From sequence record MN159079.1: a DNA stretch of 64,000 nucleotides; one strand, written 5' to 3'. The notes beneath the pieces were generated by a model. The model was not told the origin of the DNA, searched no databases, and worked only from the letters and a program-made list of their open reading frames with translations. A program made the position numbers and the translations under genes. Positions 1 through 64,000 of this stretch are shown here, one piece after another (positions within the stretch are counted from its first letter, which is position 1; every line of letters starts with the position of its first letter).

Positions 1-12
1 TCCCGGGTCCGG

Positions 13-588
13 ATGGTTCACAATACCAGGTTCGGTTTCGACATCTGTCACGAAGACAAGCAAGGTAGCTTCCGGCTTTCCTTTGGTGGGAAACGTCTTG
101 ATGTTATCGAGATCCACGAAATGATAGTTGCAATCATCAAGTTAACCTGTAGCGTTAACGATGGTAAAACAATCAACATCGGAAAGTACATCTTTACCAA
201 CCTCGATACAGAGAGCGGGGATCGTTACATTGGAATTTTCCGTAATGCGATTCACGTTTCTTGTCGTGCCAAGATGTTACTGGTGGGCACTGGAGAACTG
301 GAAGCTATTGTCCAATCTCTGGGTAACATCATTTTCATGGAGACGACACGTCGTGGAAGTGATAGTAAAGAACTGGCTCGTTTCACCAGAGCAGAGAGCG
401 AAAACCTGAAGAAGAACGTACAGCGACTGTGCGAGCTTTACAGCGATCGTCACAAATGGACGGACCAAGTTTACACCTGGTTGAGAGAATGCACTACAAT
501 GAGCTTACAAGAACTCTCAGTGGAGTACGGTGGGGTACAGATCAATCGTAATAGACTGCTCCGTAACAAACCGCTACTCAACAAGTAA
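13..588 (+). CDS. hypothetical protein
   Basis: 191-aa ORF co-oriented with the gene cluster; upstream context cut by window edge. Confidence 0.75.
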   Translation: MVHNTRFGFDICHEDKQGSFRLSFGGKRLDVIEIHEMIVAIIKLTCSVNDGKTINIGKYIFTNLDTESGDRYIGIFRNAIHVSCRAKMLLVGTGELEAIVQSLGNIIFMETTRRGSDSKELARFTRAESENLKKNVQRLCELYSDRHKWTDQVYTWLRECTTMSLQELSVEYGGVQINRNRLLRNKPLLNK

Positions 589-703
589 TTTCCTACTCAT
601 GTAGGGATGAGGTGGAGGAACAATTCCGTTCCTCCTTTTCGCAGTGCTACCCCGTAAAACGGATGACTGCATTATTGCCATGGCTAAACGCCTAGGAGTA
701 ATT

Positions 704-1687
704 ATGAACGTTATGAAAATGATTCACGCACCGCTTGACAATCTCGGTGAGTACCACGTCGGGATGTTCCCCGAAGATCCTGAACGAGTCTACTTGATGG
801 ACTTAAACTTCCACGAACACAATTCCATGGTGATCCATCGCTACACCAAACACGAAATGGGTGAACTCTCAAAGATATTCAAGAGTGTTCTTACCTCCAT
901 GCAATTTGCAAGGAATGCGACCATCAAGTTCGATGTTGCTGAATACGGCGTATCGGTCATCAAAGGGGCGAGTATCGAGATCCGTAATCTCGAACACGTT
1001 CATCGCCCTAATCTGACAATGAGATTCTGGGGACGGGCGAGTGATAAAGACCCTAGCGGTGAACTCGATTGGTTCTCCCAGACTGAGCGTGCACTACTGG
1101 TCCTTTCTGAAATCTTCGGAGCGATGCACGAGCTTAACGAACCAGGTAAGAAAGGAAAACTCTCGACGGTGATGCGGTTGTTTAAGAAGCATTCGTCAGA
1201 ACATGAACTATCGGAAAAGCAGTTTGTCGATTTCATCGGCGCTACCAGACCAGATAGACGTGAACTGATAAACGACATCATCATGATCGGGCACTCGCTG
1301 AGCGATGGTCCTGTTCACCATTCCGGGTTAACGTTTGCAAGTACCGCTGACCACTATCATCTTGCACTGGATAAAGGAGAACACCTCCCTGCATTGATAA
1401 ATAGTTTCAGTAAAGTAGTCCGGGGTGAAGATGCCGTGGATCACTTCACGGAATACAACGGGGAATATCCCTGGATGTCCCATAGCTTTATGGGTTATTC
1501 TGCAAAGAAAGGGATGCCCGCCTGGAGAGACCGAACTGTCGTTATGGGGTATAACACCTACATGAAGACAGGACGGTTCAGTACTTTGACGAGTGTAGAT
1601 GTACTTGAGTATATTGTTCAAGTACTTATCGAAATTGAGGAACGAGTGAAACGACTAGTCGAACTCTATCCTCCTAAGACCAAGTAG
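704..1687 (+). CDS. hypothetical protein
   Basis: Long ORF (track start 644 GTG); ATG 704 preferred because AGGAG lies just upstream; followed by terminator. Confidence 0.8.
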   Translation: MNVMKMIHAPLDNLGEYHVGMFPEDPERVYLMDLNFHEHNSMVIHRYTKHEMGELSKIFKSVLTSMQFARNATIKFDVAEYGVSVIKGASIEIRNLEHVHRPNLTMRFWGRASDKDPSGELDWFSQTERALLVLSEIFGAMHELNEPGKKGKLSTVMRLFKKHSSEHELSEKQFVDFIGATRPDRRELINDIIMIGHSLSDGPVHHSGLTFASTADHYHLALDKGEHLPALINSFSKVVRGEDAVDHFTEYNGEYPWMSHSFMGYSAKKGMPAWRDRTVVMGYNTYMKTGRFSTLTSVDVLEYIVQVLIEIEERVKRLVELYPPKTK

Positions 1688-1693
1688 TGTGGC

Positions 1694-1719
1694 AGGGTGG
1701 AGACTTCGGTCTCCACCCT
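1694..1719 (+). terminator. intrinsic terminator hairpin
   Basis: AGGGTGGAGAC-TTCG-GTCTCCACCCT followed by a T-rich tract. Confidence 0.85.
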
Positions 1720-1761
1720 ATAAACCTTTATTATTTCTTTGCTCTATATCTTTTCAAATCG

Positions 1762-1777
1762 ATATTATTAAGGTGTA
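1762..1777 (+). promoter_or_regulatory. putative phage early promoter
   Basis: ATATTATTAAGGTGTA; matches the recurring ATATTAYYNNRGTGWA motif, which resembles the phiKZ early TATATTAC promoter. Confidence 0.6.
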
Positions 1778-1829
1778 TGCAAGGCCATATAAATTAACTA
1801 ATCTTCAACAATGACTAGAGGAAATACCC

Positions 1830-2801
1830 ATGAATGATTTCATCGCTGCTCGTTTCGGACATAACGTTTTCATCGGCTTCGATCTGGAGACACCTGATTG
1901 CTTGGATGTGATCAGTGCTTCCGGTGAACGCATGGAAGTGCTGGCGATCAGCCATTACCGTCAGGATGCTCGCGGAATGTTCCGTGATCGTCGTTACGCA
2001 CTGGTCCGTGCTATTGAAGGGATGTTGATCCATCTCTCCGTTCTCCCCAACGAGAAACACATCAAAGCGTTTGACTTCCTGGAGCTGTCCTACATTCCAG
2101 GGGAAGGCTGCATGCTTCGTTACGACCGTCAGCGTGTATACCTGATGCGTTGCCCGCGACACATCAAAGCTCAGGAATTCAATGTCCCTGGCTTGGTCGT
2201 CGTCCTGACTCGTTTGATGAACCTGATCAAGGCCAACATCGAGTACTGTGACAATGACCTGAATGAAAAGGAAGCGCGTCTCAAGTACAAAGAGAATGAC
2301 TACCTGATCAACACCCATCTTTACGAAGTGACCCGGATGGCAAGTCCTACTGGTAACTTCAACCGCAGTTATCAACGTTACTGGGCTTTGGCAGTTCGGA
2401 TGTTCCAAGGTACCCAGGGGACTCCTACTGATCCGGCACAACCGTATGCTTACGCCAAGGTACGGTTCTACAGTCCGCGTGGTTTCATGATCTATCAGAC
2501 TGGTGCTGGTGTGGGTTGCAAGGAACGAGATGCGAAACTGTTTGACGCTCTCGATCGTTGCCGCCTGGGTGATCATCTCCAAGTGGTGTACACTACTCAA
2601 CGTGGTGCGATGACACTTTCAACTACTCCGGATTGCGAACCGGATGGTTATGGTGAAATCAACATGCACCTGGTCAGTGGTCCTGCCGGTAGTTCGTTAA
2701 CCATCCCGTATGAAACAGACGCGATCGTGTTCATTAAGAACTCCATCGCTGCGGCAAGTCGTGAAGCAACTGAAGCAGTCCGTGCACTGCGTTCGGCATA
2801 A
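1830..2801 (+). CDS. hypothetical early protein
   Basis: 323-aa ORF with GAGGA RBS, downstream of promoter motif. Confidence 0.85.
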   Translation: MNDFIAARFGHNVFIGFDLETPDCLDVISASGERMEVLAISHYRQDARGMFRDRRYALVRAIEGMLIHLSVLPNEKHIKAFDFLELSYIPGEGCMLRYDRQRVYLMRCPRHIKAQEFNVPGLVVVLTRLMNLIKANIEYCDNDLNEKEARLKYKENDYLINTHLYEVTRMASPTGNFNRSYQRYWALAVRMFQGTQGTPTDPAQPYAYAKVRFYSPRGFMIYQTGAGVGCKERDAKLFDALDRCRLGDHLQVVYTTQRGAMTLSTTPDCEPDGYGEINMHLVSGPAGSSLTIPYETDAIVFIKNSIAAASREATEAVRALRSA

Positions 2802-2818
2802 TCTAAGAGGAAGCTAAC

Positions 2819-3157
2819 ATGTCAGTAGAAAGCATTAAGGAACGTGTTAAGAATTTCGTTAACATGTCCGGTATCGATGTGAACTTCAATGGTCGCATCA
2901 TTACACCCAAGGCCAGGTTCCGTAAAGACCGGATGAAAGCCACCCAGGAAACCGCTCGTCACTATCGCGAGATCAGGATTTCTGATGACGTACTGGACAA
3001 CCTCGGGATCGAGAAAACGGATGGCAAGAACATCCCGACCATCTCCGAGTGTTTTGAGATGCTTCCTCCTCACTTCAAGCGGAAGGACAGTATCGTCAAG
3101 TACATGGAATCCCGCCGTACCGAATTTGACAACCGGCTGAAGGAGTACCTGCAATGA
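2819..3157 (+). CDS. hypothetical basic protein
   Basis: 112-aa ORF with GAGGA RBS. Confidence 0.8.
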   Translation: MSVESIKERVKNFVNMSGIDVNFNGRIITPKARFRKDRMKATQETARHYREIRISDDVLDNLGIEKTDGKNIPTISECFEMLPPHFKRKDSIVKYMESRRTEFDNRLKEYLQ

Positions 3158-3300
3158 CTGATGGGAATCTTCCTCAGTACATCCCTTTAGACTATATAGG
3201 GAAAGTCAGGAGTCGAGTCAAAAAGCACGACGCGGCAAGACTCAAAGCGATGTACGAACGTGCACGCAATGTCGTCAAGAACAATACCCGGTCTAAATGA
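3154..3300 (+). CDS. small basic hypothetical protein (48 aa)
   Basis: ATGA overlap with upstream stop and AGGAG RBS; MTDGNLPQYIPLDYIGKVRSRVKK...; below ORF-track cutoff. Confidence 0.6.
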   Translation: MTDGNLPQYIPLDYIGKVRSRVKKHDAARLKAMYERARNVVKNNTRSK

Positions 3301-3395
3301 CTGGGTTATCGAGTTGCGAGTATTCAGGTGGTATTATCCTGAGCTCGCAATCATGATGGACAATTCCGTTCATCATAATTTAAGAGGAAAGTAAG

Positions 3396-4310
3396 ATGTC
3401 CTGTAAACTGCTGAGTATCAATGTTCACCCGACCTTGTCCATGGTTATCACTGAGGACAAAAGTTCTCATTTGCGTTTCCTTGGTCACACCAGTGAAAAG
3501 ATGGCACTGACAACCACACCCATCAAGTTGGCTGGGGAGTTGATCGAGATCACTGATTTGTGGCGGGCGAGTGAATCAACATCCGGGATCGCGACCACAC
3601 GCTTTAAGGTGATCAAGTCCTGCCTGGTCTATTACCCGTTTGGTGGTAACGCAATAACGCTGATGAAAGCCGAGAACCGCGAAGAAGGTATTCGGAAATT
3701 GGAACGGCTCATCCAAATATTCAAGCAATTCACCGACTACATTGCTGACGTTATTGACTTCGAAACAGCGACTAAACAGTTGCGTGAATTAGAAGATAAA
3801 ACGATGGATGGATTGGTCTTCATCTACGGCGGTAAAACTTCGCAAGGTGGTAAACGCTTCTTCGAGAAGACCGAGTTCTTGGTCGGACGGTTGGTTGTAA
3901 GAACCACTTCTTTGGTTACCACCGATTTGGGTGAACGCAAAGAAGTTCCCGTTGGGCTCCAACTGGTTTTCACTGGGACAACAGGTAGCGCTATATTTGC
4001 TGTCCTGGACAACCCTATCAACAATGACAAGTACGAGGCGATCATGAGGATGACCAAACCTCATCCCGATTGCGTTCCTCGTATTTTTCATACTGCTGGA
4101 TCTACTGCACACGTTAGCAGTGGACACGGTCAGAATTTACCTGACGGATTCCCCGTCGGGATTACGTTCACCTATGTATCACCGGTGACCGCTAGACAAC
4201 TCACTCTCTATCGGGATGCCGATGGAATGGTCGAGTTCTTCGAGAAGACCTATCATGATGCAATGCTTCACGGTCATCTCAACCCCATTAACAACGAAAG
4301 TAAGGAGTAA
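3396..4310 (+). CDS. hypothetical protein
   Basis: 304-aa ORF with GAGGA RBS. Confidence 0.85.
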   Translation: MSCKLLSINVHPTLSMVITEDKSSHLRFLGHTSEKMALTTTPIKLAGELIEITDLWRASESTSGIATTRFKVIKSCLVYYPFGGNAITLMKAENREEGIRKLERLIQIFKQFTDYIADVIDFETATKQLRELEDKTMDGLVFIYGGKTSQGGKRFFEKTEFLVGRLVVRTTSLVTTDLGERKEVPVGLQLVFTGTTGSAIFAVLDNPINNDKYEAIMRMTKPHPDCVPRIFHTAGSTAHVSSGHGQNLPDGFPVGITFTYVSPVTARQLTLYRDADGMVEFFEKTYHDAMLHGHLNPINNESKE

Positions 4311-4313
4311 ATC

Positions 4314-4679
4314 ATGGGCGGTGTAAACCCTCTGTTCGCAGCACTGTTGGAACTGATCGGCATCGATGTCTATGACACCGACAACTATCAAATCGGTCGC
4401 ACTCGTTCCGGTAACTTCACCGACAACGGTAACAAGATCGAGTACGCAATCCGGACCATCCGTCTGGGTGGTTCACTCTGGATCACTGGTACTCTGGGTG
4501 ATGACGTGGTTGAACTGCGTGTTGTAGAACCTGGCGTAGCCGCGTTCAGCATCGGTCTTCCCAACAAGAACGATGCTGAGACTACCAGCAAGATCGTGTT
4601 CAACATCTCCTTCACCTGCGAAGAAGATCTCCGTACCGCCTGGCGTCGTGTTGAAGGTCTCTTCAGCTACGCCGGTTAA
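4314..4679 (+). CDS. hypothetical protein
   Basis: 121-aa ORF with AAGGAG RBS; followed by hairpin 4687-4709. Confidence 0.85.
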   Translation: MGGVNPLFAALLELIGIDVYDTDNYQIGRTRSGNFTDNGNKIEYAIRTIRLGGSLWITGTLGDDVVELRVVEPGVAAFSIGLPNKNDAETTSKIVFNISFTCEEDLRTAWRRVEGLFSYAG

Positions 4680-4725
4680 ATCGTCAAGGAGGGAATTTAT
4701 TTCCCTCCTATAATCTTTCACACCT

Positions 4726-4741
4726 ATATTACTTAGGTGCT
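4726..4741 (+). promoter_or_regulatory. putative phage early promoter
   Basis: (T)ATATTACTTAGGTGCT, containing the exact TATATTAC core. Confidence 0.65.
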
Positions 4742-4824
4742 GGTACGAATAGTAAAGCTTTACGCTTCGTGCTATAACTTGTTAACCAATTGTTTCTTTT
4801 CCACAACTAAGGGAAATCTGAAAA

Positions 4825-5271
4825 ATGTCCAAGAAAACTGAACTGACCTTCGCTGAAATCATGTCCGCCGGTAAAGACTCCCTGGTGAAGGGTGCTGACA
4901 TCCACAACGCGACCCACACCATCAAGTTCAAGGCCGAAGACCTGACCATGCCCAAGGGCGTGACCGCTGAGTCTCTGGACCTCCACATGAACTTCATCAA
5001 CCAGTCTTCCGAGCAAGTCAGCGCCGCTGTCATGGACATCGCCCAGGACCGCTACGAAGACACCAAGCACCTGGCTTGGGATGGTGTTCTGGAAGTGACC
5101 CCCGGTCTGACCCTGACTGGTTTCGCCAACCTCCGTGAAGAAGTCGACGGCGAAGCTGTCTTCGGTTCCATGTCCAGCCTGGTCGACTACAACTACGGCA
5201 CCGAGCTGACCGACTGGATCACCAGCAACCAAGAGCTGATGGCCGAGAAAGCCAAGAAGCTCTTCGAGTAA
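4825..5271 (+). CDS. acidic hypothetical protein, probably highly expressed
   Basis: 148 aa; strongly C-ending codon bias like chimallin and sheath; own promoter and terminator (5283-5306). Confidence 0.85.
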   Translation: MSKKTELTFAEIMSAGKDSLVKGADIHNATHTIKFKAEDLTMPKGVTAESLDLHMNFINQSSEQVSAAVMDIAQDRYEDTKHLAWDGVLEVTPGLTLTGFANLREEVDGEAVFGSMSSLVDYNYGTELTDWITSNQELMAEKAKKLFE

Positions 5272-5282
5272 ATGTTCGTTCG

Positions 5283-5306
5283 CCCGTTCCTGGAAACAGG
5301 AACGGG
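5283..5306 (+). terminator. intrinsic terminator hairpin
   Basis: CCCGTTCCTG-GAAA-CAGGAACGGG then T-rich tract. Confidence 0.8.
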
Positions 5307-5339
5307 TTACTTCATCTCTTTTTATTTTTGGGTTTTTGT

Positions 5340-5921
5340 ATGAACGATCGTCCCAATGCTAAACAAGTTCTTGCAAAACACACATCTAGAACGTTCCTTT
5401 GTGATGGTGATCGTTTAAGTTGTGTGTCCTTTATTCATCACGTAACCAAACACGTCTGGATAAAGGGTGGTGAAAGATCAACTTATTTCCACGACGCCAC
5501 CAACTTGAAACTTTTCCTGGGTGGAAAGATTATCAAGCTTCATAGCTGTGATCTGGGTAGTGTCCACTACGGCCTGGTTGATTTCGTTCGTAAACTGGAC
5601 GTGATTATAAAAGCTGTCAGTAACACACTCGACTTCCTTGGCAAGAATCCCAAGTACGGTGACCGTTTCGTAGTGAAGGAATTCCTTAACCCGGTGGATG
5701 GTAACTTGGTGGACATCTATACCAGTTCCATAGCTATTACATCTAGCCCCACTCACGGGTTGACGTTTGAACTCGCGTCATGTGACTTTAAGAGCCGTAT
5801 CACCCTACAACGCAAATCCGGTCCCAAGTTCCTGAGGAAGTTTCTTGATTTCGTCACCAAATGTCGAAATGAAGTTCAGGGTACTCTGGACAAGCACACT
5901 GGTACATTACAGGAGAGCTAA
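5340..5921 (+). CDS. hypothetical protein
   Basis: ORF with ATG 5340 (track start 5328). Confidence 0.75.
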   Translation: MNDRPNAKQVLAKHTSRTFLCDGDRLSCVSFIHHVTKHVWIKGGERSTYFHDATNLKLFLGGKIIKLHSCDLGSVHYGLVDFVRKLDVIIKAVSNTLDFLGKNPKYGDRFVVKEFLNPVDGNLVDIYTSSIAITSSPTHGLTFELASCDFKSRITLQRKSGPKFLRKFLDFVTKCRNEVQGTLDKHTGTLQES

Positions 5922-5922
5922 A

Positions 5923-6459
5923 ATGCACCCTAATGCAGAACGTGTTATGAACGGGGCTTTTGATGAAATCATTTTCTATGATAAGATCGAAGGTCCGCGA
6001 ATTTACATGGATTGGGACTTCGGTCAGAATCCCATCACTGTAAGCGGAAAAGAAAGTGACATGAAGGTCCCTAGGCTTGAGCGGCTGGCAAAGATTCTGG
6101 AGTGGGAGGATAAAACCTCTTGGGTCCTGACATTTACTAATGGTGAATGGCCGAGCTGTTCCATCGAGTCTGTTGACCGTCGTGTCACCAAAGATCCTGA
6201 CTGGGAACTTCCCTTTGACACTGTGGAAGAATGTCTTCTGCACATCCACGAACACATGGGTGAGAAAGGGCTGGTCTATCGTTCCAAGCAAGAAATGCCG
6301 CTCGATTTGACCAGTGTTGTCAAGCCGTGGGATCTCAGTAAGGAAACCTACACCAACGAGGAAGTTCGCATTCTCATGGAAATGATGAAGGCGGAATTCG
6401 TTGAGACAACCAACCAACTTTTCGATCGTATGCTGGGTCGTCTGGCAATAAAGGAATAA
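5923..6459 (+). CDS. hypothetical protein
   Basis: ATG 5923 follows AGGAG and the upstream stop. Confidence 0.8.
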   Translation: MHPNAERVMNGAFDEIIFYDKIEGPRIYMDWDFGQNPITVSGKESDMKVPRLERLAKILEWEDKTSWVLTFTNGEWPSCSIESVDRRVTKDPDWELPFDTVEECLLHIHEHMGEKGLVYRSKQEMPLDLTSVVKPWDLSKETYTNEEVRILMEMMKAEFVETTNQLFDRMLGRLAIKE

Positions 6460-6470
6460 GGAGTATAAAA

Positions 6471-7019
6471 ATGAAAAAGCTGGGTGTGTTTATTGTACTA
6501 CTCTTTGTATCGATGTTTGCCATGGCCGGTGGTACTACGAAGGCCAATCTGGACCTCGGTAGCATGGGCTGGGTAGTCGACAAACGTACCGAAGACGGCA
6601 AAGCGTACATGATTCGTAATAAAGGGAATAACGGTGGAGTCATCCGACTCGGCTGTAATGTCCCTGGCGGGGATGTTTCTGTCAAGTACATCTATCGGGG
6701 ACTCAATAAAGACTTCTTCATTATTGAGCTTCTCACTGATGCCAGACTGGATTCCTATCCCTATACGGCCATGTATGGAGTTAAGTCATTGAACCAAGCA
6801 GCGATGTACAAGCAGTTCGCTATGACCGATGCTGGTTTCATGATGACTCGTTTTGCCGAAGGTGCGGCTGAGCGATTCTTTAAGAGTCGCAAAGATCGTG
6901 AGGTTTACGGACTCCCCCGTCCCATTGGTACGGAGCTGTTCGTAGGTCACGAACAAGTAGCTGATTACATCAATGATGTTAAAGCCACTTGTGCTTTCAC
7001 TGAGGAACCTCTTCACTGA
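6471..7019 (+). CDS. secreted/periplasmic protein
   Basis: Sec-type signal peptide MKKLGVFIVLLFVSMFAMA; AAGGAG RBS. Confidence 0.8.
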   Translation: MKKLGVFIVLLFVSMFAMAGGTTKANLDLGSMGWVVDKRTEDGKAYMIRNKGNNGGVIRLGCNVPGGDVSVKYIYRGLNKDFFIIELLTDARLDSYPYTAMYGVKSLNQAAMYKQFAMTDAGFMMTRFAEGAAERFFKSRKDREVYGLPRPIGTELFVGHEQVADYINDVKATCAFTEEPLH

Positions 7020-7052
7020 GGAACCTTTTCTATTAACTTAGGAAACCGGTAA

Positions 7053-7547
7053 ATGTCCTGTGTAAATATTGAAAGACTTGAAGAGGTCGGATACGTCATA
7101 GAACGTAGGTCGGATAGACTGGACCAATTCATTTTAAGATCAAGGGAGCCGGGTGATCGCCCTGGGGTATTTGCGAGTGATGGTATCGAAGACAATCCTC
7201 GCTGGACTTCTGATGAACGTATGTCATTCACAGTGGCATGTGACGTTTCTGCAAAGAAGTACATCATCTCACTGTTCATCTTTGGACGGTCGGATGAACT
7301 ACCCCCTACGTATTTCCTGTTGGACGTTGAACCAACATCTCTTTGGCTGGCTGTTGAAACAGTCTTAGAGACTCAACCTCTGACTCCGGTTGACGAAATG
7401 ATTGAAGCTCGAGACGACATCATTTCTGACGGAAAGGTTTATACGACCGACCAGGTGGTCACCCTGATAAAGTTAGTCCGCGGAGATCTCAACTCTCCTG
7501 AGGGTGATAAGCACATCGCGATGCTGCTCAAGAGTGTGCAGCCATAA
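7053..7547 (+). CDS. hypothetical protein
   Basis: 164-aa ORF; followed by hairpin 7556-7587. Confidence 0.75.
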   Translation: MSCVNIERLEEVGYVIERRSDRLDQFILRSREPGDRPGVFASDGIEDNPRWTSDERMSFTVACDVSAKKYIISLFIFGRSDELPPTYFLLDVEPTSLWLAVETVLETQPLTPVDEMIEARDDIISDGKVYTTDQVVTLIKLVRGDLNSPEGDKHIAMLLKSVQP

Positions 7548-7670
7548 TAAATAAGCTCCTAGGAACGCCCACAAGCGTTCCTAGGAGTATATGTGTGTCA
7601 TTTAATACAGAGGTCGTAACTATTCGTTATAGAGCGTTACAGAGCTCTAGATGCATAATTTTTCAGCTAT

Positions 7671-7686
7671 ACATTATTATAGTGTA
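7671..7686 (+). promoter_or_regulatory. putative phage early promoter
   Basis: ACATTATTATAGTGTA, a variant of the recurring motif. Confidence 0.5.
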
Positions 7687-7718
7687 ATGACAATCATTAT
7701 TCTACTAAGGAGCACGAC

Positions 7719-8324
7719 ATGAAAACCATTATTGCTTTTGTATTGTTTATGTTCGCTGTCGGTGTAGAAGCCGCCAGTTACGATATCAAAGAGGACCCGA
7801 TCTTCAATCTGGAAACTGCGGTCAACAATGATGTCAGTGTTAAAAAGATCTCTGGTAAAACTCACATCAAGATCCAGGGTGTGAGTGCCGAGGGTAAACA
7901 CAATCAGTGGGAGTTCATCTGCACTCCCTTCAAACCTGAACTTGTCATCAAGAACAACTCGGTTAACGAGGATGGTCAGATGACGAAGGAGGGAACTGGT
8001 TTCGCCATTCAGTTCTATATGGATGAGGAAGAAGTGGGACGTCCAATTGGCGAATGGGACAACGCGGACATTTATGTTTGGGATGATGGTCGTCAAGCTC
8101 TCGACCTCGCTCTTAACCGTTTACTTCCTATCGGCCAAGGCTGGATCGTATTTACAGTGTACGACATCGGGATGGGTAATGACAGGATTCCGGTTTCTTA
8201 CAGTCACAAGTACCCGGTCGGTGTTGCACAAGACATCGTGCGGAAACTGGTTAAAGCGGACGCTCTGGTTGATTGCAACTCTGCATTGATTCAAACTGGC
8301 GCTACCATCAAGTTCACTAACTAA
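7719..8324 (+). CDS. secreted/periplasmic protein
   Basis: Signal peptide MKTIIAFVLFMFAVGVEA; AAGGAG RBS. Confidence 0.8.
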   Translation: MKTIIAFVLFMFAVGVEAASYDIKEDPIFNLETAVNNDVSVKKISGKTHIKIQGVSAEGKHNQWEFICTPFKPELVIKNNSVNEDGQMTKEGTGFAIQFYMDEEEVGRPIGEWDNADIYVWDDGRQALDLALNRLLPIGQGWIVFTVYDIGMGNDRIPVSYSHKYPVGVAQDIVRKLVKADALVDCNSALIQTGATIKFTN

Positions 8325-8335
8325 GGAAAAATACC

Positions 8336-8956
8336 ATGCGTTTTATTATTGCTTTTCTTACACTGGTTCTCTCCACTGGCTCCTATGCTTTCAGCTTCGG
8401 TAAGAAGGCTGTTCCGGTAGAGGAGAACAGCTTCGAAACATCTTGGGCTCGTGTCCTCACTCTCAAAGATCAAATCTCTATGGGATGGACTGCTCGGGAC
8501 ATGAGTGACCGGGAATTCGATATTACCATGATGTGCGACAGCATCCGCTCGACCATCTGGAATTACAAGTTCCCAGGCCAACCTGGTGTAAAGGTAGACG
8601 GCCTTGCCATGCTGATGGTCCGTGACGTCGGAAACGATTTGTCGAAGATCGACCTGGAGACCGAAAGCCGGAACTACATGGTGATCTTTGATAGTAACTA
8701 TGCAATCGACGGTTCTGCGAATCTGGAAGTGCTGGTGAAAGACTCCAAGCGCATCGATGTGATTCCTGAACACATCAAGTTCCTGTGGGTTGGTTATAAA
8801 GCTAACCATACTGGTACTTGGATTGTTGCATCTGGACCCAAGATGTCCGCTGAAGGTATGTTCGGTCGTATGCAGTCTTACGCTGACTTCCCTCGTACCC
8901 AATTGGACACTTGCAGTCGTTCCATGGAGGAGCCTTCTTATAAGGTAGCCAACTAA
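8336..8956 (+). CDS. secreted/periplasmic protein
   Basis: Signal peptide MRFIIAFLTLVLSTGSYA. Confidence 0.8.
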   Translation: MRFIIAFLTLVLSTGSYAFSFGKKAVPVEENSFETSWARVLTLKDQISMGWTARDMSDREFDITMMCDSIRSTIWNYKFPGQPGVKVDGLAMLMVRDVGNDLSKIDLETESRNYMVIFDSNYAIDGSANLEVLVKDSKRIDVIPEHIKFLWVGYKANHTGTWIVASGPKMSAEGMFGRMQSYADFPRTQLDTCSRSMEEPSYKVAN

Positions 8957-9001
8957 GAAAAGCCCCGTGTTCACGGACACGGGGTCTTTAAGGAGTTATC
9001 C

Positions 9002-9136
9002 ATGAATAACAAAACTGTTGTATTTCTTTTAATAATAGGACTGGCCATAATCTGGTTAGGTAGTGAACACGTTGAATTGGAAGAAGCTGTCGATAACCTC
9101 ACAGAAGTTATCGGTCAGTGTGTCAATCAAGAGTAA
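9002..9136 (+). CDS. small membrane protein (44 aa)
   Basis: AAGGAG RBS; MNNKTVVFLLIIGLAIIWLGSE... with a single TM helix. Confidence 0.65.
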   Translation: MNNKTVVFLLIIGLAIIWLGSEHVELEEAVDNLTEVIGQCVNQE

Positions 9137-9166
9137 TCTCTCGTCTTTCTTAATGGAGTTCTGTAA

Positions 9167-9865
9167 ATGTTTAAGTCACTTGCTCGTCAAACTGTTGTTA
9201 TCGCTTTATTTGTTGGTGTTCTATTTGGCGGCATTGGTTACAAGTTAGCCGACTACCGTACTCACGAAGTTAAGAGTGATGTCATTGTCACTCATGAAGT
9301 AATGCCTGAGTGGAAACTTTTACAGCTCCGGGAGATCTCTGAAGAAAGCAGGGGTGAAGCTATCGCTCCCGTCGATCAGCAAGAACTCATTATGAACTAT
9401 GCTGAAGTCCAAGACCATGCTGCGTTCTACGAGTTCATCGCTAAGGGTTCCGATGACCGAGTGGTTCTTTACTGTGACGCTCACACCAACTCTGTCAACA
9501 TCGGTTACCAGTTTGGTTTGGTAGATGAGGAACTGTCCGAACGGCTTGATGGATTCTCTATCAAGGTTCTCCGTCCAGGCAGTACTGGTTACTTTATCTT
9601 TGATGAAATGCGCCCTGCGCTCTATGACACTCATCAAGAAAGCACCTATCTCAATGCAGGAATGAAAGCGTTGGCTGATGAAGATCCCGAAGCACTGGTG
9701 GTCTTTACTCTTCGCTATAGCGGTACGGAAGAGGAGTCTCTGGTAGCAGGTGTATCGCCAGCCTTTAAGGTTCGGGATGTACTTGCAGCCTGGAATGCAG
9801 TTCCTACATCAGCGTGTGAGTTCGTCAACCTCACTGATTACCCTTCTTCGTTTGAACAGGAATAA
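9167..9865 (+). CDS. membrane-anchored periplasmic protein
   Basis: N-terminal hydrophobic anchor; GGAG RBS; terminator 9871-9898. Confidence 0.8.
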   Translation: MFKSLARQTVVIALFVGVLFGGIGYKLADYRTHEVKSDVIVTHEVMPEWKLLQLREISEESRGEAIAPVDQQELIMNYAEVQDHAAFYEFIAKGSDDRVVLYCDAHTNSVNIGYQFGLVDEELSERLDGFSIKVLRPGSTGYFIFDEMRPALYDTHQESTYLNAGMKALADEDPEALVVFTLRYSGTEEESLVAGVSPAFKVRDVLAAWNAVPTSACEFVNLTDYPSSFEQE

Positions 9866-9870
9866 AAATA

Positions 9871-9898
9871 ACTCTCTAGCCTTAACGGGCTAGAGAGT
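9871..9898 (+). terminator. intrinsic terminator hairpin
   Basis: ACTCTCTAGCC...GGCTAGAGAGT then T-rich tract. Confidence 0.8.
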
Positions 9899-9943
9899 TC
9901 TTCATTCTATATTTGTTTTTGACATACATTCCATCTCAGATAG

Positions 9944-9959
9944 ATATTACCTAAGTGAT
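9944..9959 (+). promoter_or_regulatory. putative phage early promoter
   Basis: ATATTACCTAAGTGAT, identical to 59951-59966. Confidence 0.65.
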
Positions 9960-9994
9960 AGATAACCAATATCTTTTATTCACACTTAGGAGAG

Positions 9995-10183
9995 ATGACG
10001 ATGTTCGCTATCAAAAACATTACTGTTCTGTTCACCGTTGTTATCTCCCTGGTGGGGATTAACCATTTGACAGTTAACAACCACATGAAACTCCATGATG
10101 GTGTCCGACCTGTTGTTCAGTACGATCACGCAAATCGTATACTGGATGTTAGCAATCTCGAAGTAAAACCAAATACCTTTTAA
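9995..10183 (+). CDS. small membrane-anchored protein
   Basis: 62 aa with AGGAG RBS and N-terminal TM segment. Confidence 0.7.
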   Translation: MTMFAIKNITVLFTVVISLVGINHLTVNNHMKLHDGVRPVVQYDHANRILDVSNLEVKPNTF

Positions 10184-10193
10184 GGGGAAATAA

Positions 10194-10916
10194 ATGAAAA
10201 ACCAACCTAATGGCGAACTCAGCGTTCAGGTAGATTACATCCGTAAATTCATGTTTCTGTTTCAGGAGCATGATGTACCTATGAGCTTGATCCGTGCTTG
10301 TGTTAAGTCCATTGCACAGAACGATCTGGCTCACAACCTTGGACATGTTCATGGTGTTTGTGAACTGGCCAGTCAGATGGCCGAGTGCCGCGTCAATAAG
10401 GATGACCAATTGAAGGTTATGCTGGCAGCACTGTTCCACGATCTGGGTTGTCGTTATAACCGGGATGATCATCATCTCATCAGCTACGGCCTCACCTATC
10501 AGTATCTGGCTGAGTACTGGCCTGAGCGTTTCACTCCTGATGAAATCAAGGAGATCGCTGTGGCTGTACTGGAACACCGTAGTTCCAGTAAGGGTAAACC
10601 GACCAGTCTGATTTCTGAGATCGTTTCGGTAGCGGACAGTGGCAAACCTAACATCGAGATCTATATCAAGCGGGCGTTGCAATTCCGCATCTCTCGTGGT
10701 GATCTCGAAAACAAGGGTAAAGATGTACTGTTCGATGAAGTATATCATCACCTCCTGGAGAAGTTCGAGAGCAATACCGGGTACCACTGGAATAGCTACC
10801 CTGATATAGGACTCATGCACTTCAAAGAAGAATGGGATGAATTCCAGGTTCTTCTTCACCCGACTCTTGTAAGTCACGCTATGAGAACCATAAGCGAGAT
10901 TTACAACAAACTGTAA
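10194..10916 (+). CDS. HD-domain phosphohydrolase
   Basis: H...H (AHNLGHVHGV), LAALFHDLG, EHR and VADSG motifs of the HD superfamily. Confidence 0.85.
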   Translation: MKNQPNGELSVQVDYIRKFMFLFQEHDVPMSLIRACVKSIAQNDLAHNLGHVHGVCELASQMAECRVNKDDQLKVMLAALFHDLGCRYNRDDHHLISYGLTYQYLAEYWPERFTPDEIKEIAVAVLEHRSSSKGKPTSLISEIVSVADSGKPNIEIYIKRALQFRISRGDLENKGKDVLFDEVYHHLLEKFESNTGYHWNSYPDIGLMHFKEEWDEFQVLLHPTLVSHAMRTISEIYNKL

Positions 10917-10964
10917 TAGATGGAGGGAGCCTATTCTCCCTCCCCATTAAAAGGAAACAAGCGA

Positions 10965-11258
10965 ATGAACAACCAACTCAAAAGCACCTGCGTTAACCTG
11001 ACCAACAACTTCTTCTTCTACAAGAATGAAAACGGCGTGGTCTATTTTTCCAGTTATCAACTTTCACTGGATGGGTTCCTGGAAATCACCAGTGATGAAC
11101 TTTATGCGGTCCTCGATGGACTCGATCACTTCTATCTGAAGGCCGAGATAATCGGTGAAGTAGAAGTGCACGAACTGGTCACCGAGACCACCAAGGTTCA
11201 CGCCACAATGTCTGGTCACAAACATGTGATCGCTGATACTTTCTACTCCGTCTGGTAA
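10965..11258 (+). CDS. hypothetical protein
   Basis: ATG 10965 after AAGGA RBS (track start 10920). Confidence 0.7.
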   Translation: MNNQLKSTCVNLTNNFFFYKNENGVVYFSSYQLSLDGFLEITSDELYAVLDGLDHFYLKAEIIGEVEVHELVTETTKVHATMSGHKHVIADTFYSVW

Positions 11259-11267
11259 GGTTGTGAT

Positions 11268-11582
11268 ATGTCCAATATGCAAGTACAAATCCTTCGTCCC
11301 TTTGACATCGTTCGCTGCTGCAAACATGGAGACACGTCAATCGGGATGGTGACCGAGGTCACTGATGGCAATCGTTGTAGTATCGATTGGTTCGTTAATG
11401 ACGCCAACATGCCCAATGCTTGGATTAACGCTATGCAGCTTACCATACTGGGTAACTGCATGAACGCTATTGCAAGAGCAATGGCACATCCCATGGGGTC
11501 AGGTGCTAAACATCCGGACAGTATGTTCCCGATGACTGTAGACGGTCAAACCACTCCCTACCATCACAAATCAGGACGATAG
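11268..11582 (+). CDS. hypothetical protein
   Basis: 104-aa ORF tightly packed in the operon. Confidence 0.7.
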   Translation: MSNMQVQILRPFDIVRCCKHGDTSIGMVTEVTDGNRCSIDWFVNDANMPNAWINAMQLTILGNCMNAIARAMAHPMGSGAKHPDSMFPMTVDGQTTPYHHKSGR

Positions 11583-11585
11583 AAA

Positions 11586-11918
11586 ATGTATCATCTACTC
11601 GCACAACAAAACAATCCTCTCAACGCAAGAATGTCTGCCGCTATCGAAATGGTCCAGCTGGCCAATGAACGTTACGGTGTACGACCCAGTTTAGAACTCG
11701 TGTTGAAATATCTGGACGACCCGCAGCGAGTGCCAGAGACAATCGACATCAACGCCCAGATCCTGGATCATCACACCCACTTCAAGTTGTTACCCAAAGA
11801 ACGAAGGGTGGTTACTCACGCCCATCTGGGAATGGATTTCAGTGCTGAACGGATTGGACGTAAAGCTCTGGAGGAAGATTATGGTTATCATACCCACGGT
11901 AAGCTTGAAACTGATTAA
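11586..11918 (+). CDS. hypothetical protein
   Basis: 110-aa ORF tightly packed in the operon. Confidence 0.7.
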   Translation: MYHLLAQQNNPLNARMSAAIEMVQLANERYGVRPSLELVLKYLDDPQRVPETIDINAQILDHHTHFKLLPKERRVVTHAHLGMDFSAERIGRKALEEDYGYHTHGKLETD

Positions 11919-11935
11919 CAGTTGAGAACAGCAAA

Positions 11936-11966
11936 AGAGCTAGTCACCCATTGGGTGACTAGCTCT
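11936..11966. terminator. bidirectional terminator between convergent operons
   Basis: AGAGCTAGTCACCCA-T-TGGGTGACTAGCTCT with A/T runs on both sides. Confidence 0.8.
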
Positions 11967-11991
11967 AGTTATATTACTGTTTTTTTTTTGG

Positions 11992-12894
11992 TTAACCGAC
12001 GTAGTCAGGGCGTACGATGGTGCGCTTCTCAGCGTTCATCATTTCCTGAATACCGTTATCCTTGAGACCTTGCAGGGTCGCAGTCTGGGTCTTGAAGCCG
12101 GCAGGAGCATCACGACCAGCAGGGTTGTAAAGCGGCATACGTTGGAGCATGGCTTTTGCAATCTGCTTGGCAGCGTAGGTGTCGAATTCGATCAGACCGG
12201 TGAACTCGGTGTTAACTTCACGAACACGGCCAGCAGTCTGGTCGATATCGAAGGACATCTCGATGGAAGGGGTTTCCTTCGGCATCTGTGCCAACACCAG
12301 GGCGGCGTGACGGATTTCCTTGAAGTTACGAGTCGGTTCGAAGTAGATCGAAGCCATGGAGATTTCATCCAGCAGCAGATCACCCGGATAGTTCAGAGTG
12401 ATTGCTTTGGGGTGCAGGATGGTCGGATCCATGATCAGGTATTCGGACCAAACTTGCATCAGCTTGGAGAAGGACTCGCCTTCCGGATCCAGGGCGTTGT
12501 GGCTGATCGCACCGAACTGGCGTTGTGCACCGGTCGGGAAGGACAGCTGGGCGCCACCGGCCCAAGTGATGTCGTGGTAGTCGAGGGAAGTACGAGCGGT
12601 CAGACCGCTCCAGTTACGACTACGGGTTTCCATGTATGCACGCAGCAGACCGTGGAACTGACGACCGCCAGGGATGTGGTCGAAACCAGCCGGGGTTGAC
12701 AGTACAACACAGTACGGACGCTGGGACACATACGGTTGCTCTTCGACATAGCGGTAGTTGTTCGGCGCGTAGCCGTACTGACCACCATGTGCGGCGTTGA
12801 TCACGGGAGCGTTGCCTACGTTAAAGGCGCGATGGAATTCGCTGTTCCCGGGAAGCAAGGTCTTATTATCACGGTGCGGATAATTAGTTGCCAT
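11992..12894 (-). CDS. tail tube protein (phiKZ gp30-like)
   Basis: 300 aa directly downstream of the sheath; high-expression codon bias; size and synteny fit phiKZ-like phages. Confidence 0.8.
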   Translation of the reverse strand: MATNYPHRDNKTLLPGNSEFHRAFNVGNAPVINAAHGGQYGYAPNNYRYVEEQPYVSQRPYCVVLSTPAGFDHIPGGRQFHGLLRAYMETRSRNWSGLTARTSLDYHDITWAGGAQLSFPTGAQRQFGAISHNALDPEGESFSKLMQVWSEYLIMDPTILHPKAITLNYPGDLLLDEISMASIYFEPTRNFKEIRHAALVLAQMPKETPSIEMSFDIDQTAGRVREVNTEFTGLIEFDTYAAKQIAKAMLQRMPLYNPAGRDAPAGFKTQTATLQGLKDNGIQEMMNAEKRTIVRPDYVG

Positions 12895-12906
12895 TTTCTA
12901 CATTCC

Positions 12907-15108
12907 TTACTGGGTAGCCAGTGAATCTTCGTTGTACGCTTCCAGTGTGGAGTCCATCATGTACACACCCTTGGAGAACCAGAGGCGGGTAGTGGTGAAC
13001 ATCACAGACTTGGCGTTCGGACTGTCTTCACGGAAAGTCGGGTCAACAGAGTAGTTGACGATGACAGCACCGAGTTGCTCACGGATGCGAGCTTCGGCGG
13101 CGTCCTTCAGACGAGCGATGTAACCTTCCCGGCGGAGCTGGGTGTTACCAGAGATCTTGATCCATTCGTCTTGGAGGATCTTCTCAACGCAGATACAGGC
13201 CCATACGTTGGGGAGGTCTTTCAGAACGGATTCGGTACTGTTGTACACAGTCGGCAATGCCGGGCGGCAGAACTGAGAGGTGTTCAACGGAGTGACCGTA
13301 ATGGAACCCTGGATCAGGTTGTTCGCTGCGGGATCGTCATCTTCGAACTGTACCAGCGGATCGTGCATTACACGGAGAGTACGGTTACCCTCGTTATCCG
13401 GCATCAGGTTCGCGTAAACCTTACCATCTTCACCACCGCCCGCGATAGCGAATGCGTACATGGTTTCGATGTTCAGGGAGAACTGACCGAAGGTCGGTTC
13501 GTCGATAACACGACCGGTCCACAGGTTGATGGCCGAACGGCAAGCATGAGACTGGAAGGTCTCGCTTTCCGGGATCATGGCGATCTTGGTGTGGAGTGCT
13601 TCGCGAGTGGAGTACAGTTGCTCTTGGCTCTTGTTTACCAGGTACTCGGTAGCACACGGTACGACGATGATGTCTTTACGCTTGCCCAGGAAACTGATCA
13701 GCAGATCTTTGATCGCGTCGTTGTAACCGAGGTCCCACATAAAGGAGGTACGGTTACGGATCACGTCTTTGACATCCAGGGAACCACGGTAACTGGTCAG
13801 GTAGCCTTCGATCAGGATCTGGTTCATAGCCCAGAACTGTTTGTGGCTTACCAGCTCGTCGGTACCGGATTTGGTAACCCAGGGACCATCGACTGCTTCG
13901 ATCCAGCTATCCGGAGCGTCGGGGTAGTTGCCGTTGGCGAGAGCGTACGGGTCAACACCACCAGAAGCCTGGAAGTAGTGGTTCATGCTCACACGAGAAA
14001 CCTCCAGCTTATCGCCAGGGAATTTCGTGTTCCCGCCGAACACAACGTGATGATACGGATTACCGTTATGATCGACGAAGGAGAACGGGTTCATGATTGC
14101 ACGAACCGGGAGCTTGTTGCTCAGGACTTCAGGGGCGACACCCACACCATCAACATACTCGGCTTTGTACAGGGCTGCACAAACGGTATCGATGTTGGTG
14201 TTGTAAACAAATGCGTCGGTAAACGGAGCAGGGCGCTCTTGTACCGGACGGTTTACGTCACGACCGGTGAAACGGTCCAGGGCCACTTGGATACCATAGC
14301 GGACATTGTTGTTGTCAGCCATGTTGTACAGAGTGAACTGTGCATCCGGAGTACCGGAAACAGTAGTAGCCGGAATACGCATCCCGTTATCCAGACGCTC
14401 ACCGATGTTCATGACGAACGGGAAAGCACCGTAGGTGATAACGAAGCGCGCCACTTCGGTCCAGTCAGTAAAGCTGGGGTTACCGAACGCAGCATACATT
14501 GCGTTATAGGCATCGCCCACGCCACCTACCAGTTCGAACAGAGGGTAGAACTTACCCTTGGCGTCATCGGGGAGGGTACCGCCGGCAACTGCGTTCACTT
14601 CGAAACTGTTGGCTTTACCGACAGGGGTGTCGGGACTGGCTTTCAGGATTGCGGGGAAACCAACCACACCTTTTACGGTAGGGGTCGTTTTGTCGACAAT
14701 CGGCTTACCGGCATCGTCGAACTCGTAACCGCCAGCGGCGTTACGTTCGTAGTTAGGTACATCCTGTCCTTCGAACAGAATAACACCCATGATCACCCGA
14801 GCGTGCTCTTCGTTAGCCGTCAGACGACGGAAACTGAAGGATGCTTGACCGGCTTTACCCAGGACACCGATGGCTACTGCAACAGGGTTGTAGTAGGGAC
14901 CGTTCGGGTCTTGGATGTCACCGAACTTCTCGGAGAAACCGGACATGGCAACAGTTGCACGACCGATGGGACCACGAGGAGTTACGCAGGCGAAGTCAGG
15001 GAAGTGAGCGGGAGAAGAGATGATCGGATTGGTCGGCGTCAGGTTTTCACGACTGACGATACCGTTCTGATGGACCTTCCCCGGTACCAATTTGGTAGTA
15101 GTACTCAT
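12907..15108 (-). CDS. contractile tail sheath protein (phiKZ gp29-like)
   Basis: 733 aa; N-terminal TPRGP...F...FGD and C-terminal WDLGY...RKD sheath-like segments; divergent from the baseplate/terminase operon as in phiKZ-like phages. Confidence 0.85.
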   Translation of the reverse strand: MSTTTKLVPGKVHQNGIVSRENLTPTNPIISSPAHFPDFACVTPRGPIGRATVAMSGFSEKFGDIQDPNGPYYNPVAVAIGVLGKAGQASFSFRRLTANEEHARVIMGVILFEGQDVPNYERNAAGGYEFDDAGKPIVDKTTPTVKGVVGFPAILKASPDTPVGKANSFEVNAVAGGTLPDDAKGKFYPLFELVGGVGDAYNAMYAAFGNPSFTDWTEVARFVITYGAFPFVMNIGERLDNGMRIPATTVSGTPDAQFTLYNMADNNNVRYGIQVALDRFTGRDVNRPVQERPAPFTDAFVYNTNIDTVCAALYKAEYVDGVGVAPEVLSNKLPVRAIMNPFSFVDHNGNPYHHVVFGGNTKFPGDKLEVSRVSMNHYFQASGGVDPYALANGNYPDAPDSWIEAVDGPWVTKSGTDELVSHKQFWAMNQILIEGYLTSYRGSLDVKDVIRNRTSFMWDLGYNDAIKDLLISFLGKRKDIIVVPCATEYLVNKSQEQLYSTREALHTKIAMIPESETFQSHACRSAINLWTGRVIDEPTFGQFSLNIETMYAFAIAGGGEDGKVYANLMPDNEGNRTLRVMHDPLVQFEDDDPAANNLIQGSITVTPLNTSQFCRPALPTVYNSTESVLKDLPNVWACICVEKILQDEWIKISGNTQLRREGYIARLKDAAEARIREQLGAVIVNYSVDPTFREDSPNAKSVMFTTTRLWFSKGVYMMDSTLEAYNEDSLATQ

Positions 15109-15224
15109 AAGGAATTGACTCCGGAAATATTGGAAGTTTTTTGATCAAAAAACTCAATCGTATGACCTTACGGCCACTTGATTACTGACGTTAACACGCA
15201 TAACATTAATTTGGAACTGAAACT

Positions 15225-16100
15225 ATGATCTTAAATGGTTACGATACCACTGTTGGTACTCGTTTTAAAGTAAAAGATAAGGTTACGGAAACACTCCGTG
15301 CCTTGCAAAGTTCCGACCGACTCGAACTTGTTGAGAACCGTGGTGTGTACGCCATTACTCACAAGAACGACTTCGGTCTCCCTCCTTTTATTTTCCCGAT
15401 GTCTATCCAGAACTACATGCGCAAGCCTGTAACTGTATTTGATCAACGGGGGTACATCAACCGCGAAGGACGCAATATCAACATCCCGGAGTACAACGTA
15501 ATGCTCCTGGCTGCGTGTTTACAGCAAGACCTTCAACTGGGTAACAAAACACTTATTAAGAGTGTGCGTCCCTTCACTGTCAAAGCATTCGCCAATGCCA
15601 TGGGTCGGAAGCTGGAACGGACCGTTGCAATGGATATGACCCAGAAGCGGATCCTCCGGACCATCCTGGCCTACTACTACGTTTGTCTGATGGAAGATCC
15701 CAATGTGGATTACAAGTTCATCGCTCAGAACGTAATAAAGGCAGCGTTGCGTTATGACATCAATGATGTTCGTGAAGTGATCGACGAGCTGGGTTACGTG
15801 GGGACACTCCCTGATCTGTTGTCCGCTATCGTTAACCATCCTTCCCTGTTCGCTCTGAAGAACTTGGACATGGCTGGTTTGGTTGGCGTGGCCGGAACGA
15901 TCTTCTTCAGTACGTCCGGGTTCAAGTTCATCGTCAGCGCAGCTATCGAACTTCCGACTCTGTTCACTGCAATGTGCTGGGGTGCTGCTAGTCAACGCAT
16001 TTACCAGAACACTACTCTGGGTGAAGAGCTCAACGTCAAACAAGATAAGAACGTTGAAACCTTCATTAAACAAGTAGGTTACTATTTCCAATCGGTATAA
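15225..16100 (+). CDS. virion structural protein (phiKZ gp28 position)
   Basis: 291 aa; synteny between sheath and terminase. Confidence 0.65.
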   Translation: MILNGYDTTVGTRFKVKDKVTETLRALQSSDRLELVENRGVYAITHKNDFGLPPFIFPMSIQNYMRKPVTVFDQRGYINREGRNINIPEYNVMLLAACLQQDLQLGNKTLIKSVRPFTVKAFANAMGRKLERTVAMDMTQKRILRTILAYYYVCLMEDPNVDYKFIAQNVIKAALRYDINDVREVIDELGYVGTLPDLLSAIVNHPSLFALKNLDMAGLVGVAGTIFFSTSGFKFIVSAAIELPTLFTAMCWGAASQRIYQNTTLGEELNVKQDKNVETFIKQVGYYFQSV

Positions 16101-16116
16101 CTTTTGGAGTTATTAA

Positions 16117-19100
16117 ATGGCTGATCAAACCGCCAAGTTCCAACTGGAACGGGCTCGCTCATTTGTGAGTGGTTCTGATCTGTCTGTGACCTTCAATATC
16201 ATCCCAGCAACGCCTGATGAAAAGGCGTTGCTGGCACATGTCGAAGATCTGGACAAGGTTACGAACACCGTAGGTTCCACAAGGACACCAACCAGCCAGA
16301 AGTTTGACTCTGCTAAACAGACAATCTCTTTTATCATCCCTGTTGTTCGCAGTGATGCCAAGAACATGACGTACATCTTTATTGGTGACGTTACTATCGA
16401 TGGCATTCGCTATCCTTACAACTACTCATTGACAATTGAACCTGTCGATGTGGAAGTAAACAAACTGTTCGATGATGGGATCGACATGGTGTTTGAGTTC
16501 GGTTATACCGTGCACAACACTAAGCTCCCAGTCACCATCCCTGGTGTAGTGACTCTCAATGAGGGTAGCTATGTAAAGGAAGGGGCCGAACTTCGTAAGG
16601 TGTCCGAGACAACTGCCGCTGGGGTGGCATTGTATCGAGTAGAGATTGAGCTGTTCCAGGTCAAACATCCCAGGTTGTTTATCAAGGGCTCTGTTGCTTT
16701 TGAATACCCCGAATACACAATTCATGTTCCCTTTGAGAAATGGCAAGATGAAAACATCGCTTGGGAAAGTTATCCCCGACCGCTTGTTGACTATGCCAAG
16801 AAACATATGTGGGGACACCGTGAACTGGATAACAACTACCAACTTAAGTTGGGACGTGTTTCACCAGCCAACGGGTTAATCAATAACTTTTTCTTTGCTG
16901 GTAAAACTTTCCTTCTTCCTGGTCCTAGTCACTTCTACCATGTCTTTAGCATGGGTGGGTTTGACATCAACTTCTGGAACATGGGGCAAAGGAAATTAGA
17001 CTGGTGGCCTTTCAACACATGGAAGACACTGTCTGAGATTTCCAACCAGCGCGGCACCAGCCTCGACGTCTATAATGGCCGTGGTCGGATGTTCCCTCGT
17101 GGTGATGTTTGGATGTTGAACACTTATCAGGGTGTGACGTTCATAGCAATGCCAGTGACCCAGATGTACCCTATCCCCATGGATAAGAACATGTACATCC
17201 GGTGTTACACGTCGGATATTAATACCGCGATCATCTCCGAGGAAGAACAAACCAAATATCGGTTTGGCTATGCGTTCAGGGAATATTCCGATCCCGCTGA
17301 TTTTACTTACATCACCGAACAGTACAACATGTACAACAGTTTCAATACTGGCCGTGTTCAATTCTTCTTGAACGGGGTGGTGAGTGATATCAGTAAATAT
17401 GTCAGGGCTAGTGGAGACCTCTTGGAGGTAGCGTACGACCCGACGATTGGTCAGACTCATACGTACAAGTTCAAAGACTTGGCCGATTTCTATTCGGTAA
17501 TGGATGAGAAACGTAAACTGATCATCTTCCCTGGCGATTTGTCAAAACCTCGGTACTACAAGTATCATAACGATATCGACGTCTACGTTGTCAACCGTCG
17601 TACCAAACAAGCATTGTATTACCATCGTAACAAGGTGGATGCCATTCGTCAGCTTACGCATCATGACTTCGCACTAGCCGCTGGCTATGTGGAATTCTTG
17701 ATCAGTGAACTGATGAACATGGATAGTACAAAGCGTACTACGGTCAATGACATCGACATCCAGATCTATCATCGGGAAACCAAGTGGAAGTTCGAATTGG
17801 GTCCGACCTCAAGTCGTATCAACGACTTGTATCTCCTGGAGGATCCAGAAAAGATTCTTGGGGCGATGACTGGTGCACAGAGTACAGTTAAGGAATGGTC
17901 TGCTCCGGAGTTGGAAAAGGGTGCGACGAACTTTGTTCTGAATGCCATCCTTCAAGAGCTCTCTACAACGACTGTGCGTGAGGGTCTTGGATATAACGGT
18001 TGCTCTGTTGCACTGAGTGCATCTCCGTTGTATATGCCGTATATCACTCCGGGTGATCCTGGCTTTGAAGATGTCTTCCCGACACCTCCTTATGAAACCG
18101 GTCTGGGTTATCGTATCCCTGCGAGTTATGTTGAATCATCTACCGCGTACGAGTACGACAAGAACGGTCTGTATATTCGTAAGGTAGGGGTGATCAAGTC
18201 CGAGTGGTATAAGCCCGGTCCTGACTGTTACTATGTCGAGTTCGTGGTTGGACAAGCTTCCACATGGTTGGACTGTGCAATCAGCAGAACAGACGTAAAA
18301 CTCAGACCTGGGTTTGGGTTCAGAGTCTATACAGCCGGATGGCTGATTGATCCTGACGATCCGGAAGTGCCTGACAACTCACTCTTCAAGAAAGAGTTTA
18401 ACATCACTGCTGACGGTAAAGAGATCTATCCTGAACCTTATGAGATCAAAATCTATGGTGATGGAGAGAATACCGCTCCTGACCTCGAGATCGTCACCAG
18501 CGGTGGTCGACCGGATGGTAAGTGGGTGGATGTTACCGGAACTGATGAGTATCGGATAGTGAACGGATACATTTCCTGGAACTTCGACACTCGGAACAAA
18601 GTGGGTATGGTGATCTTTGACACCGTTCATTTGTTCAATCAGTTTGAACTGTATCACATCGATAACAGTATCAGTTTCCAGATCATGCACACCTGGGATA
18701 TCGGTGGTCTTCCATTACCGATTGAACCTGGTCAGATTGATCTGTGGATTAACGGACATCCTGCGATTGAAAATGTCGACTATGTACTTGACTTCCCCAA
18801 CGTTTACGTTATCAGCAAAATGTGGCTGAAGGAAGGCGGTCGTAACACATTCGCTTATCGCGGTCGCGGTCTTTCTGGTAAAGGACTGATTCCTTCTAGC
18901 GAGTTGGGTTTTGTCTACGACGGTGTACTGGGTATCAATGGTCGGTACAACCTCCGTATCGATCGTCCTACCAAGACAATCATCAATGGTCGGTTGTATC
19001 TTACTGAAGCACTGGACTGGTCCGAGGATATCAACCACGGTCAAAACGTCGGTGCACTGAACGGGATGCCTTATGAGGTCAAGCATATCTACTGCGATAA

Positions 19101-19566
19101 TAAGTATGTAGAACAGTTCGATCTTCATTGGGGCTTTGATGCGGCTCGTGAGTTGGATCAACGGATCAGTGATTACCTCACTGTTAACGCCGATTACAAA
19201 CAGAATCTCCCTGTGGATTATCCCTATCTGGAAGAGGACCGTTATCGGTTATTCAGTCCGTTCATGAACCAACTTGCCAACGAAATGCAACTCGGTTTCT
19301 TGACAGTTCCCGCTCCTACCGAGACAGAGATTGGTTATAGTGATCAAGCGATAGACGATATCACTCGTCCTTATCAATGGTTGCTGAAATACGATCCCTC
19401 TCAAATGGATCTGGATCTGAGGTATTTCATGATCCACCCGTACAGTAATCTTCAGCGGATTACAGTCACTCCCAATCAGTTGACCGTACTCTCCAGGGTC
19501 AATGACCTGTATCTTAAAGGGAAACTTCGTATTGAAGGCTTCTTCGAGGTAAAACACGATGTTTAG
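16117..19566 (+). CDS. large virion/baseplate protein (phiKZ gp27 position)
   Basis: 1149 aa, beta-rich; synteny. Confidence 0.65.
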   Translation: MADQTAKFQLERARSFVSGSDLSVTFNIIPATPDEKALLAHVEDLDKVTNTVGSTRTPTSQKFDSAKQTISFIIPVVRSDAKNMTYIFIGDVTIDGIRYPYNYSLTIEPVDVEVNKLFDDGIDMVFEFGYTVHNTKLPVTIPGVVTLNEGSYVKEGAELRKVSETTAAGVALYRVEIELFQVKHPRLFIKGSVAFEYPEYTIHVPFEKWQDENIAWESYPRPLVDYAKKHMWGHRELDNNYQLKLGRVSPANGLINNFFFAGKTFLLPGPSHFYHVFSMGGFDINFWNMGQRKLDWWPFNTWKTLSEISNQRGTSLDVYNGRGRMFPRGDVWMLNTYQGVTFIAMPVTQMYPIPMDKNMYIRCYTSDINTAIISEEEQTKYRFGYAFREYSDPADFTYITEQYNMYNSFNTGRVQFFLNGVVSDISKYVRASGDLLEVAYDPTIGQTHTYKFKDLADFYSVMDEKRKLIIFPGDLSKPRYYKYHNDIDVYVVNRRTKQALYYHRNKVDAIRQLTHHDFALAAGYVEFLISELMNMDSTKRTTVNDIDIQIYHRETKWKFELGPTSSRINDLYLLEDPEKILGAMTGAQSTVKEWSAPELEKGATNFVLNAILQELSTTTVREGLGYNGCSVALSASPLYMPYITPGDPGFEDVFPTPPYETGLGYRIPASYVESSTAYEYDKNGLYIRKVGVIKSEWYKPGPDCYYVEFVVGQASTWLDCAISRTDVKLRPGFGFRVYTAGWLIDPDDPEVPDNSLFKKEFNITADGKEIYPEPYEIKIYGDGENTAPDLEIVTSGGRPDGKWVDVTGTDEYRIVNGYISWNFDTRNKVGMVIFDTVHLFNQFELYHIDNSISFQIMHTWDIGGLPLPIEPGQIDLWINGHPAIENVDYVLDFPNVYVISKMWLKEGGRNTFAYRGRGLSGKGLIPSSELGFVYDGVLGINGRYNLRIDRPTKTIINGRLYLTEALDWSEDINHGQNVGALNGMPYEVKHIYCDNKYVEQFDLHWGFDAARELDQRISDYLTVNADYKQNLPVDYPYLEEDRYRLFSPFMNQLANEMQLGFLTVPAPTETEIGYSDQAIDDITRPYQWLLKYDPSQMDLDLRYFMIHPYSNLQRITVTPNQLTVLSRVNDLYLKGKLRIEGFFEVKHDV

Positions 19567-21301
19567 TAACGCACCTAAAGCCACCAGTAATGACGGTGGT
19601 GTCGTTCCGGGTAACAAACCCAGCATCGGTAATAATGACGCTCGCAAGGTCGTCCATTATATCGAGCAAATTTTCGATCCCGATATTCACCCCATCGAGC
19701 TGATGTCCAAGTACATCGTTCCTGAAGAGGGTGAACTCGTAGTAGACATGCCGAACCATGTTTTCTACGAGGTAGAGCATGTGGATCGTCACGCCACTTG
19801 GAAAACGACCCTTGGTCCTTGGAACCCGATTCCCGAGGCCAGTGGTAATGACTACACTCTGTTCCCGAAACACGAATATGGTTTCTTGCAGGGTGAAATG
19901 GCACTGATGATCGATTACAGTGTCCGTCCTCCTGTGGCTCGGGTCGATGCAAACTGCGTCGCTCCTAATGCAGCATACGCTCATCTCTATAACGGTGATG
20001 TGTTCCAGGATACTGACATTATTTCAGCCACTTATTCTGGTGTTGATTTTATCGACAACAAAATCCCGGTATCCCCGGTTGTTCTCGATAACTTCGAAAA
20101 CCTCACCATCATGGGTGCGAATACGTTCTCTGTCCAACGAAGTGATAAGGAACTCCCTAACGGCTCACGGTGTAGCCTGATCTTCAAGGATCAAGCGGGT
20201 CGACCGATCCCACCCATCTATCCGTTGGCTGTTCAGCACTGCTCTCATCTCCGTGACCATGAGCTGGGTACTCGCTACGTTAAGAGCATTGAACTCATCT
20301 CTCCATGGTTCACCAATACGTCCAATCCGAAGACCCTGTTTATCAGGATCAACGTATTGCTGAAGACGGTTGAGTTCCGTGCACGAGTTCACTACTCTGA
20401 CGGTACTTCTTCTGATCCGGTTCCTGTGAATACCTTCAATGGTAATAACGGGTTCAAACTCTTGGGTCTGGACCAGTGGAAACCGACAGTACCTGGTCAG
20501 TCTTCTGACAGTCTGGTTCTGACGTATGCGTTCGCTGAACACGAACAGGCTTACATGGCCCAACCTGGTCAGCCTCGTCATATGTCCGAGAAGTACACCA
20601 TCGTTGCTGTCCCTGGCGAGGGTACGTACACTCCGCGTATCTACTCCTACCCGTATTGGGATAACATGAACGGTTGGAAGTTGAAACACTTCCTGACTGA
20701 CCTGGATCGCAAGTACTGTCGTGACGTCACTGACATTGTCACACTGAACGAATCCAGTCCTGCGTTTGATGGTCGTAAGTATGGTGAAGAGCAGAACTTG
20801 ATCTTCAACCTGAACATGCGTGACGTCTCCGCTAGCTATGAACCCTGGTCGTTCATGCAACACACCTCTCCAACGTTGTACAACGATGCAACAGCGGAAG
20901 GACGTAAGTGGGATGTTCGTCATTCTCGGGGTAAACCGCCATTCGTGTCGATGACTGTCGAGTACATTGCTCAAGCTGGTGGCGGTGTTAAGGCCAAGTT
21001 CGCCGGGATTGCCAATGACAAAGAGTTCCTTGATAAAGGTTACTGGGCATTCGATCCTCTTATGGATCCGCTCACTGAAATCAAGGCTCCGACTCCGACC
21101 CACTTCGATCTCGTTCGGGTCAATGGTTCTGTTAGGACCGGTATTCCTATTGCTGGCTGGAAAGAACTTCCCATCGATGCGTTCAGTCTCACTCCGGGTG
21201 AAGGTCTCTTCATTCGTTGGGTCCGTCGTGAATCCGATGGCAATGAACTCCAACTCGGTGTTTCTGCTGCTGTCAGTAAGAAAGTCTCTGTGTTCTCGTA
21301 A
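19559..21301 (+). CDS. virion/baseplate protein (phiKZ gp26 position)
   Basis: 580 aa overlapping the upstream stop; synteny; terminator 21308-21335. Confidence 0.65.
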   Translation: MFSNAPKATSNDGGVVPGNKPSIGNNDARKVVHYIEQIFDPDIHPIELMSKYIVPEEGELVVDMPNHVFYEVEHVDRHATWKTTLGPWNPIPEASGNDYTLFPKHEYGFLQGEMALMIDYSVRPPVARVDANCVAPNAAYAHLYNGDVFQDTDIISATYSGVDFIDNKIPVSPVVLDNFENLTIMGANTFSVQRSDKELPNGSRCSLIFKDQAGRPIPPIYPLAVQHCSHLRDHELGTRYVKSIELISPWFTNTSNPKTLFIRINVLLKTVEFRARVHYSDGTSSDPVPVNTFNGNNGFKLLGLDQWKPTVPGQSSDSLVLTYAFAEHEQAYMAQPGQPRHMSEKYTIVAVPGEGTYTPRIYSYPYWDNMNGWKLKHFLTDLDRKYCRDVTDIVTLNESSPAFDGRKYGEEQNLIFNLNMRDVSASYEPWSFMQHTSPTLYNDATAEGRKWDVRHSRGKPPFVSMTVEYIAQAGGGVKAKFAGIANDKEFLDKGYWAFDPLMDPLTEIKAPTPTHFDLVRVNGSVRTGIPIAGWKELPIDAFSLTPGEGLFIRWVRRESDGNELQLGVSAAVSKKVSVFS

Positions 21302-21400
21302 CAAACTAGAGGAGGGGCCGAAAGGTCCTTCCTCTATATTTATGTTCTGTTCTGCCTGACTAGCTGAATCCTATGTATCCACTATAACAGGTATAACTTT

Positions 21401-24400
21401 ATGTCTGATGAAAAGTTGGGTATCGCTAAACAGGTATTGTCTCATTTGGGAATAGAGCCAGAGCAACTTCCCGAATATATGTTCGACGATAAAACCAAGC
21501 GAACCCCATTAACTAATTTGGACGAACGTATTCTGTCTCATTATGACGAAGAGTCACTGTGGACAATGAAGACAGTTCGTTTCCTTAAAGACTTCTCTAG
21601 GTTTAACGCAGGTGTTCACCTCGAGACGAATAACGCCACGTTCTTGCGTACCGCTGAGCTATTCAGGAACATGGGTATTAAGAACTATTACTTCCTTCTT
21701 CAAATCAACAACCCTTTGTTGAAGGATGTTAACCCGTGGGATCCTGATCTCACAGACGAACAGAAACTGATGGTTCTTCAAGAAGCTCAGGAGAACGTTT
21801 GGTACATTGTTCGTGAGTTGATTAAGATCGACGGTCGTCGTTTCCGTGCTAACCGTGCGGTCATCTCCTTTATATGGAGCTGTCTCAACCACCTTCCAAC
21901 ACTTATCTTGATGCCTCGTCAGAGTGGTAAGGATCAGGATGGTGAAACGGAAGTTCTCCGTCCGGATGGCAAATGGACAAAGATCAAAGATCTTAAAGTC
22001 GGTGATGAGGTGTTGGCTCGTGACGGCACAATTGCCAACATAACAGGCTTCTACCCACAGGGTGAGCAAGTCAGTTATGAGATCGAGTTCATCGATGGCC
22101 GTAAAACAAAAGCTGGTAGTGAACATCTCTGGACGATGTGGGATCCAAAGAAGAAGGGTTGGGTCGTCAGGGATACCGAGCACATTAAGGAACGTTTGGA
22201 TAAGAATGAAGAAGGACTTTCCATTCCTCTCCCTCTTGAAGATCGTATCACCAAGAACAAGGACTACGTTCTTCATCCTTATATCCAAGGTGTTTTGTTT
22301 ACAGCCGGTGATAAGTCTGGGTTAACATTCAAAACTGAAAAGAATGATGTCGTAACCAGGGTTAAGAAACTCCTTACTCGTGGTTGGATTGTTACCAGTG
22401 ATGGTGATCAACACACCATCTCCATGAGGACTGATTACGACCCTACAGTTCACCGTAATGTCAAACAAGCGATGCGTGATTTCGGTATCGCGGATGTTTC
22501 CCCTAAAGACAGAGCAGTTCCGAAAGAGATCATGGAAGGTTCCCACCATGATCGCAAAATGTTCATTCGTGGCATCATGGATGTTGATGGTCATATCGAG
22601 CGTGGCGGTAGTGTTTATTACGCTAGTGCTGGTGAGAAACCATCTGAAACTGTACAACGGTTGTTCTGGTCTATTGGTGCCATCTGTAAGGTCACCAAAC
22701 GCGGATACAAGGTTAACGGGGATGAACCTGGCGAACGTATCACTCGTTACTCATATCGTCTCAGAGTGCGTTACACGGAGCCTGGTGAGCTGTTCCTTGT
22801 TGATGATCGCAGTCTGGTTGTATCGGCGAGGGCATTGCAATACAACAGCAAACTTTCCTTTAAATCCATCACTAAGGAAAAGAAGCTTAAACAAAGTTAT
22901 TGCATCGAACTTGACCATCCTGAAAACTTATACATAACCGACAACTGGATTGTGACACACAACACAGTTGGGATGCAGGTAATGGCATTCATCATGCAGT
23001 ACCTCATCGGTCGTGGATTCAAGGCAGGCCTGATCACCCTGGCTGCATCAAACCGTATGCAGTTTGTTAACGCCATGAAGAAGATCCGTGCCGGTCTTCC
23101 TGAGTACTTGGTGAACGTCACCTATAAGGATAATGACGCCGGTAACATTTTGACCTATCAGGCGTACGGTGCTGAGAATAAGAACACATTCGAAGTCCGT
23201 GTACCTTCTGGTGGTGAAGATGGTGCTGAAAACGTGTCTCGTGGTAGTACGTTTGAAATGCTGCTCTATGACGAGCCGGCGTGGATGAAGTACATCGAAA
23301 ACATCATGAACGGTGCCGGTCCTTCTACGTTGACCGCTCAAAAGAACGCTAGAGAAAAGGGTATCCCTTACTTCACTGCCAAGGCTACAACACCAAACAG
23401 TATCCTGAAGGAAGAAGGGAAGTACATGTATGGTGAAATGAAGAAAGCGACAGAGTGGCGTGAAAACTTCTTTGACAGTTATTCTGAATCTCACTTGCTG
23501 CAACGTGTCACCAAGGCTTCACCCGTCAGTACGACTCAACCACACATCTGTATGCAGTTTAACCACCTTCAACTTGGTTTTGGTAAAGACTGGGTTAAGG
23601 AGACTATGGATAAGCTTTCGCTTTCCTGGTCTAAGGCAAAGATTGACTTGTTGATGATGTGGACCGAGGAAGGGAAGAACAAGGTATTCGATGATAAAGT
23701 TCGGGAGCAACTCGCAAACGTTAAACAGGAACCTCTGTGGAACGAAGAAATTGCCAACACTGGTCTATTCATAGACTGGTATTACAGCAATGAGCGACTC
23801 AATGAATTCTTCACCGATCCTACTGAATTCTTCTTGATGGGGATGGATACGTCCGATGCGGTAGACCGAGATGCGTGTACGTTGATTATACGGCGAATGA
23901 AGACTGGTGAGAACATTGGGATAGGTCGTTATCCCCGTGCGTTCCTGGACGACGTGACGACGGTTCTGAGGGAGATGATAGTGCGGATTGAAAACAGTCT
24001 GCTGATTATCGAACGTAACCGTGCAGTTGACATGATCGATAAGTTGCTTCTTACTCTTCCAGCTCTCGACATTGATCCTTTCAAACGTATCTTCAATGAT
24101 GTCTATCAAGATCCCGTGAAGTTCCGTAACGAATGGAAGGATGTTCAGGAGGTTCATTTCAAGTACCGTACTAAAGAGTTCTATCTGAAATACAAGGAAC
24201 GTTTTGGCTTCAGGACAGGACCCTCGACACGACGTCAAATGTACGACTTCCTTCATGAAGCGGTTAACTCCACTGGCGCTGGACTGCGTCACCCAATGCT
24301 TGCTGATGAACTTATCGGACTTGAAACAGATAACGACGGTCGCATTGACCACAGTAAAAAGGGTAACGATGACTTGGTCATCGCCTGGCTACTGACGTTC

Positions 24401-24742
24401 TGGTTCATTAAGTTGGGGTATAACAAATCTCTTTATGGAATACCTCCAGGTCAGACGCTTATTCAGCTGACGACATTGGTTAACGATCCCGATAAGGAAG
24501 GGTTTACCAAAGACCAACTTGAGTTGTTCATCAGAATCAAGGACCGTATTGAAGAACTCAGTAAAGAACTTGAAGACACCGATAACGATATTGTTGCCAG
24601 ACGTATAGAACTTGAGATTCGTAAGCTGGGTGAATACATCCCACGCGAACTCAGGAAGACTATCACGATTGATGAGATTCTTTCTAACGCTAGTAAAGAA
24701 CGGAACAAACGTGGTCTGGATAAACGATTCGGACGAGTATAA
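21401..24742 (+). CDS. terL: terminase large subunit, intein-containing
   Basis: Walker A PRQSGK|T (split by intein), Walker B MLLYDE, RNase H-like nuclease GMDTS...D and GNDDLVIA. Confidence 0.92.
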   Translation: MSDEKLGIAKQVLSHLGIEPEQLPEYMFDDKTKRTPLTNLDERILSHYDEESLWTMKTVRFLKDFSRFNAGVHLETNNATFLRTAELFRNMGIKNYYFLLQINNPLLKDVNPWDPDLTDEQKLMVLQEAQENVWYIVRELIKIDGRRFRANRAVISFIWSCLNHLPTLILMPRQSGKDQDGETEVLRPDGKWTKIKDLKVGDEVLARDGTIANITGFYPQGEQVSYEIEFIDGRKTKAGSEHLWTMWDPKKKGWVVRDTEHIKERLDKNEEGLSIPLPLEDRITKNKDYVLHPYIQGVLFTAGDKSGLTFKTEKNDVVTRVKKLLTRGWIVTSDGDQHTISMRTDYDPTVHRNVKQAMRDFGIADVSPKDRAVPKEIMEGSHHDRKMFIRGIMDVDGHIERGGSVYYASAGEKPSETVQRLFWSIGAICKVTKRGYKVNGDEPGERITRYSYRLRVRYTEPGELFLVDDRSLVVSARALQYNSKLSFKSITKEKKLKQSYCIELDHPENLYITDNWIVTHNTVGMQVMAFIMQYLIGRGFKAGLITLAASNRMQFVNAMKKIRAGLPEYLVNVTYKDNDAGNILTYQAYGAENKNTFEVRVPSGGEDGAENVSRGSTFEMLLYDEPAWMKYIENIMNGAGPSTLTAQKNAREKGIPYFTAKATTPNSILKEEGKYMYGEMKKATEWRENFFDSYSESHLLQRVTKASPVSTTQPHICMQFNHLQLGFGKDWVKETMDKLSLSWSKAKIDLLMMWTEEGKNKVFDDKVREQLANVKQEPLWNEEIANTGLFIDWYYSNERLNEFFTDPTEFFLMGMDTSDAVDRDACTLIIRRMKTGENIGIGRYPRAFLDDVTTVLREMIVRIENSLLIIERNRAVDMIDKLLLTLPALDIDPFKRIFNDVYQDPVKFRNEWKDVQEVHFKYRTKEFYLKYKERFGFRTGPSTRRQMYDFLHEAVNSTGAGLRHPMLADELIGLETDNDGRIDHSKKGNDDLVIAWLLTFWFIKLGYNKSLYGIPPGQTLIQLTTLVNDPDKEGFTKDQLELFIRIKDRIEELSKELEDTDNDIVARRIELEIRKLGEYIPRELRKTITIDEILSNASKERNKRGLDKRFGRV
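21932..22963 (+). mobile_element. class-3 intein with LAGLIDADG homing endonuclease (344 aa)
   Basis: Starts DQDGETEV..KIKDLKVGDEV; block B SEHLW, block E FIRGIMDVDG, block F YCIEL, block G IVTHN followed by Thr+1; removal restores the GKT Walker A. Confidence 0.9.
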
Positions 24743-24750
24743 ACATAAGA

Positions 24751-24781
24751 CCCCTACCCCATCCTTTCGGAGGGGTAGGGG
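24751..24781 (+). terminator. intrinsic terminator after terL
   Basis: CCCCTACCCC...GGGGTAGGGG. Confidence 0.75.
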
Positions 24782-24808
24782 GTTATGCACTTCATTTATT
24801 TCAAACCG

Positions 24809-24824
24809 ATATTACTTAGTTGAT
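24809..24824 (+). promoter_or_regulatory. putative phage early promoter
   Basis: ATATTACTTAGTTGAT. Confidence 0.55.
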
Positions 24825-24891
24825 AAGCCATGTCGGTTTATTGTCAGTTGCAGCAACAACTGACATCACCCTTCAACTCTAGGAGTACTAC

Positions 24892-25035
24892 ATGTACACT
24901 ACGATCAAACTTAAACCTCAAAACGGCGGCCAGAAATCCGCTGAAGAGAGGCGTAACGAGATGAGGCAATACGCTCAATCTCAATTTCCAGGAATGGTTG
25001 TAACCAAAGCGTACACACCCAGTCCTTCTGCATAA
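24892..25035 (+). CDS. small hypothetical protein (47 aa)
   Basis: AGGAG RBS; MYTTIKLKPQNGGQKSAEERRNEMRQYAQSQFPGMVVTKAYTPSPSA; own promoter and terminator. Confidence 0.7.
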   Translation: MYTTIKLKPQNGGQKSAEERRNEMRQYAQSQFPGMVVTKAYTPSPSA

Positions 25036-25060
25036 TATAACTATTATGCGTAAATAAATA

Positions 25061-25081
25061 CCCACCTCCAATGGAGGTGGG
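25061..25081. terminator. bidirectional terminator
   Basis: CCCACCTCCA-A-TGGAGGTGGG between convergent genes. Confidence 0.75.
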
Positions 25082-25106
25082 TATTACAACCAGATCTATT
25101 TTTTTT

Positions 25107-25799
25107 TTATGCAAAATACATTGCGGCTTTTGCTTGTTTCTGCATGTCGGTCATTTTGTTCCGTTTCTTGGTGATTGCGCATTTGGAACTCTTCTGGAGT
25201 TTCAGAATAGTTTCAACGTTGTGCTGATCTTCAGAAAGGATATGGACGACCGTGTCGGATGTTTCTTCGAGATACTTGAGTGCTTTCTTGTACTTGGTGC
25301 GATAGCTCTCGAATACGGCTTTATCCAGGAACATGCGGTCCTTGGCATCAACTGGTCGACCACTGGCTTCTACATCGTTGAAACGTTTCACGAACGTCTC
25401 GTGAGTGATATCAACGAAGAAGATAATGTCGGGGTTGATGTTGTACCCGTAGGTTTGCAGCAGGCGACGGTTGTATTCCAATACTTCTACCATGCTCACA
25501 GCGTCATCGGATTGATACACCATGGAAGACACCACGTTGCGATCAGAGATGACATCACGGCTATGTGAAAGGTACGGATGGATGACCTGCTTAAAAGCTT
25601 CAACACGAGCTACTGCGTAACCCTGGATCTCTTCATCCTTGGTCAGCGTGTTGGATACCAGCTTTTCTTTCAGTGCTTTGAAGGACGGAGAACCGGTAAA
25701 GGGTTCCATCACTTGTTTGGCTTTGGTGTGCTTGGCGTGCGCATTTGCCAGTGTGGATTTACCTGCGAAATCCAGACCTTCATAGACTATGTAACTCAC
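25107..25799 (-). CDS. tmk: thymidylate (dTMP) kinase
   Basis: IVYEGLDFAGKST P-loop, EPF, SDRNVVSSMVYQ, PDIIFFVDI. Confidence 0.9.
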   Translation of the reverse strand: MSYIVYEGLDFAGKSTLANAHAKHTKAKQVMEPFTGSPSFKALKEKLVSNTLTKDEEIQGYAVARVEAFKQVIHPYLSHSRDVISDRNVVSSMVYQSDDAVSMVEVLEYNRRLLQTYGYNINPDIIFFVDITHETFVKRFNDVEASGRPVDAKDRMFLDKAVFESYRTKYKKALKYLEETSDTVVHILSEDQHNVETILKLQKSSKCAITKKRNKMTDMQKQAKAAMYFA

Positions 25800-27292
25800 T
25801 TGTAATACTCCAGGGTTAAAGTTCGAATAACGATGTACAGCATCAGTGCTGTGCGGAGACTAGAGACTGTGTATTGAGTACGAATACCAGTCATAGCACG
25901 GATGATTTCATCACCATTACGGCGAAGTTTGTGTAACAGGGCATTGGAAGACTTGTTGGATGTATAAGCACCACGCAGCTTATAAACCACATTCTTCAAA
26001 TCGGTGTGACGGATTGAGTTGGAAGAGAGATATTCAAAAAGATGTATGACGCAGTCGTCAACAAATTCTCGATAGTCTTCACCCTTCTTGTGATTGTACT
26101 GTGCGGGGAAATCACGAATGACCATCGTGAGCTTATCCTCGAACTGAGTGCTGGTTCTCGAATCATCAACGGCACGCGCTGCGTAACCAACCAGTTCTTG
26201 CTTGTAGAAACTGGTTCCGTCGTTAACAACACCATTGATGTAGTTACGATACTTGTTTACGTGCTTTTGCACATCTTTGATATTGACTTCACCGTCCATC
26301 ATGGCGAGTCCATTATCAGTCGCTACCAGGTCAACGTTATCTTTGATTTCATAGAGGACTTTGGTGTAATCGTTGATAACACCTTTGAGCCGTGACTCCA
26401 TGTCATTCACCATGTAAACAATGCGCTTGTCATCGTTCAACTTAGTGAATGTATCAAAGTGAATACCTGTCTTGGGATTGATAACGAATTCCCCACGAGC
26501 TTTGAAAAGTTCGTTCCAACTACCGAACCGCTTGATATCAAACTTCATGGAAAGTTTGTTGTACGCGGTTTGGGCAACACTGGGTTTAACCAGGTAACTG
26601 AAGTAGTGGTTCATGATGGAAGTCATGATCCGATAATGGAACAACATCACCAGGTTGATCAGTGCCTCGTCCTTCATATTCTTGGGAAGGTTAGAAACCC
26701 AGACCTTGTGCATTAAGTAAACGATGGACAGGTTAAAAGCATCGGATGATACTTTAAAGTCTTTGTTTACCCACCGAGTCCTGATCAGTTCATCACGAAG
26801 TCTGACTTCGTCAACATCAATGATGTCAGAGAAGAAGTTGTTACGATCCGCTGTTTTGAAGACGATTCGGTGCGTCCCCAAATAAGGTGTTCCGAAGAAC
26901 TCGGTGTGATCGTTATCTTTGGTGGCGAAGCCGTAAACAAAGCGACGGAGTTTACTCACCCAACGCTGATCGATTACCAGGTCTTCCACGAGACCGTCAA
27001 AGATGTCCTTGACTGCGTTATCTCGGTCATAGACAAAGTTAGGCGAAAGCGCTTCGAACCCTGTCATGTATTCGATGTTGTCGAGGTACGACTCCATACC
27101 ACCGTACTGGGTGAGTCTGACTTCTGGACCAAACAAGGTCTCAGGTTCAAACTCTTCCATTCCTGTCAGGATTTGTTCGTCCTGACGCATGGCGCGCATC
27201 ATCTGTTCGTAGTCACTCAGTTCCGTACCATCGGCATGCTGAGGACCTATCAGACGGAACTTAACTGCCCCGCCAGTGATACCATTGTACAT
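25796..27292 (-). CDS. conserved phiKZ-like hypothetical/virion protein
   Basis: 498-aa ORF in a 4-nt overlap with tmk; function not recognised. Confidence 0.75.
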   Translation of the reverse strand: MYNGITGGAVKFRLIGPQHADGTELSDYEQMMRAMRQDEQILTGMEEFEPETLFGPEVRLTQYGGMESYLDNIEYMTGFEALSPNFVYDRDNAVKDIFDGLVEDLVIDQRWVSKLRRFVYGFATKDNDHTEFFGTPYLGTHRIVFKTADRNNFFSDIIDVDEVRLRDELIRTRWVNKDFKVSSDAFNLSIVYLMHKVWVSNLPKNMKDEALINLVMLFHYRIMTSIMNHYFSYLVKPSVAQTAYNKLSMKFDIKRFGSWNELFKARGEFVINPKTGIHFDTFTKLNDDKRIVYMVNDMESRLKGVINDYTKVLYEIKDNVDLVATDNGLAMMDGEVNIKDVQKHVNKYRNYINGVVNDGTSFYKQELVGYAARAVDDSRTSTQFEDKLTMVIRDFPAQYNHKKGEDYREFVDDCVIHLFEYLSSNSIRHTDLKNVVYKLRGAYTSNKSSNALLHKLRRNGDEIIRAMTGIRTQYTVSSLRTALMLYIVIRTLTLEYYK

Positions 27293-27309
27293 ATTCCTAC
27301 CTACTTTTA

Positions 27310-28215
27310 TTAGCGCTTACGAGGAACAAGCATACGGATCTGATCAGCCACCCCTTTGGGATCTGCATAAGCCAGATACTTCTTGATCTCATCCTCGAAG
27401 AACATACGGAATTCATTATGGGCGTCTGCGTAACCCTGGATGTCATCCTGGAGTTCGTTAACGCTCACACCAAACTTGGCAACAGCCTCTTGCATCCCTC
27501 GCCGACAGTTGCGGTAGATGTACGCCTTTGTGGCCAGTACACACAGGTATGCAAACTGATCGTACATTTTTGGTGGGATGATTGAGAAGTGCTCGTCGTA
27601 GCTAAGGATTACTTTAGCCAGCATGTTGAACAGTGCCGATCCTGCGTCACGGATAAGGAACGAGTTGTTACCCACCATGGTAAATGACGTGAATGTCCGC
27701 TGAACGTTACTATCGTCCAAAGCAGAGATCATACGGTTTACCGCAGAGCCCATCGATCCGCCACCACCGCACTGAGGACCTGCAACCAGGTTATAACCGT
27801 TGCTTATCATGGAATTCAAATTACCAGGATAAACCTCGATCACTGAGAGGATGCGTCGACCACCAGTAAGGAAGTCAGGAACGTTGACGTGAACGATACC
27901 ACCTTCCAGGTTCTGTACTTGTGCAGAGCTCAGATCAATGGTGCTAGTTTCACCACCTGCAACGTTAAGAAGTGGAGCGACCATTTTCAGTATCACCTTT
28001 TCCCGGATACCTTGTTCAATGGAGAACTCGGTGTTGATCGGACCCCAGGAATGTCCGTACCCTTTATTAGGGTTGTCAAAGGCGATTTCCAACAAGTAAG
28101 GCGAAATGTCGTTAACGCCGTTTACCACGTTGTCGATCGCAAAATCGACCATATTCATGTTAAACCCTCTTGTCATTAGCTGAATACAAAAGATCGTTAA
28201 ACGGCATAAACCCAC
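27310..28215 (-). CDS. conserved phiKZ-like hypothetical/virion protein
   Basis: 301-aa ORF; true start probably the internal ATG (MNMVDFAID) after GAGG. Confidence 0.75.
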   Translation of the reverse strand: MGLCRLTIFCIQLMTRGFNMNMVDFAIDNVVNGVNDISPYLLEIAFDNPNKGYGHSWGPINTEFSIEQGIREKVILKMVAPLLNVAGGETSTIDLSSAQVQNLEGGIVHVNVPDFLTGGRRILSVIEVYPGNLNSMISNGYNLVAGPQCGGGGSMGSAVNRMISALDDSNVQRTFTSFTMVGNNSFLIRDAGSALFNMLAKVILSYDEHFSIIPPKMYDQFAYLCVLATKAYIYRNCRRGMQEAVAKFGVSVNELQDDIQGYADAHNEFRMFFEDEIKKYLAYADPKGVADQIRMLVPRKR

Positions 28216-28261
28216 TACCCCAACTAAGGAGGTAGTGAGTTCATAATATTTGACCTTGCGA

Positions 28262-28720
28262 TTACGAGAAGTCTCGGATTTCTTCCCATGCTTTACCGTA
28301 CTTATTCAGTACGTAGTTGATGTAGAAAACACCGAAGAGGAAAGTGAGTATGGGGTTCACCTTGACCTCACCTTCGCCACCTGTTTTACCCAGGTTCAGT
28401 ATAGCCCGTCGGGCACTGAATGCAAAGATAATCATGGCGATGCAGTACATCAGGGATACGATCATCCCAAGGACCATCATGATCCTGGAGAACTCATCAG
28501 CTTCGCCGAGACCGGTCATCCAGGTAGAGATCCCATAGAGCGCTGCTGCGGTGTACAGGAACGCGCCTGAGAGCACTCGTTCATTACTCTGCTCACTTAC
28601 GTGAGACTGGAGCTTGTACGCCCACATGAGGTTGTACGCACCCAGAGAGACGACAGAGAGAAAGACCATCAACCAGGTGCTGATCTTCATACGGGTTTGG
28701 ATCATAGAAATCATGAACAT
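28262..28720 (-). CDS. integral membrane protein
   Basis: 152 aa with about 4 hydrophobic helices; AGGA RBS. Confidence 0.8.
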   Translation of the reverse strand: MFMISMIQTRMKISTWLMVFLSVVSLGAYNLMWAYKLQSHVSEQSNERVLSGAFLYTAAALYGISTWMTGLGEADEFSRIMMVLGMIVSLMYCIAMIIFAFSARRAILNLGKTGGEGEVKVNPILTFLFGVFYINYVLNKYGKAWEEIRDFS

Positions 28721-28791
28721 TTCATTTCCTTAAAAGTTAGTAAGTTGCAATATATTAACCTTTGGGTAATTTTTAATAGAACATAATAAAA

Positions 28792-28823
28792 GCCTCTACT
28801 CTCCGGTTAGGGAGAGTAGAGGC
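28792..28823 (-). terminator. intrinsic terminator of the minus-strand RNA operon
   Basis: GCCTCTACTCTCC...GGAGAGTAGAGGC followed on the minus strand by TTTTATT. Confidence 0.8.
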
Positions 28824-29688
28824 GATTACTGACGTGTACTACCTTCCCATTACTCACTCACTTCCCGATTATAGATCCGGCCAAAGACCTTATCGGGATC
28901 AAGAGAGTAATAGGCTGATAGCAAGTACGTGAGGGGTTCCAAACGGAAACCGTCACTTCTACCAACTTCCATGCAGAGCAAGCATGGCGGACCGTTCGAC
29001 TTCGTTATTAAGGTGCTCTCTGAAGTATAGTCCCCTCAGCTACCCGCCGCGGCCTCAGCCGGGGGTTTTTGCTAAGGGCATCAGCCTTATATAACGTCGT
29101 CACTGTACTGGCACTAACGAATAGAACCATCGGCGCACGGTTAGGGTACCTACGTGACTCGCGTCCGTTGGGACGGGAGATGGAACTTCCTTATAAAGGA
29201 AGAAAGGGTTTTGAACCCAGGATGCCCTGATCCATTGTAATAGACCATCGCTTCACTCCTTTCATTAGAACCTAGCATGCCTTTTCGGCCAAAATGGTTC
29301 ATCAGAGTTACTGTATATGGGAACTGTTCCGTGGGTTCAAAAAGGTATCCCGGACAATGACTAAGTAACCACACTCCACCCCATCAGCGCAAGCTAATGT
29401 AAGGTACGTCACTATCCAGGGAATAGGGCCGAGAACACGCTGTCTTTTAGAAGGATCGCTTTTGAGTGGTAAGTTCACTCATCTACTGCCAACCGACTTC
29501 CCCGTAGGGCTTCGTCTTAACTAACGTGTCTCGGTGATTCGTACTAGTATCTATCTGGTATGTTTGACACCTTGGGTATCATGGCAAACAGCCTAGGATT
29601 AACCTATGTACAAATATAGTTGAGAGTGTAAGTAAGAAACACGGTAACAGGAGGCGGAGAAACCGTATGAATACACTTACACCCTCAA
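28824..29688 (-). ncRNA. candidate large structured ncRNA (~850 nt)
   Basis: ORF-poor, with many nested and long-range helices; lies between the tRNA cluster and a terminator (see findings). Confidence 0.55.
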
Positions 29689-29692
29689 AGGG

Positions 29693-29768
29693 TGAGAACT
29701 CCTGGAATCGAACCAGGGCAATCCCGCGATGGGTTGTGCGGGCGACTTTCCTTTCGTCTTCAGTTCTC
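29693..29768 (-). ncRNA. tRNA-like RNA with non-canonical 10-nt anticodon loop
   Basis: Acceptor GAGAACT/AGTTCTC, T-arm CCTGG-TTCGATT-CCAGG, D-arm GAC/GTC, stem CCCGC/GCGGG with loop ACAACCCATC; no encoded CCA. Confidence 0.7.
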
Positions 29769-29770
29769 GT

Positions 29771-30034
29771 TTACAGTTCGATGTCGAAAGACATCACTTC
29801 TTGTTCTTCGGTCAACTTGGTGTTAAGATCGTCAAAGCCACCAACGTGTTCATCATCCAGGAAGATCTGGGGAACTGTTGTGACTTGTCGACCACACAAT
29901 TGACTGAGTTGTGTTGTGTCGATTCCGGAAGACTTGATATCAATATATTCGAACGCGATACCTTTATCTTCGAGAAGCTCTTTTGCCTTTACACAGTAAG
30001 GGCAATTATCCTTTCCATAAACTTTGGCTTTCAT
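29771..30034 (-). CDS. grx: glutaredoxin
   Basis: CPYC active site, TVPQIF, VGGFDDL. Confidence 0.92.
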   Translation of the reverse strand: MKAKVYGKDNCPYCVKAKELLEDKGIAFEYIDIKSSGIDTTQLSQLCGRQVTTVPQIFLDDEHVGGFDDLNTKLTEEQEVMSFDIEL

Positions 30035-30058
30035 GGTGTTTCTCTACGGACTTAAAAA

Positions 30059-30134
30059 TGGCAGGCAAGCAAGGATTCGAACCTTGGACATCTGGTTTTG
30101 GAGACCAGCGCTCTACCAACTGAGCTACTCACCT
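30059..30134 (-). tRNA. tRNA-Trp (CCA)
   Basis: 76-nt cloverleaf; anticodon arm CTGGT-CTCCAAA-ACCAG; encoded 3' CCA. Confidence 0.95.
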
Positions 30135-30322
30135 GTAATACGAATTCACATTACTACACACTCGCCGTTCTTCCTAGTTTCCGTTCCGAACGTTCCACGG
30201 TTCACCGTCACCATATACTTTATCCATTCGGACGCCATCTGTGGCTATCAAGTACTTAGGTCCATATTGGTTATGTCTGTTGACACCCGTGTGTAAACCA
30301 GATTAATCTGGGGTGAAAAATA

Positions 30323-30399
30323 TGGCAGGGATAACGGGGCTCGAACCCGCGACCTCCGGCGTGACAGGCCGGCACTCTAACCATCTGAGCTACATCCCT
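30323..30399 (-). tRNA. tRNA-Asp (GTC)
   Basis: 77-nt cloverleaf; loop CTGTCAC; encoded CCA. Confidence 0.95.
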
Positions 30400-30405
30400 A
30401 AAATG

Positions 30406-30504
30406 TTTACCCATCACATGTTTTTACATCGTAGGCGGCTGTGGATCTCAGGTATCTACCGAAGTAGCCTGACCAGATAACCCCGAAACCACATGACAGG
30501 TAAA
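30406..30504 (-). ncRNA. candidate structured RNA between tRNA-Asn and tRNA-Asp
   Basis: 14-bp closing helix with G-U wobbles only on the minus strand; internal CTAC-TTCG-GTAG tetraloop hairpin. Confidence 0.5.
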
Positions 30505-30505
30505 T

Positions 30506-30581
30506 TGGCGGTTCCTGCTGGACTTGAACCAGCGACATATGCATTAACAGTGCACCGTTCTACCTACTGAACTAAGGAACC
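30506..30581 (-). tRNA. tRNA-Asn (GTT)
   Basis: 76-nt cloverleaf; loop CTGTTAA; encoded CCA. Confidence 0.95.
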
Positions 30582-30587
30582 TGAATA

Positions 30588-30732
<145 letters not shown>

Positions 30733-30765
30733 GATGTCGTACCAAGGGTACGACGTACTGGACTT

Positions 30766-30966
30766 TCAACCAGCATTAAAAGAACCTAAGATCAAACCAC
30801 GGACATTGCCTATGGTTCGACCAATCAAAGTGACTTCGATGCGATCAATAGGCAAATAACCATTCGCCAGATCAATCGCTTCCGATAAGTCGACAGCCGC
30901 GATAACCACTGCGTCGTACTCGTCATAGTCCCAATCATCGGTTCTTTCAACTTTATAGATGTTCAT
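30766..30966 (-). CDS. small acidic protein (R-x-D-x-x-x-Y-D-E-Y family)
   Basis: 66 aa with GGAG RBS; paralogous to 56117 and 56405. Confidence 0.8.
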   Translation of the reverse strand: MNIYKVERTDDWDYDEYDAVVIAAVDLSEAIDLANGYLPIDRIEVTLIGRTIGNVRGLILGSFNAG

Positions 30967-31036
30967 ATCGACAGTCTCCGTTGTTAGCGATTTGGCTTTT
31001 CAACGTACTACCAGCAATATCGAACATCTTGCATAA

Positions 31037-31181
31037 CAATGAGTTTCCCAGAGTTTGACATTTTCTATCCATCATGGTCCCCGAGACCGGATTTCGGGAC
31101 GCGCCGGTGCTACTTCGATTCTAGACCGAAGTGTAATGGTGTTTTTTACGATTCGGGGGTTTCTGTCAAACCACTTCATTG
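31037..31181 (-). ncRNA. structured RNA, tandem copy A
   Basis: Same terminal motifs and loops as copy B, with different but still complementary stems. Confidence 0.7.
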
Positions 31182-31190
31182 TTTATTTAT

Positions 31191-31329
31191 CAATGAGTTT
31201 CCCAGGGTGTAGAGTATTTTATCCGCTGCGGGCAGGCCAGGTGGGTCTTCGGGACGCACCCACAGTTGGCTCAAGAGAGCTGCCTTGTGTTTTGGCGACT
31301 GGCCTTTATTTCTCTACACTACTTCATTG
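31191..31329 (-). ncRNA. structured RNA, tandem copy B
   Basis: See copy A; 9-nt spacer between the copies. Confidence 0.7.
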
Positions 31330-32077
31330 AAAGGTGTTAGCTGTTTCTCTCTTGGAGCCCAGCATCGTCACCAGGATAAAACCTTTGTGTGACAACACTC
31401 AATTAACACCTATATCATTGTGACACCTTCTCGGTGTGATACATAGTCGATCACCGCATTGGTTAGATCCCTGATGGACGACTGGACGCTGCGTATAGCA
31501 GTGTTTGTCTCCTAGGTGGGTATCGCCAGCACCGTGTCGGCTATAGGATGTGATCACACGAGGAAACCAGAGGGATGTCCAACCCTTTTCAGTTACATGT
31601 GATCACGAAAGCTGTTGTTAACAAAGTATAATAACTTGTTGTTACTAAATACTTTTCAATTGGCTCTCTTTGAAAGCTAATAGAAAAGAGGTCTTCACAA
31701 ACCGTATGGAAGACCTTTGAAAAATGTAAAGGATTAACAATGAAAAATAAACCAACCATACACGAAAGCCAACACCAATGACCTTCTATATAAACTCTCT
31801 TTGAAGAGCATATATAGAAAGGGGGTAGGAAGACTACCCCGCGGGTAAAAGCAATAACCCAAGAACGTGCAGATATTGAAAGCGGGAGCTTTCTTGATAA
31901 TGACTCTTGGGGGAATCAGTATTAAGAAAGCAAGGGATAAAGCTGCGCACAAAATCCCTTTGCTTGTATTACGTAGGAGTTTATTCAATGGCTTCGTTTT
32001 GACCACTGTCGCGTTCAGTAATCAAAAGGAAGCATTTTTGTACATATAATAACAGACACCCATAACTTTTCAGGTAG

Positions 32078-32093
32078 ATATTATCTACATGAG
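32078..32093 (+). promoter_or_regulatory. putative phage early promoter
   Basis: ATATTATCTACATGAG, a weaker motif variant at the head of the plus-strand cluster. Confidence 0.4.
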
Positions 32094-32182
32094 AAACCCG
32101 TTGGTATCTTAATTGTATGGTACAACTGTGTGGGATTTCCTACACTATATGATTACCTCTATCATCATAAGGAAACAGAGTT

Positions 32183-32890
32183 ATGACTTTGGCTCGTGCT
32201 TTTATCGAACGTATTATCGTTCAGATCATTCTCGCCTTCATGGCGGCAAACTGGCGGAAGATGAACGAACACATCGTCATCGCCCGCGCTTCTGGTATTT
32301 CCCAAGGGATCAAAACCAAGTACCTGGGCGACTGGGGTCCGATCAGTGTCTGGCTGTCTCTCGATGGCCGGGCGTGGTCCATTTGCATCGGTACCGCGAC
32401 CAACTTTATTACTTCCCGACTCACCAACGGTAACTGGGCGTTCAACCGCTCGGTAGTGGAGAACCTCTACAACCAATTTGAAGAGCGGCGTACCGAACCT
32501 CAGTTCGCTGACCTCGATACACTCCGACTCTCTATCGATTCGTTGCTTCTGGAACTTCCGATCGTTGCCAAGCTGGGTGATCGTATCATGGGTAATACAA
32601 TCCGGGTTCTTCCCCAGCTCAACATGTCTGGTGAGTACGCCAGGGAATTGTCGAAGTTGATCTCTGTGGTATTCAATGGTAAAGTCGGTCTCCGCGGCAA
32701 GCCCTCTGGAACAATGAGCCTGGGTATCAGCCGTCTCGAACTGGGTGACGGCGTAGTCACCGGCTCGATGGTCCACCACTTCCGTGACTACTCCATGCCC
32801 TGGGAAGGGAATGCAGTGAACCGTGCTGAGGCACGTGACGCTCTGGTCGAGGCGTTTGTATACGCTATGACCAAACCTGAACTGAAGTAA
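32183..32890 (+). CDS. hypothetical protein
   Basis: 235 aa with AAGGA RBS; terminator 32896-32923. Confidence 0.85.
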   Translation: MTLARAFIERIIVQIILAFMAANWRKMNEHIVIARASGISQGIKTKYLGDWGPISVWLSLDGRAWSICIGTATNFITSRLTNGNWAFNRSVVENLYNQFEERRTEPQFADLDTLRLSIDSLLLELPIVAKLGDRIMGNTIRVLPQLNMSGEYARELSKLISVVFNGKVGLRGKPSGTMSLGISRLELGDGVVTGSMVHHFRDYSMPWEGNAVNRAEARDALVEAFVYAMTKPELK

Positions 32891-32947
32891 TCGTAACGGG
32901 GAGATCCTTCGGGGTCTCTCCGTTTATGTTTGTTAAGGGGAATATTG

Positions 32948-33658
32948 ATGACTAAAAACTATACTGAAGAACAGAAGCTCAGAACTTTGGAACTCGCCGA
33001 ATTACTCAATTTTGTCCAGCTTGATAATGGCGAGCTTTTCAAAGCGATGTTCGATAACATAGTGAATGGAGGGACTAAAGAGTCGCTCATCATTAATGAT
33101 TTCGTGATCAAGATGACTCGTTATAAAGGGATCTGGTTCACCTTGATTAATACCGGTGCTCGTCTGGGTGACCGGTGTATTGGTAAAACCGAAACTCTTT
33201 TTCATGTGGAGTTCAAGGATCGTAACTTGATTCCTGATTATCTCAGATGTGTCAGGAAGATACTCAGGGCGACATATTCCCATGTCTATCGTGAGGCTTA
33301 CAGCGATGCAATGGAAGAGATTCGGAAAATGAAATCTCGTCCTACCATCAGTCAACGCTTCAGACTGGCTTGGTTAAAAGCAGCACCTATTGATGTAATC
33401 TACGCCAAAGGTTATCTCAAAAAGTTGCTGAAGTTTTACGTCTGTTACTCAATGGTCGAAAACATGGGTAAGCGTTCTATCCCCGCGATAACTGTGTCGA
33501 AGCCACGTCCAGAACACTGGGACGAAAACATTTTCGGTATTGCGGGTTTTAATCAACCCGGTAATGTACTGACGGATAAGGGTGATCCTAATAAGGGCAC
33601 CAAACCGTCACCTTTAACTTTGATGGTGAGGTTGTTCGATTCTCACTACGGATTTTAA
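32948..33658 (+). CDS. hypothetical protein
   Basis: ATG 32948 after GGGG RBS (track start 32930). Confidence 0.8.
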   Translation: MTKNYTEEQKLRTLELAELLNFVQLDNGELFKAMFDNIVNGGTKESLIINDFVIKMTRYKGIWFTLINTGARLGDRCIGKTETLFHVEFKDRNLIPDYLRCVRKILRATYSHVYREAYSDAMEEIRKMKSRPTISQRFRLAWLKAAPIDVIYAKGYLKKLLKFYVCYSMVENMGKRSIPAITVSKPRPEHWDENIFGIAGFNQPGNVLTDKGDPNKGTKPSPLTLMVRLFDSHYGF

Positions 33659-33675
33659 CGCAAGAGGAAATAACA

Positions 33676-34461
33676 ATGGAAACTCTGAACCATAAAGCAC
33701 TCATTTGGGAACCCAATTTCAATACCTACTGTTTGGGAAGTGTCGATGCTTCTCATACTTACTACGAAGATGTGCTCATTGCGGCATTTGTTCGTCATGT
33801 GCGTAAAGACATCCAGGGTTACAACAAACACATCACCGATCTTCTCAAGTCGCTCAATCAACCTAAGGGTGGGTTGGGGATCACCATCTTTGGTGACGAT
33901 CGGAACTATTTCTCGATCCATCGGGATCGGGTTAATCGTTTCACGCTGGTCTTCAAGGATAGTTACTTCGAAGAAACTGTCTGGAGACTGGGTAGTAAGG
34001 CAGAGCTCTTCAATGAAGAGATCCTGGATACCATTCTCGCTGACAGGGAGATCAATCTCTTTGAACTTCTGGCGTCGACTAAGGCGTTGTTGACAGCTCG
34101 GAATTTCTCTGAAGGTTTCGATCAACTCAAACGCCCTAAGTGGTACAAACGTCTCAAAGGTGATGTGATCACTCATGAGCTTGAGGGTGCTTCTTGTGGC
34201 GGACTCTTCAAGGTAGTGGTGCGTCAGGTCCATCCATTGCTGGATGATACCCAGAACGTTATCGAAGTTCACATGAAGCATGATGTTTTCACAGCTTCGA
34301 CCGATCTCATCAAGGGAGGTAATGCTCGTTACACTTCCTCTCCTATTCTCGGTGAACTCACTGAAGAGATCCTCAACCAGACTATAGCTAGGATTCAAGC
34401 ACCGATGTTGGTGGGAACTCCTTTCTTGTCAGGTCTGGCTGCTGACTTTGATTACGATTAA
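33676..34461 (+). CDS. hypothetical protein
   Basis: 261 aa with GAGGA RBS; UUCG hairpin terminator 34467-34484. Confidence 0.85.
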   Translation: METLNHKALIWEPNFNTYCLGSVDASHTYYEDVLIAAFVRHVRKDIQGYNKHITDLLKSLNQPKGGLGITIFGDDRNYFSIHRDRVNRFTLVFKDSYFEETVWRLGSKAELFNEEILDTILADREINLFELLASTKALLTARNFSEGFDQLKRPKWYKRLKGDVITHELEGASCGGLFKVVVRQVHPLLDDTQNVIEVHMKHDVFTASTDLIKGGNARYTSSPILGELTEEILNQTIARIQAPMLVGTPFLSGLAADFDYD

Positions 34462-34688
34462 TTTAAGGGGGTCTTCGGACCCCTAATCTTTTTTATTTAA
34501 CTGGCCATGTTTTTATATGTATAAGAACGAAATTCCATTCTTAGCAGATCCTTAGGGAATGGGGTGGGGGGCTTTACTCAGTTGACCGGTTAGGTCCAGT
34601 TGAAACAATTACTATAAATAGCGTTATGAACGAAGTGAATAACAGCTACTAATCTTTAATCAGTAGTCTTTATCTTTAAGGAGGGATT

Positions 34689-35039
34689 ATGAGTGAAAAG
34701 TATATCACTCCTAAGCAATTAGAAATTATAGAGAAATCTAGATTTCATAAACTCAATCAAGAAGACTTGATCAAGTTAGGTTGTAATTACGAAGGGGAAT
34801 TAGATCTACGAGACATTTCAGTAAGAATGATGGAATGGCGTAAAGAACATAACAATGAGATACCTCCTCACTATCTCTGGTTATCGATAGAAGCTTCTCA
34901 AGAAGCACAGGTTCAGATTTATTATTCATGTGGCGGGATTAATCCCAGTAAACGTAAACCGAAAACAACCACTCCATGGGCGTTGATCATTATGATGGTG
35001 CTCTGGTCGATTGGTATGATTATAGGTGGTATGAAATAA
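34689..35039 (+). CDS. protein with C-terminal membrane anchor
   Basis: 116 aa with AGGAG RBS, C-terminal TM helix and AT-rich codons. Confidence 0.8.
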   Translation: MSEKYITPKQLEIIEKSRFHKLNQEDLIKLGCNYEGELDLRDISVRMMEWRKEHNNEIPPHYLWLSIEASQEAQVQIYYSCGGINPSKRKPKTTTPWALIIMMVLWSIGMIIGGMK

Positions 35040-35049
35040 GGAGAAGGGT

Positions 35050-35157
35050 ATGAAACCTGAAGAAACTAAAGCTGAAGAATGCCGTGTATTGCTGTGGGCC
35101 GGTATCCTGGGTGTTGTCGGTTGTGCAGTGTTTACCTATTTCCGTTGGTTCTACTAG
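35050..35157 (+). CDS. small membrane peptide (35 aa)
   Basis: AGGAG RBS; MKPEETKAEECRVLLWAGILGVVGCAVFTYFRWFY. Confidence 0.6.
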   Translation: MKPEETKAEECRVLLWAGILGVVGCAVFTYFRWFY

Positions 35158-35165
35158 GAGTTGTT

Positions 35166-35660
35166 ATGAGAATTATTGACACTGCAATATCGCTTCACCT
35201 GGCCGCAAAACAATTCGCCAATACCAGGGTTTCTGTTGGTATGTGTGAACTGGATCTCCGGATGGAATTTCCGGTGAACGAGAATTGTAAAGTTAAGGTC
35301 CACTTCTTTAAGGGAAGTGTGGAACGGACAGTTCACGTAGGGATCTACAATGGTGATGGCGTGTTGGAAGAAGGTTACAACGAAACAGTGACAATCCTCA
35401 CTGAACGTGATCTCAAAGCAGTCATCGAAACGGCAATCTGTTCCTGGATGGTTTATAAGCTCGACTGCATGATCGAGAAAGGGATCCTGAAGAAGAACAC
35501 GCTCAAACCGTTCGACATTTGTAAGGACCCGATCTACGAAACCATGAAGCGTTGCTATGCAGGTCCTGATGACCTGGAAGATCGAATTAATGAATGGAAC
35601 AAATTGGGGTTGAACAAAACCCTGATGGAGATTCTGGAACTGACACACGACGATGTGTAA
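35166..35660 (+). CDS. hypothetical protein
   Basis: ATG 35166 after AGGAG (track start 35079). Confidence 0.8.
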   Translation: MRIIDTAISLHLAAKQFANTRVSVGMCELDLRMEFPVNENCKVKVHFFKGSVERTVHVGIYNGDGVLEEGYNETVTILTERDLKAVIETAICSWMVYKLDCMIEKGILKKNTLKPFDICKDPIYETMKRCYAGPDDLEDRINEWNKLGLNKTLMEILELTHDDV

Positions 35661-35671
35661 GGAGATGTGGT

Positions 35672-35941
35672 TTGCGGACATTAAGAAAAGAAACATCTGA
35701 TCATATTAAAGCTGGTTTGGATAAGGCCGATCACGGTCACGATTATCACTTCCAGATCATGGGACACCAGTGGCGCTTGAAGAAGTGGTTTGGTGAGATC
35801 AGACTTTGTAAAGTAGCAACCAACCCGTCTGGGATGGAAATCACTTCATTCGCTTGCTACTCTGGTAAGGGGTACAAGCAGTATCGGGAAAATGTTATTT
35901 CCGGTTTCACTAACCATGTAGCACGAATTCAAGGATTCTAA
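35672..35941 (+). CDS. hypothetical protein
   Basis: TTG start 7 nt after AAGGAG (track start 35594). Confidence 0.6.
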   Translation: MRTLRKETSDHIKAGLDKADHGHDYHFQIMGHQWRLKKWFGEIRLCKVATNPSGMEITSFACYSGKGYKQYRENVISGFTNHVARIQGF

Positions 35942-35942
35942 C

Positions 35943-36482
35943 ATGATGAAAGATATGAACACTGGGTGGGTCCACGGACTCACCGAATTCGCTGATGCGG
36001 TTAAACGCATTCACAGTCGCGTCCACTACTATCCGATTCAGAAGTTTCACGAGTGTGTTACTGACTTCGGTAGTAAAGTTGTTTTCGACACTTTGATCGG
36101 GATCGATCTGATTTTCAAGTACGAGAATCGTAACGATCAGTACTACATCGATGTAAGCTATCGTTGTGGTCGATCCAAAACTGAGCTCTTCCTCTGTACT
36201 GTTCATTGGAAACCGATGTACACCAAGAAGATGATCATGTCGTCCGTAATCAAGGCCATGGCAAAGGTCATGTGGGATCGGATGTACGCCCAGAGAACAC
36301 TCTCACTCAAAGAGGGTGCTATCGACGTCAGGACGTTGCTTGAAACTCCTGATCTGGATAAAGACATCAAGCAAGTGGTGATCATTGAATCCCAAAAGAG
36401 GTTCACTGATTACTCAATGATGGCACTTCGCTATCACACCGACTTCACCCCACTTTCCAGCCAGCCGGTGTTTATCGGTTAA
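35943..36482 (+). CDS. hypothetical protein
   Basis: 179 aa, packed in the operon. Confidence 0.8.
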   Translation: MMKDMNTGWVHGLTEFADAVKRIHSRVHYYPIQKFHECVTDFGSKVVFDTLIGIDLIFKYENRNDQYYIDVSYRCGRSKTELFLCTVHWKPMYTKKMIMSSVIKAMAKVMWDRMYAQRTLSLKEGAIDVRTLLETPDLDKDIKQVVIIESQKRFTDYSMMALRYHTDFTPLSSQPVFIG

Positions 36483-36488
36483 GGAGAA

Positions 36489-36854
36489 ATGATGGTTAAA
36501 CGTTTCTTTCAAGTTATCTTTGGGCTTTGTATGCTTTCCATTGGACTGATGTCAGGTACCAAGCTGTGGTTCATTTACAAAGATGCGACTGTACCAACCA
36601 CTTATACCGTTGTCGAGTGTTACTACGATAGCGACTATAAGTGTGACTATCGTAAACCGAATGGGCGGTACATGACTGAGATCTATGGTCGTCAAGTCTG
36701 GAAAGATGCTAAAGTCCTGGAAGGTAAACAAGTCACGATGACAACTCCAGTTAATGGTACTGACATTGTCTTGGGAGGTGCCATGGCTATCTTCTTCACG
36801 GTGTTAGGTTGCTATTGCATCTATGCTGCTTTCAAAAGAGAAGGTGAATCTTAA
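36489..36854 (+). CDS. two-TM membrane protein
   Basis: N- and C-terminal TM helices flanking a Cys-pair loop; AAGGAG RBS. Confidence 0.8.
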   Translation: MMVKRFFQVIFGLCMLSIGLMSGTKLWFIYKDATVPTTYTVVECYYDSDYKCDYRKPNGRYMTEIYGRQVWKDAKVLEGKQVTMTTPVNGTDIVLGGAMAIFFTVLGCYCIYAAFKREGES

Positions 36855-37200
36855 ACTAGAAATATATATATATATTATGTCTCAAGTTTTCATCTTCTCT
36901 TCATTTTCTTCTTAATCTCTTATCTACTGAATCATACTTTTGATTTGGTTTATGGGGGATAAAGGGGGGCAATGAAGGTCGAAGGGCAATGAAGGTCAAG
37001 GGATCAAAGACCAAAGAAGAAGGCCGGGCGAAGCCCTATTTATCTTAATTAATAGTGAAACTAGAAATAGAGATGAAGATAAGGATACTAGAGAGAACTG
37101 TTTATAGTGATCGACAGTATGCTTGGAAGGGGGTCCGGGGGAAACCAATTTGAAAACTAATTACTAACTCACCTGGGTATATCCTGGGTGGGTTAGGGTT

Positions 37201-37551
37201 ATGTCTGTTGATAAGGAATATACCATGAGGTATGAAAACTTTAAGGAAATATTAGAAACGTTTCCTCACTGTTATTACAACAACGATTGTTCGTTGATCA
37301 TCACGAAGGTTCCGAGAGATATTCCCGGTTACTTCAAACTCGACTTAACCAACAACCAAGAATTCCGTCACGATATCAGTGGTAGTCACTACATCACTTA
37401 TTCGTATATCACCGACATGAACGGTGATAAGACCATAGAAGTCTTCTTTGGCGATAATGCTGATGAAGATGCGTATTTGACCAAACATAAACATCTGTGC
37501 GGTCACCCACAAGAAATCCTGCAATCACTGGAAGAACGGAGAATACCATGA
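37201..37551 (+). CDS. hypothetical protein
   Basis: 116 aa; an alternative start at 37225 follows AAGGA. Confidence 0.7.
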   Translation: MSVDKEYTMRYENFKEILETFPHCYYNNDCSLIITKVPRDIPGYFKLDLTNNQEFRHDISGSHYITYSYITDMNGDKTIEVFFGDNADEDAYLTKHKHLCGHPQEILQSLEERRIP

Positions 37552-38216
37552 ATGTTAAAAATGCATTGATTCAACTGCGTGAGTATACCTATCAGACTCG
37601 TCACGCGAATCGTCAACTCCAAGGAGAGGTCGCCGAGTTCTCCATGGATGAACTCCAGCAAGCACTTGACAATCTCAAAGAAGAACGTGATGAGCGAGTG
37701 CTATTTGGCGTAAACGCTGGTAAAAAAGTGTTCTGGTGGGAAGGTCCACTTTATCTACAGTTGGTGGCACTTCGAGCTGCTTGGGATAATAACACCATTG
37801 GAGTAGATGAACTCTTTAAGGGTGTTAAACTGGTAGCCGGCCATCCACTCTTCAAGGAGATGTTGGAATGCAAGGTCCCCTTTAATAACAAGAAGATCTT
37901 CAATGCAGCTATGTCACGGGACGAAGCCGCAGAGATCATTCTCCATTTGTTCAAGAACGGAAACACTGATCCCGAACACCACATTCCGTATTTCGATGTA
38001 CTCCAACAAGACATCCCTGACATGTGCAGACGACTGGGTCTGGGGAAGATGGATTACGAGGAACTGTGGTCCGAACTCACTTTCCCCACCAGCATGTGCC
38101 GGGGAGATTACTACGTTAACTGCGCACTGCCCGTATTGGAATTCATGAAGCGTAAACAACTTCGTGAAGTCATCGCTGCATCCAAAGGTCAAACTTTCAC
38201 CCAAGAGGAACTGTAA
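37548..38216 (+). CDS. hypothetical protein
   Basis: ATGA overlap start 37548 with GGAG RBS. Confidence 0.8.
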   Translation: MNVKNALIQLREYTYQTRHANRQLQGEVAEFSMDELQQALDNLKEERDERVLFGVNAGKKVFWWEGPLYLQLVALRAAWDNNTIGVDELFKGVKLVAGHPLFKEMLECKVPFNNKKIFNAAMSRDEAAEIILHLFKNGNTDPEHHIPYFDVLQQDIPDMCRRLGLGKMDYEELWSELTFPTSMCRGDYYVNCALPVLEFMKRKQLREVIAASKGQTFTQEEL

Positions 38217-38953
38217 TGAACACTATGAAACCTGGCGTATTCACTGCCCAACGTGACGTGATGATCTCTTTTGTTCGTCGCGTGGTATCTGATCTGGATC
38301 GCATGGGTCCCAATGACCGGGTCAGCAAATACCTCTCCCTTCCGAATAACTTCCAACTCCGTTGTATCGTGGAATTGGAAGAGGACACTTCAGGGAATAT
38401 CTGGTTGGACGCATTTGGTCCGTCCCACCATGTTGGGGTGATGACTCCTGAAGGGGTACGGGATATCAACCTGGACGAGCAGGACCTCACCGAGTTTGCA
38501 GAAGCTGCCGTTGACGCCTTCATATGGGGAACCATTAAGAAGATGTTCAACGACAACATCACTCTGGAAACCGATGGCTCCGAACTCGGAAACCTCAAAA
38601 TGGTTGAAGAGATCAACAAACTCTATCCCGACCTGGAGATTGAGTTTATTCCCGATGGTTACAACTACTATCTTCGTGATACACTCGGCACTACCATCAA
38701 GGCCATCACCAAGATGGACAAGACTCCCAAGACCGAAGTGTTGTTTGGAACGTACTGTCCTACCGACAGCAATGATTCTATCAACACACTCTCCGGGTTT
38801 GATGATGACCAACCGAGTGCTCAGAGCGAAGAGTACAACTCCTGGTCTTTCGAAGTCCAGAACATGGCCATCGATGATCTCGCCTGGGTTTACATGAAAG
38901 GCTGGATGGATATTCCGGACCACGTGGTATTGAAAGAAGAGGAAGAAGAGTAA
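38216..38953 (+). CDS. hypothetical protein (paralog of 40751-41464)
   Basis: 245 aa; visible motif alignment with 40751. Confidence 0.85.
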   Translation: MNTMKPGVFTAQRDVMISFVRRVVSDLDRMGPNDRVSKYLSLPNNFQLRCIVELEEDTSGNIWLDAFGPSHHVGVMTPEGVRDINLDEQDLTEFAEAAVDAFIWGTIKKMFNDNITLETDGSELGNLKMVEEINKLYPDLEIEFIPDGYNYYLRDTLGTTIKAITKMDKTPKTEVLFGTYCPTDSNDSINTLSGFDDDQPSAQSEEYNSWSFEVQNMAIDDLAWVYMKGWMDIPDHVVLKEEEEE

Positions 38954-39321
38954 TGCAAAAGAAAACGCTTCTCTCCATCATCGGGTTGTTACTGACATTC
39001 TCCATGTTCTTCACCAACAAGTACACTGGTGACCAGGAGATCAAAACAACACTGATCGGATGCGAACAAACCGAAGATCCGTTGTCTGGTCAACCTGCAA
39101 ACTTCTGCGAGTGGAAAGGACATGGTTATTTCTCTCGTGTTGAAGTCAGTGACCTCGAATACCAATACAACATCAAACGTGTTGGTAGTCAAGATATCGC
39201 TGTGATCGAAAACCCGAAAGCCTGGGTGTTCTATATCAACGTCATGATGGTAATCATCATGGGGATCTATCTCATGGGTCGTCAACAGGAGGAAGAAGAT
39301 GTATCACATTACCCGGATTGA
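38953..39321 (+). CDS. two-TM membrane protein
   Basis: Same TM-Cys-loop-TM layout as 36489. Confidence 0.8.
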   Translation: MQKKTLLSIIGLLLTFSMFFTNKYTGDQEIKTTLIGCEQTEDPLSGQPANFCEWKGHGYFSRVEVSDLEYQYNIKRVGSQDIAVIENPKAWVFYINVMMVIIMGIYLMGRQQEEEDVSHYPD

Positions 39322-39685
39322 TGTTTGTGATCTTACTTACAAGCTCATAAAGCATCTGGCCTCCGATACGTACATCATGGGTGACGGTCTTGTCATAGGT
39401 GAACTGACAGGAGTGATTTTGAATCCAGGAGCTGATCTGGGTTTCTATCCTCCCCAGGGTACCAAGATGGAACTCAAACTGACCGTGAAGAATGACAACC
39501 AGGATCCGGAGATCCGTGGATGGTCCGGTTGGTTTGCTTTCCAACGGCAAGACGCCCCTGATCCTACAGCCCTGGTAGTGATCGCTGGTGTTATCGACAA
39601 ACAGGATAACGAACTTATCCGAACTGTCCAACAACGTGATGATCACAACCAGTTCTTCTTTGCTAAGAAAAAGAACTTCCATTAA
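39299..39685 (+). CDS. hypothetical protein
   Basis: 128 aa with AGGAGG RBS. Confidence 0.75.
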   Translation: MYHITRIDVCDLTYKLIKHLASDTYIMGDGLVIGELTGVILNPGADLGFYPPQGTKMELKLTVKNDNQDPEIRGWSGWFAFQRQDAPDPTALVVIAGVIDKQDNELIRTVQQRDDHNQFFFAKKKNFH

Positions 39686-39695
39686 GGAGAGATGA

Positions 39696-40049
39696 GTGTC
39701 TGTGAGTGTTAACCTCCGATCAGATGCTATTACTCCCAAGTTGGCTAAGGAAATGAACGGATCTATCTTTATTCGTTCTAACACGTTCTCTGTCCGGCAA
39801 CGGGCAGGGAACATTACCCTCGGTCTCCATGGGATAAGTTATCTGAAATTACCCAAAATGAATACCAACGCCAAGTTCAGTTACCTGGAAGAACCCAGTG
39901 ATGATGGCGAAGGTGTTTATTGGACTTGTTCCCTGGCGTTCTACGCAAAACCCTCCCATAAACAACTGACCACCCTGGTCATTAAAACAGGTTTCTATCA
40001 TGTCGTTAAACGTGACGGTATCGTGGAGCCGGGTGCCGGTTACAGTTAA
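39696..40049 (+). CDS. hypothetical protein
   Basis: GTG start after AAGGAG. Confidence 0.75.
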   Translation: MSVSVNLRSDAITPKLAKEMNGSIFIRSNTFSVRQRAGNITLGLHGISYLKLPKMNTNAKFSYLEEPSDDGEGVYWTCSLAFYAKPSHKQLTTLVIKTGFYHVVKRDGIVEPGAGYS

Positions 40050-40053
40050 ACTG

Positions 40054-40380
40054 ATGCCCAAAGAGTTCGAACCCAAAATGTTTTATCTTCCGCATGTTCA
40101 AGGGTTAAGAACTCACCACTGGCTATATCCCAACAAACCCAGAGAGTTGCGTTATGTTAATCATAAAGGTGATCAGTACATCGGTCGCTTTAACTTCAAG
40201 TGGTTCAATGGAGCATTGCGGTTAACACCGGTTAAAGGTGAAACCCCAAAGATGATTGAACGTAACCGCCAAACTCCCATGACCTGGAAACCAGTTCAAG
40301 ATGGCTGGCCTGACTACTATCTGTTCGGACTTGTCATGGTTGAACGGTTCTATATACTCAGGTTCAAAGACACACTTTAG
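40054..40380 (+). CDS. hypothetical basic protein (probable paralog of 40389)
   Basis: ATG 40054 after the upstream stop; motif alignment with the next gene. Confidence 0.7.
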   Translation: MPKEFEPKMFYLPHVQGLRTHHWLYPNKPRELRYVNHKGDQYIGRFNFKWFNGALRLTPVKGETPKMIERNRQTPMTWKPVQDGWPDYYLFGLVMVERFYILRFKDTL

Positions 40381-40388
40381 GAGGTGTC

Positions 40389-40754
40389 ATGCTCTTTAAG
40401 TTACAAAAGAAAGGACTGGAGGTTTACCGATTCGTTCAACACGACATCGACCTCGTTGTGAACAAAGGCCCTTTCAAGGGTACCAAGCATGTTATCATGC
40501 GATTTGAGAATGAAGTTCGGCAACTCAAGATCGGACACTTCAACGTGATCTATGATCGGGAGTTCCTGACCTTTATTCCGGTATGGAACGAACCTGTTCT
40601 TGATTGCATTCGAAATAAGAAGAAGTGCCGTCAGAACAACCCACTGAAAATGGGATTCCCCATTATCCCCAAATACAAGTACTATTTCTGGAAACTCATC
40701 AGTTTCGAAGTAGGATACGTCCATCTCAAAGTCATGTTAAGGAATTCCAAATGA
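40389..40754 (+). CDS. hypothetical basic protein
   Basis: AGGAGG RBS; 121 aa. Confidence 0.8.
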   Translation: MLFKLQKKGLEVYRFVQHDIDLVVNKGPFKGTKHVIMRFENEVRQLKIGHFNVIYDREFLTFIPVWNEPVLDCIRNKKKCRQNNPLKMGFPIIPKYKYYFWKLISFEVGYVHLKVMLRNSK

Positions 40755-41464
40755 AAAAGATATCTGTACAACAAGTACTTGCAGCACGCGACGAGTTGAT
40801 CGATTTTGCTTTTCAAGCCATCCTCAATGTTCGGGCCGCTCACCATCATTTCGAAACCGACCTCAAAGTAAAAGAAATCTATGGCTTTTGGGCTAAACTT
40901 CTCATTGCCAAGAAAGATGGTAACTATCGACTGCGTATGCACGCTCTTGGTTATTCCATCATCTTCTATGAAATGCACGAGAGTGTGCTCGGACTACCGT
41001 ATACCGCTGAAGGTGTACGAGAAGAGGCAACTGCAACTGTTGATGCTTGGTTGTCCAAGATCATCTTGGTTTCTCTCCGGAAACAACCTGAACTCCAAGT
41101 CGAGAACAGTGAAGAGAGTATCAGGAACGTCGCCGATGTCATCAAAGACATCTATCCCCACACACTGATCACGGTCACCCATAACGGGTTTAACTATCAC
41201 TCCATGACACCCACCGGTGAGTTGTTGAGTTCAGTAGCTCACACTCAAGGTCCTCAACGTAAAGGTCCAGGTGGGCGATTGGCCGCTGCTCGATTGGAAA
41301 CTTGTACACTTCATGCGACAGCTGAAGTGCATGATGATCCACTGCTCGACAACTACTCTGGTATCGGGCGTAATCTGGAAAACCTGATCTGTACCGACCT
41401 CACTGATTTGATCATGTTGGGTCATGTCAACTACGATCTTGTCTTCGAATTCGAAGATCATTAA
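40751..41464 (+). CDS. hypothetical protein (paralog of 38216-38953)
   Basis: ATGA overlap start 40751 with AAGGA RBS. Confidence 0.85.
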   Translation: MKKISVQQVLAARDELIDFAFQAILNVRAAHHHFETDLKVKEIYGFWAKLLIAKKDGNYRLRMHALGYSIIFYEMHESVLGLPYTAEGVREEATATVDAWLSKIILVSLRKQPELQVENSEESIRNVADVIKDIYPHTLITVTHNGFNYHSMTPTGELLSSVAHTQGPQRKGPGGRLAAARLETCTLHATAEVHDDPLLDNYSGIGRNLENLICTDLTDLIMLGHVNYDLVFEFEDH

Positions 41465-41523
41465 TCGTAACTACTTTCACTATTAGTTGCAGTAATCCCA
41501 TTAATCAACATTTAGGTATAGCA

Positions 41524-41919
41524 ATGTCCGAACAACTCCCAGCGTCCAAAACCTACACATTGGAGCAGGTTCAAAAAGTATTGCGGGAAATCGTAGACCA
41601 AGTTCGCAAGAACAAGATCGAACGTGTCACCCGTGTCGCTCTGAACTTCCGTGGTACTTCTCCCGAGGTATCCATCCATGCAGGGTACAAACTCCTGGGT
41701 CGTCATCAACCGCATGTTTGGTCCGATCGACCTTACTCCGAAAAGAGTAACAAGATACTGGCGACTTTCAAACTGCGTGTCAACGGTTGTCCGATTCATC
41801 AGTTCAACGTCACCACTGGTGTCATTCTCCCGGAATTCCATGGAGAGGATCATCTCAACGAACTGTCGGATCGGCTCCAACAAGTAGTTGGGGAACATTT
41901 GTTCTCCAAACGCAACTAA
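41524..41919 (+). CDS. hypothetical protein
   Basis: 131 aa; hairpin 41923-41952 follows. Confidence 0.8.
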   Translation: MSEQLPASKTYTLEQVQKVLREIVDQVRKNKIERVTRVALNFRGTSPEVSIHAGYKLLGRHQPHVWSDRPYSEKSNKILATFKLRVNGCPIHQFNVTTGVILPEFHGEDHLNELSDRLQQVVGEHLFSKRN

Positions 41920-41968
41920 CATAAGTAGGGCTCCTTGCGGGGAGCCCTACTTAGTGTATGAGGTTTAC

Positions 41969-42436
41969 ATGAGCGATATCCGTTGGTACCAAGAAAATGA
42001 TCGAATGGTCATTGTTGACAATGAAACCCAAGGAACCCTTCACATTCGTTTCAATCCGATGAATCGAAAGACTGGTTCTGATTTGATGTGGGGGCATGTC
42101 AACGATATATCAGCTTCCATAGAGAATGGTGATCTTCAGTTGAGCCTGAAGGGACATTCCATGATCGATGTCAGAAGCGATATTGAACTCAGAGGTAGTG
42201 TGACTCTGAAAACAGCTTTCCTACACGACCCTGTGATTGAAAATAGTCACATTGATTTCGTTAGTATTACCGCGAAGACAGTTTTCAAAGATGCACATGT
42301 CCACGCAGTAGGAATACAGCGATTCGGGTTAGTGAAGTTCATCAACAGTAAATATGACGGATTTATGAATGGTGCGCTTCCGAAAGCACGGGAGCTCCAA
42401 GTAGTCGATAACCAAGTCAAGGTGATAGTACAATGA
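41969..42436 (+). CDS. hypothetical beta-rich protein
   Basis: ATG 41969 after GAGG. Confidence 0.75.
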   Translation: MSDIRWYQENDRMVIVDNETQGTLHIRFNPMNRKTGSDLMWGHVNDISASIENGDLQLSLKGHSMIDVRSDIELRGSVTLKTAFLHDPVIENSHIDFVSITAKTVFKDAHVHAVGIQRFGLVKFINSKYDGFMNGALPKARELQVVDNQVKVIVQ

Positions 42437-42816
42437 GTGAAGTTAAGAAAGTTAAGAAAGCTCACCCCTTGGATTCCTTTATCCAGGACATGATCAACTT
42501 CATGAATCCTGAAGGTCCCACCAAGGATGGTGATAAACTCTTCCTTAAAACAAAGGAAGGAACATCTGATCTGACGGAGATTCTCCTGGAACGAAATGAT
42601 GGTGTCATCACCGGTTATCTCGTCCACGAAGATAAGATCATCAAGATTAACGTAGGGTTCTCGCAAACCTGGAAGCCCACACTGGAAATCCGGTTTGGGG
42701 AAATGTTTGTAACGTCCATGGCCGTTGATAACAAGAAAGGCTTGGATATGTATCTCAAACGTCTCTATGACAAGAAGCCACCAAAGAGCAAGAAGAACGA
42801 CTGCACTGAAGATTAA
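42433..42816 (+). CDS. hypothetical protein
   Basis: 127 aa, ATGA overlap. Confidence 0.8.
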   Translation: MSEVKKVKKAHPLDSFIQDMINFMNPEGPTKDGDKLFLKTKEGTSDLTEILLERNDGVITGYLVHEDKIIKINVGFSQTWKPTLEIRFGEMFVTSMAVDNKKGLDMYLKRLYDKKPPKSKKNDCTED

Positions 42817-42836
42817 GTCCATAATAACTTGGACAT

Positions 42837-42852
42837 ATATAATCAAAGTGTA
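42837..42852 (+). promoter_or_regulatory. putative phage early promoter
   Basis: ATATAATCAAAGTGTA. Confidence 0.5.
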
Positions 42853-42881
42853 ATCCACCACAATTAATTTAGGAGTTCAAT

Positions 42882-43181
42882 ATGATCATCAAACGTAAAC
42901 ACCTCGGTATGAAACGCAAGTTCAAACTGGTTGGGTTGGATGACACCACTCAACGTGGCGATATCTTCTACCGCATCAACGAGATCAATAACACCCACGC
43001 CACCAAACTGGACCTCAATGATCTCACCCACGAAGAACATGAACGTCTCATGGAACTTCGCCAAGAAGCGATTGAACAGATCTCTGAAGGACCGAACTGG
43101 TTCAACGCCTACATGGTAGAACATGGTGGCGATAAGACCAGTGCCAATGTAAACCGTGTCTACTTCCGTATCACTTTCTAA
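42882..43181 (+). CDS. hypothetical protein
   Basis: 99 aa with AGGAG RBS. Confidence 0.8.
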   Translation: MIIKRKHLGMKRKFKLVGLDDTTQRGDIFYRINEINNTHATKLDLNDLTHEEHERLMELRQEAIEQISEGPNWFNAYMVEHGGDKTSANVNRVYFRITF

Positions 43182-43193
43182 AAGGTAACCAAC

Positions 43194-45596
43194 ATGAACC
43201 AACAAGTACGTGACATCCTGATCCAAATGGTAGCCAACAAATATCACGCAACAATGAAAGAGTATCGTTTCTTCCAGATGGGTGATATGACCAACACCCT
43301 GGCCGCCATGATCGACGGGCTCCAGTTCCCTCAAACAGCTTACCTGAAAGAGCTGAAAGACATTCATGGCAAGATCAATCGTGAACTGTCCAAGGTCAAC
43401 GCCGTCCATCCCCAGTACGTTCCTGATTACTCCAGGATCTACGACCTCCTCTGCGAGCTGGTAAACGCCGAAGACTGGGACGGTGTGGGACGAATCCATC
43501 GTGGGTTCGTTGGACACAAAGACAAGATCACTGTTCTCCATCACATCTACGAGAACAGCAACATCTATACCGACCCCCAACACTTCGCCCCGATCAACAT
43601 CTGCGCCTCCTTTAACAAGGGCGAACAGAAAAAGATCCTCATCCAAACCGGCATGGACGAAAGTGGTGTTGAATCGGTAGCCACGATGCATCCGACCAGT
43701 GCGGCCCGCCTGATCAAAAAGCACTTCGAACTCTGGTGGGCTAACAAAGAAAAGGCGGCCCAGGAAGCATCCAACAAGAAGGAAGAAGAAATGCACTATC
43801 CGCCCTTTGACACCAAAACTGTAGGTGACTACACCATCGCAAATGGCATCGATCCGGTGATCACTCAGATGTCCCTCCAGGAACTGGAAACCCATCTGAA
43901 CAACATCAACGAAGCTGGTTTCACCAGGGCGCAAATCGACGCCCTGGTGAAGAACATCAACATGCCGATCTCCGGTTCCGTAGATGAGCGTTTTGTTGAT
44001 TGGCTCGATGACGATTACGAAGCCATTCGCTCCATGATCGCTATGTTCGCATGCAAGAACGTTTGGATAGCTCCGGAGGTAGCCTACGTGAAGTCTGGCG
44101 TCCACCGTCAAGCCGCTCGTTCACTCTTCATCGAGAAAGCGATGAGTGAACTGATCAGACGTTCGGTAATCACTGGAAGTTCCAGAGACATCACTCTGGA
44201 TAAACTGGAGTCATTCATCGAAAACCATCCGGTGGAACGCTGCTATGACAATGCAGTATACCCCACCAAAACCGGTGCCGTGACCATCTTCAATGAAGCA
44301 GGTTGGGACCTCGATACACTTTCCCTGGTGGTTTCCGAGATCAACCTTTCTCCCGGCATGGATATGAATCCCGCCTTCGGTGAAATGCTGGTCCCCAATA
44401 AAGCCGCCATGATCGCTGCGATCAGTTTGTTCGCTGACTTCAAGCATTGGGGTCACGTGACTACTGACAGTGTGGTCGAAGGTACCGAAGAAATCTACCA
44501 GTTCCTTCTCAAGCGCCATTCCGGCGTGACCGAAGAGGAACCTCAACCGAACAAGGAAGAAACCATGAAGCAAACTACATCTATTGCCGAACTGGTCTCC
44601 AAAGTCATCCTGGGATTCACTGATCTCGTGATGATCGCCGATACCGAAAAGGTAATCGAAGAGATCAATCGTCAAGCGACCCCGACCCTGGCCGGTGTCA
44701 TGAAGAATATTCTTCAGAGTGTCAAACCGACAACACCGTCGCAACCTCGCGGTCAAACCGAATCCTTCCAGCACCTGGACTGCCCTGGGTACACTCCTCG
44801 TTCCACTATCCGTGACGAGTACGCCGAGGTGATCAAGTTCATCAACATGGGAGACGTTGATTCAGCAGCAACTGCGATCAAGGGGATCCTCAACAAGTAC
44901 AGCGTGATGGAGCTTCACGGGATGCTGATCGGGAACACACCCCGTTCACTCAATCCCAATGAAATGGCCAACGAGATTATCGAAGTGATACGTGCAGCAG
45001 CGATGAAACGTAAAGTCGACCTCGCTGAAATTGCACGTCAATCACCGGTGACTCGACTCATCAAGCAAAACCTCTTCGCCAAAGCTATCCAAAGTTCCCT
45101 GGAAGAAACCTACGCAATGTTTGACAGCTATGTCAAACAAGTTAGCATCATCCAGGTATACGTCGCGCTCTTTGGCACCACCGACGTGACCGGGAAGTCC
45201 TTCAGTCAAATGGATGCCGAAATCCGCAATAACCTGACAACGACCAACGAGTCCAGTAACGGAACCGGTCTGAGTAACTTTGTTGAAAGAATCCGTGGGG
45301 CAGTTCAGGCCATGGATCTCGACAAAGCAATGAGCTTGCTCGATGAAGGGTTCTCCATGTTTGGTACGGTGCTGGTATCTACAACACTCCTGGGTGATAA
45401 AAATGTTATCGGTAACCGGACCAGTCGTGAACTGGTCTTCATGTGCCGTGACGCTATTACCACCTGGATCAACACCAACAAGTCAATGGCCCGCCACGGT
45501 ACTTTCTCCAACCCTGAATCTCGGGTCTCGGAGGAGGATCAGTGGATCAAAGATCTGAACAAACTGGGTTTCAAGTGCGTTATCCTTCACAAGTAA
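43194..45596 (+). CDS. large helical multi-module hypothetical protein
   Basis: 800 aa; internal RBS+ATG sites and C-terminal helical repeats; terminator 45607-45628. Confidence 0.85.
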   Translation: MNQQVRDILIQMVANKYHATMKEYRFFQMGDMTNTLAAMIDGLQFPQTAYLKELKDIHGKINRELSKVNAVHPQYVPDYSRIYDLLCELVNAEDWDGVGRIHRGFVGHKDKITVLHHIYENSNIYTDPQHFAPINICASFNKGEQKKILIQTGMDESGVESVATMHPTSAARLIKKHFELWWANKEKAAQEASNKKEEEMHYPPFDTKTVGDYTIANGIDPVITQMSLQELETHLNNINEAGFTRAQIDALVKNINMPISGSVDERFVDWLDDDYEAIRSMIAMFACKNVWIAPEVAYVKSGVHRQAARSLFIEKAMSELIRRSVITGSSRDITLDKLESFIENHPVERCYDNAVYPTKTGAVTIFNEAGWDLDTLSLVVSEINLSPGMDMNPAFGEMLVPNKAAMIAAISLFADFKHWGHVTTDSVVEGTEEIYQFLLKRHSGVTEEEPQPNKEETMKQTTSIAELVSKVILGFTDLVMIADTEKVIEEINRQATPTLAGVMKNILQSVKPTTPSQPRGQTESFQHLDCPGYTPRSTIRDEYAEVIKFINMGDVDSAATAIKGILNKYSVMELHGMLIGNTPRSLNPNEMANEIIEVIRAAAMKRKVDLAEIARQSPVTRLIKQNLFAKAIQSSLEETYAMFDSYVKQVSIIQVYVALFGTTDVTGKSFSQMDAEIRNNLTTTNESSNGTGLSNFVERIRGAVQAMDLDKAMSLLDEGFSMFGTVLVSTTLLGDKNVIGNRTSRELVFMCRDAITTWINTNKSMARHGTFSNPESRVSEEDQWIKDLNKLGFKCVILHK

Positions 45597-45676
45597 GATG
45601 ATTGAAAGGGAACCCTTCGGGGTTCCCTCTCTTCTTTATACATTTTATTTTTGTACCCTTATACTTTTTGAAACAG

Positions 45677-45692
45677 ATATTATCACTGTGTA
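45677..45692 (+). promoter_or_regulatory. putative phage early promoter
   Basis: ATATTATCACTGTGTA. Confidence 0.5.
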
Positions 45693-45711
45693 AAGAAGGG
45701 AGAAAATTCTA

Positions 45712-46164
45712 ATGGCGAACAAAAGCACAGAAAAGATTTATTTCGATTACCTGAATAAACTCCTCCTGGGTACACTCGGAGGGTTCATGCACTCGATAGC
45801 TGATAGCAAGGCGATCCCGAAGCCGAATCAATTTGAGGGAAAGAAGAGTGCCGGTGGTTCAGTTATGGTCGCGTGGATGGACACGATACCTCTGATAGAC
45901 TACTACTCTAAAATGTTAAATGACCAAATCTTTGCATCAGCGATGATTGGTTACCGAGACAAAGACAATCCCATAATGGTGGATGTGTTCACAGTCTGTA
46001 TGACCATCGAGAGTATTTATCTCATCGATGGTGATGTGAAATATCTATTAGTAAAGGACACTCAATCTGTCATGGATAACAACGAAATCCAAAATGCAAT
46101 TAAGGATATCGTTGCGAAGAAATACATGGCCGGGTTAATAACAATACCTAGGGCTAAGTCATGA
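45712..46164 (+). CDS. hypothetical protein
   Basis: 150 aa with GGGAG RBS. Confidence 0.8.
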   Translation: MANKSTEKIYFDYLNKLLLGTLGGFMHSIADSKAIPKPNQFEGKKSAGGSVMVAWMDTIPLIDYYSKMLNDQIFASAMIGYRDKDNPIMVDVFTVCMTIESIYLIDGDVKYLLVKDTQSVMDNNEIQNAIKDIVAKKYMAGLITIPRAKS

Positions 46165-46556
46165 AAACCGAACTGATAAAAGACATCTTTCTCGATGCGT
46201 ATTTAGGGAAAGAGAACAAAGAGCGGGATTACAAGTATTGGGTTAAACCACTTAATCCCGATGATGGTATTAAGTTCTTCTGTGTATTCAGAATCAGACT
46301 GAAAGGCAAAGCAGCCATACTGGTGAGAATCCAGGTTGACCTGGAAGCTGAATTAGCCAACACAGAAACATCCCTCGTCTATATTGATCAGGGATTTAAA
46401 CCCAACACCAGGTTCCGTACAGATTTCACCAAAACGTTCTATAAGAAACGTGAACGACTTACTGGTCTCGGTATTGATGAGATCATTAAACGAGTCGCTC
46501 CGAGTCTTGCAGAGAAGTTACATAAAGCAGAGGAATTAGCCAATGTCGACCAATAA
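46161..46556 (+). CDS. hypothetical protein
   Basis: 131 aa, ATGA overlap. Confidence 0.75.
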   Translation: MKTELIKDIFLDAYLGKENKERDYKYWVKPLNPDDGIKFFCVFRIRLKGKAAILVRIQVDLEAELANTETSLVYIDQGFKPNTRFRTDFTKTFYKKRERLTGLGIDEIIKRVAPSLAEKLHKAEELANVDQ

Positions 46557-46932
46557 CGTAATCGCTACTGATATCTATAACCGGATGGAAGCATTCTTCG
46601 AACGTCTTGAAGGTAAGGACTTCCCGTCCATCTATCAAGACAGCGACAGCATGATGTATTCCTTCCAAGTCGAATCCATGGGTAACTTGTTCCAGACGTC
46701 GGTTCAAGCAACCCAGGTAGAAGGTCAGGGTATACTGGTTTCACTCAGTTACTCTTTCATGGTAGAACCCAAGAAGGTAGGGGACATCATCGTAATGGGT
46801 GTACCTATTCGCGGCGTGTATACCGTGAACGATGTTATTGCGGAAGTTAAGGACGAACAAGACCTGTTCTCCAAAACCTACGTACTGGCATTGGACCATG
46901 TTAAAGAGGCGGTCCACACCATCCTCGAATAA
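46543..46932 (+). CDS. hypothetical protein
   Basis: 129 aa with GAGGA RBS. Confidence 0.8.
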   Translation: MSTNNVIATDIYNRMEAFFERLEGKDFPSIYQDSDSMMYSFQVESMGNLFQTSVQATQVEGQGILVSLSYSFMVEPKKVGDIIVMGVPIRGVYTVNDVIAEVKDEQDLFSKTYVLALDHVKEAVHTILE

Positions 46933-47045
46933 ACCACCCAGAATCGTTTCTAAGCGATTTCTTTATTAAAGACGTACAGTTCAATACTTTAGCCTGAAGA
47001 AGTCGTTATAGATCGATTCAGGAATTATTAACCAAGGAGAAATCA

Positions 47046-48002
47046 ATGACCAACGCTGTTTTCAACATCTACCTGTGTGGTGGTGTCGGTATCAAAATAG
47101 GTAACCTGTTCAGCGCGGTAAGCCGCCAATCCCGCCACGTCGATCAGATCGTTGCTCTGGATTCGTCCACCGCCAACAAAGCAGTTGATGACTGCTTCCC
47201 GATCGAACGTCTGGAAGGTGCCGAAGGTTCTGGCTCCGACAAACGTGCCAACATGCACCTGTACAAACCTTTCGTCAAGCAAGTACTGTCCAAGTACCCG
47301 CCCAACAAGTTGAACATCGTCGTGTTCACTGGATCCGGTGGTACTGGTTCCGGTATCGGTCCGCACGTCATGCGTGAATTCCTGGAAGCGGGGATTCCGG
47401 CACTGGCAATGGTGATTGGTGATGACAGTTCCATGAAAGAACTGGACAACACTGTCTCCACTCTGCGTTCCCTGGCAGCACAAACCAAGCTGGGTGTTCC
47501 GGTTTGTTTCACCTACCACCTGAACCGCCCTGAACTCACCCACTCCGCTGTGAACCATCAAGTGGTCCAGAGCATCGACTCTGCCCTGTTGGCACTGAAC
47601 CTGGATAACGTCAGTATCGACTACGCTGACATCTCCAACCTGTTCTTCTTCAGCCGGGTAGTCAACGCCGACCCCATCCTGACCCAGATGACCTTCCTGA
47701 CGGATACCGACCTGGACAAGTACGATCGTCAACCGATCGCCGCTATCTCTGTCTTCGCCAAAGAAGATGACATGCGTGCACCGTTCCCTGGTCTGATGTA
47801 CCGCAAAGCAGGTACCTTCAGTGAAGCCAATGCCGGCTTTGAAGAATCCTGTCACGTAGTGCTGGATCACGGCAGCACCCTGGCTGAGCTGGAAACCATG
47901 ATGGAGTCCCACAAGAAACGCACCGATGGTATCGGTTCTCGTTTCAAAGTTCAGAAGTCCGCCATTATGGACGGTGCCGACGACGACGGGATGTTCTGTT
48001 AA
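47046..48002 (+). CDS. phuZ: PhuZ phage tubulin
   Basis: IYLCGGVGIKIG, GAEGSG, tubulin signature GSGGTGSG, acidic C-terminal tail DDDGMF. Confidence 0.93.
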   Translation: MTNAVFNIYLCGGVGIKIGNLFSAVSRQSRHVDQIVALDSSTANKAVDDCFPIERLEGAEGSGSDKRANMHLYKPFVKQVLSKYPPNKLNIVVFTGSGGTGSGIGPHVMREFLEAGIPALAMVIGDDSSMKELDNTVSTLRSLAAQTKLGVPVCFTYHLNRPELTHSAVNHQVVQSIDSALLALNLDNVSIDYADISNLFFFSRVVNADPILTQMTFLTDTDLDKYDRQPIAAISVFAKEDDMRAPFPGLMYRKAGTFSEANAGFEESCHVVLDHGSTLAELETMMESHKKRTDGIGSRFKVQKSAIMDGADDDGMFC

Positions 48003-48038
48003 TAGGAGAGGGGAGAAGAAATTCTCCCCTTCTTTTAT

Positions 48039-48314
48039 ATGAGAATAATTTTTAATCTTTCCAGGTATACCGAAGAACTACGGACCACAAACCGTTCACC
48101 TGAGGGGTTTGCATTTGGAGCTTTACAACAAGCTATACGTGATATGGGGATACCTCTTCCACCAGCTTCGTTTGTTATCGCTTCCGATGACCAACATCTC
48201 TTTTATAACGAGATTTGTGGTATTGTTGAACGTGAACTAATTAGTCTGCCGACACCACGGCACGCTAATCTGGTCATGATCTCTCCAATGTTCTTTCAAC
48301 TGGAATTACTATAA
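48039..48314 (+). CDS. hypothetical protein (post-PhuZ core block)
   Basis: 91 aa; synteny. Confidence 0.65.
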   Translation: MRIIFNLSRYTEELRTTNRSPEGFAFGALQQAIRDMGIPLPPASFVIASDDQHLFYNEICGIVERELISLPTPRHANLVMISPMFFQLELL

Positions 48315-48324
48315 AGGAAACGCA

Positions 48325-48813
48325 ATGTACGTCGTCAACTTACTTGATCTGAAACAACGGATCAACTTCACTCTCATGTACTGTCTCCACGACATGACAA
48401 GAGAAGATGAAGAAGAGCTGATGGTTAGTCTGACCGAGGTGGCACTCGATTTGACACTCAGTATGGTAAACGACAAAACCGGCGAACACCCCGACGACAT
48501 GTTTGATCGTTACGTCAAGATGAAATATCCTGATGTCCAACATGTATTCGGGATCGGTGAAATAGTGACCAGCCTGGTCATTGAGATTCGGAAACGTTTC
48601 TTTACCGAGTTCGGACACGATAAGCGACTCATGTACAAACTGGTGCGTACCAAACGCGGTCGTACCCCGATCTACTACTTCGCAATGGACCTGGAATTCA
48701 CCTTCGAATGTGGTGGGTTCTTCCAGCCATCTCAAGAAGACCTCACCCAAGAGGTCGACGACAACCCGAGTCTGGAGACCATGAATGAGTTGTTCACCCG
48801 CGCCCATTATTGA
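48325..48813 (+). CDS. hypothetical protein (core block)
   Basis: 162 aa with AAGGA RBS. Confidence 0.8.
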   Translation: MYVVNLLDLKQRINFTLMYCLHDMTREDEEELMVSLTEVALDLTLSMVNDKTGEHPDDMFDRYVKMKYPDVQHVFGIGEIVTSLVIEIRKRFFTEFGHDKRLMYKLVRTKRGRTPIYYFAMDLEFTFECGGFFQPSQEDLTQEVDDNPSLETMNELFTRAHY

Positions 48814-49243
48814 TTTCACTGCCTTCTATCCTGAGATAGAGAAAGCGATCGATAAGAACAGTGTGTACGCTAAGGGGCTTGTAAAGGAAGAGCATAAACT
48901 GTTCCTTGTCCCTGAGCTTGTCACCTGGCTGCTCGGAAGAACTTCCAGTTTCATCGTCAAGGGATATTTTCCTGACCCTCGGCTCAGAAACTTCTTCGAC
49001 CGCGATGTACTGATCGAAGAGTTCGACGATCTATTTCTAGAATTTAGGGACTACCTCAGACTGACCTATGGTTTGGTAGAAGGAACGCCCATCACTTTCT
49101 TGAGATACGATAACGTTCACACATTTATACCGTTGAAGGGTGTCAAAGATGATGCGCTTAATTACGACCAATGTGACACATTTGGTCAAAGCAGTTTCTC
49201 AATGGTACCTCAATACGGAAACGTACAATCCCCTAGCTATTAA
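48785..49243 (+). CDS. hypothetical protein (core block)
   Basis: 152 aa; start uncertain. Confidence 0.7.
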   Translation: MSCSPAPIIDFTAFYPEIEKAIDKNSVYAKGLVKEEHKLFLVPELVTWLLGRTSSFIVKGYFPDPRLRNFFDRDVLIEEFDDLFLEFRDYLRLTYGLVEGTPITFLRYDNVHTFIPLKGVKDDALNYDQCDTFGQSSFSMVPQYGNVQSPSY

Positions 49244-49445
49244 GTATATTCGTGACAGGGATGTCAAAGCGTATAGCGAAGGGTTGTATGAGTTGTGTGG
49301 TAGCGATACCCCATTCGTACTTCAGGACACCATTGTTCACTTAGACCTCTTGATAGATGAAGTTGACAGATCCAAAGACCTGGCCAATTTCTACTTCGAG
49401 GGGAACATCTTCATTATTGTGGAGGATCCGTATGGAACAGTTTAG
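49140..49445 (+). CDS. hypothetical protein (core block)
   Basis: 101 aa overlapping its neighbours; start uncertain. Confidence 0.6.
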   Translation: MSKMMRLITTNVTHLVKAVSQWYLNTETYNPLAIKYIRDRDVKAYSEGLYELCGSDTPFVLQDTIVHLDLLIDEVDRSKDLANFYFEGNIFIIVEDPYGTV

Positions 49446-49749
49446 GGGGTTACAACCCCAAGGGATATTCTCCCATAACTGTGCATTCCCGGGTGTCCCT
49501 ACCGAGGTGGCTGCAAACCTCATTGGGATGTCTTTCAACATCTACGGGGTTAACCACCAAATCCCGTTCAATCCCAACTTGGGTAACGAAGGTCTGGAGA
49601 GCGAAGACAAGAACATTGAAACTCGCAACCTGGACACGTATTACCAGTTGAAGAGTCTTCTGGGTAACTTCTCCAGGGAGTACACCAAAGTCGATGCCGA
49701 AGTTCGGTGTAGCAATGGTCTGTTCATGATTACCTTTAAATGCTGGTAA
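49432..49749 (+). CDS. hypothetical protein (core block)
   Basis: ATG 49432 after GGAGG (track start 49357). Confidence 0.7.
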   Translation: MEQFRGLQPQGIFSHNCAFPGVPTEVAANLIGMSFNIYGVNHQIPFNPNLGNEGLESEDKNIETRNLDTYYQLKSLLGNFSREYTKVDAEVRCSNGLFMITFKCW

Positions 49750-49758
49750 GGAAATCAA

Positions 49759-50109
49759 ATGCAGATCATGTTGAACCACTTCGACTATGACACTCTGATC
49801 CCAGTGATACAAAGTGTTGCAGGAGATGACGTCCCGTTAACCTTGGAAACGATCACTCAAGTTTTGGTACAGATGTCTGAAAGAGTCTGTGATGCAACCT
49901 TAACGAGATGTGATTTGACAGAGGCTGAATTGGAATTTACTGACGCAATGTGTCTTCCATTAGTGAAGAATGAAATGTTGACTGCTGTCAGGATATTCCC
50001 TGAGCGTCATCAAGTGGTAAGATATGGTAATAATTTGATTACCTTCCCCACCATCATTGCTGAGGTTTATAATGACACTCGACCAGATCTCCGATGGGGA
50101 TATTGTTAA
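49759..50109 (+). CDS. hypothetical protein (core block)
   Basis: 116 aa with AAGGA RBS. Confidence 0.7.
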   Translation: MQIMLNHFDYDTLIPVIQSVAGDDVPLTLETITQVLVQMSERVCDATLTRCDLTEAELEFTDAMCLPLVKNEMLTAVRIFPERHQVVRYGNNLITFPTIIAEVYNDTRPDLRWGYC

Positions 50110-50494
50110 CTTCGATATGGTCTTTCCTGGGATTCTTCAATCCCAGTATAAAGGCGTGGTAGTAACAGGGGTTTTCGATTACATCGTTGCTCGTGCTCTC
50201 GATCCGGAACTCCAGGTCAAGCATGATGCACTCTATCCTTACTTCAAGGATAGCGTCAACGATGTGAACGATCCCAGTGTCTACCGTTATTTCGGTATTC
50301 GTCCTGATCCGACGAGTTCTGAAATTGTCGTTATCGGTTATCCCTGGATTCGACCGGACAGTCTCCAAGTCACACAAGGACGCGAAGCAGTTCTGATCAT
50401 CTCCCCCTGGCAGCAAAGTTATGAAGCTCCTCTCAAGGACTTCCTTCGTAACCTGAACGCCGGGTTTGTTATTCGGATCGACGATAAGAAATAA
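50072..50494 (+). CDS. conserved phiKZ-like protein upstream of DNA polymerase (gp49 position)
   Basis: ATG 50072 after GAGG; synteny; hairpin 50502-50535 follows. Confidence 0.75.
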   Translation: MTLDQISDGDIVNFDMVFPGILQSQYKGVVVTGVFDYIVARALDPELQVKHDALYPYFKDSVNDVNDPSVYRYFGIRPDPTSSEIVVIGYPWIRPDSLQVTQGREAVLIISPWQQSYEAPLKDFLRNLNAGFVIRIDDKK

Positions 50495-50568
50495 GTTAAA
50501 GGTTACTGTCGCTACCATCTGGTAGCGACAGTAACTATTCTTTGTTTATTTTCTTATCTGGAGAGATC

Positions 50569-52632
50569 ATGTCCAACGATAATCCATTTCTCTCTGAGAA
50601 ATACAGTTCCGACAGGAACATTATTAAACACAACCTCGATCAGCAGGCGTTGGTTATTTCGAGGATGCGAAACGAACCTTATCAAGAGGTCCGTAACAAT
50701 TTAGTCAAGTTCTATAAAGCGCACAAAGATGAATTCAAGTCCAAGAAAGCTAAGGTCTTGGTAAAGAACAAACATGGTGACCGAGAGCTCCAGATACGTT
50801 CCATCTTCAGTGTGTTTAAAGAAGTACAAGCGAACAACTATCACTTCAGCCCGTCAATGATTGGTTATACAAACTCTGATGAAGAAGAGTGTGTTAACTC
50901 AATCGGTACCCGTCAGTTCATTGACAACCGTAAGTTCTATAAGGACAAACGGCAAGAGGTGCCCAAAGGCGGTGATATGTGGACGAAGTACAACGAACTT
51001 CAGAACGCATTCAAAATCTTTAACAACGCCCAATCAGGTGCGATGTCCTCCGAAGGCACACCGATCAACAACAAGACCGGTCACACTTCATTGACGTCAA
51101 GCACTCGTTGTTTAACGTCGACAGCAAACCTGATTAACGAACAGTTCATAGCTGGTAACCGTTTCTATAACACTCCAGAAAACACAATGCAGGCGATCAT
51201 TGCTCGTCTGACAGTGAGTAATCTGAATGATATCGAAATGGTAATCAACAAGTTTGGGTTGAAAATACCAACTGTTGAAGATGTGATGAAAATCGTGGAA
51301 CGATGCTCTAGACGGTATTGGTCGTCAGCACTCGTTATGCGGTACATCAAGGTATTCCTGGACACGCTAAGTGGTCTTGAGTTAGCTGCTATAGCGTACA
51401 CACTTGACTTGGTAACACTGTACGAGTTGAACGTTCCGGTTATTACGAAACTGTTTGACGACTACGTGTACATCCCTGATTACGTTGAAGGTAAAGAGGG
51501 GATTAAACCGAACACTGGTGACCGTTATGTGTTGTGTATTTCCAAGCTTCCTCCTAAATCAGAGAAAGCCTGGGTTCCGCAGCTCAACGAATACCACATG
51601 TCAGTTGAACAGAAGTATGCCGATCTGTTCCGTGTGTTCTTCAAATCCAAAATACCACCATCTGGTCTGTTCGATGTAACCAGCGCTATCCGTGACGTGG
51701 TACTCACTTCCGATACTGACTCTTCCATCTATACAGTGGACGATATGATCGCGAACTACACCACTGAGCATGAAACTGTGGTACGACTGAATGGCGTGCT
51801 CACGTATTTCATTCGGATGATCTCTGTGGACCAACACGCTCAGCTTTCAGCCAACATGAACGTGTCACAGAAGAACATCAACCTGCTCACCATGAAGAAC
51901 GAATACTTCTTCGGTGCTTATGTCACCACATCCATGTCTAAACACTATTACGCGACTCAGCGTATGGTTGAAGGTGTGACCAACCCTGAACCCGATATCG
52001 AGATCAAGGGTGTTCACCTGAAGTCTTCTAAGATCTCTCCGAAGATTAAAGAAGTAGCTGTGAAGATGATGGAAGAAGCATTGTTCGCTCTGGAAGAATC
52101 CAGAACACTTGACGCAGCTCAGACATTGGCAGATATCGCCAACCTGGAGCGTGAAGTTATCGGTGAACTCCAGAAGGGTGAGTATAGCTGGTTGTCAAAA
52201 GAAACCATCAAAGTTAAGGCGGTGTACGGTAACCCTGATAGTCAGATCTATCTTTACCACGATATGTGGGAATCGGTGTTCTCCGATAAGTATGGTCCTG
52301 CTCCAGAACTTCCATATACTGTTGTTAAAATGTCCGTAGATCTTGGAAACAAAACCAAGCTCGAAAGCTACCTTAACAGCATCAAAGATTCCGAAATCCG
52401 TGAGCGCCTCAGATCTTTCCTTGAGAGCAAAGGAAAGAAAGACATGTCCAACATGTACGCTCCTCTAGAGCGTCTTCAGAACCTCCAGGATATTCCTGAG
52501 GAGATGAAACAGGCTATGGATATGCGGACTGTGATAAAGCAAAACTTCAAATGTATTTACGAGGTATTGCACTCCACAGGGATCTATGTGATGAACGATA
52601 GTATCTCTCGACTCATCTCAGATGAACATTAA
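50569..52632 (+). CDS. family-B DNA polymerase, polymerase subunit (phiKZ gp50-like)
   Basis: Motif B K-x3-N-x-x-S-G (FKIFNNAQSG), motif C SDTDS, KNE and IKGV; no exonuclease motifs recognised. Confidence 0.85.
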   Translation: MSNDNPFLSEKYSSDRNIIKHNLDQQALVISRMRNEPYQEVRNNLVKFYKAHKDEFKSKKAKVLVKNKHGDRELQIRSIFSVFKEVQANNYHFSPSMIGYTNSDEEECVNSIGTRQFIDNRKFYKDKRQEVPKGGDMWTKYNELQNAFKIFNNAQSGAMSSEGTPINNKTGHTSLTSSTRCLTSTANLINEQFIAGNRFYNTPENTMQAIIARLTVSNLNDIEMVINKFGLKIPTVEDVMKIVERCSRRYWSSALVMRYIKVFLDTLSGLELAAIAYTLDLVTLYELNVPVITKLFDDYVYIPDYVEGKEGIKPNTGDRYVLCISKLPPKSEKAWVPQLNEYHMSVEQKYADLFRVFFKSKIPPSGLFDVTSAIRDVVLTSDTDSSIYTVDDMIANYTTEHETVVRLNGVLTYFIRMISVDQHAQLSANMNVSQKNINLLTMKNEYFFGAYVTTSMSKHYYATQRMVEGVTNPEPDIEIKGVHLKSSKISPKIKEVAVKMMEEALFALEESRTLDAAQTLADIANLEREVIGELQKGEYSWLSKETIKVKAVYGNPDSQIYLYHDMWESVFSDKYGPAPELPYTVVKMSVDLGNKTKLESYLNSIKDSEIRERLRSFLESKGKKDMSNMYAPLERLQNLQDIPEEMKQAMDMRTVIKQNFKCIYEVLHSTGIYVMNDSISRLISDEH

Positions 52633-52686
52633 TATTATGTAGAAAACCAACCCTCTCCCGCATCGCCGGGAGAGGGTTAATCTATG

Positions 52687-53787
52687 TTACATTTTTTCTT
52701 TCACATCTTTGTAAGTGTCAATGAAGAACTTCTTCCACTTGGGGTCTTTGACGTTCTCAAAGAGGAATCCAGGAGGAGTCTTAAAGAAAGTCTTGAGGTC
52801 AGAAGAGACCTTAGGATCTTCAAACCCTACGAACTCACCCAGATCCAGAAACCCTTGAACGTTATAAAGGTTAGCAAGTGTCCAGACCCAACTCAACTGT
52901 ATATAGTAGAGTGACTTACCGGGGTTAGTGAAAACGTATGGTTTCAACGTCCCCCTGTCAAACAAAGAGACTTGATATCCCATGTACTGACTGAATGACT
53001 TCATTGGTGTCGCCATCATTGTACGACGTTTCCAGGCGTTCAATTCACCAACAGCTGGAATGTAGTTTTCCATTGCAAAGGGTGATTTATCAGCGTCCGG
53101 AACTTGACCATGTTCCCACATATCGAGGACAACCAAATCGTTGTAATCCATCCACATGTCCATGATGACTTGGAAGACATAGTGGTGTGGAGAAAGGCCA
53201 AGTGAAACATTACGAGCAATACGATCCTTCAGATACCAGTAGTATCCTGCGACAAATGCCGGGAGATCCAACTCGAGTATTGTGAAGACATCGCTACTGT
53301 GATTCTTCTTATTCGTGTCTATCAACTTCTGACAATCCCAATAGTGTTTACCACCGTTGGTCATTATCGGAAAGAGTGATTTGATGCGATTTGAATTTTC
53401 ACTGGCGATATTTATATTGTGTAACGAACTGGACGCATAGTCCATAGAAGTTACTACAAGTGTGTTGTGATTCATTTCCGGAAAGAACTTTCCAGGGAAG
53501 TTGATCCCATCACGATAGAGAGTGACAAGGTTAACATCGTTGGCTGCGCGTCTTGCTTTTCCGTTGATAACAGAGAGCAATGTACTTGGAGACCATGACG
53601 GGTCAACCGACACTTCTAGCAATAAGGTTACTAACGGATGATCGTTTTCAACCACCCTGTTCCCAGCTAAACTGAACTCAAAGAACCTTGAACGATTTCT
53701 CGCCATGATCCTGTTCAGGTTATCTCGAGGTCCGTAGTTAGGAATCGGATAGTTGATTCCATTATCACGGAGAATGAAAGTTGACAT
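52687..53787 (-). CDS. conserved phiKZ-like protein (gp52 position)
   Basis: 366 aa on the opposite strand between polymerase and chimallin, as in phiKZ-like phages. Confidence 0.7.
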   Translation of the reverse strand: MSTFILRDNGINYPIPNYGPRDNLNRIMARNRSRFFEFSLAGNRVVENDHPLVTLLLEVSVDPSWSPSTLLSVINGKARRAANDVNLVTLYRDGINFPGKFFPEMNHNTLVVTSMDYASSSLHNINIASENSNRIKSLFPIMTNGGKHYWDCQKLIDTNKKNHSSDVFTILELDLPAFVAGYYWYLKDRIARNVSLGLSPHHYVFQVIMDMWMDYNDLVVLDMWEHGQVPDADKSPFAMENYIPAVGELNAWKRRTMMATPMKSFSQYMGYQVSLFDRGTLKPYVFTNPGKSLYYIQLSWVWTLANLYNVQGFLDLGEFVGFEDPKVSSDLKTFFKTPPGFLFENVKDPKWKKFFIDTYKDVKEKM

Positions 53788-53943
53788 GTAAACCTCGTTG
53801 ATTTAATTCTTCAAAATAGTTTCCTATTATATGTAAACAAATGTCAAGGAGTAATCCTTGGCTTTGCGCGGGAGACGTCCGTCTTGTAATAAATCTGGTA
53901 CAAAAGATCGTTAAAAATTGACGTTCTATAAATTTTCAGATAT

Positions 53944-53959
53944 ATATTATTAGAGTGTA
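53944..53959 (+). promoter_or_regulatory. putative early promoter of chimallin
   Basis: ATATTATTAGAGTGTA. Confidence 0.6.
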
Positions 53960-54025
53960 ATAGTAGAACAGATTGTTCGAAATTCAAGACGTCCTGAGTT
54001 TTAAAGCAATAAAGGATAACATGTA

Positions 54026-56014
54026 ATGTCCGATAAACCTTCCAACAAAGGTTTCAGTCTCCCTGGACAAGACAGTCCTAGTGAAACTGGTGCCCAACAC
54101 CAACCTGCCGTATCTGAAGTTCAAACCAAACCCGTAACCACCCTCAAAGAAGGAAAAGTGAATATGTCTATCAACTCCCTGGCCTCCCTGATCGGTATGT
54201 CCTCCCTGGTTTCCCAAGCTGGCACCATCCCGGAAGTGAAAGCAATCGCCAAAGGTATCGACGACGCCGTGGCTGATCTGAAGCGTCAGATCGCTACCCC
54301 TGAGCAAATGGCAACCCTGCCGGCCGACGTGACCCACCTGACCTCCGACATCACCCAGCACCTGCCGGGTATCGTACTGCCGCTGCGCCTGGGCCAGACC
54401 GTGTACGTGATGCCGATCCTGTTCTGGAAAGCCGGTGTGACCGACGCTACCGACACCATCATGGTGAACCAAGGTGAAGCACCGCGTGGTTTCGCCAAGA
54501 CCGCGTCCAGCTTCATGCACATCGACATGATCAACAAGATCCGCGACAGCTTCGCCTTCTACGGCGAGAAGAAAGCTGACGAAGTCATGGCCACCAGCCC
54601 CTGCGTGATCAACCTGGAGCACTGGATCAAGGAAGGCAAGAACACCGAAGAAATGGTGCGCGAAGTCGTCAACGTGATCCTGACCGAATGGCACGCTGGT
54701 CTGATGACCCTGGGCGTGATGCTGACCACCAAGGCCGGCGGTACCATCCCCAGCCCGTTCAAGAACAGCAAGCTGTTCGGTGATCAGGACACTGCCATCG
54801 CTCGTGTAGAAGCTGCCTACAACCCGGTCATCCGTGGTGTCACCACCGGTTACAACCTGGCTGTCAACATCTCTACCGCGCCGAAGAACGCTCACATGGT
54901 CCACACCAACAACATGAACGCCAAGTCGGTCTGCAAGACCTTCCTGAACGTCCAGTTGGACACCATGCAGCCGCAGCAGTACGGTCATCTCCGTCAGCGT
55001 GCCGGTATGGGTCAGAACGTTGGTCCGATCGTTCCGGTCATCTCCATCGGTCAGACCATCCCGGGTGAAACCCTGAACCACAACCAGTCCATCCTGTCGG
55101 CCGCCCTGGGTCTGTTCGCAGCCCTGACCGCCAACAACCTGCGTTTCTACTCCGAAGCAATCCGTGCCAAGGAAGTGGGTCACCGCGGTAACCTGGCTGT
55201 GTTCAACAACTACCTGTCCGCCATCACCCAGGGTCAGTACACCTCCGATCAGCTGCTGTCCGCCAAGAACATCAGCAACGTCGCCGTGGTGAACGACTGG
55301 ATCCAACGCTTCGTGAACAGCCGCGCTGTCTACGTAGTCGACGTACCGACCTTCGGTCCGGATTCCAGCATCTCTGACTTCTGGATGGGCATGGCCAAGT
55401 TCGGTCCGGGTTCCCTGTACCAGAACACTCTGATCGCCATCTTCGATGCACTGACCAACAAGAAGTTCAGCGAGAAGGCAGAAGAGAACGCCAAGATGGC
55501 TCAGCGTGATCCGTCCAAGCACTGGACCAAGGCCGACAAGGTTCTGTCCCTGACCCAGATGATCGTCCCGCGCGGCCGTGCTCAGGGCAAGGATGGCAAG
55601 TGGTTCTGCCTGAGCGAAATCGATGGCATGTTCCTGCGTCAGACCGAGTACCTGGGTACCAACGAAGTCGAGATCGCCGAGTACCAAGCTCTGGTACAAG
55701 GTTCCGTTCCGGGCGTTGATCGTCGCACCCGCGAGTTCAACCTGATCAACAAGCTCCAGCACATGTTCCAGGGCAACGTGATCATCGATGGTTTCGATGC
55801 TCGCCTGATCTGGTCCTCTGCGCTGTTCAACACCCTGGCCGAAGCAATGGTTTCCACCGGTACTCTGACCGTGAACTCCAGCGCTCACCAGTCCAACTGG
55901 ACCATGGAATACTCCAACGAGCTGTTCGACCACTTCATGACTGCCGGTATCGTTCCGCAAGTCGGTGGTGGCGCGAGCGCTGCTCAGTTCGGCATGTACT
56001 CCAACCTGGTCTAA
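54026..56014 (+). CDS. chmA: chimallin (phage nuclear shell protein)
   Basis: 662 aa with the strongest codon bias in the window and a disordered N-terminus; located between the gp52-like gene and nvRNAP beta-prime, with an early promoter; motif pattern recalls chimallins. Confidence 0.82.
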   Translation: MSDKPSNKGFSLPGQDSPSETGAQHQPAVSEVQTKPVTTLKEGKVNMSINSLASLIGMSSLVSQAGTIPEVKAIAKGIDDAVADLKRQIATPEQMATLPADVTHLTSDITQHLPGIVLPLRLGQTVYVMPILFWKAGVTDATDTIMVNQGEAPRGFAKTASSFMHIDMINKIRDSFAFYGEKKADEVMATSPCVINLEHWIKEGKNTEEMVREVVNVILTEWHAGLMTLGVMLTTKAGGTIPSPFKNSKLFGDQDTAIARVEAAYNPVIRGVTTGYNLAVNISTAPKNAHMVHTNNMNAKSVCKTFLNVQLDTMQPQQYGHLRQRAGMGQNVGPIVPVISIGQTIPGETLNHNQSILSAALGLFAALTANNLRFYSEAIRAKEVGHRGNLAVFNNYLSAITQGQYTSDQLLSAKNISNVAVVNDWIQRFVNSRAVYVVDVPTFGPDSSISDFWMGMAKFGPGSLYQNTLIAIFDALTNKKFSEKAEENAKMAQRDPSKHWTKADKVLSLTQMIVPRGRAQGKDGKWFCLSEIDGMFLRQTEYLGTNEVEIAEYQALVQGSVPGVDRRTREFNLINKLQHMFQGNVIIDGFDARLIWSSALFNTLAEAMVSTGTLTVNSSAHQSNWTMEYSNELFDHFMTAGIVPQVGGGASAAQFGMYSNLV

Positions 56015-56042
56015 GTAGACCTGAAGTAACTTAGTGCCAATT

Positions 56043-56072
56043 CACAGGAGGGGGAGAAATCCTCCTCCTGTG
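56043..56072 (+). terminator. intrinsic terminator after chimallin
   Basis: CACAGGAGGGGGA...TCCTCCTCCTGTG + TTTTT. Confidence 0.85.
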
Positions 56073-56116
56073 TTTTTCTTTTGTTCTTTTTTATTTTTGT
56101 CTCTAAGGAGTTAGAA

Positions 56117-56389
56117 ATGTTTATCTTCTTGGTAAGTCGTGATTTCAATAACGTCGGTTACGACCAGTACATTTCTTTCGCGTGTGTTGCTAGTACAGCA
56201 GAAGAAGCCAAAATGATGAAACCTTGGGAAGTGAGTGAGTCATTCGACCCCAAAGAAGTCCTGGCCAACTACGATCCTAAGGATAAGGAGTGGATCAAAG
56301 AAGGTGAAGAAATTACTATTCGTTGCGCTGGACAGTCAGGAGAAGATATTCAAAAGGGTGTCATCCACACCAGTTATCACCATGCATAA
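56117..56389 (+). CDS. small acidic protein (YDEY family), copy 1
   Basis: ATG 56117 after AAGGAG; MFIFLVSRDFNNVGYDQYISFACVA. Confidence 0.8.
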   Translation: MFIFLVSRDFNNVGYDQYISFACVASTAEEAKMMKPWEVSESFDPKEVLANYDPKDKEWIKEGEEITIRCAGQSGEDIQKGVIHTSYHHA

Positions 56390-56404
56390 ACAACGAGGTG
56401 CTGT

Positions 56405-56668
56405 ATGTTCCTTTTCCTGGTAAGTCGCGAAGACCGTGTTGACTACGAGGAGTACTTTTCCTTTGTCTGTGCCGCCGAAACTCAGGCAGATGCTATTGCG
56501 ATGCATCCCGAACAGGACTCCCCTGATAATCCCGATGGACACGGTAAAGAACCCCACGAGTTCTCTGGCTGGACCAAAGACAAGAGCGCTATTAGCGTCA
56601 TGATTCTCGGTGAAGCCGCTCCGAATATCAGAGCTGGGGTATTGCATAGCAGTAATAAAGGCAGTTGA
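56405..56668 (+). CDS. small acidic protein (YDEY family), copy 2
   Basis: GAGG RBS; MFLFLVSREDRVDYEEYFSFVCAA. Confidence 0.8.
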   Translation: MFLFLVSREDRVDYEEYFSFVCAAETQADAIAMHPEQDSPDNPDGHGKEPHEFSGWTKDKSAISVMILGEAAPNIRAGVLHSSNKGS

Positions 56669-56766
56669 TTTACAACCGCTATAAATAAAGAAACAGATAT
56701 CATTGAAATGATACACCAGAGACAGTTCTTTGAGAACGGTCAATAATAAATGTAAAGGAGAAGTGC

Positions 56767-58368
56767 GTGAGTACCATTATCCGAGTTCTTAAGGATTACT
56801 CCGAAGAACAATTACTTCCTCAAAATCTCTTCAACCAGATTCTCGAGGGCACGGGGTATATTCCGGAAATGGATGATGAGCGGTTCTATACTGCAATCTA
56901 TCCCCATTTCGAAAACTACGACCAACGACACGACAACTGCACAACACTCCCGATCTACCTGAATGACCACGACTTTCGAATCGAAGAAGATCGTGAACGT
57001 ATCGTGCAAGCCCTTCGTACCGAGTATGAAGGTAACACATTCGATACGGTTGCAGTTTGTTCACCCAGCTGCGGTAAGTATCGCGGCAACATGTATCTCA
57101 ACTCTGGGATTGTCTGTGACGTTTGTGGCGAGACACCAAGTCGTCCACTGAGCGAACAGATCGAGACCAAGGTTTGGTTGAGAACTCCACCCAGGGTTTC
57201 TGGTTTCCTGTCACCGGCTATATATGAGGTATTCCTCAGTAAGCTCAAAACCAAAACACCGAAAATCAATTTCGTTCAGTATTGGATGGATGAAGGTTAT
57301 CGGAGAGACAAACGGTTCCGTGATCCAGTAGGTGAAACACCGGCGTACAAAATGGCTCAGAAGCTCAATGCTTTTAGTAGTGCCATTGGTATCGACTTCG
57401 GGTACAATAATTTTATCGATAACATCGATACGATTATCAATGCAGCAGTCACCCAAGACTTTATGGGGATCCTCGATCTCAATGAAGTACAACGTGACCA
57501 TTGCACCCGGTTCTGGGCCAAGTATAAGGAGTTTGCAGTTAGCAACTTCCTTCCGCTTCCGAACAAGATTGCCACGGTGATCGAATCTGACCAACGTGAC
57601 CGTTACGTCAACAAGGAAAAGACTGATCTGGAAAAGATCTTCTTTACCATAGCAGATATGTATCACGAAATGGACCATCGTTCTGTTCAGAACGAAGTTC
57701 TGTTCGGTAAGAACTATTTCGAGATGCAGGCAGTGATGCTCAAAGTGATGAAAGAGATTCTCTTTAAGAAGAAGGGGATGTTCCGATATCACGCCGGGGC
57801 TGGTAAACTGCCATTTACTGGGCGCTCCATCATTACCGGTGAATCAGGCGTTTGTCGTTCTGATACCGTGGTGGTTCCCTGGCTTTATGGCATCACCTGT
57901 TTGAACCATCATCTGACCAACTGGTTGTACCGTCGCGGTTATACACCCAAAGCGGTTAAGCGGATCATCCGTGAATCTGCCAACTTCCGTCACCCGGTGA
58001 TAGAAGAGTTCTTTGACTGGGTGGAGAACAACCGCTATGCTGTAGCAACAGTAGGTCGTAACCCATCGATTCAGTTCTTGTCATCAAGAACTTTCTTCAT
58101 CAAGTTCAACCGGGATATTGAGGATAAGTCTATTCGTATCCCAATCACCTGCGTGAAAGAATTTGGTGCTGACTTCGATGGAGACCAGATGTACGTATGG
58201 TTCATTCCGGACCTGTTCGGTAAAGTTGCTGGCTACGCCAACTTTGGTCATCAGCAAATGCTCGACCCGAACAAACCGTTCCGTACCAGTCGGTTCGCAA
58301 CTCGCGCCAAGAACGTTCTTCTCAACCTCAACTCGCAATTATTGGACGAGCCAATAGCGGAGGATTAA
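56767..58368 (+). CDS. non-virion RNA polymerase beta-prime N-terminal subunit (phiKZ gp55-like)
   Basis: Zn finger C-x3-C...C-x2-C, K..K.G.FR, FTGRSII, GRNPS, catalytic GADFDGD; GTG start with AAAGGAG. Confidence 0.92.
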   Translation: MSTIIRVLKDYSEEQLLPQNLFNQILEGTGYIPEMDDERFYTAIYPHFENYDQRHDNCTTLPIYLNDHDFRIEEDRERIVQALRTEYEGNTFDTVAVCSPSCGKYRGNMYLNSGIVCDVCGETPSRPLSEQIETKVWLRTPPRVSGFLSPAIYEVFLSKLKTKTPKINFVQYWMDEGYRRDKRFRDPVGETPAYKMAQKLNAFSSAIGIDFGYNNFIDNIDTIINAAVTQDFMGILDLNEVQRDHCTRFWAKYKEFAVSNFLPLPNKIATVIESDQRDRYVNKEKTDLEKIFFTIADMYHEMDHRSVQNEVLFGKNYFEMQAVMLKVMKEILFKKKGMFRYHAGAGKLPFTGRSIITGESGVCRSDTVVVPWLYGITCLNHHLTNWLYRRGYTPKAVKRIIRESANFRHPVIEEFFDWVENNRYAVATVGRNPSIQFLSSRTFFIKFNRDIEDKSIRIPITCVKEFGADFDGDQMYVWFIPDLFGKVAGYANFGHQQMLDPNKPFRTSRFATRAKNVLLNLNSQLLDEPIAED

Positions 58369-58373
58369 TAATA

Positions 58374-59039
58374 GTGATCAATGTAACAAGCGCGTTCTCA
58401 ATGGGTATCGGTGGTAGCATGTCGAAAGCCGCTGCCGATGTTTATAACCAAACTCTGACTTCGATATATGACGGGATGTCGAACCTGGGTGGTTGGTTGG
58501 GTGGCGCTGTCCAATCGGTTGTCCAAAGCCATGAAAACTTCATGAACTCTAACATGTGGGAGTTCAGTAAGCGGATTGGTAAAGACGGTCACTATGTTGG
58601 ACGTTTCGATGTAGGTTACCTGTCGGAAGTGGGTTATCAACAACAAGCTGTCGGGTTGATGCGGAACTACATCATGGCTAACCCCAAGATGATGGAACTG
58701 TACGAGGCCGATCGCATATCTGGTTATGATGGTGAAATCTCTGATCTCTGTAGTGGGATCGGTCGTGACAACTATTTCTATAACCGTGCTGTTGATGGCC
58801 TGATGCGCATCGAAGATGATGAAGCGGTGCGTACCCACTACGCCACATCTCTCGACAAGTATACCCACTTGTCAGCGATGGAACGTGTGGATATCAAACG
58901 TACCTGGGCGGCTAGCAATATTCATATTGCTAAGAACCTCTTTGACCCAAGTAGTATTTCTGGCGGGAAAATTCTTTCTGTAGAGGAAGTTGAAGCCATC
59001 CAGAAACAAATGGAAGAAGAAGCGGGCGACGCCCAGTAA
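58374..59039 (+). CDS. conserved nucleus-block protein (phiKZ gp59 position)
   Basis: 221 aa immediately after the nvRNAP subunit; assignment by synteny only; terminator 59047-59072. Confidence 0.6.
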   Translation: MINVTSAFSMGIGGSMSKAAADVYNQTLTSIYDGMSNLGGWLGGAVQSVVQSHENFMNSNMWEFSKRIGKDGHYVGRFDVGYLSEVGYQQQAVGLMRNYIMANPKMMELYEADRISGYDGEISDLCSGIGRDNYFYNRAVDGLMRIEDDEAVRTHYATSLDKYTHLSAMERVDIKRTWAASNIHIAKNLFDPSSISGGKILSVEEVEAIQKQMEEEAGDAQ

Positions 59040-59109
59040 TAGGTGGGAGCTAACCGGGAGACCGGTTAGCTCTTCCTTTATATAGTTATTTTTTTTTTAG
59101 GAGTGTTAT

Positions 59110-59442
59110 ATGACCCCCGAAATTATCCATGAAGACAGTGTTGTTACCGCATTCAAAGTGAATGACCATCTCTACGGCGTTCACCCCAAGAACCTTGAAG
59201 TGGGGACTTATCAAGGCGTGGTCAAGTTCCAAAAAGGAGATCCGGCAATAGAAGAGAATGGTTTGACCTTGGAAGCACTACTCGCGATCTGTATCAGTCG
59301 GCTGGATAGTTGTAACCAAGGTAACTTCAAATGTCTCCATAACGATCTCGCAATCGAACATATGAAAGCTGCCAAGGTAGCTCTCGAAGAAAGACAGTCC
59401 GATCGCAAGAACCGTTTTGTACTTGCTACCGATAAGGTGTAA
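59110..59442 (+). CDS. tad1: Tad1-family immune-signal sponge
   Basis: FQKGD..NGL..EALLAICISRL..N.G.F.C.HN.LAI.....A...L..R..DR..R aligns with the recalled Tad1 pattern FQEGP..NGV..EDL......RL..FQ...F.CREN..AI..LEEA...L..R...R..R. Confidence 0.7.
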   Translation: MTPEIIHEDSVVTAFKVNDHLYGVHPKNLEVGTYQGVVKFQKGDPAIEENGLTLEALLAICISRLDSCNQGNFKCLHNDLAIEHMKAAKVALEERQSDRKNRFVLATDKV

Positions 59443-59443
59443 T

Positions 59444-59929
59444 ATGAAATTTGGTTATTCAAAGTTGATGCTGGATCTTGGATCAGCATCCAGAATCCGC
59501 AAAGCGGCCATGAAGGTCATCGAAGGGACCGAGAAAGAAAAGGACCAAGCAGTCCTCGACGTAATCAACATCCCTGCAACCGAACTCCACGCCACACTGA
59601 TGTATGACAAACGTAATCCGGATATCATTCCGGATACCAACCGTGCATCATATAAGGCAAAGGTAACCGGTGTTGAACGTCTGGGTACGCCAGGTGGTAA
59701 CTACTACGCCCTGGTACTGCTTTGCGAGTCAGAAGGGATTACAAAACGTCACGAAGAACTTCTCGAACAAGGTTTCAAGCATAGCTGGCCTGACCTGAAG
59801 ATTCACGTTTCACTCAACTATGGTGACCAGGTTACCGTTGCGTACCCCATTATCAAGGAAGCCTTCGAGAAGGGTTATCTCCCTACCGAAGTGACCTTGG
59901 GTGCTGAGTGCTGGAACGAGTGTCGTTAA
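59444..59929 (+). CDS. acb1: Acb1-like 2H phosphodiesterase
   Basis: Two HxT/S motifs (LHATLMY, IHVSLNY); ALVLLCES...RH...G..HSWPD..IHVSLNY parallels T4 Acb1 TLVLVLDS...RH...G.THDFDD..PHITLSY. Confidence 0.7.
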   Translation: MKFGYSKLMLDLGSASRIRKAAMKVIEGTEKEKDQAVLDVINIPATELHATLMYDKRNPDIIPDTNRASYKAKVTGVERLGTPGGNYYALVLLCESEGITKRHEELLEQGFKHSWPDLKIHVSLNYGDQVTVAYPIIKEAFEKGYLPTEVTLGAECWNECR

Positions 59930-59950
59930 GATGGAAGAAGTTTCAGGCAT

Positions 59951-59966
59951 ATATTACCTAAGTGAT
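59951..59966 (+). promoter_or_regulatory. putative phage early promoter
   Basis: (T)ATATTACCTAAGTGAT. Confidence 0.65.
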
Positions 59967-60001
59967 AACATAACCATGTTTAACAATTAGAGGTAACTAC
60001 C

Positions 60002-60151
60002 ATGTTTGAAGCAATGTCCAACTCCCAAGCTTTCGGTTTCGCTTTCTTCGGTGCTATCGGCGTAATCGCTGTTATCGCTATCGGTGCCAATGAATACTTC
60101 AAAGCCAAGAAAGCTCTGAAGCGTCCGATGGCTACTCGCAACAAGCGTTGA
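60002..60151 (+). CDS. small single-pass membrane protein (49 aa)
   Basis: GAGG RBS; TM helix AFGFAFFGAIGVIAVIAIG then a basic tail; own terminator 60157-60179. Confidence 0.75.
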   Translation: MFEAMSNSQAFGFAFFGAIGVIAVIAIGANEYFKAKKALKRPMATRNKR

Positions 60152-60217
60152 TATCAACCCTCTCCCATTGGGAGAGGGTAGTTTCAATTACATTTATTTT
60201 TTTTTGTCGAGGTTCAT

Positions 60218-60631
60218 ATGGCAAATGGTTGCTGTGCAACAATGTCCACTGTGGGTTATCTCTACGAACCGCTGGCTCAAATCGACAGGTTAATCGCTTG
60301 GTGGTTTGCTAATCGGATCGATCAGTCAGTGATACTCACTGATATTCAATCTTACCAATACGTTGTCGCAAGTCATCAGAACGATTTCCGTATTGATGAG
60401 TTCCTGCAAGATGTTCAACGTAATCTTCAATCCTACCTCATGGAATGCTTCGAGGGTGCTGAAGTTAAAGCAACCGCCCCTAATTATGAGGAAGGTGGAA
60501 AGATGTTCCATCTCCACATCAGTGGGGTAGTAGAACGTAACGGAGTTCGCTATGATGTAGCAAGTGCAGTTGCACTTAGCGGTAAAACCTTCGAACTTGT
60601 TGAAAACGGGAGAAAGAGAATTGCAAGATAA
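60218..60631 (+). CDS. conserved phiKZ-like protein
   Basis: 137 aa with GAGG RBS; core-block synteny. Confidence 0.75.
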   Translation: MANGCCATMSTVGYLYEPLAQIDRLIAWWFANRIDQSVILTDIQSYQYVVASHQNDFRIDEFLQDVQRNLQSYLMECFEGAEVKATAPNYEEGGKMFHLHISGVVERNGVRYDVASAVALSGKTFELVENGRKRIAR

Positions 60632-61421
60632 ATATGACGTAAAGGGAGAACTGGAAGGTATCCAGGATAAACTCTCCCATGGTAAACTTCTCGACATTGG
60701 TGAAGGGTCATTTAAGATCGCTGAAATCAATGGTCGTGATTTCATTCAAACTCCGGATGGCGAGTTCCTGGAACACGTTGTGATGGAAGAGAAGTATTTC
60801 GTTGAAAACTGGCTGGCTCAGTTCGCTCTGGGTTGGGTTGGTGACAAGTGCTACTTCGATTTCAATGCCTGGGGAAAGATGACTATCGGGCATACTCGCG
60901 GTGTCATCATCGTTGACGAGGATGGTCAATACGTTCTCGACATCCCCAAGTTCTCCCAAGCAATGCTTCCCGCTGAAGCTAAAGCTGTTCTGGATCAGTG
61001 TGCTACCAACGCCGGGGTGGCGAACCTCATTCCCGACGAATCCGAAAAGACTCGTTTGATCAACACTTTGGCTGAACAAGCCAAGATGATCTCCGAGATC
61101 GCTGAAGGTCAGGACCCTCTGGACATCACCAAGATCATTCCTACCGAGTACTTTGCTCGTCATGGCCTGAACAACCTGGTGATGTACGACACCATCCTGA
61201 TTCGTGATCGCTACGGCGTGAAGAACGATGACGACGTGGCGCGGATCGAAAAGATCTTGACCCAATGGACCACTGAGCGCAAAGCCAGTAAAGAAGATAA
61301 AGCGTTCATCGTCGAGATCACCAAGGGTGATTTTATTTTCGACACCGAGGAGGATATGGTAGAACAAGTATCTTCCAATATTGTTGAAGATGACACCGAT
61401 TTCGATCCACTCGCAAGTTAA
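60621..61421 (+). CDS. conserved phiKZ-like protein
   Basis: TTG 60621 after GGGAG (track start 60564). Confidence 0.75.
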   Translation: MQDKYDVKGELEGIQDKLSHGKLLDIGEGSFKIAEINGRDFIQTPDGEFLEHVVMEEKYFVENWLAQFALGWVGDKCYFDFNAWGKMTIGHTRGVIIVDEDGQYVLDIPKFSQAMLPAEAKAVLDQCATNAGVANLIPDESEKTRLINTLAEQAKMISEIAEGQDPLDITKIIPTEYFARHGLNNLVMYDTILIRDRYGVKNDDDVARIEKILTQWTTERKASKEDKAFIVEITKGDFIFDTEEDMVEQVSSNIVEDDTDFDPLAS

Positions 61422-61433
61422 CAATAATAGCGG

Positions 61434-62597
61434 GTGATCTCTAGGAGATTAATAGTGAATCCGTCACCAATTTATAAGGCGCTGTGGTGTTCAGACCAGC
61501 ACACCTTACACCCGCATACCCACACCAGACATATCTTAGATAACTTGAGTGTCTTTTACTATAAAGACAGCAACTTAGATGAGATATCTCACATCGTCTG
61601 GGGTGGGGACTTCTTCCATGACCTGTGCGAGTCCAACGATCCCAACATGATCCTGGTCCAGCGATGGGTCAAAAACTTTTTGGCAATCTGTCATGAGAAA
61701 CGTATTCATGTCCGTATTCTGGAGGGGACTTCTTCTCACGACTGGGGAATGCCGGAAACCCTAGATATATTGAAACCGAAAGACTCCCCGTATATAAAGT
61801 ACGTCAAGGAGCTTTCCATCGAGTTCATTCCTGAACTTGGTATCAACGTTCTTTACGTCCCGGATAACTTCGGGAAGATAGCATCTGAGACTATCTACGA
61901 CAGAACAATCGAGTTGATGGCCAACAAGGGTTTAACCCAAGTTGACTTTATCTACCTCCACGGTGGTTTCAAGTTCCAACTTCCGCCTATCGCCGATAAA
62001 CACGGAACATTGTACGATGAGGACAAATGGAGTAAGTTGGCTAGTAAAGCAATCTTCTCCGGCCACATCCACAAACCAGGTAGAAAACACAACATCTATT
62101 GTTCCGGTTCTTTCGATCGTATCGCATTTGGTGAAATGCACCCAAAAGGTGCGTACCGTTTCGAGTTCGGTAAAGATCACTTCAAAGCCGAGTTCTATGA
62201 AAACACCAGGGCTCAGATCTATGACAAAATCATGATCACTCCGGAGATGGAATCACTCGAGCTTTCCATGAAACTCGAGAAATACATTGACGAAAACAAT
62301 CCGCCAGCCAGGACTCATATCCGAGTGTGTGGTGGTGATTCCAGTGTAGTGATTCCAGTGGTAGCCAGTTTCAGGGAAAAGTTTCCAAAGTACATTTTCG
62401 ATTACGAGAATGCTAAGGAAGATAATGTCGAGATCGATGACACTCTGTACACTCCCGAAGCGTATAAGGCTATCACCTTAACAGCAGACAACCTGGAAGA
62501 TAACCTTCTTAACTTCATGGCACCAACACTCCATGAGAATGATTGGGTTGACCAGGAACTGTTGAAAGAACTTCTACGAGAGGTGATCAATGAATAA
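61434..62597 (+). CDS. SbcD/Mre11-like metallophosphoesterase nuclease
   Basis: SDQH, GGDFF, LEGTSSHD, HG and GHIH calcineurin-like motifs. Confidence 0.88.
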   Translation: MISRRLIVNPSPIYKALWCSDQHTLHPHTHTRHILDNLSVFYYKDSNLDEISHIVWGGDFFHDLCESNDPNMILVQRWVKNFLAICHEKRIHVRILEGTSSHDWGMPETLDILKPKDSPYIKYVKELSIEFIPELGINVLYVPDNFGKIASETIYDRTIELMANKGLTQVDFIYLHGGFKFQLPPIADKHGTLYDEDKWSKLASKAIFSGHIHKPGRKHNIYCSGSFDRIAFGEMHPKGAYRFEFGKDHFKAEFYENTRAQIYDKIMITPEMESLELSMKLEKYIDENNPPARTHIRVCGGDSSVVIPVVASFREKFPKYIFDYENAKEDNVEIDDTLYTPEAYKAITLTADNLEDNLLNFMAPTLHENDWVDQELLKELLREVINE

Positions 62598-63396
62598 CAG
62601 AACGTTGGGAACACTTCCGATAAGTGTCGGAACTTCCATTGCAATAGAGGGGCTTGCAAACGCCCCTATGCATCGTTATCAGTCCTTCCTGATCAACATA
62701 CGGACTATTGTTCGGAACGCTCGTGAAGCGTTTGATGAGCTACCTAACGAAGATGATCTCTTCGAGGCGGCAAAGGAAGACATGATCCAAATAGCGACAG
62801 CTATAGCCGGGATGAAACTGAAAACCATTTTGGATATGAAGTTCTACTACCCGACCTATAATTCGTTACCACGACTTTTCCCAATGGCAAAACTCAAACC
62901 AACTGATCCTAGCAAGATGCTGCTCCCTCGTGAACAGAACTTGAAGATCAGGACGATCCTGGACAATAAGGTATATCGTAAACTTCTCAGTGAGTTTAAC
63001 AAACTTATTGTACAGATAGATTCGTATCTCCCACAATTTGGTGGGGATGGTTTGATCATCACTCATCACCCTGTTGATCTGGTATTGACAGAAAGTTACC
63101 ACCGTCTCCATCTGTTAGAAAGCCACACTGGTACCATCAAGAACTACACGATGTTGACCACCAAGCTGACTGGCGGTGACACCATGCCTAACATGCCGTT
63201 GAACAAACTGACTATTCAGATCTTCGGCGATAAAGCAGTCAATTTTCTGTCACAGAACCAAGGTGTTAAGAAAGAGATCAAGGAATTAGCCAACAGCGTT
63301 CCCTGGAGTTCTGCCTCAACCCATAGTTTCGTTGCAATGTCTATTCGGAAGTTGAAAGCCTCCCCCGAAAAAGACATCCTCATCAAAATGATTTAA
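62590..63396 (+). CDS. conserved phiKZ-like protein (gp66 position)
   Basis: 268 aa overlapping the SbcD-like stop; function not recognised. Confidence 0.75.
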   Translation: MNNRTLGTLPISVGTSIAIEGLANAPMHRYQSFLINIRTIVRNAREAFDELPNEDDLFEAAKEDMIQIATAIAGMKLKTILDMKFYYPTYNSLPRLFPMAKLKPTDPSKMLLPREQNLKIRTILDNKVYRKLLSEFNKLIVQIDSYLPQFGGDGLIITHHPVDLVLTESYHRLHLLESHTGTIKNYTMLTTKLTGGDTMPNMPLNKLTIQIFGDKAVNFLSQNQGVKKEIKELANSVPWSSASTHSFVAMSIRKLKASPEKDILIKMI

Positions 63397-63410
63397 TTAG
63401 GAGAAATAAC

Positions 63411-64000
63411 ATGTCCCAGCAACAAGGTCAATTCCAGCGTCGTCCCGACACCATGTTCAACGACTTCCGCTACCCGATGCCTCAGACCCGTGAGCCGGTA
63501 GACGGTGCCAAGTTCCCTGCCCGTTGGGTTTGGGATTTCGGTCTGGACGGCAAGGTCAAGTTCAAGGTCAACGACGGTATCTTCGGTCAACAGGACAAGA
63601 ACAGCAAGCTCAAAGAAGTTGAGCTGGGTGCGATGGACCGGAACTCCATCCTCAACCTGATCATGAACGCCATCGAAGACCCCAACTTCACCAAGGCTCA
63701 GTACCATGTGAAGAAGAAGGTATTCGGTCAAGGCGGTCGTATGAACGATCAGCCGTCTACCCTGGGTACTTTCACCATCATCCGTACCAGCGAAGGCAAG
63801 ATCGCCGTTGGTTATACCAAGGGTACCTACAAGGTCATGTTCGAGTTCAACGGCCCCAACGACTCCATCGTTGTGTTGAGCAAAGACGGTCAAAGCTACG
63901 AAGACCACGGTCTGATGTCTCGCGTTTACGCCAAGGCGTTTGTCGAGTTCAGTCGCAAGTTCCTGGACCAGTTCGAGTGGGACAACTTCAAGCCCCGTGA
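63411..64000 (+). CDS. partial ORF, possibly ChmC/gp67-position nucleic-acid-binding protein
   Basis: AGGAG RBS; MSQQQGQFQRRPDTMFNDFRYP... open to the window end with high-expression codons; identity inferred by synteny only. Confidence 0.5.
   Translation, partial: MSQQQGQFQRRPDTMFNDFRYPMPQTREPVDGAKFPARWVWDFGLDGKVKFKVNDGIFGQQDKNSKLKEVELGAMDRNSILNLIMNAIEDPNFTKAQYHVKKKVFGQGGRMNDQPSTLGTFTIIRTSEGKIAVGYTKGTYKVMFEFNGPNDSIVVLSKDGQSYEDHGLMSRVYAKAFVEFSRKFLDQFEWDNFKPR

Follow-up and report, generated by a model that had tools for sequence, protein, structure and literature searches.

The gene-free stretch at the end of a tRNA operon in Aeromonas phage D9 probably encodes a large structured non-coding RNA (we put this at roughly 70%), which would be read from the minus strand at 28825-29690 as the last product of the operon and would owe its 3' third to an RNA family of the chimalliviruses. 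Coordinates are positions in the 64,000-nt stretch of record MN159079.1 that was analysed (the window), and strands are the plus and minus of that stretch. Judged from sequence comparison, the candidate is apparently undescribed and would belong to a new RNA family of chimalliviruses as a divergent member that has no ribozyme; a search of the literature found no description of such an RNA in jumbo phages or chimalliviruses, nor of a hammerhead ribozyme in jumbo phages.

Genomic context of the locus

Phage D9, the source of the window, has a 261-kb genome and belongs to the genus Ludhianavirus of the Chimalliviridae, the nucleus-forming phages. Over 28700-29800 D9 and D3 are 100% identical, with D6 at 99.9% and LAh10 at 99.0%, all of them jumbo phages of about 260 kb. 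On the minus strand, tRNA-Asn, tRNA-Asp and tRNA-Trp are followed by a glutaredoxin-like ORF (29771-30034), a tRNA-like element and the gene-free RNA region, and then by the terminator, a DUF4234 gene, two virion structural genes and dTMP kinase.

Between the tRNA-like cloverleaf and the terminator lie about 865 nt (0.87 kb) with no credible or conserved ORF, as the earlier note on this DNA had stated: the longest ORF in 28824-29690 has 74 aa and a GTG start, and no segment is protein-like. Stop-to-stop segments showed no resemblance to the coding sequence of the related loci or of the rest of the D9 genome, and a pseudogene test by tblastn in both directions, including 648 segments from related loci, returned noise only and no credible protein similarity. 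A plus-strand ORF at 29667-29903, behind AGGAGG, was rejected; its frame is not kept in ZPAH34.

The terminator that closes the operon is as strong on the minus strand as had been claimed (Table 1), and its sequence is common to the terminators that end the RNA in the related loci L010, L011 and L014. The promoter-like motif of the 5' starts of L010-type RNAs does not recur in the window, where it had 3 matches and 4.9 would be expected, and a sigma-70 scan stayed at chance level.

Table 1. Features of the D9 RNA locus and of the related loci (L numbers); coordinates without a locus number refer to the window
Feature	Coordinates	Strand	Remarks
Intrinsic terminator, end of operon	28792-28823	minus	13 pairs, 8 G-C, then U run
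Conserved 3' module, ~330 nt	28825-29155	minus	R1 20.2 bits; z -3.57
Terminal long hairpin, begins CAGCC	28837-28923	minus	outer helices conserved in family
Helix GAACGGUCCG - 6-bp hairpin - GAAGUUGG	28962-28997	minus	flanks conserved in family, hairpin covaries
Motif CCCUAACCGUG	29136-29146	minus	counterpart of family GCCUUAACYGUG
Rest of lineage-specific 5' module	29156-29619	minus	several predicted multi-helix domains
First hairpin of RNA	29620-29688	minus	14-15-bp stem with one G-U, inner 5-bp stem
tRNA-like cloverleaf, directly upstream of RNA	29693-29768	minus	fold z -2.9
RNA without 3' module, pEt-SU	L013:3229-3919		
RNA without 3' module, SXP01	L039:2234-2973		
RNA without 3' module, Survivor	L040:2343-3038		
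Hammerhead	L004:5595-5672		
Hammerhead	L006:3695-3777		
Hammerhead	L007 and L008:3003-3079		
Hammerhead	L010:2965-3040		
Hammerhead	L011:3041-3118		
Hammerhead	L012:3505-3583		
Hammerhead	L013, about 3822-3899		
Hammerhead	L014:3010-3092		
Hammerhead	L039:2873-2949		
Hammerhead	L040:2940-3018		
Hammerhead	L041:3174-3251		

Strand-specific folding of the region

The whole region folds far better than chance, and does so on the minus strand only. The full region had a fold z-score of -4.34 on this strand and of -0.96 on the plus strand; the corresponding values were -3.57 and -1.04 over 28825-29155, -4.20 and -1.20 over 29156-29690, and a coding control had -1.6 and -0.9.

The complementary pairs that the earlier note had listed are all present exactly; they carry no weight as evidence. 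Perfect complementary k-mers, for which that note had asked for a comparison with shuffled sequence, are not commoner here than in dinucleotide shuffles: 19 were observed against 23.4 for k=7, 7 against 6.2 for k=8, 3 against 1.4 for k=9 and 2 against 0.4 for k=10, a count that 30 of 300 shuffles also reached. Individual long-range pairs therefore prove nothing. The nested pairs within 28849-28911, which are part of the terminal long hairpin, and the leader stem nevertheless fall in helices that are backed by comparison with relatives, and the leader stem (29620-29633/29675-29688) favours the minus strand as had been noted, its one G-U being an A-C mismatch on the plus strand.

Related RNAs in chimalliviruses

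Relatives were collected through the orthologous virion structural gene, which led to Pseudomonas phage OBP and five jumbo contigs of IMG/VR, and through blastn, which added Kosakonia phage Kc263, Klebsiella phage N1M2, Serratia phages Sureiya and Yubaba, Pantoea phage Survivor, Shewanella phage SXP01, Edwardsiella phage pEt-SU and Erwinia phage AH04. At the syntenic place the relatives have an ORF-poor stretch of 0.7-1.1 kb that is either unannotated or called small hypothetical proteins; it follows the tRNAs and glutaredoxin, often directly after tRNA-Met, and precedes a terminator and the same structural genes. This order of tRNAs, glutaredoxin, RNA, terminator, two virion structural genes and dTMP kinase is kept in at least 15 phages or contigs, and D9 conforms to it with everything on the same strand and one extra gene, that for DUF4234, after the terminator.

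Compensatory changes are abundant among the syntenic RNAs of these related chimalliviruses: 23 of the 47 pairs predicted in the 3' domain show them, as do 19 of 32 where the 5' domain begins. The OBP RNA likewise folds in its sense orientation (z -6.7, against -1.7 antisense).

The family appears, from the sequences compared, to be limited to the OBP-like clade. In 24 more distant chimallivirus contigs, one of them an EL-sized genome, a model of its central region and hammerhead (R3) had no match around the orthologous structural gene. Searches of IMG/VR with the pattern AGACGAANGGAAAGTCGCC gave a single chance match inside an ORF (L005). The pattern AGCCTATTA-gap-TAATGGGA was too loose and was set aside: it picked out 88 stretches in IMG/VR, of which all 80 listed were chance, and at least 120 stretches in metagenomes, likewise chance among the 80 matches listed, which included no intermediate between D9 and its relatives.

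Hammerhead ribozyme in the relatives

The alignment of the relatives has an invariant core, CUGANGAG...GACGAAAC...CCGUC, that belongs to a type I hammerhead. CUGANGA, GAAA and a GUC cut site make up its full catalytic core; its three stems covary, and so does a pseudoknot of 5 bp that joins the 5' flank to loop II. With stems I, II and III and the 5-bp pseudoknot specified as the structure, 89.7% of cells pair, against 28-46% with partners slid, and compensatory changes occur in 15 of the 25 pairs; these values were reached by none of 500 shuffles. A descriptor scan found exactly one hammerhead in each of 11 related loci and none in D9.

Type I hammerheads with a stabilising pseudoknot have been described (Perreault et al. 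2011, PMC3088659), and hammerheads that process long phage transcripts are known in general. The relatives' ribozyme is like the former in its full core, three stems and pseudoknot of 5' flank and loop II (PMC3088659), and differs from known hammerheads in being embedded in a 1-kb structured RNA and in its long stem III, which is capped by a conserved UCCA loop. It is unannotated, and the Rfam models miss it (16.6 bits in one search, nothing in others), probably owing to the long stem III. In SXP01 a second GACGAAAC...CCGUC fragment lies further upstream, at about L039:1890-1920.

No hammerhead was found in D9, D3, LAh10, ZPAH34 or AerS_266; for D9 this covers Rfam at E<=10, R3 and the descriptor.

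In pEt-SU, SXP01 and Survivor the terminator comes within about 20 nt after the cut site and the 3' module is lacking (Table 1); in the other nine relatives examined, a 3' domain of 230-325 nt follows the cut site. The ribozyme therefore separates two modules that are able to exist apart. That pEt-SU, SXP01 and Survivor manage without the module would also suit a humbler view of the region as only a structured 3' trailer, a cis element that ends transcription and shields the tRNAs from 3' exonucleases and has no role of its own, as would the position at the 3' end of the operon and the halt at a strong terminator. We regard this as unlikely: a hairpin alone would do that job, whereas what has been kept across genera here is 0.45-1.1 kb long, has many helices that covary and includes single-stranded motifs that are conserved, and in the relatives a ribozyme cuts the RNA into defined pieces.

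Conserved 3' module of the D9 RNA

With blastn and an nhmmer profile of the OBP-type RNAs, only the terminator was matched in D9 and ZPAH34, and covariance models were therefore needed. R1, built from the 3' domains of nine relatives with D9 left out, matched 28825-29155 on the minus strand with an E-value of 5e-4 over about 100 kb of sequence and had this as its sole match in the whole 261-kb D9 genome (E 1.3e-3); the score is modest (20 bits) and E-values of such models are rough. A random best match would land on the right strand of this syntenic 0.9 kb with a chance of about 0.002. Of the 47 model pairs, D9 forms 34 with helix sequences that differ from the family's, 4 are mismatched, and the 9 that are deleted are replaced by a G+C-rich insert of D9.

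The elements of the family 3' domain, namely CCUUAACYGUG, AACRGUCCG-hairpin-GAAGUUG and the long hairpin beginning CAGCC, were all found in D9. In the relatives GCCUUAACYGUG stands directly 3' of the hammerhead cut site; its D9 counterpart CCCUAACCGUG is CCUUAACCGUG in LAh10. The GAACGGUCCG-hairpin-GAAGUUGG element could also be read by eye in ZPAH34 and AerS_266, between which it is 100% conserved. In the terminal hairpin CCUAUUAC/GUAAUGGG includes a U-G pair whose plus-strand equivalent would be a mismatched A-C, and the apex is a 6-nt loop containing GGCC (28876-28881, minus). At the corresponding apex ZPAH34 and AerS_266 have CCAAAGGCCACGG (columns 485-497 of their alignment, A9) with GGCC within it, invariant while the flanks vary, and the GGCC apex may be a self-complementary kissing loop.

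The family 5' domain, with UGUAAGACC, UAAAUCCA, GUGAAC, UGGUGGG and their helices, was not found in D9. A model of this domain (R2) had no match in the D9 region with filters off or in the genome, and R3 had none in the D9 region with filters off, in the window, in the whole genome or at the D3, ZPAH34 and AerS_266 loci. As R1 matches and R2 and R3 do not, the D9 RNA is best described as the family 3' module fused to a lineage-specific 5' module.

tRNA-like element and 5' module

The element directly upstream of the RNA is a cloverleaf with a 7-bp acceptor, a 3-bp D stem, a 5-bp anticodon stem and a canonical T arm followed by A-CCC. It departs from a tRNA in its anticodon loop, which has 10 nt instead of 7, and is called neither by ARAGORN nor by the Rfam tRNA model. 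The copy in ZPAH34 is 79% identical to that of D9, with compensatory changes in the anticodon stem; between ZPAH34 and AerS_266 there is again a compensatory change in the anticodon stem, and a reading of alignment A9 by eye shows both partners changed in a pair at the T stem base. The AerS_266 copy barely passes the Rfam tRNA gathering score of 29 with 29.6 bits. Cloverleaves of this kind with a 10-11-nt anticodon loop thus occur in three Aeromonas phage lineages (29693-29768 on the minus strand of the window, L003:5003-5084 and L250:1519-1596), and the conserved element may serve as a signal for processing or as a decoy, or be simply an unusual tRNA.

Phage tRNA clusters are known to counter host defences that target tRNAs. 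If the element and the RNA together were a decoy against defences that sense or cut tRNAs, such as anticodon nucleases, the abnormal loop conserved in three lineages would make sense; we find this very unlikely, as OBP-type relatives have a normal tRNA-Met or an ORF at the place of the cloverleaf.

The 5' module of D9, first hairpin included, is about 535 nt long and, as far as sequence comparison reaches, is without detectable relatives outside Ludhianavirus: it matched neither R2 nor R3 and contained no protein remnants. Its structure is predicted from folding energy, the copies available for comparison being 99-100% identical. The loop of the first hairpin (29646-29661) has 16 nt, is rich in C and U and contains CUCC and CCUCC; in ZPAH34 and AerS_266 a long hairpin with an apical CCUCC likewise comes after the tRNA-like element. 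No phage target complementary to this loop over at least 10 nt was found in the phage genome except the locus itself.

Over the 1 kb that was compared, D9 and LAh10 differ at 11 positions, every one of them within the RNA. Two adjacent changes turn an A-U into a G-U pair and a G-U into an A-U pair, seven fall in predicted loops and two break pairs of the energy-minimum fold. That all 11 lie within the RNA, that the 5' module is confined to Ludhianavirus and that k-mer complementarity is at chance level would each fit decaying, non-functional DNA, the remains of a dead gene, an intron or a mobile element with a fortuitous structure. The strand-specific z-scores of about -4 for both modules and the homology of the 3' module to a covarying family tell against such decay, as do the lack of protein remnants and of an Rfam intron match, and we consider it very unlikely that the region is a mere scar.

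The shorter version in Chaoshanvirus

ZPAH34 (Chaoshanvirus) has the same layout as D9 in a shorter form, with the tRNA-like element, about 440 nt with a z-score of -4.6, and the terminator. Beside the terminator ZPAH34 and D9 both have CAGCCUAUUA...UAAUGGGAAG, and ZPAH34 has GGAAGUUGUU in common with the OBP-type family. R1 gave no match to the ZPAH34 copy even with filters off, so its link to the family is the weaker one, drawn from synteny, from 10-nt motifs in common and from alignments read by eye.

AerS_266 is 86% identical to ZPAH34 across all 621 nt of the query, a figure that drops to about 80% within the RNA body, and the coding genes beside the RNA are 82-84% identical. Identity within the RNA is patchy, from 98-100% in the 3' core to 62-74% in variable hairpins. 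Among 171 predicted pairs, 13 are compensatory and none is broken, and about a dozen single changes are compatible with wobble pairing.

Comparison with known RNA families

At the gathering score, Rfam 15 recognised three tRNAs only in D9, and at E<=10 it had nothing meaningful in 28600-30100: no GOLLD or ROOL, no group I or II intron, no RNase P and no ribozyme. ARAGORN found no tmRNA in D9. In OBP and eight related loci GOLLD and ROOL were again unmatched at E<=10 with permissive filters. The earlier note had seen in this DNA an ornate non-coding RNA of a nucleus-forming phage, either GOLLD/ROOL-like or new; the minus-strand RNA candidate at the 3' end of the operon stands, as a new class, and membership in GOLLD or ROOL is not supported.

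The likenesses are nonetheless real ones of setting. GOLLD, an ornate RNA of about 800 nt that phages and prophages carry, often lies by tRNA islands, a context similar to that of the D9 RNA; one member lies downstream of tRNA-Met, and OBP-type RNAs often come directly after tRNA-Met. GOLLD also has a conserved 3' and a variable 5' region, as does the D9 RNA, a resemblance of layout only. ROOL, of roughly 600 nt, occurs in phages and prophages near tRNA islands and has no known protein partner, which is similar to D9. On the other side, GOLLD comes from Lactobacillales and environmental sequences and not from chimalliviruses, its model is unmatched by the D9 RNA, and an internal hammerhead is present in the relatives of the D9 RNA. 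A multimeric cage has been shown for GOLLD, whereas the D9 RNA is known from its sequence, in which a GGCC apical loop is all that could be noted in this regard. The helices and motifs of ROOL are unrelated to those of the D9 RNA, and its Rfam model is unmatched. We therefore consider a divergent GOLLD or ROOL RNA hardly credible in spite of the common phage tRNA-island context and similar size, as neither was matched at E<=10 in D9, OBP or the eight related loci, nor in the searches at gathering score.

The GGCC apices of D9, ZPAH34 and AerS_266 recall the palindromic kissing loops of OLE and GOLLD. A cloverleaf that abuts an RNA, as in D9, is found in the MALAT1-mascRNA system, in mitochondrial tRNA punctuation and in bacterial tRNA-linked small RNAs. 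Unlike in systems of the MALAT1-mascRNA type, the D9 cloverleaf lies at the 5' end of a long RNA, in a phage, and its cleavage is presumed.

Proposed processing and role

For the large non-coding RNA that we favour, host tRNA-processing enzymes would cut the primary transcript at the cloverleaf, RNase P on its 5' side and a nuclease of tRNA 3' ends on the other. The RNA would thereby gain a free 5' end, and at its 3' end it would be protected by the hairpin of the terminator. In most relatives the upstream position is taken by a genuine tRNA-Met or by an ORF, and between the 5' domain and the 3' module lies a type I hammerhead, which would release the 3' module and leave a 5'-OH on it. D9 would have lost, or never had, the hammerhead and the family 5' domain, and as the hammerhead is absent from D9 its 5' module probably stays joined to the 3' module.

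The most likely role, by our analysis, would be that of a stable trans-acting RNA released from the transcript of the tRNA operon. More speculatively, the 3' module may be the working core of this RNA, which during infection would have to do with tRNAs or translation, a link also suspected for GOLLD and ROOL. Shine-Dalgarno sequences could be bound by the CCUCC that the first hairpin exposes in its loop, and copies of the RNA could associate with each other through the apical GGCC. It is a tentative thought, and one we would not expect to hold in full, that these RNAs make up a new modular, ribozyme-processed class of ornate RNAs in one nucleus-forming clade, with an autonomous 3' module that acts on the translation or tRNA machinery, possibly self-associates through its palindromic apical loop in the manner of GOLLD and ROOL, and is delivered in lineage-specific ways. 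If so, the module would be delivered by a hammerhead in OBP-like phages and by tRNA-like punctuation in Aeromonas phages.

The candidate would add an independent, unannotated class of RNA with the context and the conserved-3'/variable-5' layout of the still unexplained RNAs of GOLLD/ROOL type. Chimallivirus isolates with the RNA have Pseudomonas fluorescens, Serratia, Klebsiella aerogenes, Erwinia and Aeromonas as laboratory hosts, and their natural variants amount to a dissection of domains (5' domain with ribozyme only, 3' module only, both), with the hammerhead as a simple biochemical handle on the family. In nucleus-forming phages the RNA also raises the question of its site, inside or outside the phage nucleus.

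Annotations and other features of the locus

The records of D3 and Kc263 place small 'hypothetical protein' genes within the RNA, and that of N1M2 places them on the strand opposite to it: D3_0006 lies within the structured RNA (window 28850-28972, minus), and further ones are at L006:3673-3864 and L007:2360-2872. Such annotations inside or antisense to the structured RNA are probably not genes, and the finding would correct them in the D3, Kc263 and N1M2 records.

Further upstream, a tRNA gene at 30600-30745 (minus) of the window and at about 5900-6150 of L001 is interrupted by an insert; with its intron search ARAGORN reported an intron-bearing tRNA in D9, and in D3 a tRNA-Leu(caa) whose intron has 169 nt. 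D9 and D3, otherwise identical, thus have different inserts, and that of LAh10 is different again. A run of 10 N lies within the split tRNA gene of the window, at about 30688-30697.

Divergent genes upstream of the tRNA operon are separated by about 1.2 kb (30966-32180) for which the D3 record gives no annotation. The ORFs there are short and unannotated, with 35-91 aa over the part that was scanned, and a terminator-like hairpin lies on the minus strand at 31822-31840. Elsewhere in the D9 record, the beta subunit of class Ia ribonucleotide reductase is annotated in pieces (258878-260857 and 1-214 of the record; L254 and L251), and a homing endonuclease gene sits amid them.

Follow-up and report, generated by a model that had tools for sequence, protein, structure and literature searches.

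Genomic setting of the tandem repeats

The window analyzed, a stretch of 64,000 nucleotides from sequence record MN159079.1, comes from Aeromonas phage D9, a phiKZ-like jumbo phage of Ludhianavirus, a jumbo phage genus with a 260-kb genome and multisubunit RNA polymerases. In this genome, a ∼1.2-kb stretch without an annotated gene (30966-32183) is flanked by divergent transcription units and contains two repeats on the minus strand, which are followed on that strand by a 66-aa ORF, genes for tRNA-Thr, Asn, Asp, and Trp, and a glutaredoxin gene. The initial annotation had described a tandem pair of ∼140 nt at 31037-31329 (minus strand) that heads the tRNA operon; both copies, here called modules A and B, were found there, upstream of the tRNA cluster and on the same strand. 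The features of the locus are as follows:

31191..31329, minus strand: module A, 139 nt, with a P1-P2 clamp, tRNA-like core, P6, J6/2, and J2/1 (folding, covariance model, covariation)
31182..31190, minus strand: spacer between the modules, AU-rich, 9 nt, single-stranded, AUAAAUAAA (sequence reading)
31037..31181, minus strand: module B, 145 nt, with the architecture of module A and rewritten stems (folding, covariance model, covariation)
30766..30966, minus strand: 66-aa ORF (phrog_5444) of unknown function, downstream of the modules and kept beside tRNA-Asn and glutaredoxin in many phiKZ-like phages
30059..30732, minus strand: tRNA cluster Thr(UGU), Asn, Asp, Trp, with an N-gap of this record interrupting Thr(UGU)

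The 66-aa protein contained no Pfam domain. The order of its ORF, tRNA-Asn with other tRNAs, glutaredoxin, and, beyond a long non-coding gap, an 846-nt virion structural gene is conserved in many phiKZ-like phages (27310-30966 in the window; loci L163-L171 and L177-L184). The feature labeled tRNA-OTHER (30591-30732, minus strand), whose anticodon loop holds a 76-nt insert, is tRNA-Thr(UGU) split by a run of 10 Ns that is already present in the GenBank record; the LAh10 gene is intact, and D3 and D6 carry different inserts with N runs in tRNA-Thr, the D6 insert being a repeat of the beginning of the upstream gene D9_0106. The inserts in these Ludhianavirus genomes are assembly artefacts, not introns. 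In pAEv1810, the corresponding region (L177:474-1022) holds four tRNA genes (Arg, Met, Asn, and Leu), none of which is among the features annotated there in the record.

Upstream of the modules, the string (T/A)GTTATTATA occurs twice on the minus strand (32045-32054 and 31627-31636), and once at the equivalent place in AhC3_1 (L002:2173-2185); it is a candidate phage promoter, represented by too few sites to judge. A terminator-like hairpin, GGGGTAG..CTACCCC, with a U-rich tail lies between both D9 sites at 31840-31822. The syntenic upstream spacer of AhC3_1 (L002:2290-2480) has no module and contains several hairpins that have repeated ends (CTTCTTAATG...CATTAAGAAG) and may represent an analogous yet unrelated RNA element.

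Folding and covariation of the two D9 modules

Modules A and B share an eight-helix architecture, every helix of which is paired in both copies and with which MFE folding of either copy alone agrees. The stems listed in the initial annotation are Watson-Crick or G-U paired in both copies, including P2 (GUGUAGAG/CUCUACAC versus GUUUGACA/UGUCAAAC), P3 (AGGCCAG/CUGGCCU in copy A versus CCCCGA/UCGGGG, plus an A-C mismatch, in copy B), the hairpin bearing GCGUCCCGAA, and a 3-bp hairpin followed by GGAUA. A covariance model built only from copy A, as present in three near-identical genomes, recovered copy B over its full length (67.6 bits, E ∼1e-14). In the alignment of the two copies, 97% of cells are paired and 16 of 39 pairs are changed on both sides, versus 1-2 in controls with partners slid by 1-3 columns. 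The anatomy described earlier, with stems rewritten between the copies, is accurate except at P1 (CAAUGA-A-GU / AC-UCAUUG, 8 pairs), which is identical in both copies and shows no covariation between them. Likewise, the reported junction TCG-x-x-AAAACAC fits copy A; copy B has x-x-x, and the segment itself forms a small hairpin that covaries (GCC/GGC versus GUAA/UUAC) around a conserved 9-nt loop.

Variation within the genus, drawn from D3, D6, D9, and LAh10, also fits the fold: a C-G pair becomes U-G in the T-like stem, and a new U pairs with the discriminator A. Ludhianavirus genomes have six substitutions in the 284 nt of the modules, all fold-compatible, versus four in 850 nt of flanking spacer. 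The G-U pairs seen when the minus strand is read (G10-U130 and G56-U64 in copy B; U75-G95 in LAh10) accord with the orientation of the tRNA genes. A protein-coding reading was rejected; the repeats are overlapped by plus-strand ORFs, 57 and 91 aa long, yet the 154-nt period of the copies is not divisible by 3 and the conserved blocks occupy different frames in the two copies, so the repeats are not coding. No third copy was found in the whole 260-kb D9 genome, nor in the window with model filters off. The D9 repeats almost certainly represent a real, structured RNA family.

Because both P1 helices are identical in sequence, the 3′ P1 strand of module A can pair across the spacer with the 5′ P1 strand of module B, which makes a hairpin (31173-31198, minus strand). 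In a swapped form, predicted by MFE folding of a 434-nt context, the outer P1 strands close the whole tandem.

Inside the P1-P2 clamp, each module contains a tRNA-like core, the parts of which, with the trailer loops that accompany them, are as follows:

31234..31305, minus strand: module A tRNA-like core, 72 nt (stem pairing, family alignment, direct reading)
31247..31257, minus strand: module A enlarged T-like loop, GCGUCCCGAAG, with CCCGAA invariant family-wide
31199..31206, minus strand: module A trailer internal loop J2/1, CCUGGGAA, with a family-invariant UGGG complementary to CCCG of the T-like loop
31079..31158, minus strand: module B tRNA-like core, 80 nt (pairing, ARAGORN relaxed mitochondrial mode, family alignment)
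31091..31103, minus strand: module B enlarged T-like loop, CGCGUCCCGAAAU (sequence and family alignment)
31045..31052, minus strand: module B J2/1, UCUGGGAA (family alignment)

In module A, the core reads P3 (AGGCCAG/CUGGCCU), UC, a D-like arm (GCC-AAAACACAA-GGC), A, a GCUC-UCUU-GAGC hairpin in the place of the anticodon arm, CAACU, and a T-like stem (GUGGG/CCCAC) with a 13-nt loop. Both copies have the four-way junction geometry of a tRNA cloverleaf (7-bp acceptor, 2-nt U8 linker, 3-4-bp D stem, 5-bp T stem): a 7-bp acceptor-like stem, with the A-C mismatch in copy B, is followed by a UC linker, a 3-4-bp arm with an opening G-C pair and the 9-nt loop, a purine linker (A49) that is present in copy A and absent from copy B, a variable hairpin, a 3-5-nt linker, and a 5-bp G-C-closed stem continuous with the 3′ strand of the first stem. 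The core is followed by G-CCC in copy A and A-CCA in copy B, where the ACCA (31078-31075) is sequestered within the P6 hairpin. In tRNA terms, the segments correspond in turn to acceptor, U8-N9, D arm, position 26, anticodon arm, variable loop, T arm, discriminator, and CCA.

Neither the Rfam tRNA model (RF00005) nor ARAGORN in normal mode called the modules as tRNA; in relaxed mitochondrial mode, ARAGORN called positions 24-107 of copy B as a tRNA-like cloverleaf. The shared elements, judged against RF00005 and phage tRNA-Met(CAU), comprise the four-way junction, the 7-bp acceptor-like stem, a U8-like U, the G-C-opened D-like arm, a single purine linker, a variable stretch of 3-5 nt, the G-C-closed 5-bp T-like stem stacked on the acceptor, and N-CCA remnants. 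Unlike a tRNA, the module has no 7-nt anticodon loop and no G18G19, has a T-loop of 13 nt, and is enclosed by a P1/P2 leader-trailer clamp, to which D9 adds P6. A 7-nt anticodon loop on a 5-bp stem was not found in any family member; the hairpin in that position has loops of 4 and 5 nt in the D9 copies, and of 4-6 nt on 4-8-bp stems over all members. The tRNA elbow is likewise missing, as there is no 7-nt T-loop and the D-like loop (AAAACACNA or AAGCUGA) lacks GG.

Relatives in other jumbo phages

The initial annotation had proposed a covariance model of the two copies as a check. This two-copy model (R1), run with filters off on the loci of the 66-aa ORF in phiKZ-like phages, gave weak yet full-length matches at the syntenic loci of Kc263, Survivor, and Sureiya, and blastn from Kc263 added Yubaba, N1M2, pEt-SU, SXP01, and AH04. 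Single copies of the module thus occur in at least eight further jumbo phages of the nucleus-forming type, and all members score 76-138 bits with the resulting family model (R3). In these relatives, the module lies in a non-coding gap of 700-1,100 nt that extends from glutaredoxin or tRNA-Met to the 846-nt virion structural gene (the D9_0101 homolog), and in every phage carrying a module it adjoins tRNA genes on their strand. The phiKZ-like jumbo phages that share the family infect Aeromonas, Kosakonia, Pantoea, Serratia, Klebsiella, Edwardsiella, Shewanella, and Erwinia, and the family flags “empty” gaps of 700-1,100 nt in many jumbo-phage genomes as RNA genes.

By model search, the module was absent from the closest Aeromonas jumbo phages (AhC3_1, pAEv1810, CF8, ZPAH34, and AerS_266), and it is therefore dispensable for the lineage; OBP, RisingSun, Miami, EL, and an SPN3US-like phage also lack it. 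A synteny search of IMG/VR by way of the 66-aa ORF yielded 16 loci, none with a module. When checked by model or by eye, the candidates that strict pattern scans returned from viral, metagenome, and genome collections were all rejected as chance or coding matches, and a literature search with literal motif strings returned only chance primer matches.

In the 13 distinct module sequences, all helices covary, P1 among them (CAACG/CGUUG, CAGCG/CGCUG, and CAAUG/CAUUG); P2 and the acceptor-like, D-like, and T-like stems have up to five pair types per position. For a formal count, 15 distinct alignment rows were used, namely the 13 modules and two tRNA-Met sequences. In this alignment, 91.6% of cells are paired, 20 of 33 pairs are changed on both sides, and the covariation score is 0.51, versus 0.17 for shuffles and ≤0.12 for slid partners. 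The bases invariant in the family are the first C, the last G, the opening G-C of the D-like stem, CCCGAA, and UGGG. Rfam 15 returned only tRNAs, at the gathering score, at E ≤10 on 2 kb, and at E ≤10 on a 316-nt stretch. The suggestion of an unrecognized structured non-coding RNA is borne out by the compensatory changes and by the Rfam 15 check, which gave no family; the RNA family is new, as neither Rfam 15 nor the literature searched contains it.

The T-like loop contains CCCGAA, and the stretch of trailer between P2 and P1 contains UGGG; CCCG is complementary to UGGG, forming a possible pseudoknot as judged by base complementarity. Covariation neither supports nor refutes this pairing, because the CCCG and UGGG bases never vary. 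The U of the “UCCC” loop is unconstrained (C in LAh10 copy A, A in other phages), and an additional UCG:CGA pairing is possible in D9 only, being broken in D3 and in LAh10 copy B.

The R3 model also links the core to a particular tRNA. Its only non-module matches in 170 kb of phage DNA were five genuine tRNA genes (13.5-20 bits), all tRNA-Met(CAU), from N1M2, Sureiya, Yubaba, OBP, and pAEv1810; the adjoining Asn, Arg, Ser, and Leu tRNA genes were not matched. Positions 18-106 of R3 align with the real tRNA-Met genes, module UGCCCAG-UA-GC... lying over tRNA GGCCCUG-UA-GC... and ...CUGGGCG-G-UCA over ...CAGGGCC-A-CCA. The N-CCA remnant reads ACCA in module B of D9 and in AH04, and GUCA or GUUA in other members. 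The element is a tRNA-derived or tRNA-like RNA, tandem in Ludhianavirus and single elsewhere; the initial annotation had missed both the tRNA-derived cloverleaf core and the relatives in other jumbo phages. On the strength of the cloverleaf geometry, the N-CCA remnants, and the tRNA-Met matches, the core probably originated from a tRNA, its cloverleaf being closest to tRNA-Met(CAU). CGAA of the large loop is best read as the remaining C56-R57-A58-N59 of the T-loop, with an insertion of ∼6 nt. The comparison strongly suggests that the core lost its anticodon loop and D-loop GG, that the T-loop grew from 7 to 13 nt, and that the P1 and P2 leader-trailer helices were added. In such a history, a tRNA gene would have been turned to another use, losing its decoding parts and gaining a clamp, with the elbow reconnected to a new trailer. 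The family offers a testable handle on RNA processing, stabilization, or traffic in these phages.

The Kc263-type phages carry the module as a single branch within a larger conserved non-coding RNA. The layout of this RNA is AAAUCCARGAG-UGAACGG-hairpin-GCUAYUGUAAGUAGC-CUCUUGG-UGGGU, a variable hairpin, the module, and UACCC (L163:3660-3920, L164:4555-4800, L166:4050-4310, L168, L169, L171, and L165:4520-4680). OBP keeps the large RNA, with a plain hairpin replacing the module. The large RNA had no Rfam match, and its 5′ domain was not found by nhmmer in D9 or in the Aeromonas relatives. Its position in other phages corresponds in D9 to 28720-29770 (minus strand), a stretch of ∼1 kb downstream of glutaredoxin, where the sole annotated CDS is 123 nt long and none of the signature words of the large RNA occurs.

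Putative function and alternative readings

The best explanation overall, falling a little short of an even chance, is that the modules are tRNA-derived processing or stability elements that give rise to stable tRNA-mimic RNAs, as their sequence and predicted fold suggest. The features that are kept are ones read by tRNA-processing enzymes, namely the core junction, the 12-bp acceptor/T stack, and in part N-CCA; the features lost are those for decoding and for a normal elbow. The modules would be transcribed together with the small ORF and the tRNA genes, and tRNA-handling machinery, foremost RNase P, would read them as cut marks because the 7+5-bp acceptor/T-stem stack is kept. Cuts would fall at or beside the cloverleaf, and endonucleases would also cleave the AU-rich spacer, for which AUAAAUAAA is a candidate site. 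The products would be compact, end-protected, exonuclease-resistant RNAs of ∼140 nt, or tRNA-like fragments, which may punctuate or stabilize the transcript and may further act as a tRNA mimic toward a tRNA-binding protein. Pairing of the invariant CCCG with UGGG of the trailer would tie the tRNA “elbow” to the clamp.

Taken by itself, a function of the modules as processing marks or mimics is put forward tentatively, as plausible rather than probable. The specificity domain of RNase P normally reads the tRNA elbow, and the remodeled T and D loops remove that feature and may hinder RNase P; its access is also uncertain because the single strand that the clamp leaves 5′ of the acceptor-like stem is only 3-6 nt long. 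Further points against processing are that the Rfam tRNA model and normal ARAGORN are silent, that the pseudoknot shows no covariation, that the modules are no more conserved than their flanks within Ludhianavirus, and that they are dispensable in sister genera.

Precedents for parts of this reading come from other systems. Like the modules, the mascRNA-type elements of MALAT1 and NEAT1 are non-decoding tRNA-like cloverleaves within a longer transcript, and they serve as cut marks for RNase P and RNase Z; unlike the modules, they are eukaryotic and without sequence relation, and the module has a much longer clamp and a remodeled T-loop. For the mascRNA tRNA-like element of MALAT1, a leader-trailer interaction is reported to promote 3′-end maturation (PMC8457004). 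Closer in setting are the species 1 and 2 RNAs of phage T4 (rnaC, 139 nt; rnaD, 119 nt), which are similar in size and lie in tandem inside a tRNA cluster, separated by a 6-nt spacer. rnaC has a tRNA-like T arm with the canonical GGUUCGAAUCC, the module T arm being remodeled; the T4 pair lacks the P1/P2 clamp and the CCCG:UGGG pair, and the folds differ. R1, run with filters off on the T4 tRNA region, matched neither rnaC nor rnaD. We know of no report of function for the T4 RNAs, of which the modules may be a modern counterpart. Bacterial Y RNA-like YrlA shares a terminal stem formed by its 5′ and 3′ ends, as well as a distal tRNA-like domain, and differs in that the module has no canonical T arm; the YrlA Rfam model did not match the modules, and a sub-threshold match in OBP overlaps true tRNAs.

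Among the alternatives, the strongest, yet unlikely, is a trans-acting tRNA mimic or decoy that titrates a tRNA-binding protein of host or phage, for example a tRNA-targeting defense nuclease, a modification enzyme, or an RNA-handling factor. Phage tRNA clusters are tied to countering tRNA-targeting defenses, and the retained acceptor/T stack and N-CCA remnant, the lost decoding features, and the invariant surface loops would all suit a decoy. However, the anticodon loop, the usual target of such nucleases, is missing, the CCA remnant is internal and not conserved, and the candidate partner protein is hypothetical. The ligand-binding RNA and the protein decoy named in the initial annotation are possible, putative roles.

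A further, rather improbable reading makes the clamped module an RNA-handling signal of nucleus-forming jumbo phages, acting through the CCCGAA/UGGG surface that replaces the elbow. It would be a tag for processing, for retention, or for export across the phage nuclear shell, or else a mimic that disarms host tRNA-directed defense. How RNA exits the phage nucleus is an open question (PMC12908238; PMC11077065).

A tandem riboswitch-like leader that senses a ligand or protein and controls the 66-aa ORF and tRNA operon is very unlikely. Its complex fold with invariant unpaired nucleotides, and the tandem placement upstream of an ORF, are reminiscent of tandem aptamers, but the interval from 31037 to the start codon at 30966 contains no terminator-like or SD-sequestering platform; in the eight other phages, the module follows the tRNAs and glutaredoxin as part of a larger non-coding RNA and does not precede the 66-aa ORF.

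Very unlikely, too, is a self-cleaving ribozyme that follows a twister-like double-pseudoknot logic and cuts the operon leader. Twister has two pseudoknots, one joining L4 CCC to L1 GGG and the other joining L4 GC to L2 GC. Twister segments are L4 GUCCCAAGC, L2 AUAAA, and L1 GAGGG (PMC8501958, Table 1), and D9 segments resemble them (GCGUCCCGAAG, CGG-AUAAAAUA, and CUGGGAA), with the strings GUCCC.AAG, AUAAA, and GGG in L4, L2, L1 order. The layout of P1, internal loop, and P2 is also twister-like, as is a conserved hairpin loop that could pair with the 3′ strand of the conserved internal loop, and in bacteria, hammerhead and twister ribozymes show enrichment close to phage genes and to one another (PMC10085705). 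Against this, the twister (twister-P1/P3/P5), twister-sister, pistol, hatchet, and hammerhead models gave no match at E ≤10 on 316 nt, the module has no N-A-A cleavage loop, and the second pseudoknot has no GC partner after P2. The single nucleotide between P1 and P2, at the twister cleavage position, is A in module A of D9, G in module B, and C in the Kc263 group and AH04, so the cleavage-site A is not kept. Nor are the D9 strings GUCCC.AAG and GGAUAAAA conserved in the family, where ...CCCGAA... and an A-rich linker remain (loop UAGAACCCGAACU and linker UAAAAAACAAUAU outside D9), and tRNA ancestry accounts for CGAA as T-loop residues. Twister-sister has conserved L1 residues G5-C6-A7-A8-G9 / G59-C60-U61-C62-A63-U64, SL4 residues G29-U30-G31-C32-A33-A34-G35-U36-C37, and C-A cleavage in L1 (PMC5660989; residues read from the numbering in its text), and the L1 and SL4 residues are absent from the module loops. 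The twister likeness of the D9 copies, on which the ribozyme suggestion of the initial annotation drew, is by these comparisons a local coincidence, and that suggestion is not supported.

Equally improbable are decaying pseudo-tRNA genes or a DNA-level element (MITE-like with inverted ends, or an operator) lacking an RNA function: the terminal inverted repeat CAATGA...TCATTG, the two identical P1 sequences, a within-genus substitution density not below that of the flanks, and the absence from the nearest Aeromonas relatives would fit, but the genome holds no further copy, the frames of the conserved blocks do not suit a coding sequence, G-U pairs occur on this strand only, the non-tRNA helices P1 and P2 covary across genera along with the tRNA-like stems, and CCCGAA and UGGG are invariant over hosts from Aeromonas to Shewanella and Erwinia.

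Follow-up and report, generated by a model that had tools for sequence, protein, structure and literature searches.

Two protein families are the closest described counterparts of the gene pair analyzed here. One is Tad1, a sponge for the Thoeris signal gcADPR. In CbTad1, the F82A/N92A and R109A/R113A double mutations severely reduced the binding of gcADPR, and cyclic dinucleotides were bound in the same pocket, while R90A and T97A each markedly lowered the binding of cA3, and the binding of trinucleotides requires a hexamer whose interface includes a Trp residue (bioRxiv 10.1101/2023.11.15.567273). The other is Acb1, which cuts cGAMP, cUA, cAAA, and cAAG and requires an adenosine in its substrate (Hobbs et al., PMC9117128). 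According to its description, Acb1 is a monomer and attacks the free ligand. It had no activity on 3′2′-cGAMP, and T4 Acb1 had none on cA4. The residues reported for substrate recognition are the stacking aromatics Y12, W74, F107, and W147, the adenine-reading Glu E141, and a C-terminal lid of residues 145 to 152 (PMC9117128).

A Tad1 protein of a chimallivirus has already been published as phiKZ gp184. A 2026 review names the phiKZ Tad1 as the sole anti-defence protein described from jumbo phages, and in other jumbo phages, tad1 and acb1 have been reported by AntiDefenseFinder-type annotation, never in the same genome. A GenBank record (OR496884, phage AerS_266) already labels an orthologous pair 'Anti-Thoeris' and 'Anti-CBASS'. 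The genome papers of AerS_266, BMBAH1, and Vera/Igor make no mention of these genes, and the literature search found no paper on the pairing of a Tad1-like with an Acb1-like gene. Thus, the original prediction that this pairing had not been described in Chimalliviridae holds for research papers, but it must be narrowed by the published phiKZ Tad1 and by the labels of OR496884. Both families are known; what is not yet discussed in the literature is their conserved paired arrangement.

The gene pair and its flanks in Aeromonas phage D9

The window is a stretch of 64,000 nucleotides of the record MN159079.1 (Aeromonas phage D9), and the region matches this phage at 100% identity. Phages D3, D6, and LAh10 are 98–99% identical to the D9 region, and all belong to the genus Ludhianavirus. 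Upstream of the pair lie the gene of a putative chimallin of 662 amino acids (54026–56014), the gene of an RNA polymerase beta′-like subunit (56767–58368; Pfam RNA_pol_Rpb1_2), and, as the unit directly upstream, a phiKZ gp59 homologue (58374–59039). The putative chimallin has neither a Pfam match nor a PDB sequence match and is 49% identical to the 'nuclear shell protein' of phage pEt-SU. Downstream of the pair lie a small hydrophobic ORF of 49 amino acids (60002–60151, plus strand; phrog_28777, 0.0016), a homologue of phiKZ gp62 and OBP_063 annotated as a 'virion structural protein' (60218–60631), and, beyond it, an SbcD-like gene. Judging from the shell protein homologue and the neighboring genes, D9 thus belongs to the nucleus-forming phages (chimalliviruses), and the pair is situated inside a conserved gene block. 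A small ORF of 41 to 80 amino acids is found at the place of the 49-residue ORF in most of the relatives examined, SXP01 being an exception, and it is present even in Aphrodite1 and RisingSun, whose slot contains neither a Tad1-like nor an Acb1-like gene. It is a backbone gene outside the two-gene module.

The first gene of the pair, ORF1 (59110–59442, plus strand), starts with ATG, ends with TAA at 59440–59442, and encodes a Tad1-family, sponge-like protein of 110 amino acids. The second gene, ORF2 (59444–59929, plus strand), encodes a predicted Acb1-family 2H phosphodiesterase of 161 amino acids. The ATG at 59444 was taken as the start codon of ORF2 instead of the earlier TTG at 59417 that had been listed, and the relatives align from this ATG. 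A Shine-Dalgarno-like AGGAG is located 5 nucleotides before the ORF1 start, and AAGGTG is located 5 nucleotides before the ORF2 start. It was confirmed that ORF2 starts one nucleotide after the ORF1 stop, as originally predicted, T59443 being the sole spacer. Among the nine phages examined, the junction is tight throughout, varying from a 1-nucleotide overlap to a 9-nucleotide gap.

The pair was also predicted to be bounded by an upstream terminator and a downstream promoter, and each of these elements is partly what it was thought to be. The upstream element is a GC-rich hairpin of 13 pairs (59045–59074, plus strand) which ends the gp59-homologue unit. Every relative examined has a hairpin at this site, even pEt-SU, where the Tad1-like gene is missing. 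The hairpin is real. However, its T10 run (59089–59098, plus strand) does not adjoin it but follows a 14-nucleotide spacer, and the same order of hairpin, spacer, and T-run was found at all four runs of at least nine T residues in the window (11980, 25099, 59089, and 60197). Behind the gp59 homologue, the whole composite element, T-run included, is retained by all relatives examined; the T-run may be a terminator tail or a promoter element. As for the putative promoter at 59951, its match to a sigma-70 promoter is weak (9/12), and TATATTAC by itself was rejected as promoter evidence because it is not enriched in the window (3 matches versus 1.0 expected). Rather, there is a longer promoter-like motif at 59950–59968 (plus strand), TATATTACCTAAGTGATAA being the core of TTTCAGACCTATATTACYTAAGTGATAA, which probably opens the next unit. 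This longer motif occurs three times in the window versus 0.02 expected, and it was found at the same intergenic site in seven relatives of at least four genera (pAEv1810, AerS_266, N1M2, CF8, Yubaba, PS1, and, in part, pEt-SU). The proteins of the phages sharing TTTCAGACCTATATTACYTAAGTGATAA are only about 50% identical. Thus, the boundaries of the pair are real, and the sequences of the two flanking elements suggest regulatory functions.

Family, fold, and active sites of the two proteins

ORF1 is a member of phrog_2428 (2e-17 in a PHROGs search), to which the founding Tad1 of Bacillus phage SBSphiJ7 also belongs over its whole length (8e-47). The direct PDB matches of ORF1 were Tad1 chains (about 3e-4), and pairwise BLASTP with SBSphiJ7 Tad1 gave 33% identity over residues 23 to 107 (8e-11). 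An exhaustive HMMER search found 629 ORF1-related representatives at E ≤ 0.001, and a family profile was made from the 108 nearest representatives of similar size. In the PDB, this profile matched only Tad1 chains and phiKZ gp184, over the full length and with E-values from 5e-30 to 1e-24. In the AlphaFold (AF2) model of ORF1 (pLDDT 93.5), strands at residues 4–8, 12–18, 21–26, and 36–40 are followed by helices 54–68 and 76–101 forming a two-helix hairpin. The top 20 Foldseek matches of this model were all Tad1 (TM 0.73–0.82), and the next match had an E-value of 0.4. On the basis of the shared PHROG, the profile, and the PDB and fold matches, ORF1 is therefore a Tad1-family protein, and the original assignment of the first gene is borne out at the levels of sequence, profile, and predicted fold.

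The hairpin motif had first suggested that ORF1 might be an Acb2 protein. This idea was rejected because no Acb2 chain was found among the PDB matches of ORF1 or of its family profile, and because the model has a beta-sheet domain. On the other hand, ORF1 had no match at E ≤ 1 to Pfam PF24729 Acb2_Tad1_hairpin (gathering cut-off 27 bits), three chimallivirus orthologues of ORF1 had none at E ≤ 0.1, and SBSphiJ7 Tad1 itself scored only 34.2 bits. The missing match is a sensitivity limit of this 58-position model and leaves the fold evidence unaffected. A word-indexed protein search with ORF1 returned its own cluster only, a single-protein scan of IMG/VR returned no matches, and NCBIfam has no model for ORF1 or ORF2.

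The residues of CbTad1 were mapped onto ORF1 using the direct PDB alignment, and the simultaneous agreement of all six residue identities supports the numbering offset. The 109-sequence alignment of the ORF1 family was too diverse for pattern scanning. CbTad1 N92, R109, and R113 correspond to ORF1 N78, R95, and R99, which are invariant in a 10-sequence alignment and nearly invariant in the 109 sequences. With F82 replaced by C68, a position variable within the clade, three of the four residues of the gcADPR/dinucleotide pocket are kept in ORF1. CbTad1 R90 and T97 correspond to L76 and E83, and the hexamer-interface Trp of Tad1 corresponds to A91. All chimallivirus orthologues of ORF1 have a non-basic residue at the R90 position and an acidic residue at the T97 position, and phiKZ gp184 likewise lacks the Arg and Thr residues of the trinucleotide site. 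The three features of the trinucleotide-binding subtype (R90, T97, and the interface Trp of CbTad1 and CmTad1) are absent in ORF1 and throughout its chimallivirus clade, which concerns the subtype and not the family. The N-terminal region of ORF1 is also shorter than those of CbTad1 and SBSphiJ7 Tad1. These residues suggest that ORF1 has kept the gcADPR/dinucleotide pocket and has no trinucleotide site. Because of the replacements at C68 and A91, the oligomeric state and the pocket geometry of ORF1 could differ from those of the known Tad1 proteins.

ORF2 scored 55.3 bits (8.1e-15; cut-off 27) on Pfam PF23474 Acb1, and all close homologues of ORF2 carry the same domain. Its motifs H49-A-T51 (LHATLMY) and H121-V-S123 (IHVSLNY) are invariant in 25 relatives, and both can be aligned to the HxT motif pair of FBB1 Acb1 (7T26). 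The direct PDB match of ORF2 was the 7t26 Acb1 (1.7e-4), and the profile of the ORF2 clade matched only Acb1 chains at E ≤ 0.01 (three sequences, 1e-9 to 2e-6). An AlphaFold (AF2) model of ORF2, whose input alignment was built from IMG/VR-derived rows, had a pLDDT of 94.0. The top five Foldseek matches of this model were phage Acb1 structures (9q2y, 7t26, 7t27, and 9q2g), with E-values from 1.6e-7 to 5e-6. The profile, the motifs, and the predicted fold thus support the assignment of ORF2 as an Acb1-family 2H phosphodiesterase, in agreement with the prediction made from its HAT and HVS motifs. Family membership, fold, and catalytic motifs are therewith established for the pair. The Pfam and PDB profiles match ORF2 to Acb1 only in the central part (residues 42 to 129), all sequence alignments together span no more than residues 39 to 133, and Y5 and W157, which are invariant in the ORF2 clade, lie outside the aligned segment. 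Since the lid, the adenine-reading Glu, and the base-stacking residues are unalignable, the substrate range of ORF2 is one expected from its family.

Distribution and inheritance of the pair

Is this pair common among the chimalliviruses? The distribution of ORF1, ORF2, and the gp59 homologue was determined by tblastn searches. The two genes are adjacent in the four Ludhianavirus phages, in CF8, AhC3_1, ZPAH34, AerS_266, PS1, PS2, ACP1, AVP1, and pAEv1810, and also in Pseudomonas phage OBP, Serratia phages Yubaba and Sureiya, Klebsiella phage N1M2, and Shewanella phage SXP01; the pair is retained across at least five genera. Among the Aeromonas records, ORF1, ORF2, and the gp59 homologue were each found in 19, and therefore every Aeromonas chimallivirus record in the collection carries the pair. 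The Acb1-like gene stands alone at the same place in pEt-SU, Kc263, AH04, Survivor, and four jumbo contigs of IMG/VR. As the Tad1-like gene is missing there, the two genes are separable.

In the subclade of OBP, pEt-SU, and the Aeromonas phages, the Acb1-like gene has a fixed position here. In other chimalliviruses, the slot between the gp59 and gp62 homologues is occupied by unrelated genes, such as gp60 and gp61 of phiKZ, Aphrodite1_0134, gp31 and gp32 of RisingSun, and 285 and 286 of Miami together with a TnpB-type transposase. AerS_266 has an additional gene in the slot. The pair had been predicted to be a discrete insert in the conserved block, and the variability of the slot among chimalliviruses fits this description. 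However, a recent horizontal insertion was rejected, since the composition is normal and the genes co-diverge with the gp59 homologue. Over 36 phage pairs, the identities of three genes, namely the Tad1-like, the Acb1-like, and the gp59-homologue gene (means of 46%, 51%, and 62%, respectively), correlate with r = 0.86–0.92, and the G+C content of the pair (0.445–0.495) is no different from that of the flanks. From the co-divergence with a core gene and the normal G+C content, it follows that the pair has occupied this variable slot for a long time and has been passed on vertically.

Among 33 Tad1-like loci of IMG/VR, only that of OBP itself has an Acb1-like gene within 2.5 kb, and among 17 Acb1-like loci, only that of OBP itself has a Tad1-like partner. 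The pairing of the two genes arose once, and the sponge gene was lost later in some lineages. Synteny and co-inheritance of the pair are thus established together with the families of its products.

Proposed function and comparison with known systems

In chimalliviruses, the phage nucleus keeps nucleases away from the phage DNA. Thoeris, CBASS, and type III CRISPR with NucC rely on cytoplasmic signalling followed by cell killing and are still open attack routes on chimalliviruses, NucC being among the few defences known to reach these phages. It is likely that ORF1 and ORF2 constitute an accessory operon whose two products inhibit the nucleotide-based immune signalling of the host independently of each other. 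The ligand specificities, the oligomeric state, the timing of expression, and the effect on defence are what I infer for the two proteins. ORF1 would be a free-standing, stoichiometric sponge which most likely sequesters gcADPR, with N78, R95, and R99 lining the pocket, and possibly cyclic dinucleotides at the same site. Cyclic trinucleotides are probably not bound, because the phosphate-binding Arg and Thr residues are replaced by L76 and E83. ORF2 would be a metal-independent enzyme which most likely linearises adenosine-containing, 3′–5′-linked cyclic di- and trinucleotides. Its targets would include CBASS signals as well as cA3, the NucC activator of CBASS or type III CRISPR systems, while cA4 should escape cleavage. 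The original prediction had tentatively extended the range of the pair to type III CRISPR signals; since cA4 is not cleaved by T4 Acb1, this coverage may apply to cA3 at most. The two proteins would work in the cytoplasm, a compartment that the phage nucleus does not protect.

The original prediction went further and described a coupled catch-and-destroy cassette, that is, one physically or kinetically coupled machine in which the sponge hands captured signals to the nuclease. The conserved tight junction does suggest co-expression in a near-fixed ratio, and the pair has been kept in at least five genera. However, proteinase K treatment frees Tad1-bound ligand intact (bioRxiv 10.1101/2023.11.15.567273), so sequestration protects the ligand. 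Moreover, Acb1 works as a monomer on free ligand, the Acb1-like gene stands alone at the same place in at least eight relatives, the association arose once and has OBP as its only example in the IMG/VR loci, and the predicted ligand sets are largely complementary and not shared. As sequestration protects the ligand and the nuclease gene occurs alone in relatives, a handover from sponge to nuclease is unsupported, and I consider it very unlikely. A different objection concerns ORF2, which could be a LigT-type RNA 2′,3′-cyclic phosphodiesterase or a 2′–5′ RNA ligase for the repair of RNA or tRNA, an alternative already named with the original prediction. The name of phrog_755 ('RNA ligase'), the same annotation in many GenBank records, and a weak match to Pfam PF13563 2_5_RNA_ligase2 (17.1 bits, E 0.0058) point in this direction. 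That match is below the cut-off of 27 bits, whereas the Acb1 model gave 55.3 bits, and nothing other than Acb1 was matched in the PDB by the clade profile at E ≤ 0.01. In Foldseek, the other 2H enzymes were a plant CPDase at 2e-3 and LigT at E ≥ 0.065, LigT being at least four orders of magnitude worse than phage Acb1, and ORF2 with its 161 residues is compact like Acb1. A LigT-type function is thus disfavored on both sequence and fold and seems quite improbable.

The remaining doubt concerns ORF1, which might be a Tad1-fold protein with a lost or changed ligand, or a dimer with another role, in which case Thoeris would not be covered. The lack of a Pfam hairpin match, the replacement of F82 by C68 and of the hexamer-interface Trp by Ala, and the N-terminal region shortened relative to CbTad1 and SBSphiJ7 Tad1 could all be read in this way, and the range of inhibited systems differs greatly among homologues of Tad1, Tad2, and Acb2 (bioRxiv 10.1101/2025.08.24.671296). 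Nevertheless, ORF1 retains the conserved N78, R95, and R99, its fold agrees with that of ligand-bound Tad1 at a TM of about 0.8, and the gene has long been kept in many phages. A changed role of ORF1 is therefore unlikely, though somewhat less so than the two readings above, and two independently acting inhibitors remain the preferred explanation of the pair.

A broader and much more tentative idea is that two things hold together. The pair might be a selected division-of-labour module of one branch of nucleus-forming phages, in which the sponge takes gcADPR and perhaps dinucleotides and the nuclease takes the trinucleotides outside the binding range of the sponge, among them the NucC-activating cA3, and the gp59–gp62 slot might at the same time be a family-wide anti-defence hotspot. 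I regard this combination as possible but rather doubtful. If it is true, gp60 and gp61 of phiKZ, Aphrodite1_0134, gp31 and gp32 of RisingSun, 285 and 286 of Miami, and the extra gene of AerS_266 would be undescribed counter-defence genes, and the variable slot could be mined for more.

In summary, a conserved operon of a sponge-like and a nuclease-like protein is present in a whole branch of chimalliviruses, comprising the Aeromonas phages, OBP, N1M2, Yubaba, Sureiya, and SXP01. It may serve as a cheap, testable system for how sponges and nucleases split signal space. The widespread labels 'RNA ligase' and 'ABC transporter ATPase' are corrected by the present assignments. For the use of Aeromonas phages in aquaculture, the pair predicts which host defences should be tolerable.

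Compared with the known Tad1 proteins (SBSphiJ7 Tad1, CbTad1, and CmTad1; PDB 7UAV, 7UAW, and 8KBB–8KBH), ORF1 shares the PHROG, full-length homology through the family profile, the predicted fold of an N-terminal antiparallel sheet with a two-helix hairpin, and the Asn/Arg/Arg residues of the pocket. On the other hand, the identity is only 27–33%, ORF1 has 110 residues versus 123 to 142, and it has Leu and Glu for the Arg and Thr of the trinucleotide site, Ala for the Trp, and Cys for F82. Like ORF1, phiKZ gp184 (PDB 8Y6V chain I) contains a Tad1 domain and comes from a jumbo phage that forms a nucleus. In contrast, gp184 has 230 residues and is a capsid-anchored, injected form encoded at another locus without an Acb1-like neighbor, with 24% identity to ORF1, while the free-standing ORF1 must be made after infection.

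ORF2 shares the Pfam family, the 2H fold, and the compact size with the known Acb1 proteins (the T4 gene 57B product, Erwinia phage FBB1 7T26/7T27, and Burkholderia phage BCSR5 9Q2G/9Q2Y). Both have two His-x-Thr/Ser motifs, and the spacing between the His residues is 72 residues in ORF2 and 70 in FBB1. The differences are an identity of about 20%, a second motif which is HVS and not HxT, and an extra N-terminal helical segment in the model of ORF2 (helices 12–23 and 30–40). Phage T4 likewise combines sponges and a nuclease against nucleotide signalling, namely Acb1, Acb2, and Sequestin Y16O, whose genes are presumably not adjacent. Anti-defence islands are known, as 17.8% of phage anti-defence systems lie within 1 kb of another. 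Unlike the T4 arrangement, the D9 pair is one tight operon which has been kept across several genera.

The gp59-gp62 slot and the genes beside the pair

The interval between the homologues of phiKZ gp59 and gp62, from 59039 to 60218 in the window, was compared among chimalliviruses, using loci cut from the relatives' records (L-numbers, with coordinates local to each locus). In phiKZ, the slot holds gp60 and gp61 (L008 3074-3860), while the corresponding intervals in other chimalliviruses lie at L010 3186-3662, L011 3201-3960, and L009 3185-5097. The small genes in the slot differ between chimalliviruses and are mutually unrelated, and Klebsiella phage Miami has a TnpB/IS605-type transposase within it. 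It is possible that the slot is an accessory or anti-defence hotspot. In Aeromonas phage PS1, an extra gene for a 347-aa product lies directly upstream of the Tad1-like gene (L015 1442-2485); its match to HNH_3 is sub-threshold (22.9 bits, cut-off 24.8). AerS_266 has an extra gene for 158 aa directly downstream of the Acb1-like gene (L004 3385-3861). A distant Acb1-like gene was found at a genomic place other than the slot in Erwinia phage RisingSun (L030, record 121548-126820), with 1.4e-18 against the profile built from Acb1-like relatives of the D9 gene.

Gene starts, divergence, and product names

The annotated starts of the Tad1-like genes of OBP (OBP_060, L005 2315-2821) and SXP01 (L007 2249-2773) look too short. 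In both, the frame stays open 5′ of the annotated start and encodes an N-terminal extension resembling that in N1M2 and Yubaba (141-151 aa). Between N1M2 and Yubaba, the Tad1-like proteins are only 65% identical, compared with 88% for the Acb1-like proteins and 94% for the gp59 homologues. The product names of both families are misleading and have been passed on between records. The GenBank name is 'ABC transporter ATPase' in the N1M2_39, SXP01, and OLIVR5 orthologues, 'RNA ligase' in many records, and 'structural protein' in some Bacillus phages; the depositor's name for the Tad1 entry 7UAV is also 'ABC transporter ATPase'.

Hairpin-T-run and promoter-like elements

The window has just four runs of at least nine T residues, all on the + strand (11980-11989, 25099-25108, 59089-59098, and 60197-60205), and no run of at least eight A residues on that strand. 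Each T-run has a perfect GC-rich hairpin 13-17 nt on its 5′ side and a gene start shortly downstream. The hairpin and T-run together are a composite punctuation element, terminator/promoter-like in character.

With up to three mismatches allowed, the + strand of the window has three copies of the 19-nt motif TATATTACYTAAGTGATAA (9943-9961, 24808-24826, and 59950-59968), against 0.02 expected. The copy at 59950 is kept across genera in an unchanged intergenic position. The motif probably represents a phage promoter class, and it resembles TATATTAC, the core of the phiKZ early promoter.

What the first reader, a model, noticed from the sequence alone, without database searches (positions are those of the whole stretch)
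59110..59442. Tad1-family signal sponge with altered pocket residues inside the nucleus core block
Seen: C-terminal pattern FQKGD-x5-NGL-x2-EALLAICISRL-x3-NQGNFKCLHNDLAI...R-x2-DR-x2-RFVLAT. Established: Tad1 proteins sequester Thoeris gcADPR, and some also bind CBASS cyclic oligonucleotides. Versus the recalled Tad1 consensus, FQ becomes CN, CREN becomes CLHN and RGVEGT becomes RFVLAT, so ligand specificity may differ (inference). Nucleus-forming phages remain exposed to second-messenger abortive systems, so this fills a real gap in their protection.
Basis: partly seen in the sequence, partly recalled or inferred. Interest (0 to 1): 0.75.

Follow-up and report, generated by a model that had tools for sequence, protein, structure and literature searches.

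The report
Tad1-like sponge gene beside Acb1 nuclease
This 110-residue gene of the nucleus-forming Aeromonas jumbo phage D9 is a real but divergent member of the known Tad1 family of phage proteins that soak up bacterial alarm molecules, and it sits directly in front of an Acb1-type enzyme gene that destroys such molecules.

Summary
The ORF at 59110..59442 (+) exists exactly as described. The window is Aeromonas phage D9, which encodes chimallin and PhuZ. The protein belongs to the Tad1 family. A profile of its relatives hits solved Tad1 structures at E 1.6e-30. An AlphaFold2 model (pLDDT 94) matches only Tad1 chains in the PDB (TM 0.75-0.82).

- Most of the gcADPR pocket is kept: His20, Gly43, Arg64, Phe73, Asn78, Arg95, Arg99.
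- The adenine-stacking Phe is Cys68.
- Both cyclic-trinucleotide contacts are gone (Arg to Leu76, Thr to Glu83).
- None of the eight hexamer-interface residues is identical.

The next gene (59444..59929) is an Acb1-family phosphodiesterase with both catalytic His motifs. The Tad1-like/Acb1-like pair holds the same position after the RNA polymerase beta' gene in twelve jumbo phages of at least five genera and one metagenomic contig.

Most likely it is a cytoplasmic sponge for Thoeris gcADPR, paired with an enzyme that degrades CBASS signals. Binding is untested.

Tad1 is already known in phiKZ, and one relative is already annotated as anti-Thoeris. This is a new member of a known kind, of moderate interest.

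The parts
59110..59442 (+). Tad1-family sponge gene (D9_0146, 110 aa): four N-terminal beta-strands plus a C-terminal two-helix hairpin
   Evidence: ORF. PDB Tad1 hits. AF2 pLDDT 94.3. Foldseek top 20 all Tad1. PHROG 2428 E 2e-17.
59444..59929 (+). Acb1-family 2H phosphodiesterase gene (D9_0147, 161 aa). Its ATG lies 1 nt after the Tad1-like stop codon. Both His motifs are present (LHATL, IHVSL).
   Evidence: Pfam PF23474 E 8.1e-15, 55 bits against a cutoff of 27. PDB Acb1 7t26 E 1.7e-4 with both His motifs aligned. PHROG 755.
59045..59074 (+). 13-bp hairpin followed by a T-rich tract (to about 59098), between the upstream gene and the Tad1-like gene. Probably the terminator of the upstream unit and the start of a new one.
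   Evidence: A hairpin plus T-run at the same place in OBP, N1M2, Sureiya, SXP01 and CF8.
59099..59103 (+). AGGAG ribosome-binding site, 6 nt before the ATG
   Evidence: Read directly from the sequence.
60002..60151 (+). 49-aa ORF (D9_0148) with one hydrophobic helix and a basic tail. Possibly the third gene of the unit. Function unknown.
   Evidence: A small ORF occupies the same position in OBP, N1M2, CF8, PS1 and L015.
60157..60179 (+). 10-bp GC-rich hairpin, terminator-like, closing the three-gene unit
54026..56014 (+). Context: chimallin (nuclear shell protein)
   Evidence: phrog_4795 E 1.4e-81.
56767..58368 (+). Context: phage multisubunit RNA polymerase beta' piece (contains the DFDGD motif), the syntenic anchor of the locus
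   Evidence: Translation. Annotation.

Best explanation
The gene encodes a small cytoplasmic Tad1-family sponge. Two protomers interlock through the beta-sheets and helix hairpins. Each of the two resulting pockets encloses one TIR-made signal molecule, most likely 1''-3' gcADPR of type I Thoeris, so that the host effector is never switched on.

The protein lacks the Arg/Thr pair and the interface residues that let CbTad1 and CmTad1 assemble into hexamers and trap cyclic trinucleotides. It is therefore predicted to be a dimer that does not bind cA3 or cAAG.

That job probably falls to the translationally adjacent Acb1-family phosphodiesterase, which would hydrolyse CBASS cyclic oligonucleotides. 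Together they form a two-gene anti-signalling unit that covers the defences the chimallin shell cannot block.

Shown here: family, fold, residue pattern, synteny and purifying selection. Inferred: ligand, oligomeric state, division of labour and expression as one unit.
For: Family and fold:
- Single-sequence phmmer hits Tad1 chains 7uav/8kbg/8kbh at E about 3e-4.
- The profile of 109 relatives hits CbTad1 at E 1.6e-30, CmTad1 at 2.8e-28 and phiKZ gp184 at 2.3e-25.
- tblastn reaches the founding SBSphiJ7 Tad1 at E 1e-3.
- The AF2 model has pLDDT 94.3 and pTM 0.81. The 20 best PDB folds are all Tad1 (TM 0.75-0.82) and the next hit is at E 0.9.

Pocket (mapping onto the contacts listed by Leavitt 2022):
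- Kept: H29 to H20, G55 to G43, R78 to R64, F87 to F73, N92 to N78, R109 to R95, R113 to R99.
- R95 is invariant, and R64, N78 and R99 are at least 90% conserved in 109 relatives.
- CbTad1 R57 is an insertion that validated SBSphiJ7 Tad1 also lacks.

Cyclic-trinucleotide site and hexamer (residues from Li 2023):
- R90 to L76 and T97 to E83.
- The eight CmTad1 interface residues R88, T95, K96, Q98, E99, M102, W103, K106 map to L, E, H, K, A, V, A, E.
- In the family the R/T/W triad travels together: 12 of the 22 sequences with W carry the full R/T/W triad, while only 3 of the 87 without W have R at the R90 position.

Neighbouring gene: Acb1 by Pfam above the gathering score, with both His motifs.

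Synteny: the pair is adjacent in D9, D3, D6, LAh10, AerS_266, CF8, ZPAH34, PS1, OBP, Sureiya, N1M2, SXP01 and metagenomic contig L015.

Selection within the genus: 2-8 synonymous against 0-3 non-synonymous codon differences, all non-synonymous ones in the beta-sheet. Acb1 shows 3-13 synonymous and 0 non-synonymous.

Hairpins bracket the unit.
Against: - No binding or plating data exist for any member of this clade.
- The adenine-stacking Phe (CbTad1 F82) is Cys68 here, and is F, L or Q in sister phages. F82A/N92A abolishes gcADPR and cGAMP binding in CbTad1, so affinity or specificity could differ.
- The pocket-forming alpha1-alpha2 loop carries clade-specific Asn69, His77 and Asp79 in place of Gln, Glu and Ala.
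- Pfam PF24729 (Acb2/Tad1 hairpin) does not detect the protein even at E 1, although it detects SBSphiJ7 Tad1.
- Oligomeric state was not modelled.
- Co-transcription is inferred only from spacing and hairpins.
- My count of relatives without the R90-type Arg (94 of 109) is far higher than the 6% reported by Li et al.. The sets differ, and mine is biased toward neighbours of this protein.
Confidence: 0.72

Rival explanations
1. It is a Tad1-fold sponge retuned to a different signal, such as a cyclic dinucleotide that Acb1 cannot cleave (3',2'-cGAMP, cGG), His-ADPR or N7-cADPR. In that case gcADPR is not its main ligand.
For: The stacking Phe is replaced by Cys68. Clade-specific Asn69, His77 and Asp79 sit in the loop that the partner protomer donates to the pocket. 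Tad1 homologues already differ in cyclic-dinucleotide spectra. Other sponge families have switched ligands. The jumbo-phage sequences sit on the far side of a 96% supported split from the canonical Tad1s.
Against: The phosphate-binding Arg pair, the Hoogsteen-reading Asn, the ribose-buttressing Phe and His20 are all kept. The stacking position is not fixed within the clade (F, L, C, Q), which argues against a single new specificity built on it.
Confidence: 0.2
2. It is a virion-packaged, injected protein like phiKZ gp184, or simply a structural protein as some homologues are annotated.
For: phiKZ Tad1 has an N-terminal part wedged into the capsid, and its C-terminal Tad1 part is injected. Several Bacillus phage homologues are labelled 'structural protein'.
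Against: The D9 protein is only the 110-aa Tad1 domain, with no room for a capsid anchor. The frame opens 9 nt before the ATG. gp184 is 230 aa and aligns only over its residues 103-228. D9 has a single Tad1-like locus.
Confidence: 0.05
3. It is a decaying or non-functional remnant, or an Acb2-type protein that shares only the helix hairpin.
For: No Pfam hit. Several canonical residues are lost.
Against: It is conserved with purifying selection across at least five genera. The full four-strand sheet plus hairpin is modelled with high confidence and no Acb2 chain is among the significant fold matches, which are Tad1 only.
Confidence: 0.03

Closest known systems
CbTad1 / CmTad1 / SBSphiJ7 Tad1 (Thoeris anti-defence 1; PDB 7UAV, 7UAW, 8KBB-8KBH, 8SMD)
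   Same: Same fold (TM about 0.8) and same size class. The same Arg-Arg-Asn-Phe-His-Gly core of the gcADPR pocket. Phage-encoded.
   Different: 21-27% identity. The adenine-stacking Phe is Cys. The cyclic-trinucleotide contacts (Arg, Thr) and all eight hexamer-interface residues are replaced. The beta4-alpha1 loop is two residues shorter than in CbTad1. The protein is not detected by Pfam PF24729.
phiKZ gp184 (Tad1 of a nucleus-forming jumbo phage; PDB 8Y6V chain I)
   Same: A Tad1 domain in a chimallin-encoding jumbo phage, and the same rationale: signalling defences act outside the phage nucleus.
   Different: gp184 is 230 aa, anchored in the capsid and delivered by injection. The D9 protein is a free 110-aa domain made after infection, sits at a different locus and is paired with Acb1.
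AerS_266 WNV45880/WNV45879, OBP gp060/gp061, N1M2 gp39/gp40
   Same: Orthologous gene pair at the same locus (41-45% identity for the Tad1-like protein), with the same clade signature N-x-G-x-F-[KQ]-[CS]-x-[HQY]-N-D.
   Different: In GenBank AerS_266 is already labelled anti-Thoeris and anti-CBASS, while N1M2 and SXP01 carry the misnomer 'ABC transporter ATPase'. The Petsuvirus/Nimduovirus versions have an extra N-terminal extension of about 34-46 aa and Gln at the stacking position.
Acb1 (T4 57B / Erwinia phage FBB1, PDB 7T26), for the downstream gene
   Same: 2H phosphodiesterase with both H-x-T/S motifs, of similar length.
   Different: Distant in sequence (E 1.7e-4 to 7T26). Activity is untested. 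It is annotated as 'RNA ligase' in relatives.

Membership tests
Tad1 | Fold: N-terminal antiparallel beta-sheet followed by a two-helix hairpin | tested here: met
   The AF2 model (pLDDT 94.3) has strands 4-8, 12-18, 21-26 and 36-40, and helices 54-68 and 76-101. Foldseek top 20 are all Tad1, TM 0.75-0.82.
Tad1 | Sequence homology to experimentally validated Tad1 proteins | tested here: met
   phmmer E about 3e-4. Profile E 1.6e-30. tblastn to SBSphiJ7 Tad1 E 1e-3.
Tad1 | gcADPR pocket core (CbTad1 H29, G55, R78, F87, N92, R109, R113) | tested here: met
   These map to H20, G43, R64, F73, N78, R95 and R99.
Tad1 | Adenine-stacking Phe (CbTad1 F82) | tested here: not met
   Cys68. Among 109 relatives the position is F 74, L 14, C 8, Q 3. 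This is a variable feature: Li et al. report 12% of homologues with pocket substitutions.
Tad1 | Cyclic-trinucleotide pocket (CbTad1 R90, T97) | tested here: not met
   Leu76 and Glu83. This is a secondary site and is not part of the original family definition.
Tad1 | Hexamer (trimer-of-dimers) interface residues | tested here: not met
   None of the 8 CmTad1 interface residues is identical. The actual oligomeric state was not modelled.
Tad1 | Pfam PF24729 Acb2/Tad1 hairpin | tested here: not met
   No hit at E 1 or better. SBSphiJ7 Tad1 hits at 2.9e-8.
Tad1 | Binds gcADPR and inhibits Thoeris | not testable with these tools
   Needs ITC or native PAGE, a ThsA assay and plaque assays.
Acb1 (downstream gene) | Pfam PF23474 above the gathering score, and two catalytic H-x-T/S motifs | tested here: met
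   55.3 bits against a cutoff of 27. LHATL and IHVSL align to the motifs of 7T26. Seven orthologues also hit.
Acb1 (downstream gene) | Cleaves CBASS cyclic oligonucleotides | not testable with these tools
   Needs an HPLC or TLC cleavage assay.
Acb2 | All-helical sponge without the N-terminal beta-sheet | tested here: not met
   The model has a four-strand sheet, and no Acb2 chain is among the significant PDB sequence or fold hits.

The most novel reading that the evidence does not exclude
The Tad1-like proteins of the OBP/Aeromonas branch of chimallin-encoding phages form a distinct subfamily. On this reading they are dimeric and blind to cyclic trinucleotides, with a retuned pocket (Asn69, His77, Asp79 and a variable stacking residue). 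They would bind a signal other than, or additional to, 1''-3' gcADPR, for example a nucleotide that Acb1 cannot cleave. They would work as one half of an anciently fixed sponge-plus-nuclease operon embedded in the core gene block.
Probability: 0.22. Interest if true: 0.6.

Novelty: new member of a known kind. Interest (0 to 1): 0.4.

Why it matters
The chimallin shell shields phage DNA from nucleases but not from defences that sense infection and signal with small molecules in the cytoplasm. Only phiKZ's injected Tad1 has been described as an anti-defence protein in jumbo phages.

A second deployment now appears: a free Tad1 domain fused in an operon with an Acb1 nuclease, held at one locus across at least five genera. 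This suggests that counter-signalling is a long-standing, near-core need of this phage branch.

It also offers a natural experiment. Sponges that kept the gcADPR pocket but lost the trinucleotide pocket, alongside a nuclease that can cover that loss, could show how sponge and nuclease functions are partitioned. For Aeromonas phage therapy in aquaculture, it flags which host defences these phages may already evade.

Tried and rejected
- Pfam and NCBIfam gave nothing for the protein itself.
- The word-indexed homologue search found only the D6 orthologue. The exhaustive HMMER search was needed and found 629 relatives.
- Single-sequence AlphaFold2 failed (pLDDT 45). Only the alignment-based run was usable.
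- I looked for a shared promoter motif upstream. The 12-mer at 59077 is not enriched in the window, and only the hairpin plus T-run is shared between genera. Sigma-70-type hits are at chance level. No statement on expression timing is possible.
- The published Nature version of Li et al. and the supplements of the sponge-diversity preprint are not held. I therefore could not check whether a member of this clade was among the 20 Tad1 homologues tested.
- I tried to obtain phiKZ gp184 residue by residue through a 230-aa relative, but that protein is not gp184.
- A literature search for Thoeris and CBASS prevalence in Aeromonas hydrophila found nothing useful.
- Acb2 and structural-protein readings were rejected; see the rival explanations.

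Full report
**What is there.** The window is Aeromonas phage D9 (MN159079.1, genus Ludhianavirus, 260.9 kb); window position equals record position minus 62,000. The ORF 59110..59442 (+) is real. It has an ATG start, is 110 aa long, has an AGGAG 6 nt upstream, and is the first start in a frame that opens at 59101. GenBank calls it a hypothetical protein (D9_0146).

**Context.**
- Chimallin lies at 54026..56014 (phrog_4795, E 1.4e-81) and PhuZ tubulin at 47046..48002 (E 1.8e-81). The phage therefore has the hallmarks of a nucleus-forming phage.
- The gene follows an RNA polymerase beta' piece (56767..58368, DFDGD motif) and a conserved 221-aa protein of unknown function (phrog_3254).
- A 13-bp hairpin with a T-run (59045-59074 and after) precedes the gene. 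A second hairpin (60157-60179) follows a small 49-aa membrane-type ORF.

**Family.**
- The single sequence hits PDB Tad1 chains at E about 3e-4 over residues 36-108, and PHROG 2428 at 2e-17.
- Pfam, including PF24729 (Acb2/Tad1 hairpin), does not see it.
- An exhaustive HMMER search found 629 relatives at E up to 1e-3.
- A profile of 109 of them hits CbTad1 at 1.6e-30, CmTad1 at 2.8e-28 and phiKZ gp184 at 2.3e-25, over the full length.
- With that alignment AlphaFold2 gives pLDDT 94.3 and pTM 0.81: four strands and then two long helices.
- Foldseek against the PDB returns twenty Tad1 chains (E 9e-7 to 4e-5, TM 0.75-0.82) and nothing else below E 0.9.

**Residues.** I combined the HMMER alignments with the contacts listed by Leavitt et al. 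and Li et al..

| Site | CbTad1/CmTad1 residue | D9 residue | Status |
|---|---|---|---|
| gcADPR pocket | H29, G55, R78, F87, N92, R109, R113 | H20, G43, R64, F73, N78, R95, R99 | kept |
| gcADPR pocket | F82 (stacks on adenine) | Cys68 | changed |
| gcADPR pocket | G120, N122 | Ala106, Asp108 | changed |
| gcADPR pocket | R57 | none | lies in a loop insertion that validated SBSphiJ7 Tad1 also lacks |
| Cyclic-trinucleotide site | R90, T97 | Leu76, Glu83 | lost |
| Hexamer interface (CmTad1) | R88, T95, K96, Q98, E99, M102, W103, K106 | L, E, H, K, A, V, A, E | none identical |

- In CmTad1, alanine replacement of five of the interface residues gives dimers that no longer bind cA3.
- Across 109 relatives the Arg/Thr/Trp triad travels together: 12 of the 22 sequences with Trp carry the full triad, against 3 Arg among the 87 without Trp. 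D9 belongs to a triad-less type.
- The lid motif RFVLAT is close to CbTad1's own RNVLGT.

**Clade.**
- tblastn finds orthologues (36-45% identity) in other chimallin-type jumbo phages of Aeromonas, Pseudomonas (OBP), Serratia, Klebsiella and Shewanella.
- They share the signature N-x-G-x-F-[KQ]-[CS]-x-[HQY]-N-D in the alpha1-alpha2 loop. The stacking position varies (F, L, C, Q), and they all lack the Arg/Thr/Trp triad.
- In a quick maximum-likelihood tree they sit on the opposite side of a 96% supported split from 53 canonical Tad1s that include SBSphiJ7 Tad1. The protein is short and most forks are unresolved.
- Within Ludhianavirus the gene shows 2-8 synonymous against 0-3 non-synonymous codon differences, with none of the non-synonymous ones in the helix hairpin.

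**The neighbouring gene.**
- ORF 59444..59929 starts 1 nt after the Tad1-like stop codon.
- It matches Pfam Acb1 (PF23474, 55 bits against a cutoff of 27) and PDB Acb1 7T26, with both H-x-T/S motifs aligned.
- The same pair, in the same order after RNAP beta' and phrog_3254, is present in D3, D6, LAh10, AerS_266, CF8, ZPAH34, PS1, OBP, Sureiya, N1M2, SXP01 and metagenomic contig L015.
- A canonical-motif Tad1 on a lambda-like contig has no Acb1 beside it.
- AerS_266's GenBank record already labels its pair 'Anti-Thoeris' and 'Anti-CBASS nuclease', although the accompanying paper does not discuss them.

**Mechanism proposed.** The protein is a cytoplasmic sponge, probably a dimer with two enclosed pockets, that sequesters TIR-derived gcADPR. 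Acb1 hydrolyses CBASS cyclic oligonucleotides, which would make a trinucleotide pocket on the sponge dispensable. Family, fold, residues, synteny and selection are shown here. Ligand, oligomer, division of labour and co-transcription are inferred.

**Prior knowledge.** Tad1 is a well-studied family. phiKZ gp184 is a Tad1 whose N-terminus is wedged in the capsid and whose C-terminal part is injected. It is described as the only anti-defence protein known in jumbo phages. D9's version is the bare domain at another locus. The finding is therefore a new, divergent member of a known family, plus a conserved Tad1-Acb1 arrangement that I did not find discussed in the papers searched.

**Caveats.**
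- No experiment exists for this clade.
- My residue frequencies come from relatives nearest to D9 and differ from the 6% and 12% substitution figures of Li et al..

Noticed in passing
L013:1-217 (D3), L006:1097-1465 (CF8), L014:1125-1483 (ZPAH34); equivalent to about window 58130-58190: A group I intron (Rfam RF00028, 58-62 bits) interrupts the 3' end of the RNA polymerase beta' gene in D3, CF8 and ZPAH34, leaving a 59-aa last exon annotated as a separate CDS. D9 has an uninterrupted 533-aa ORF although it is 99.3% identical to D3 nearby.
   Followed up: partly
L003:2899-3324 (OBP) and L008:2315-2776 (SXP01); L002:2947, L014:2447: Annotated starts of the Tad1-like genes look wrong. OBP_060 and the SXP01 gene have an in-frame upstream ATG that adds about 34-46 aa, similar to the N-terminal extension of N1M2 and Sureiya. 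The AerS_266 and ZPAH34 starts look too early, since MELTTEIIH aligns with D9's start. The role of the extension is unknown.
   Followed up: partly
L010:1706-2722 (Burkholderia jumbo phage FLC9 gp131): A 338-aa protein with an N-terminal cyclophilin-type prolyl isomerase domain (Pfam PF00160, E 2.5e-44). The Tad1-like tblastn match (query residues 40-108) lies at its C-terminal end. This is an unusual fusion.
   Followed up: no
window 21401-24742 (+): A 1113-aa ORF matches terminase large subunit families at its N-terminal 180 aa and again further on. Residues about 172-408 also match primase and DnaC-like loader families. It may be an insertion, an intein or a fused domain.
   Followed up: no
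window 60002-60151 (+): A 49-aa ORF with one hydrophobic helix and a basic tail lies between the Acb1-like gene and a terminator-like hairpin. A small ORF occupies the same slot in relatives.
   Followed up: no
window 30062-30581 (-): Three tRNA genes in a cluster (Rfam RF00005, 66-72 bits).
   Followed up: no
N1M2 gp39, SXP01, OLIVR5 and the PDB 7UAV molecule name: The label 'ABC transporter ATPase' is propagated onto Tad1-family proteins in several phage records and in the PDB entry name. It is a misnomer, since there is no ATPase domain.
   Followed up: no
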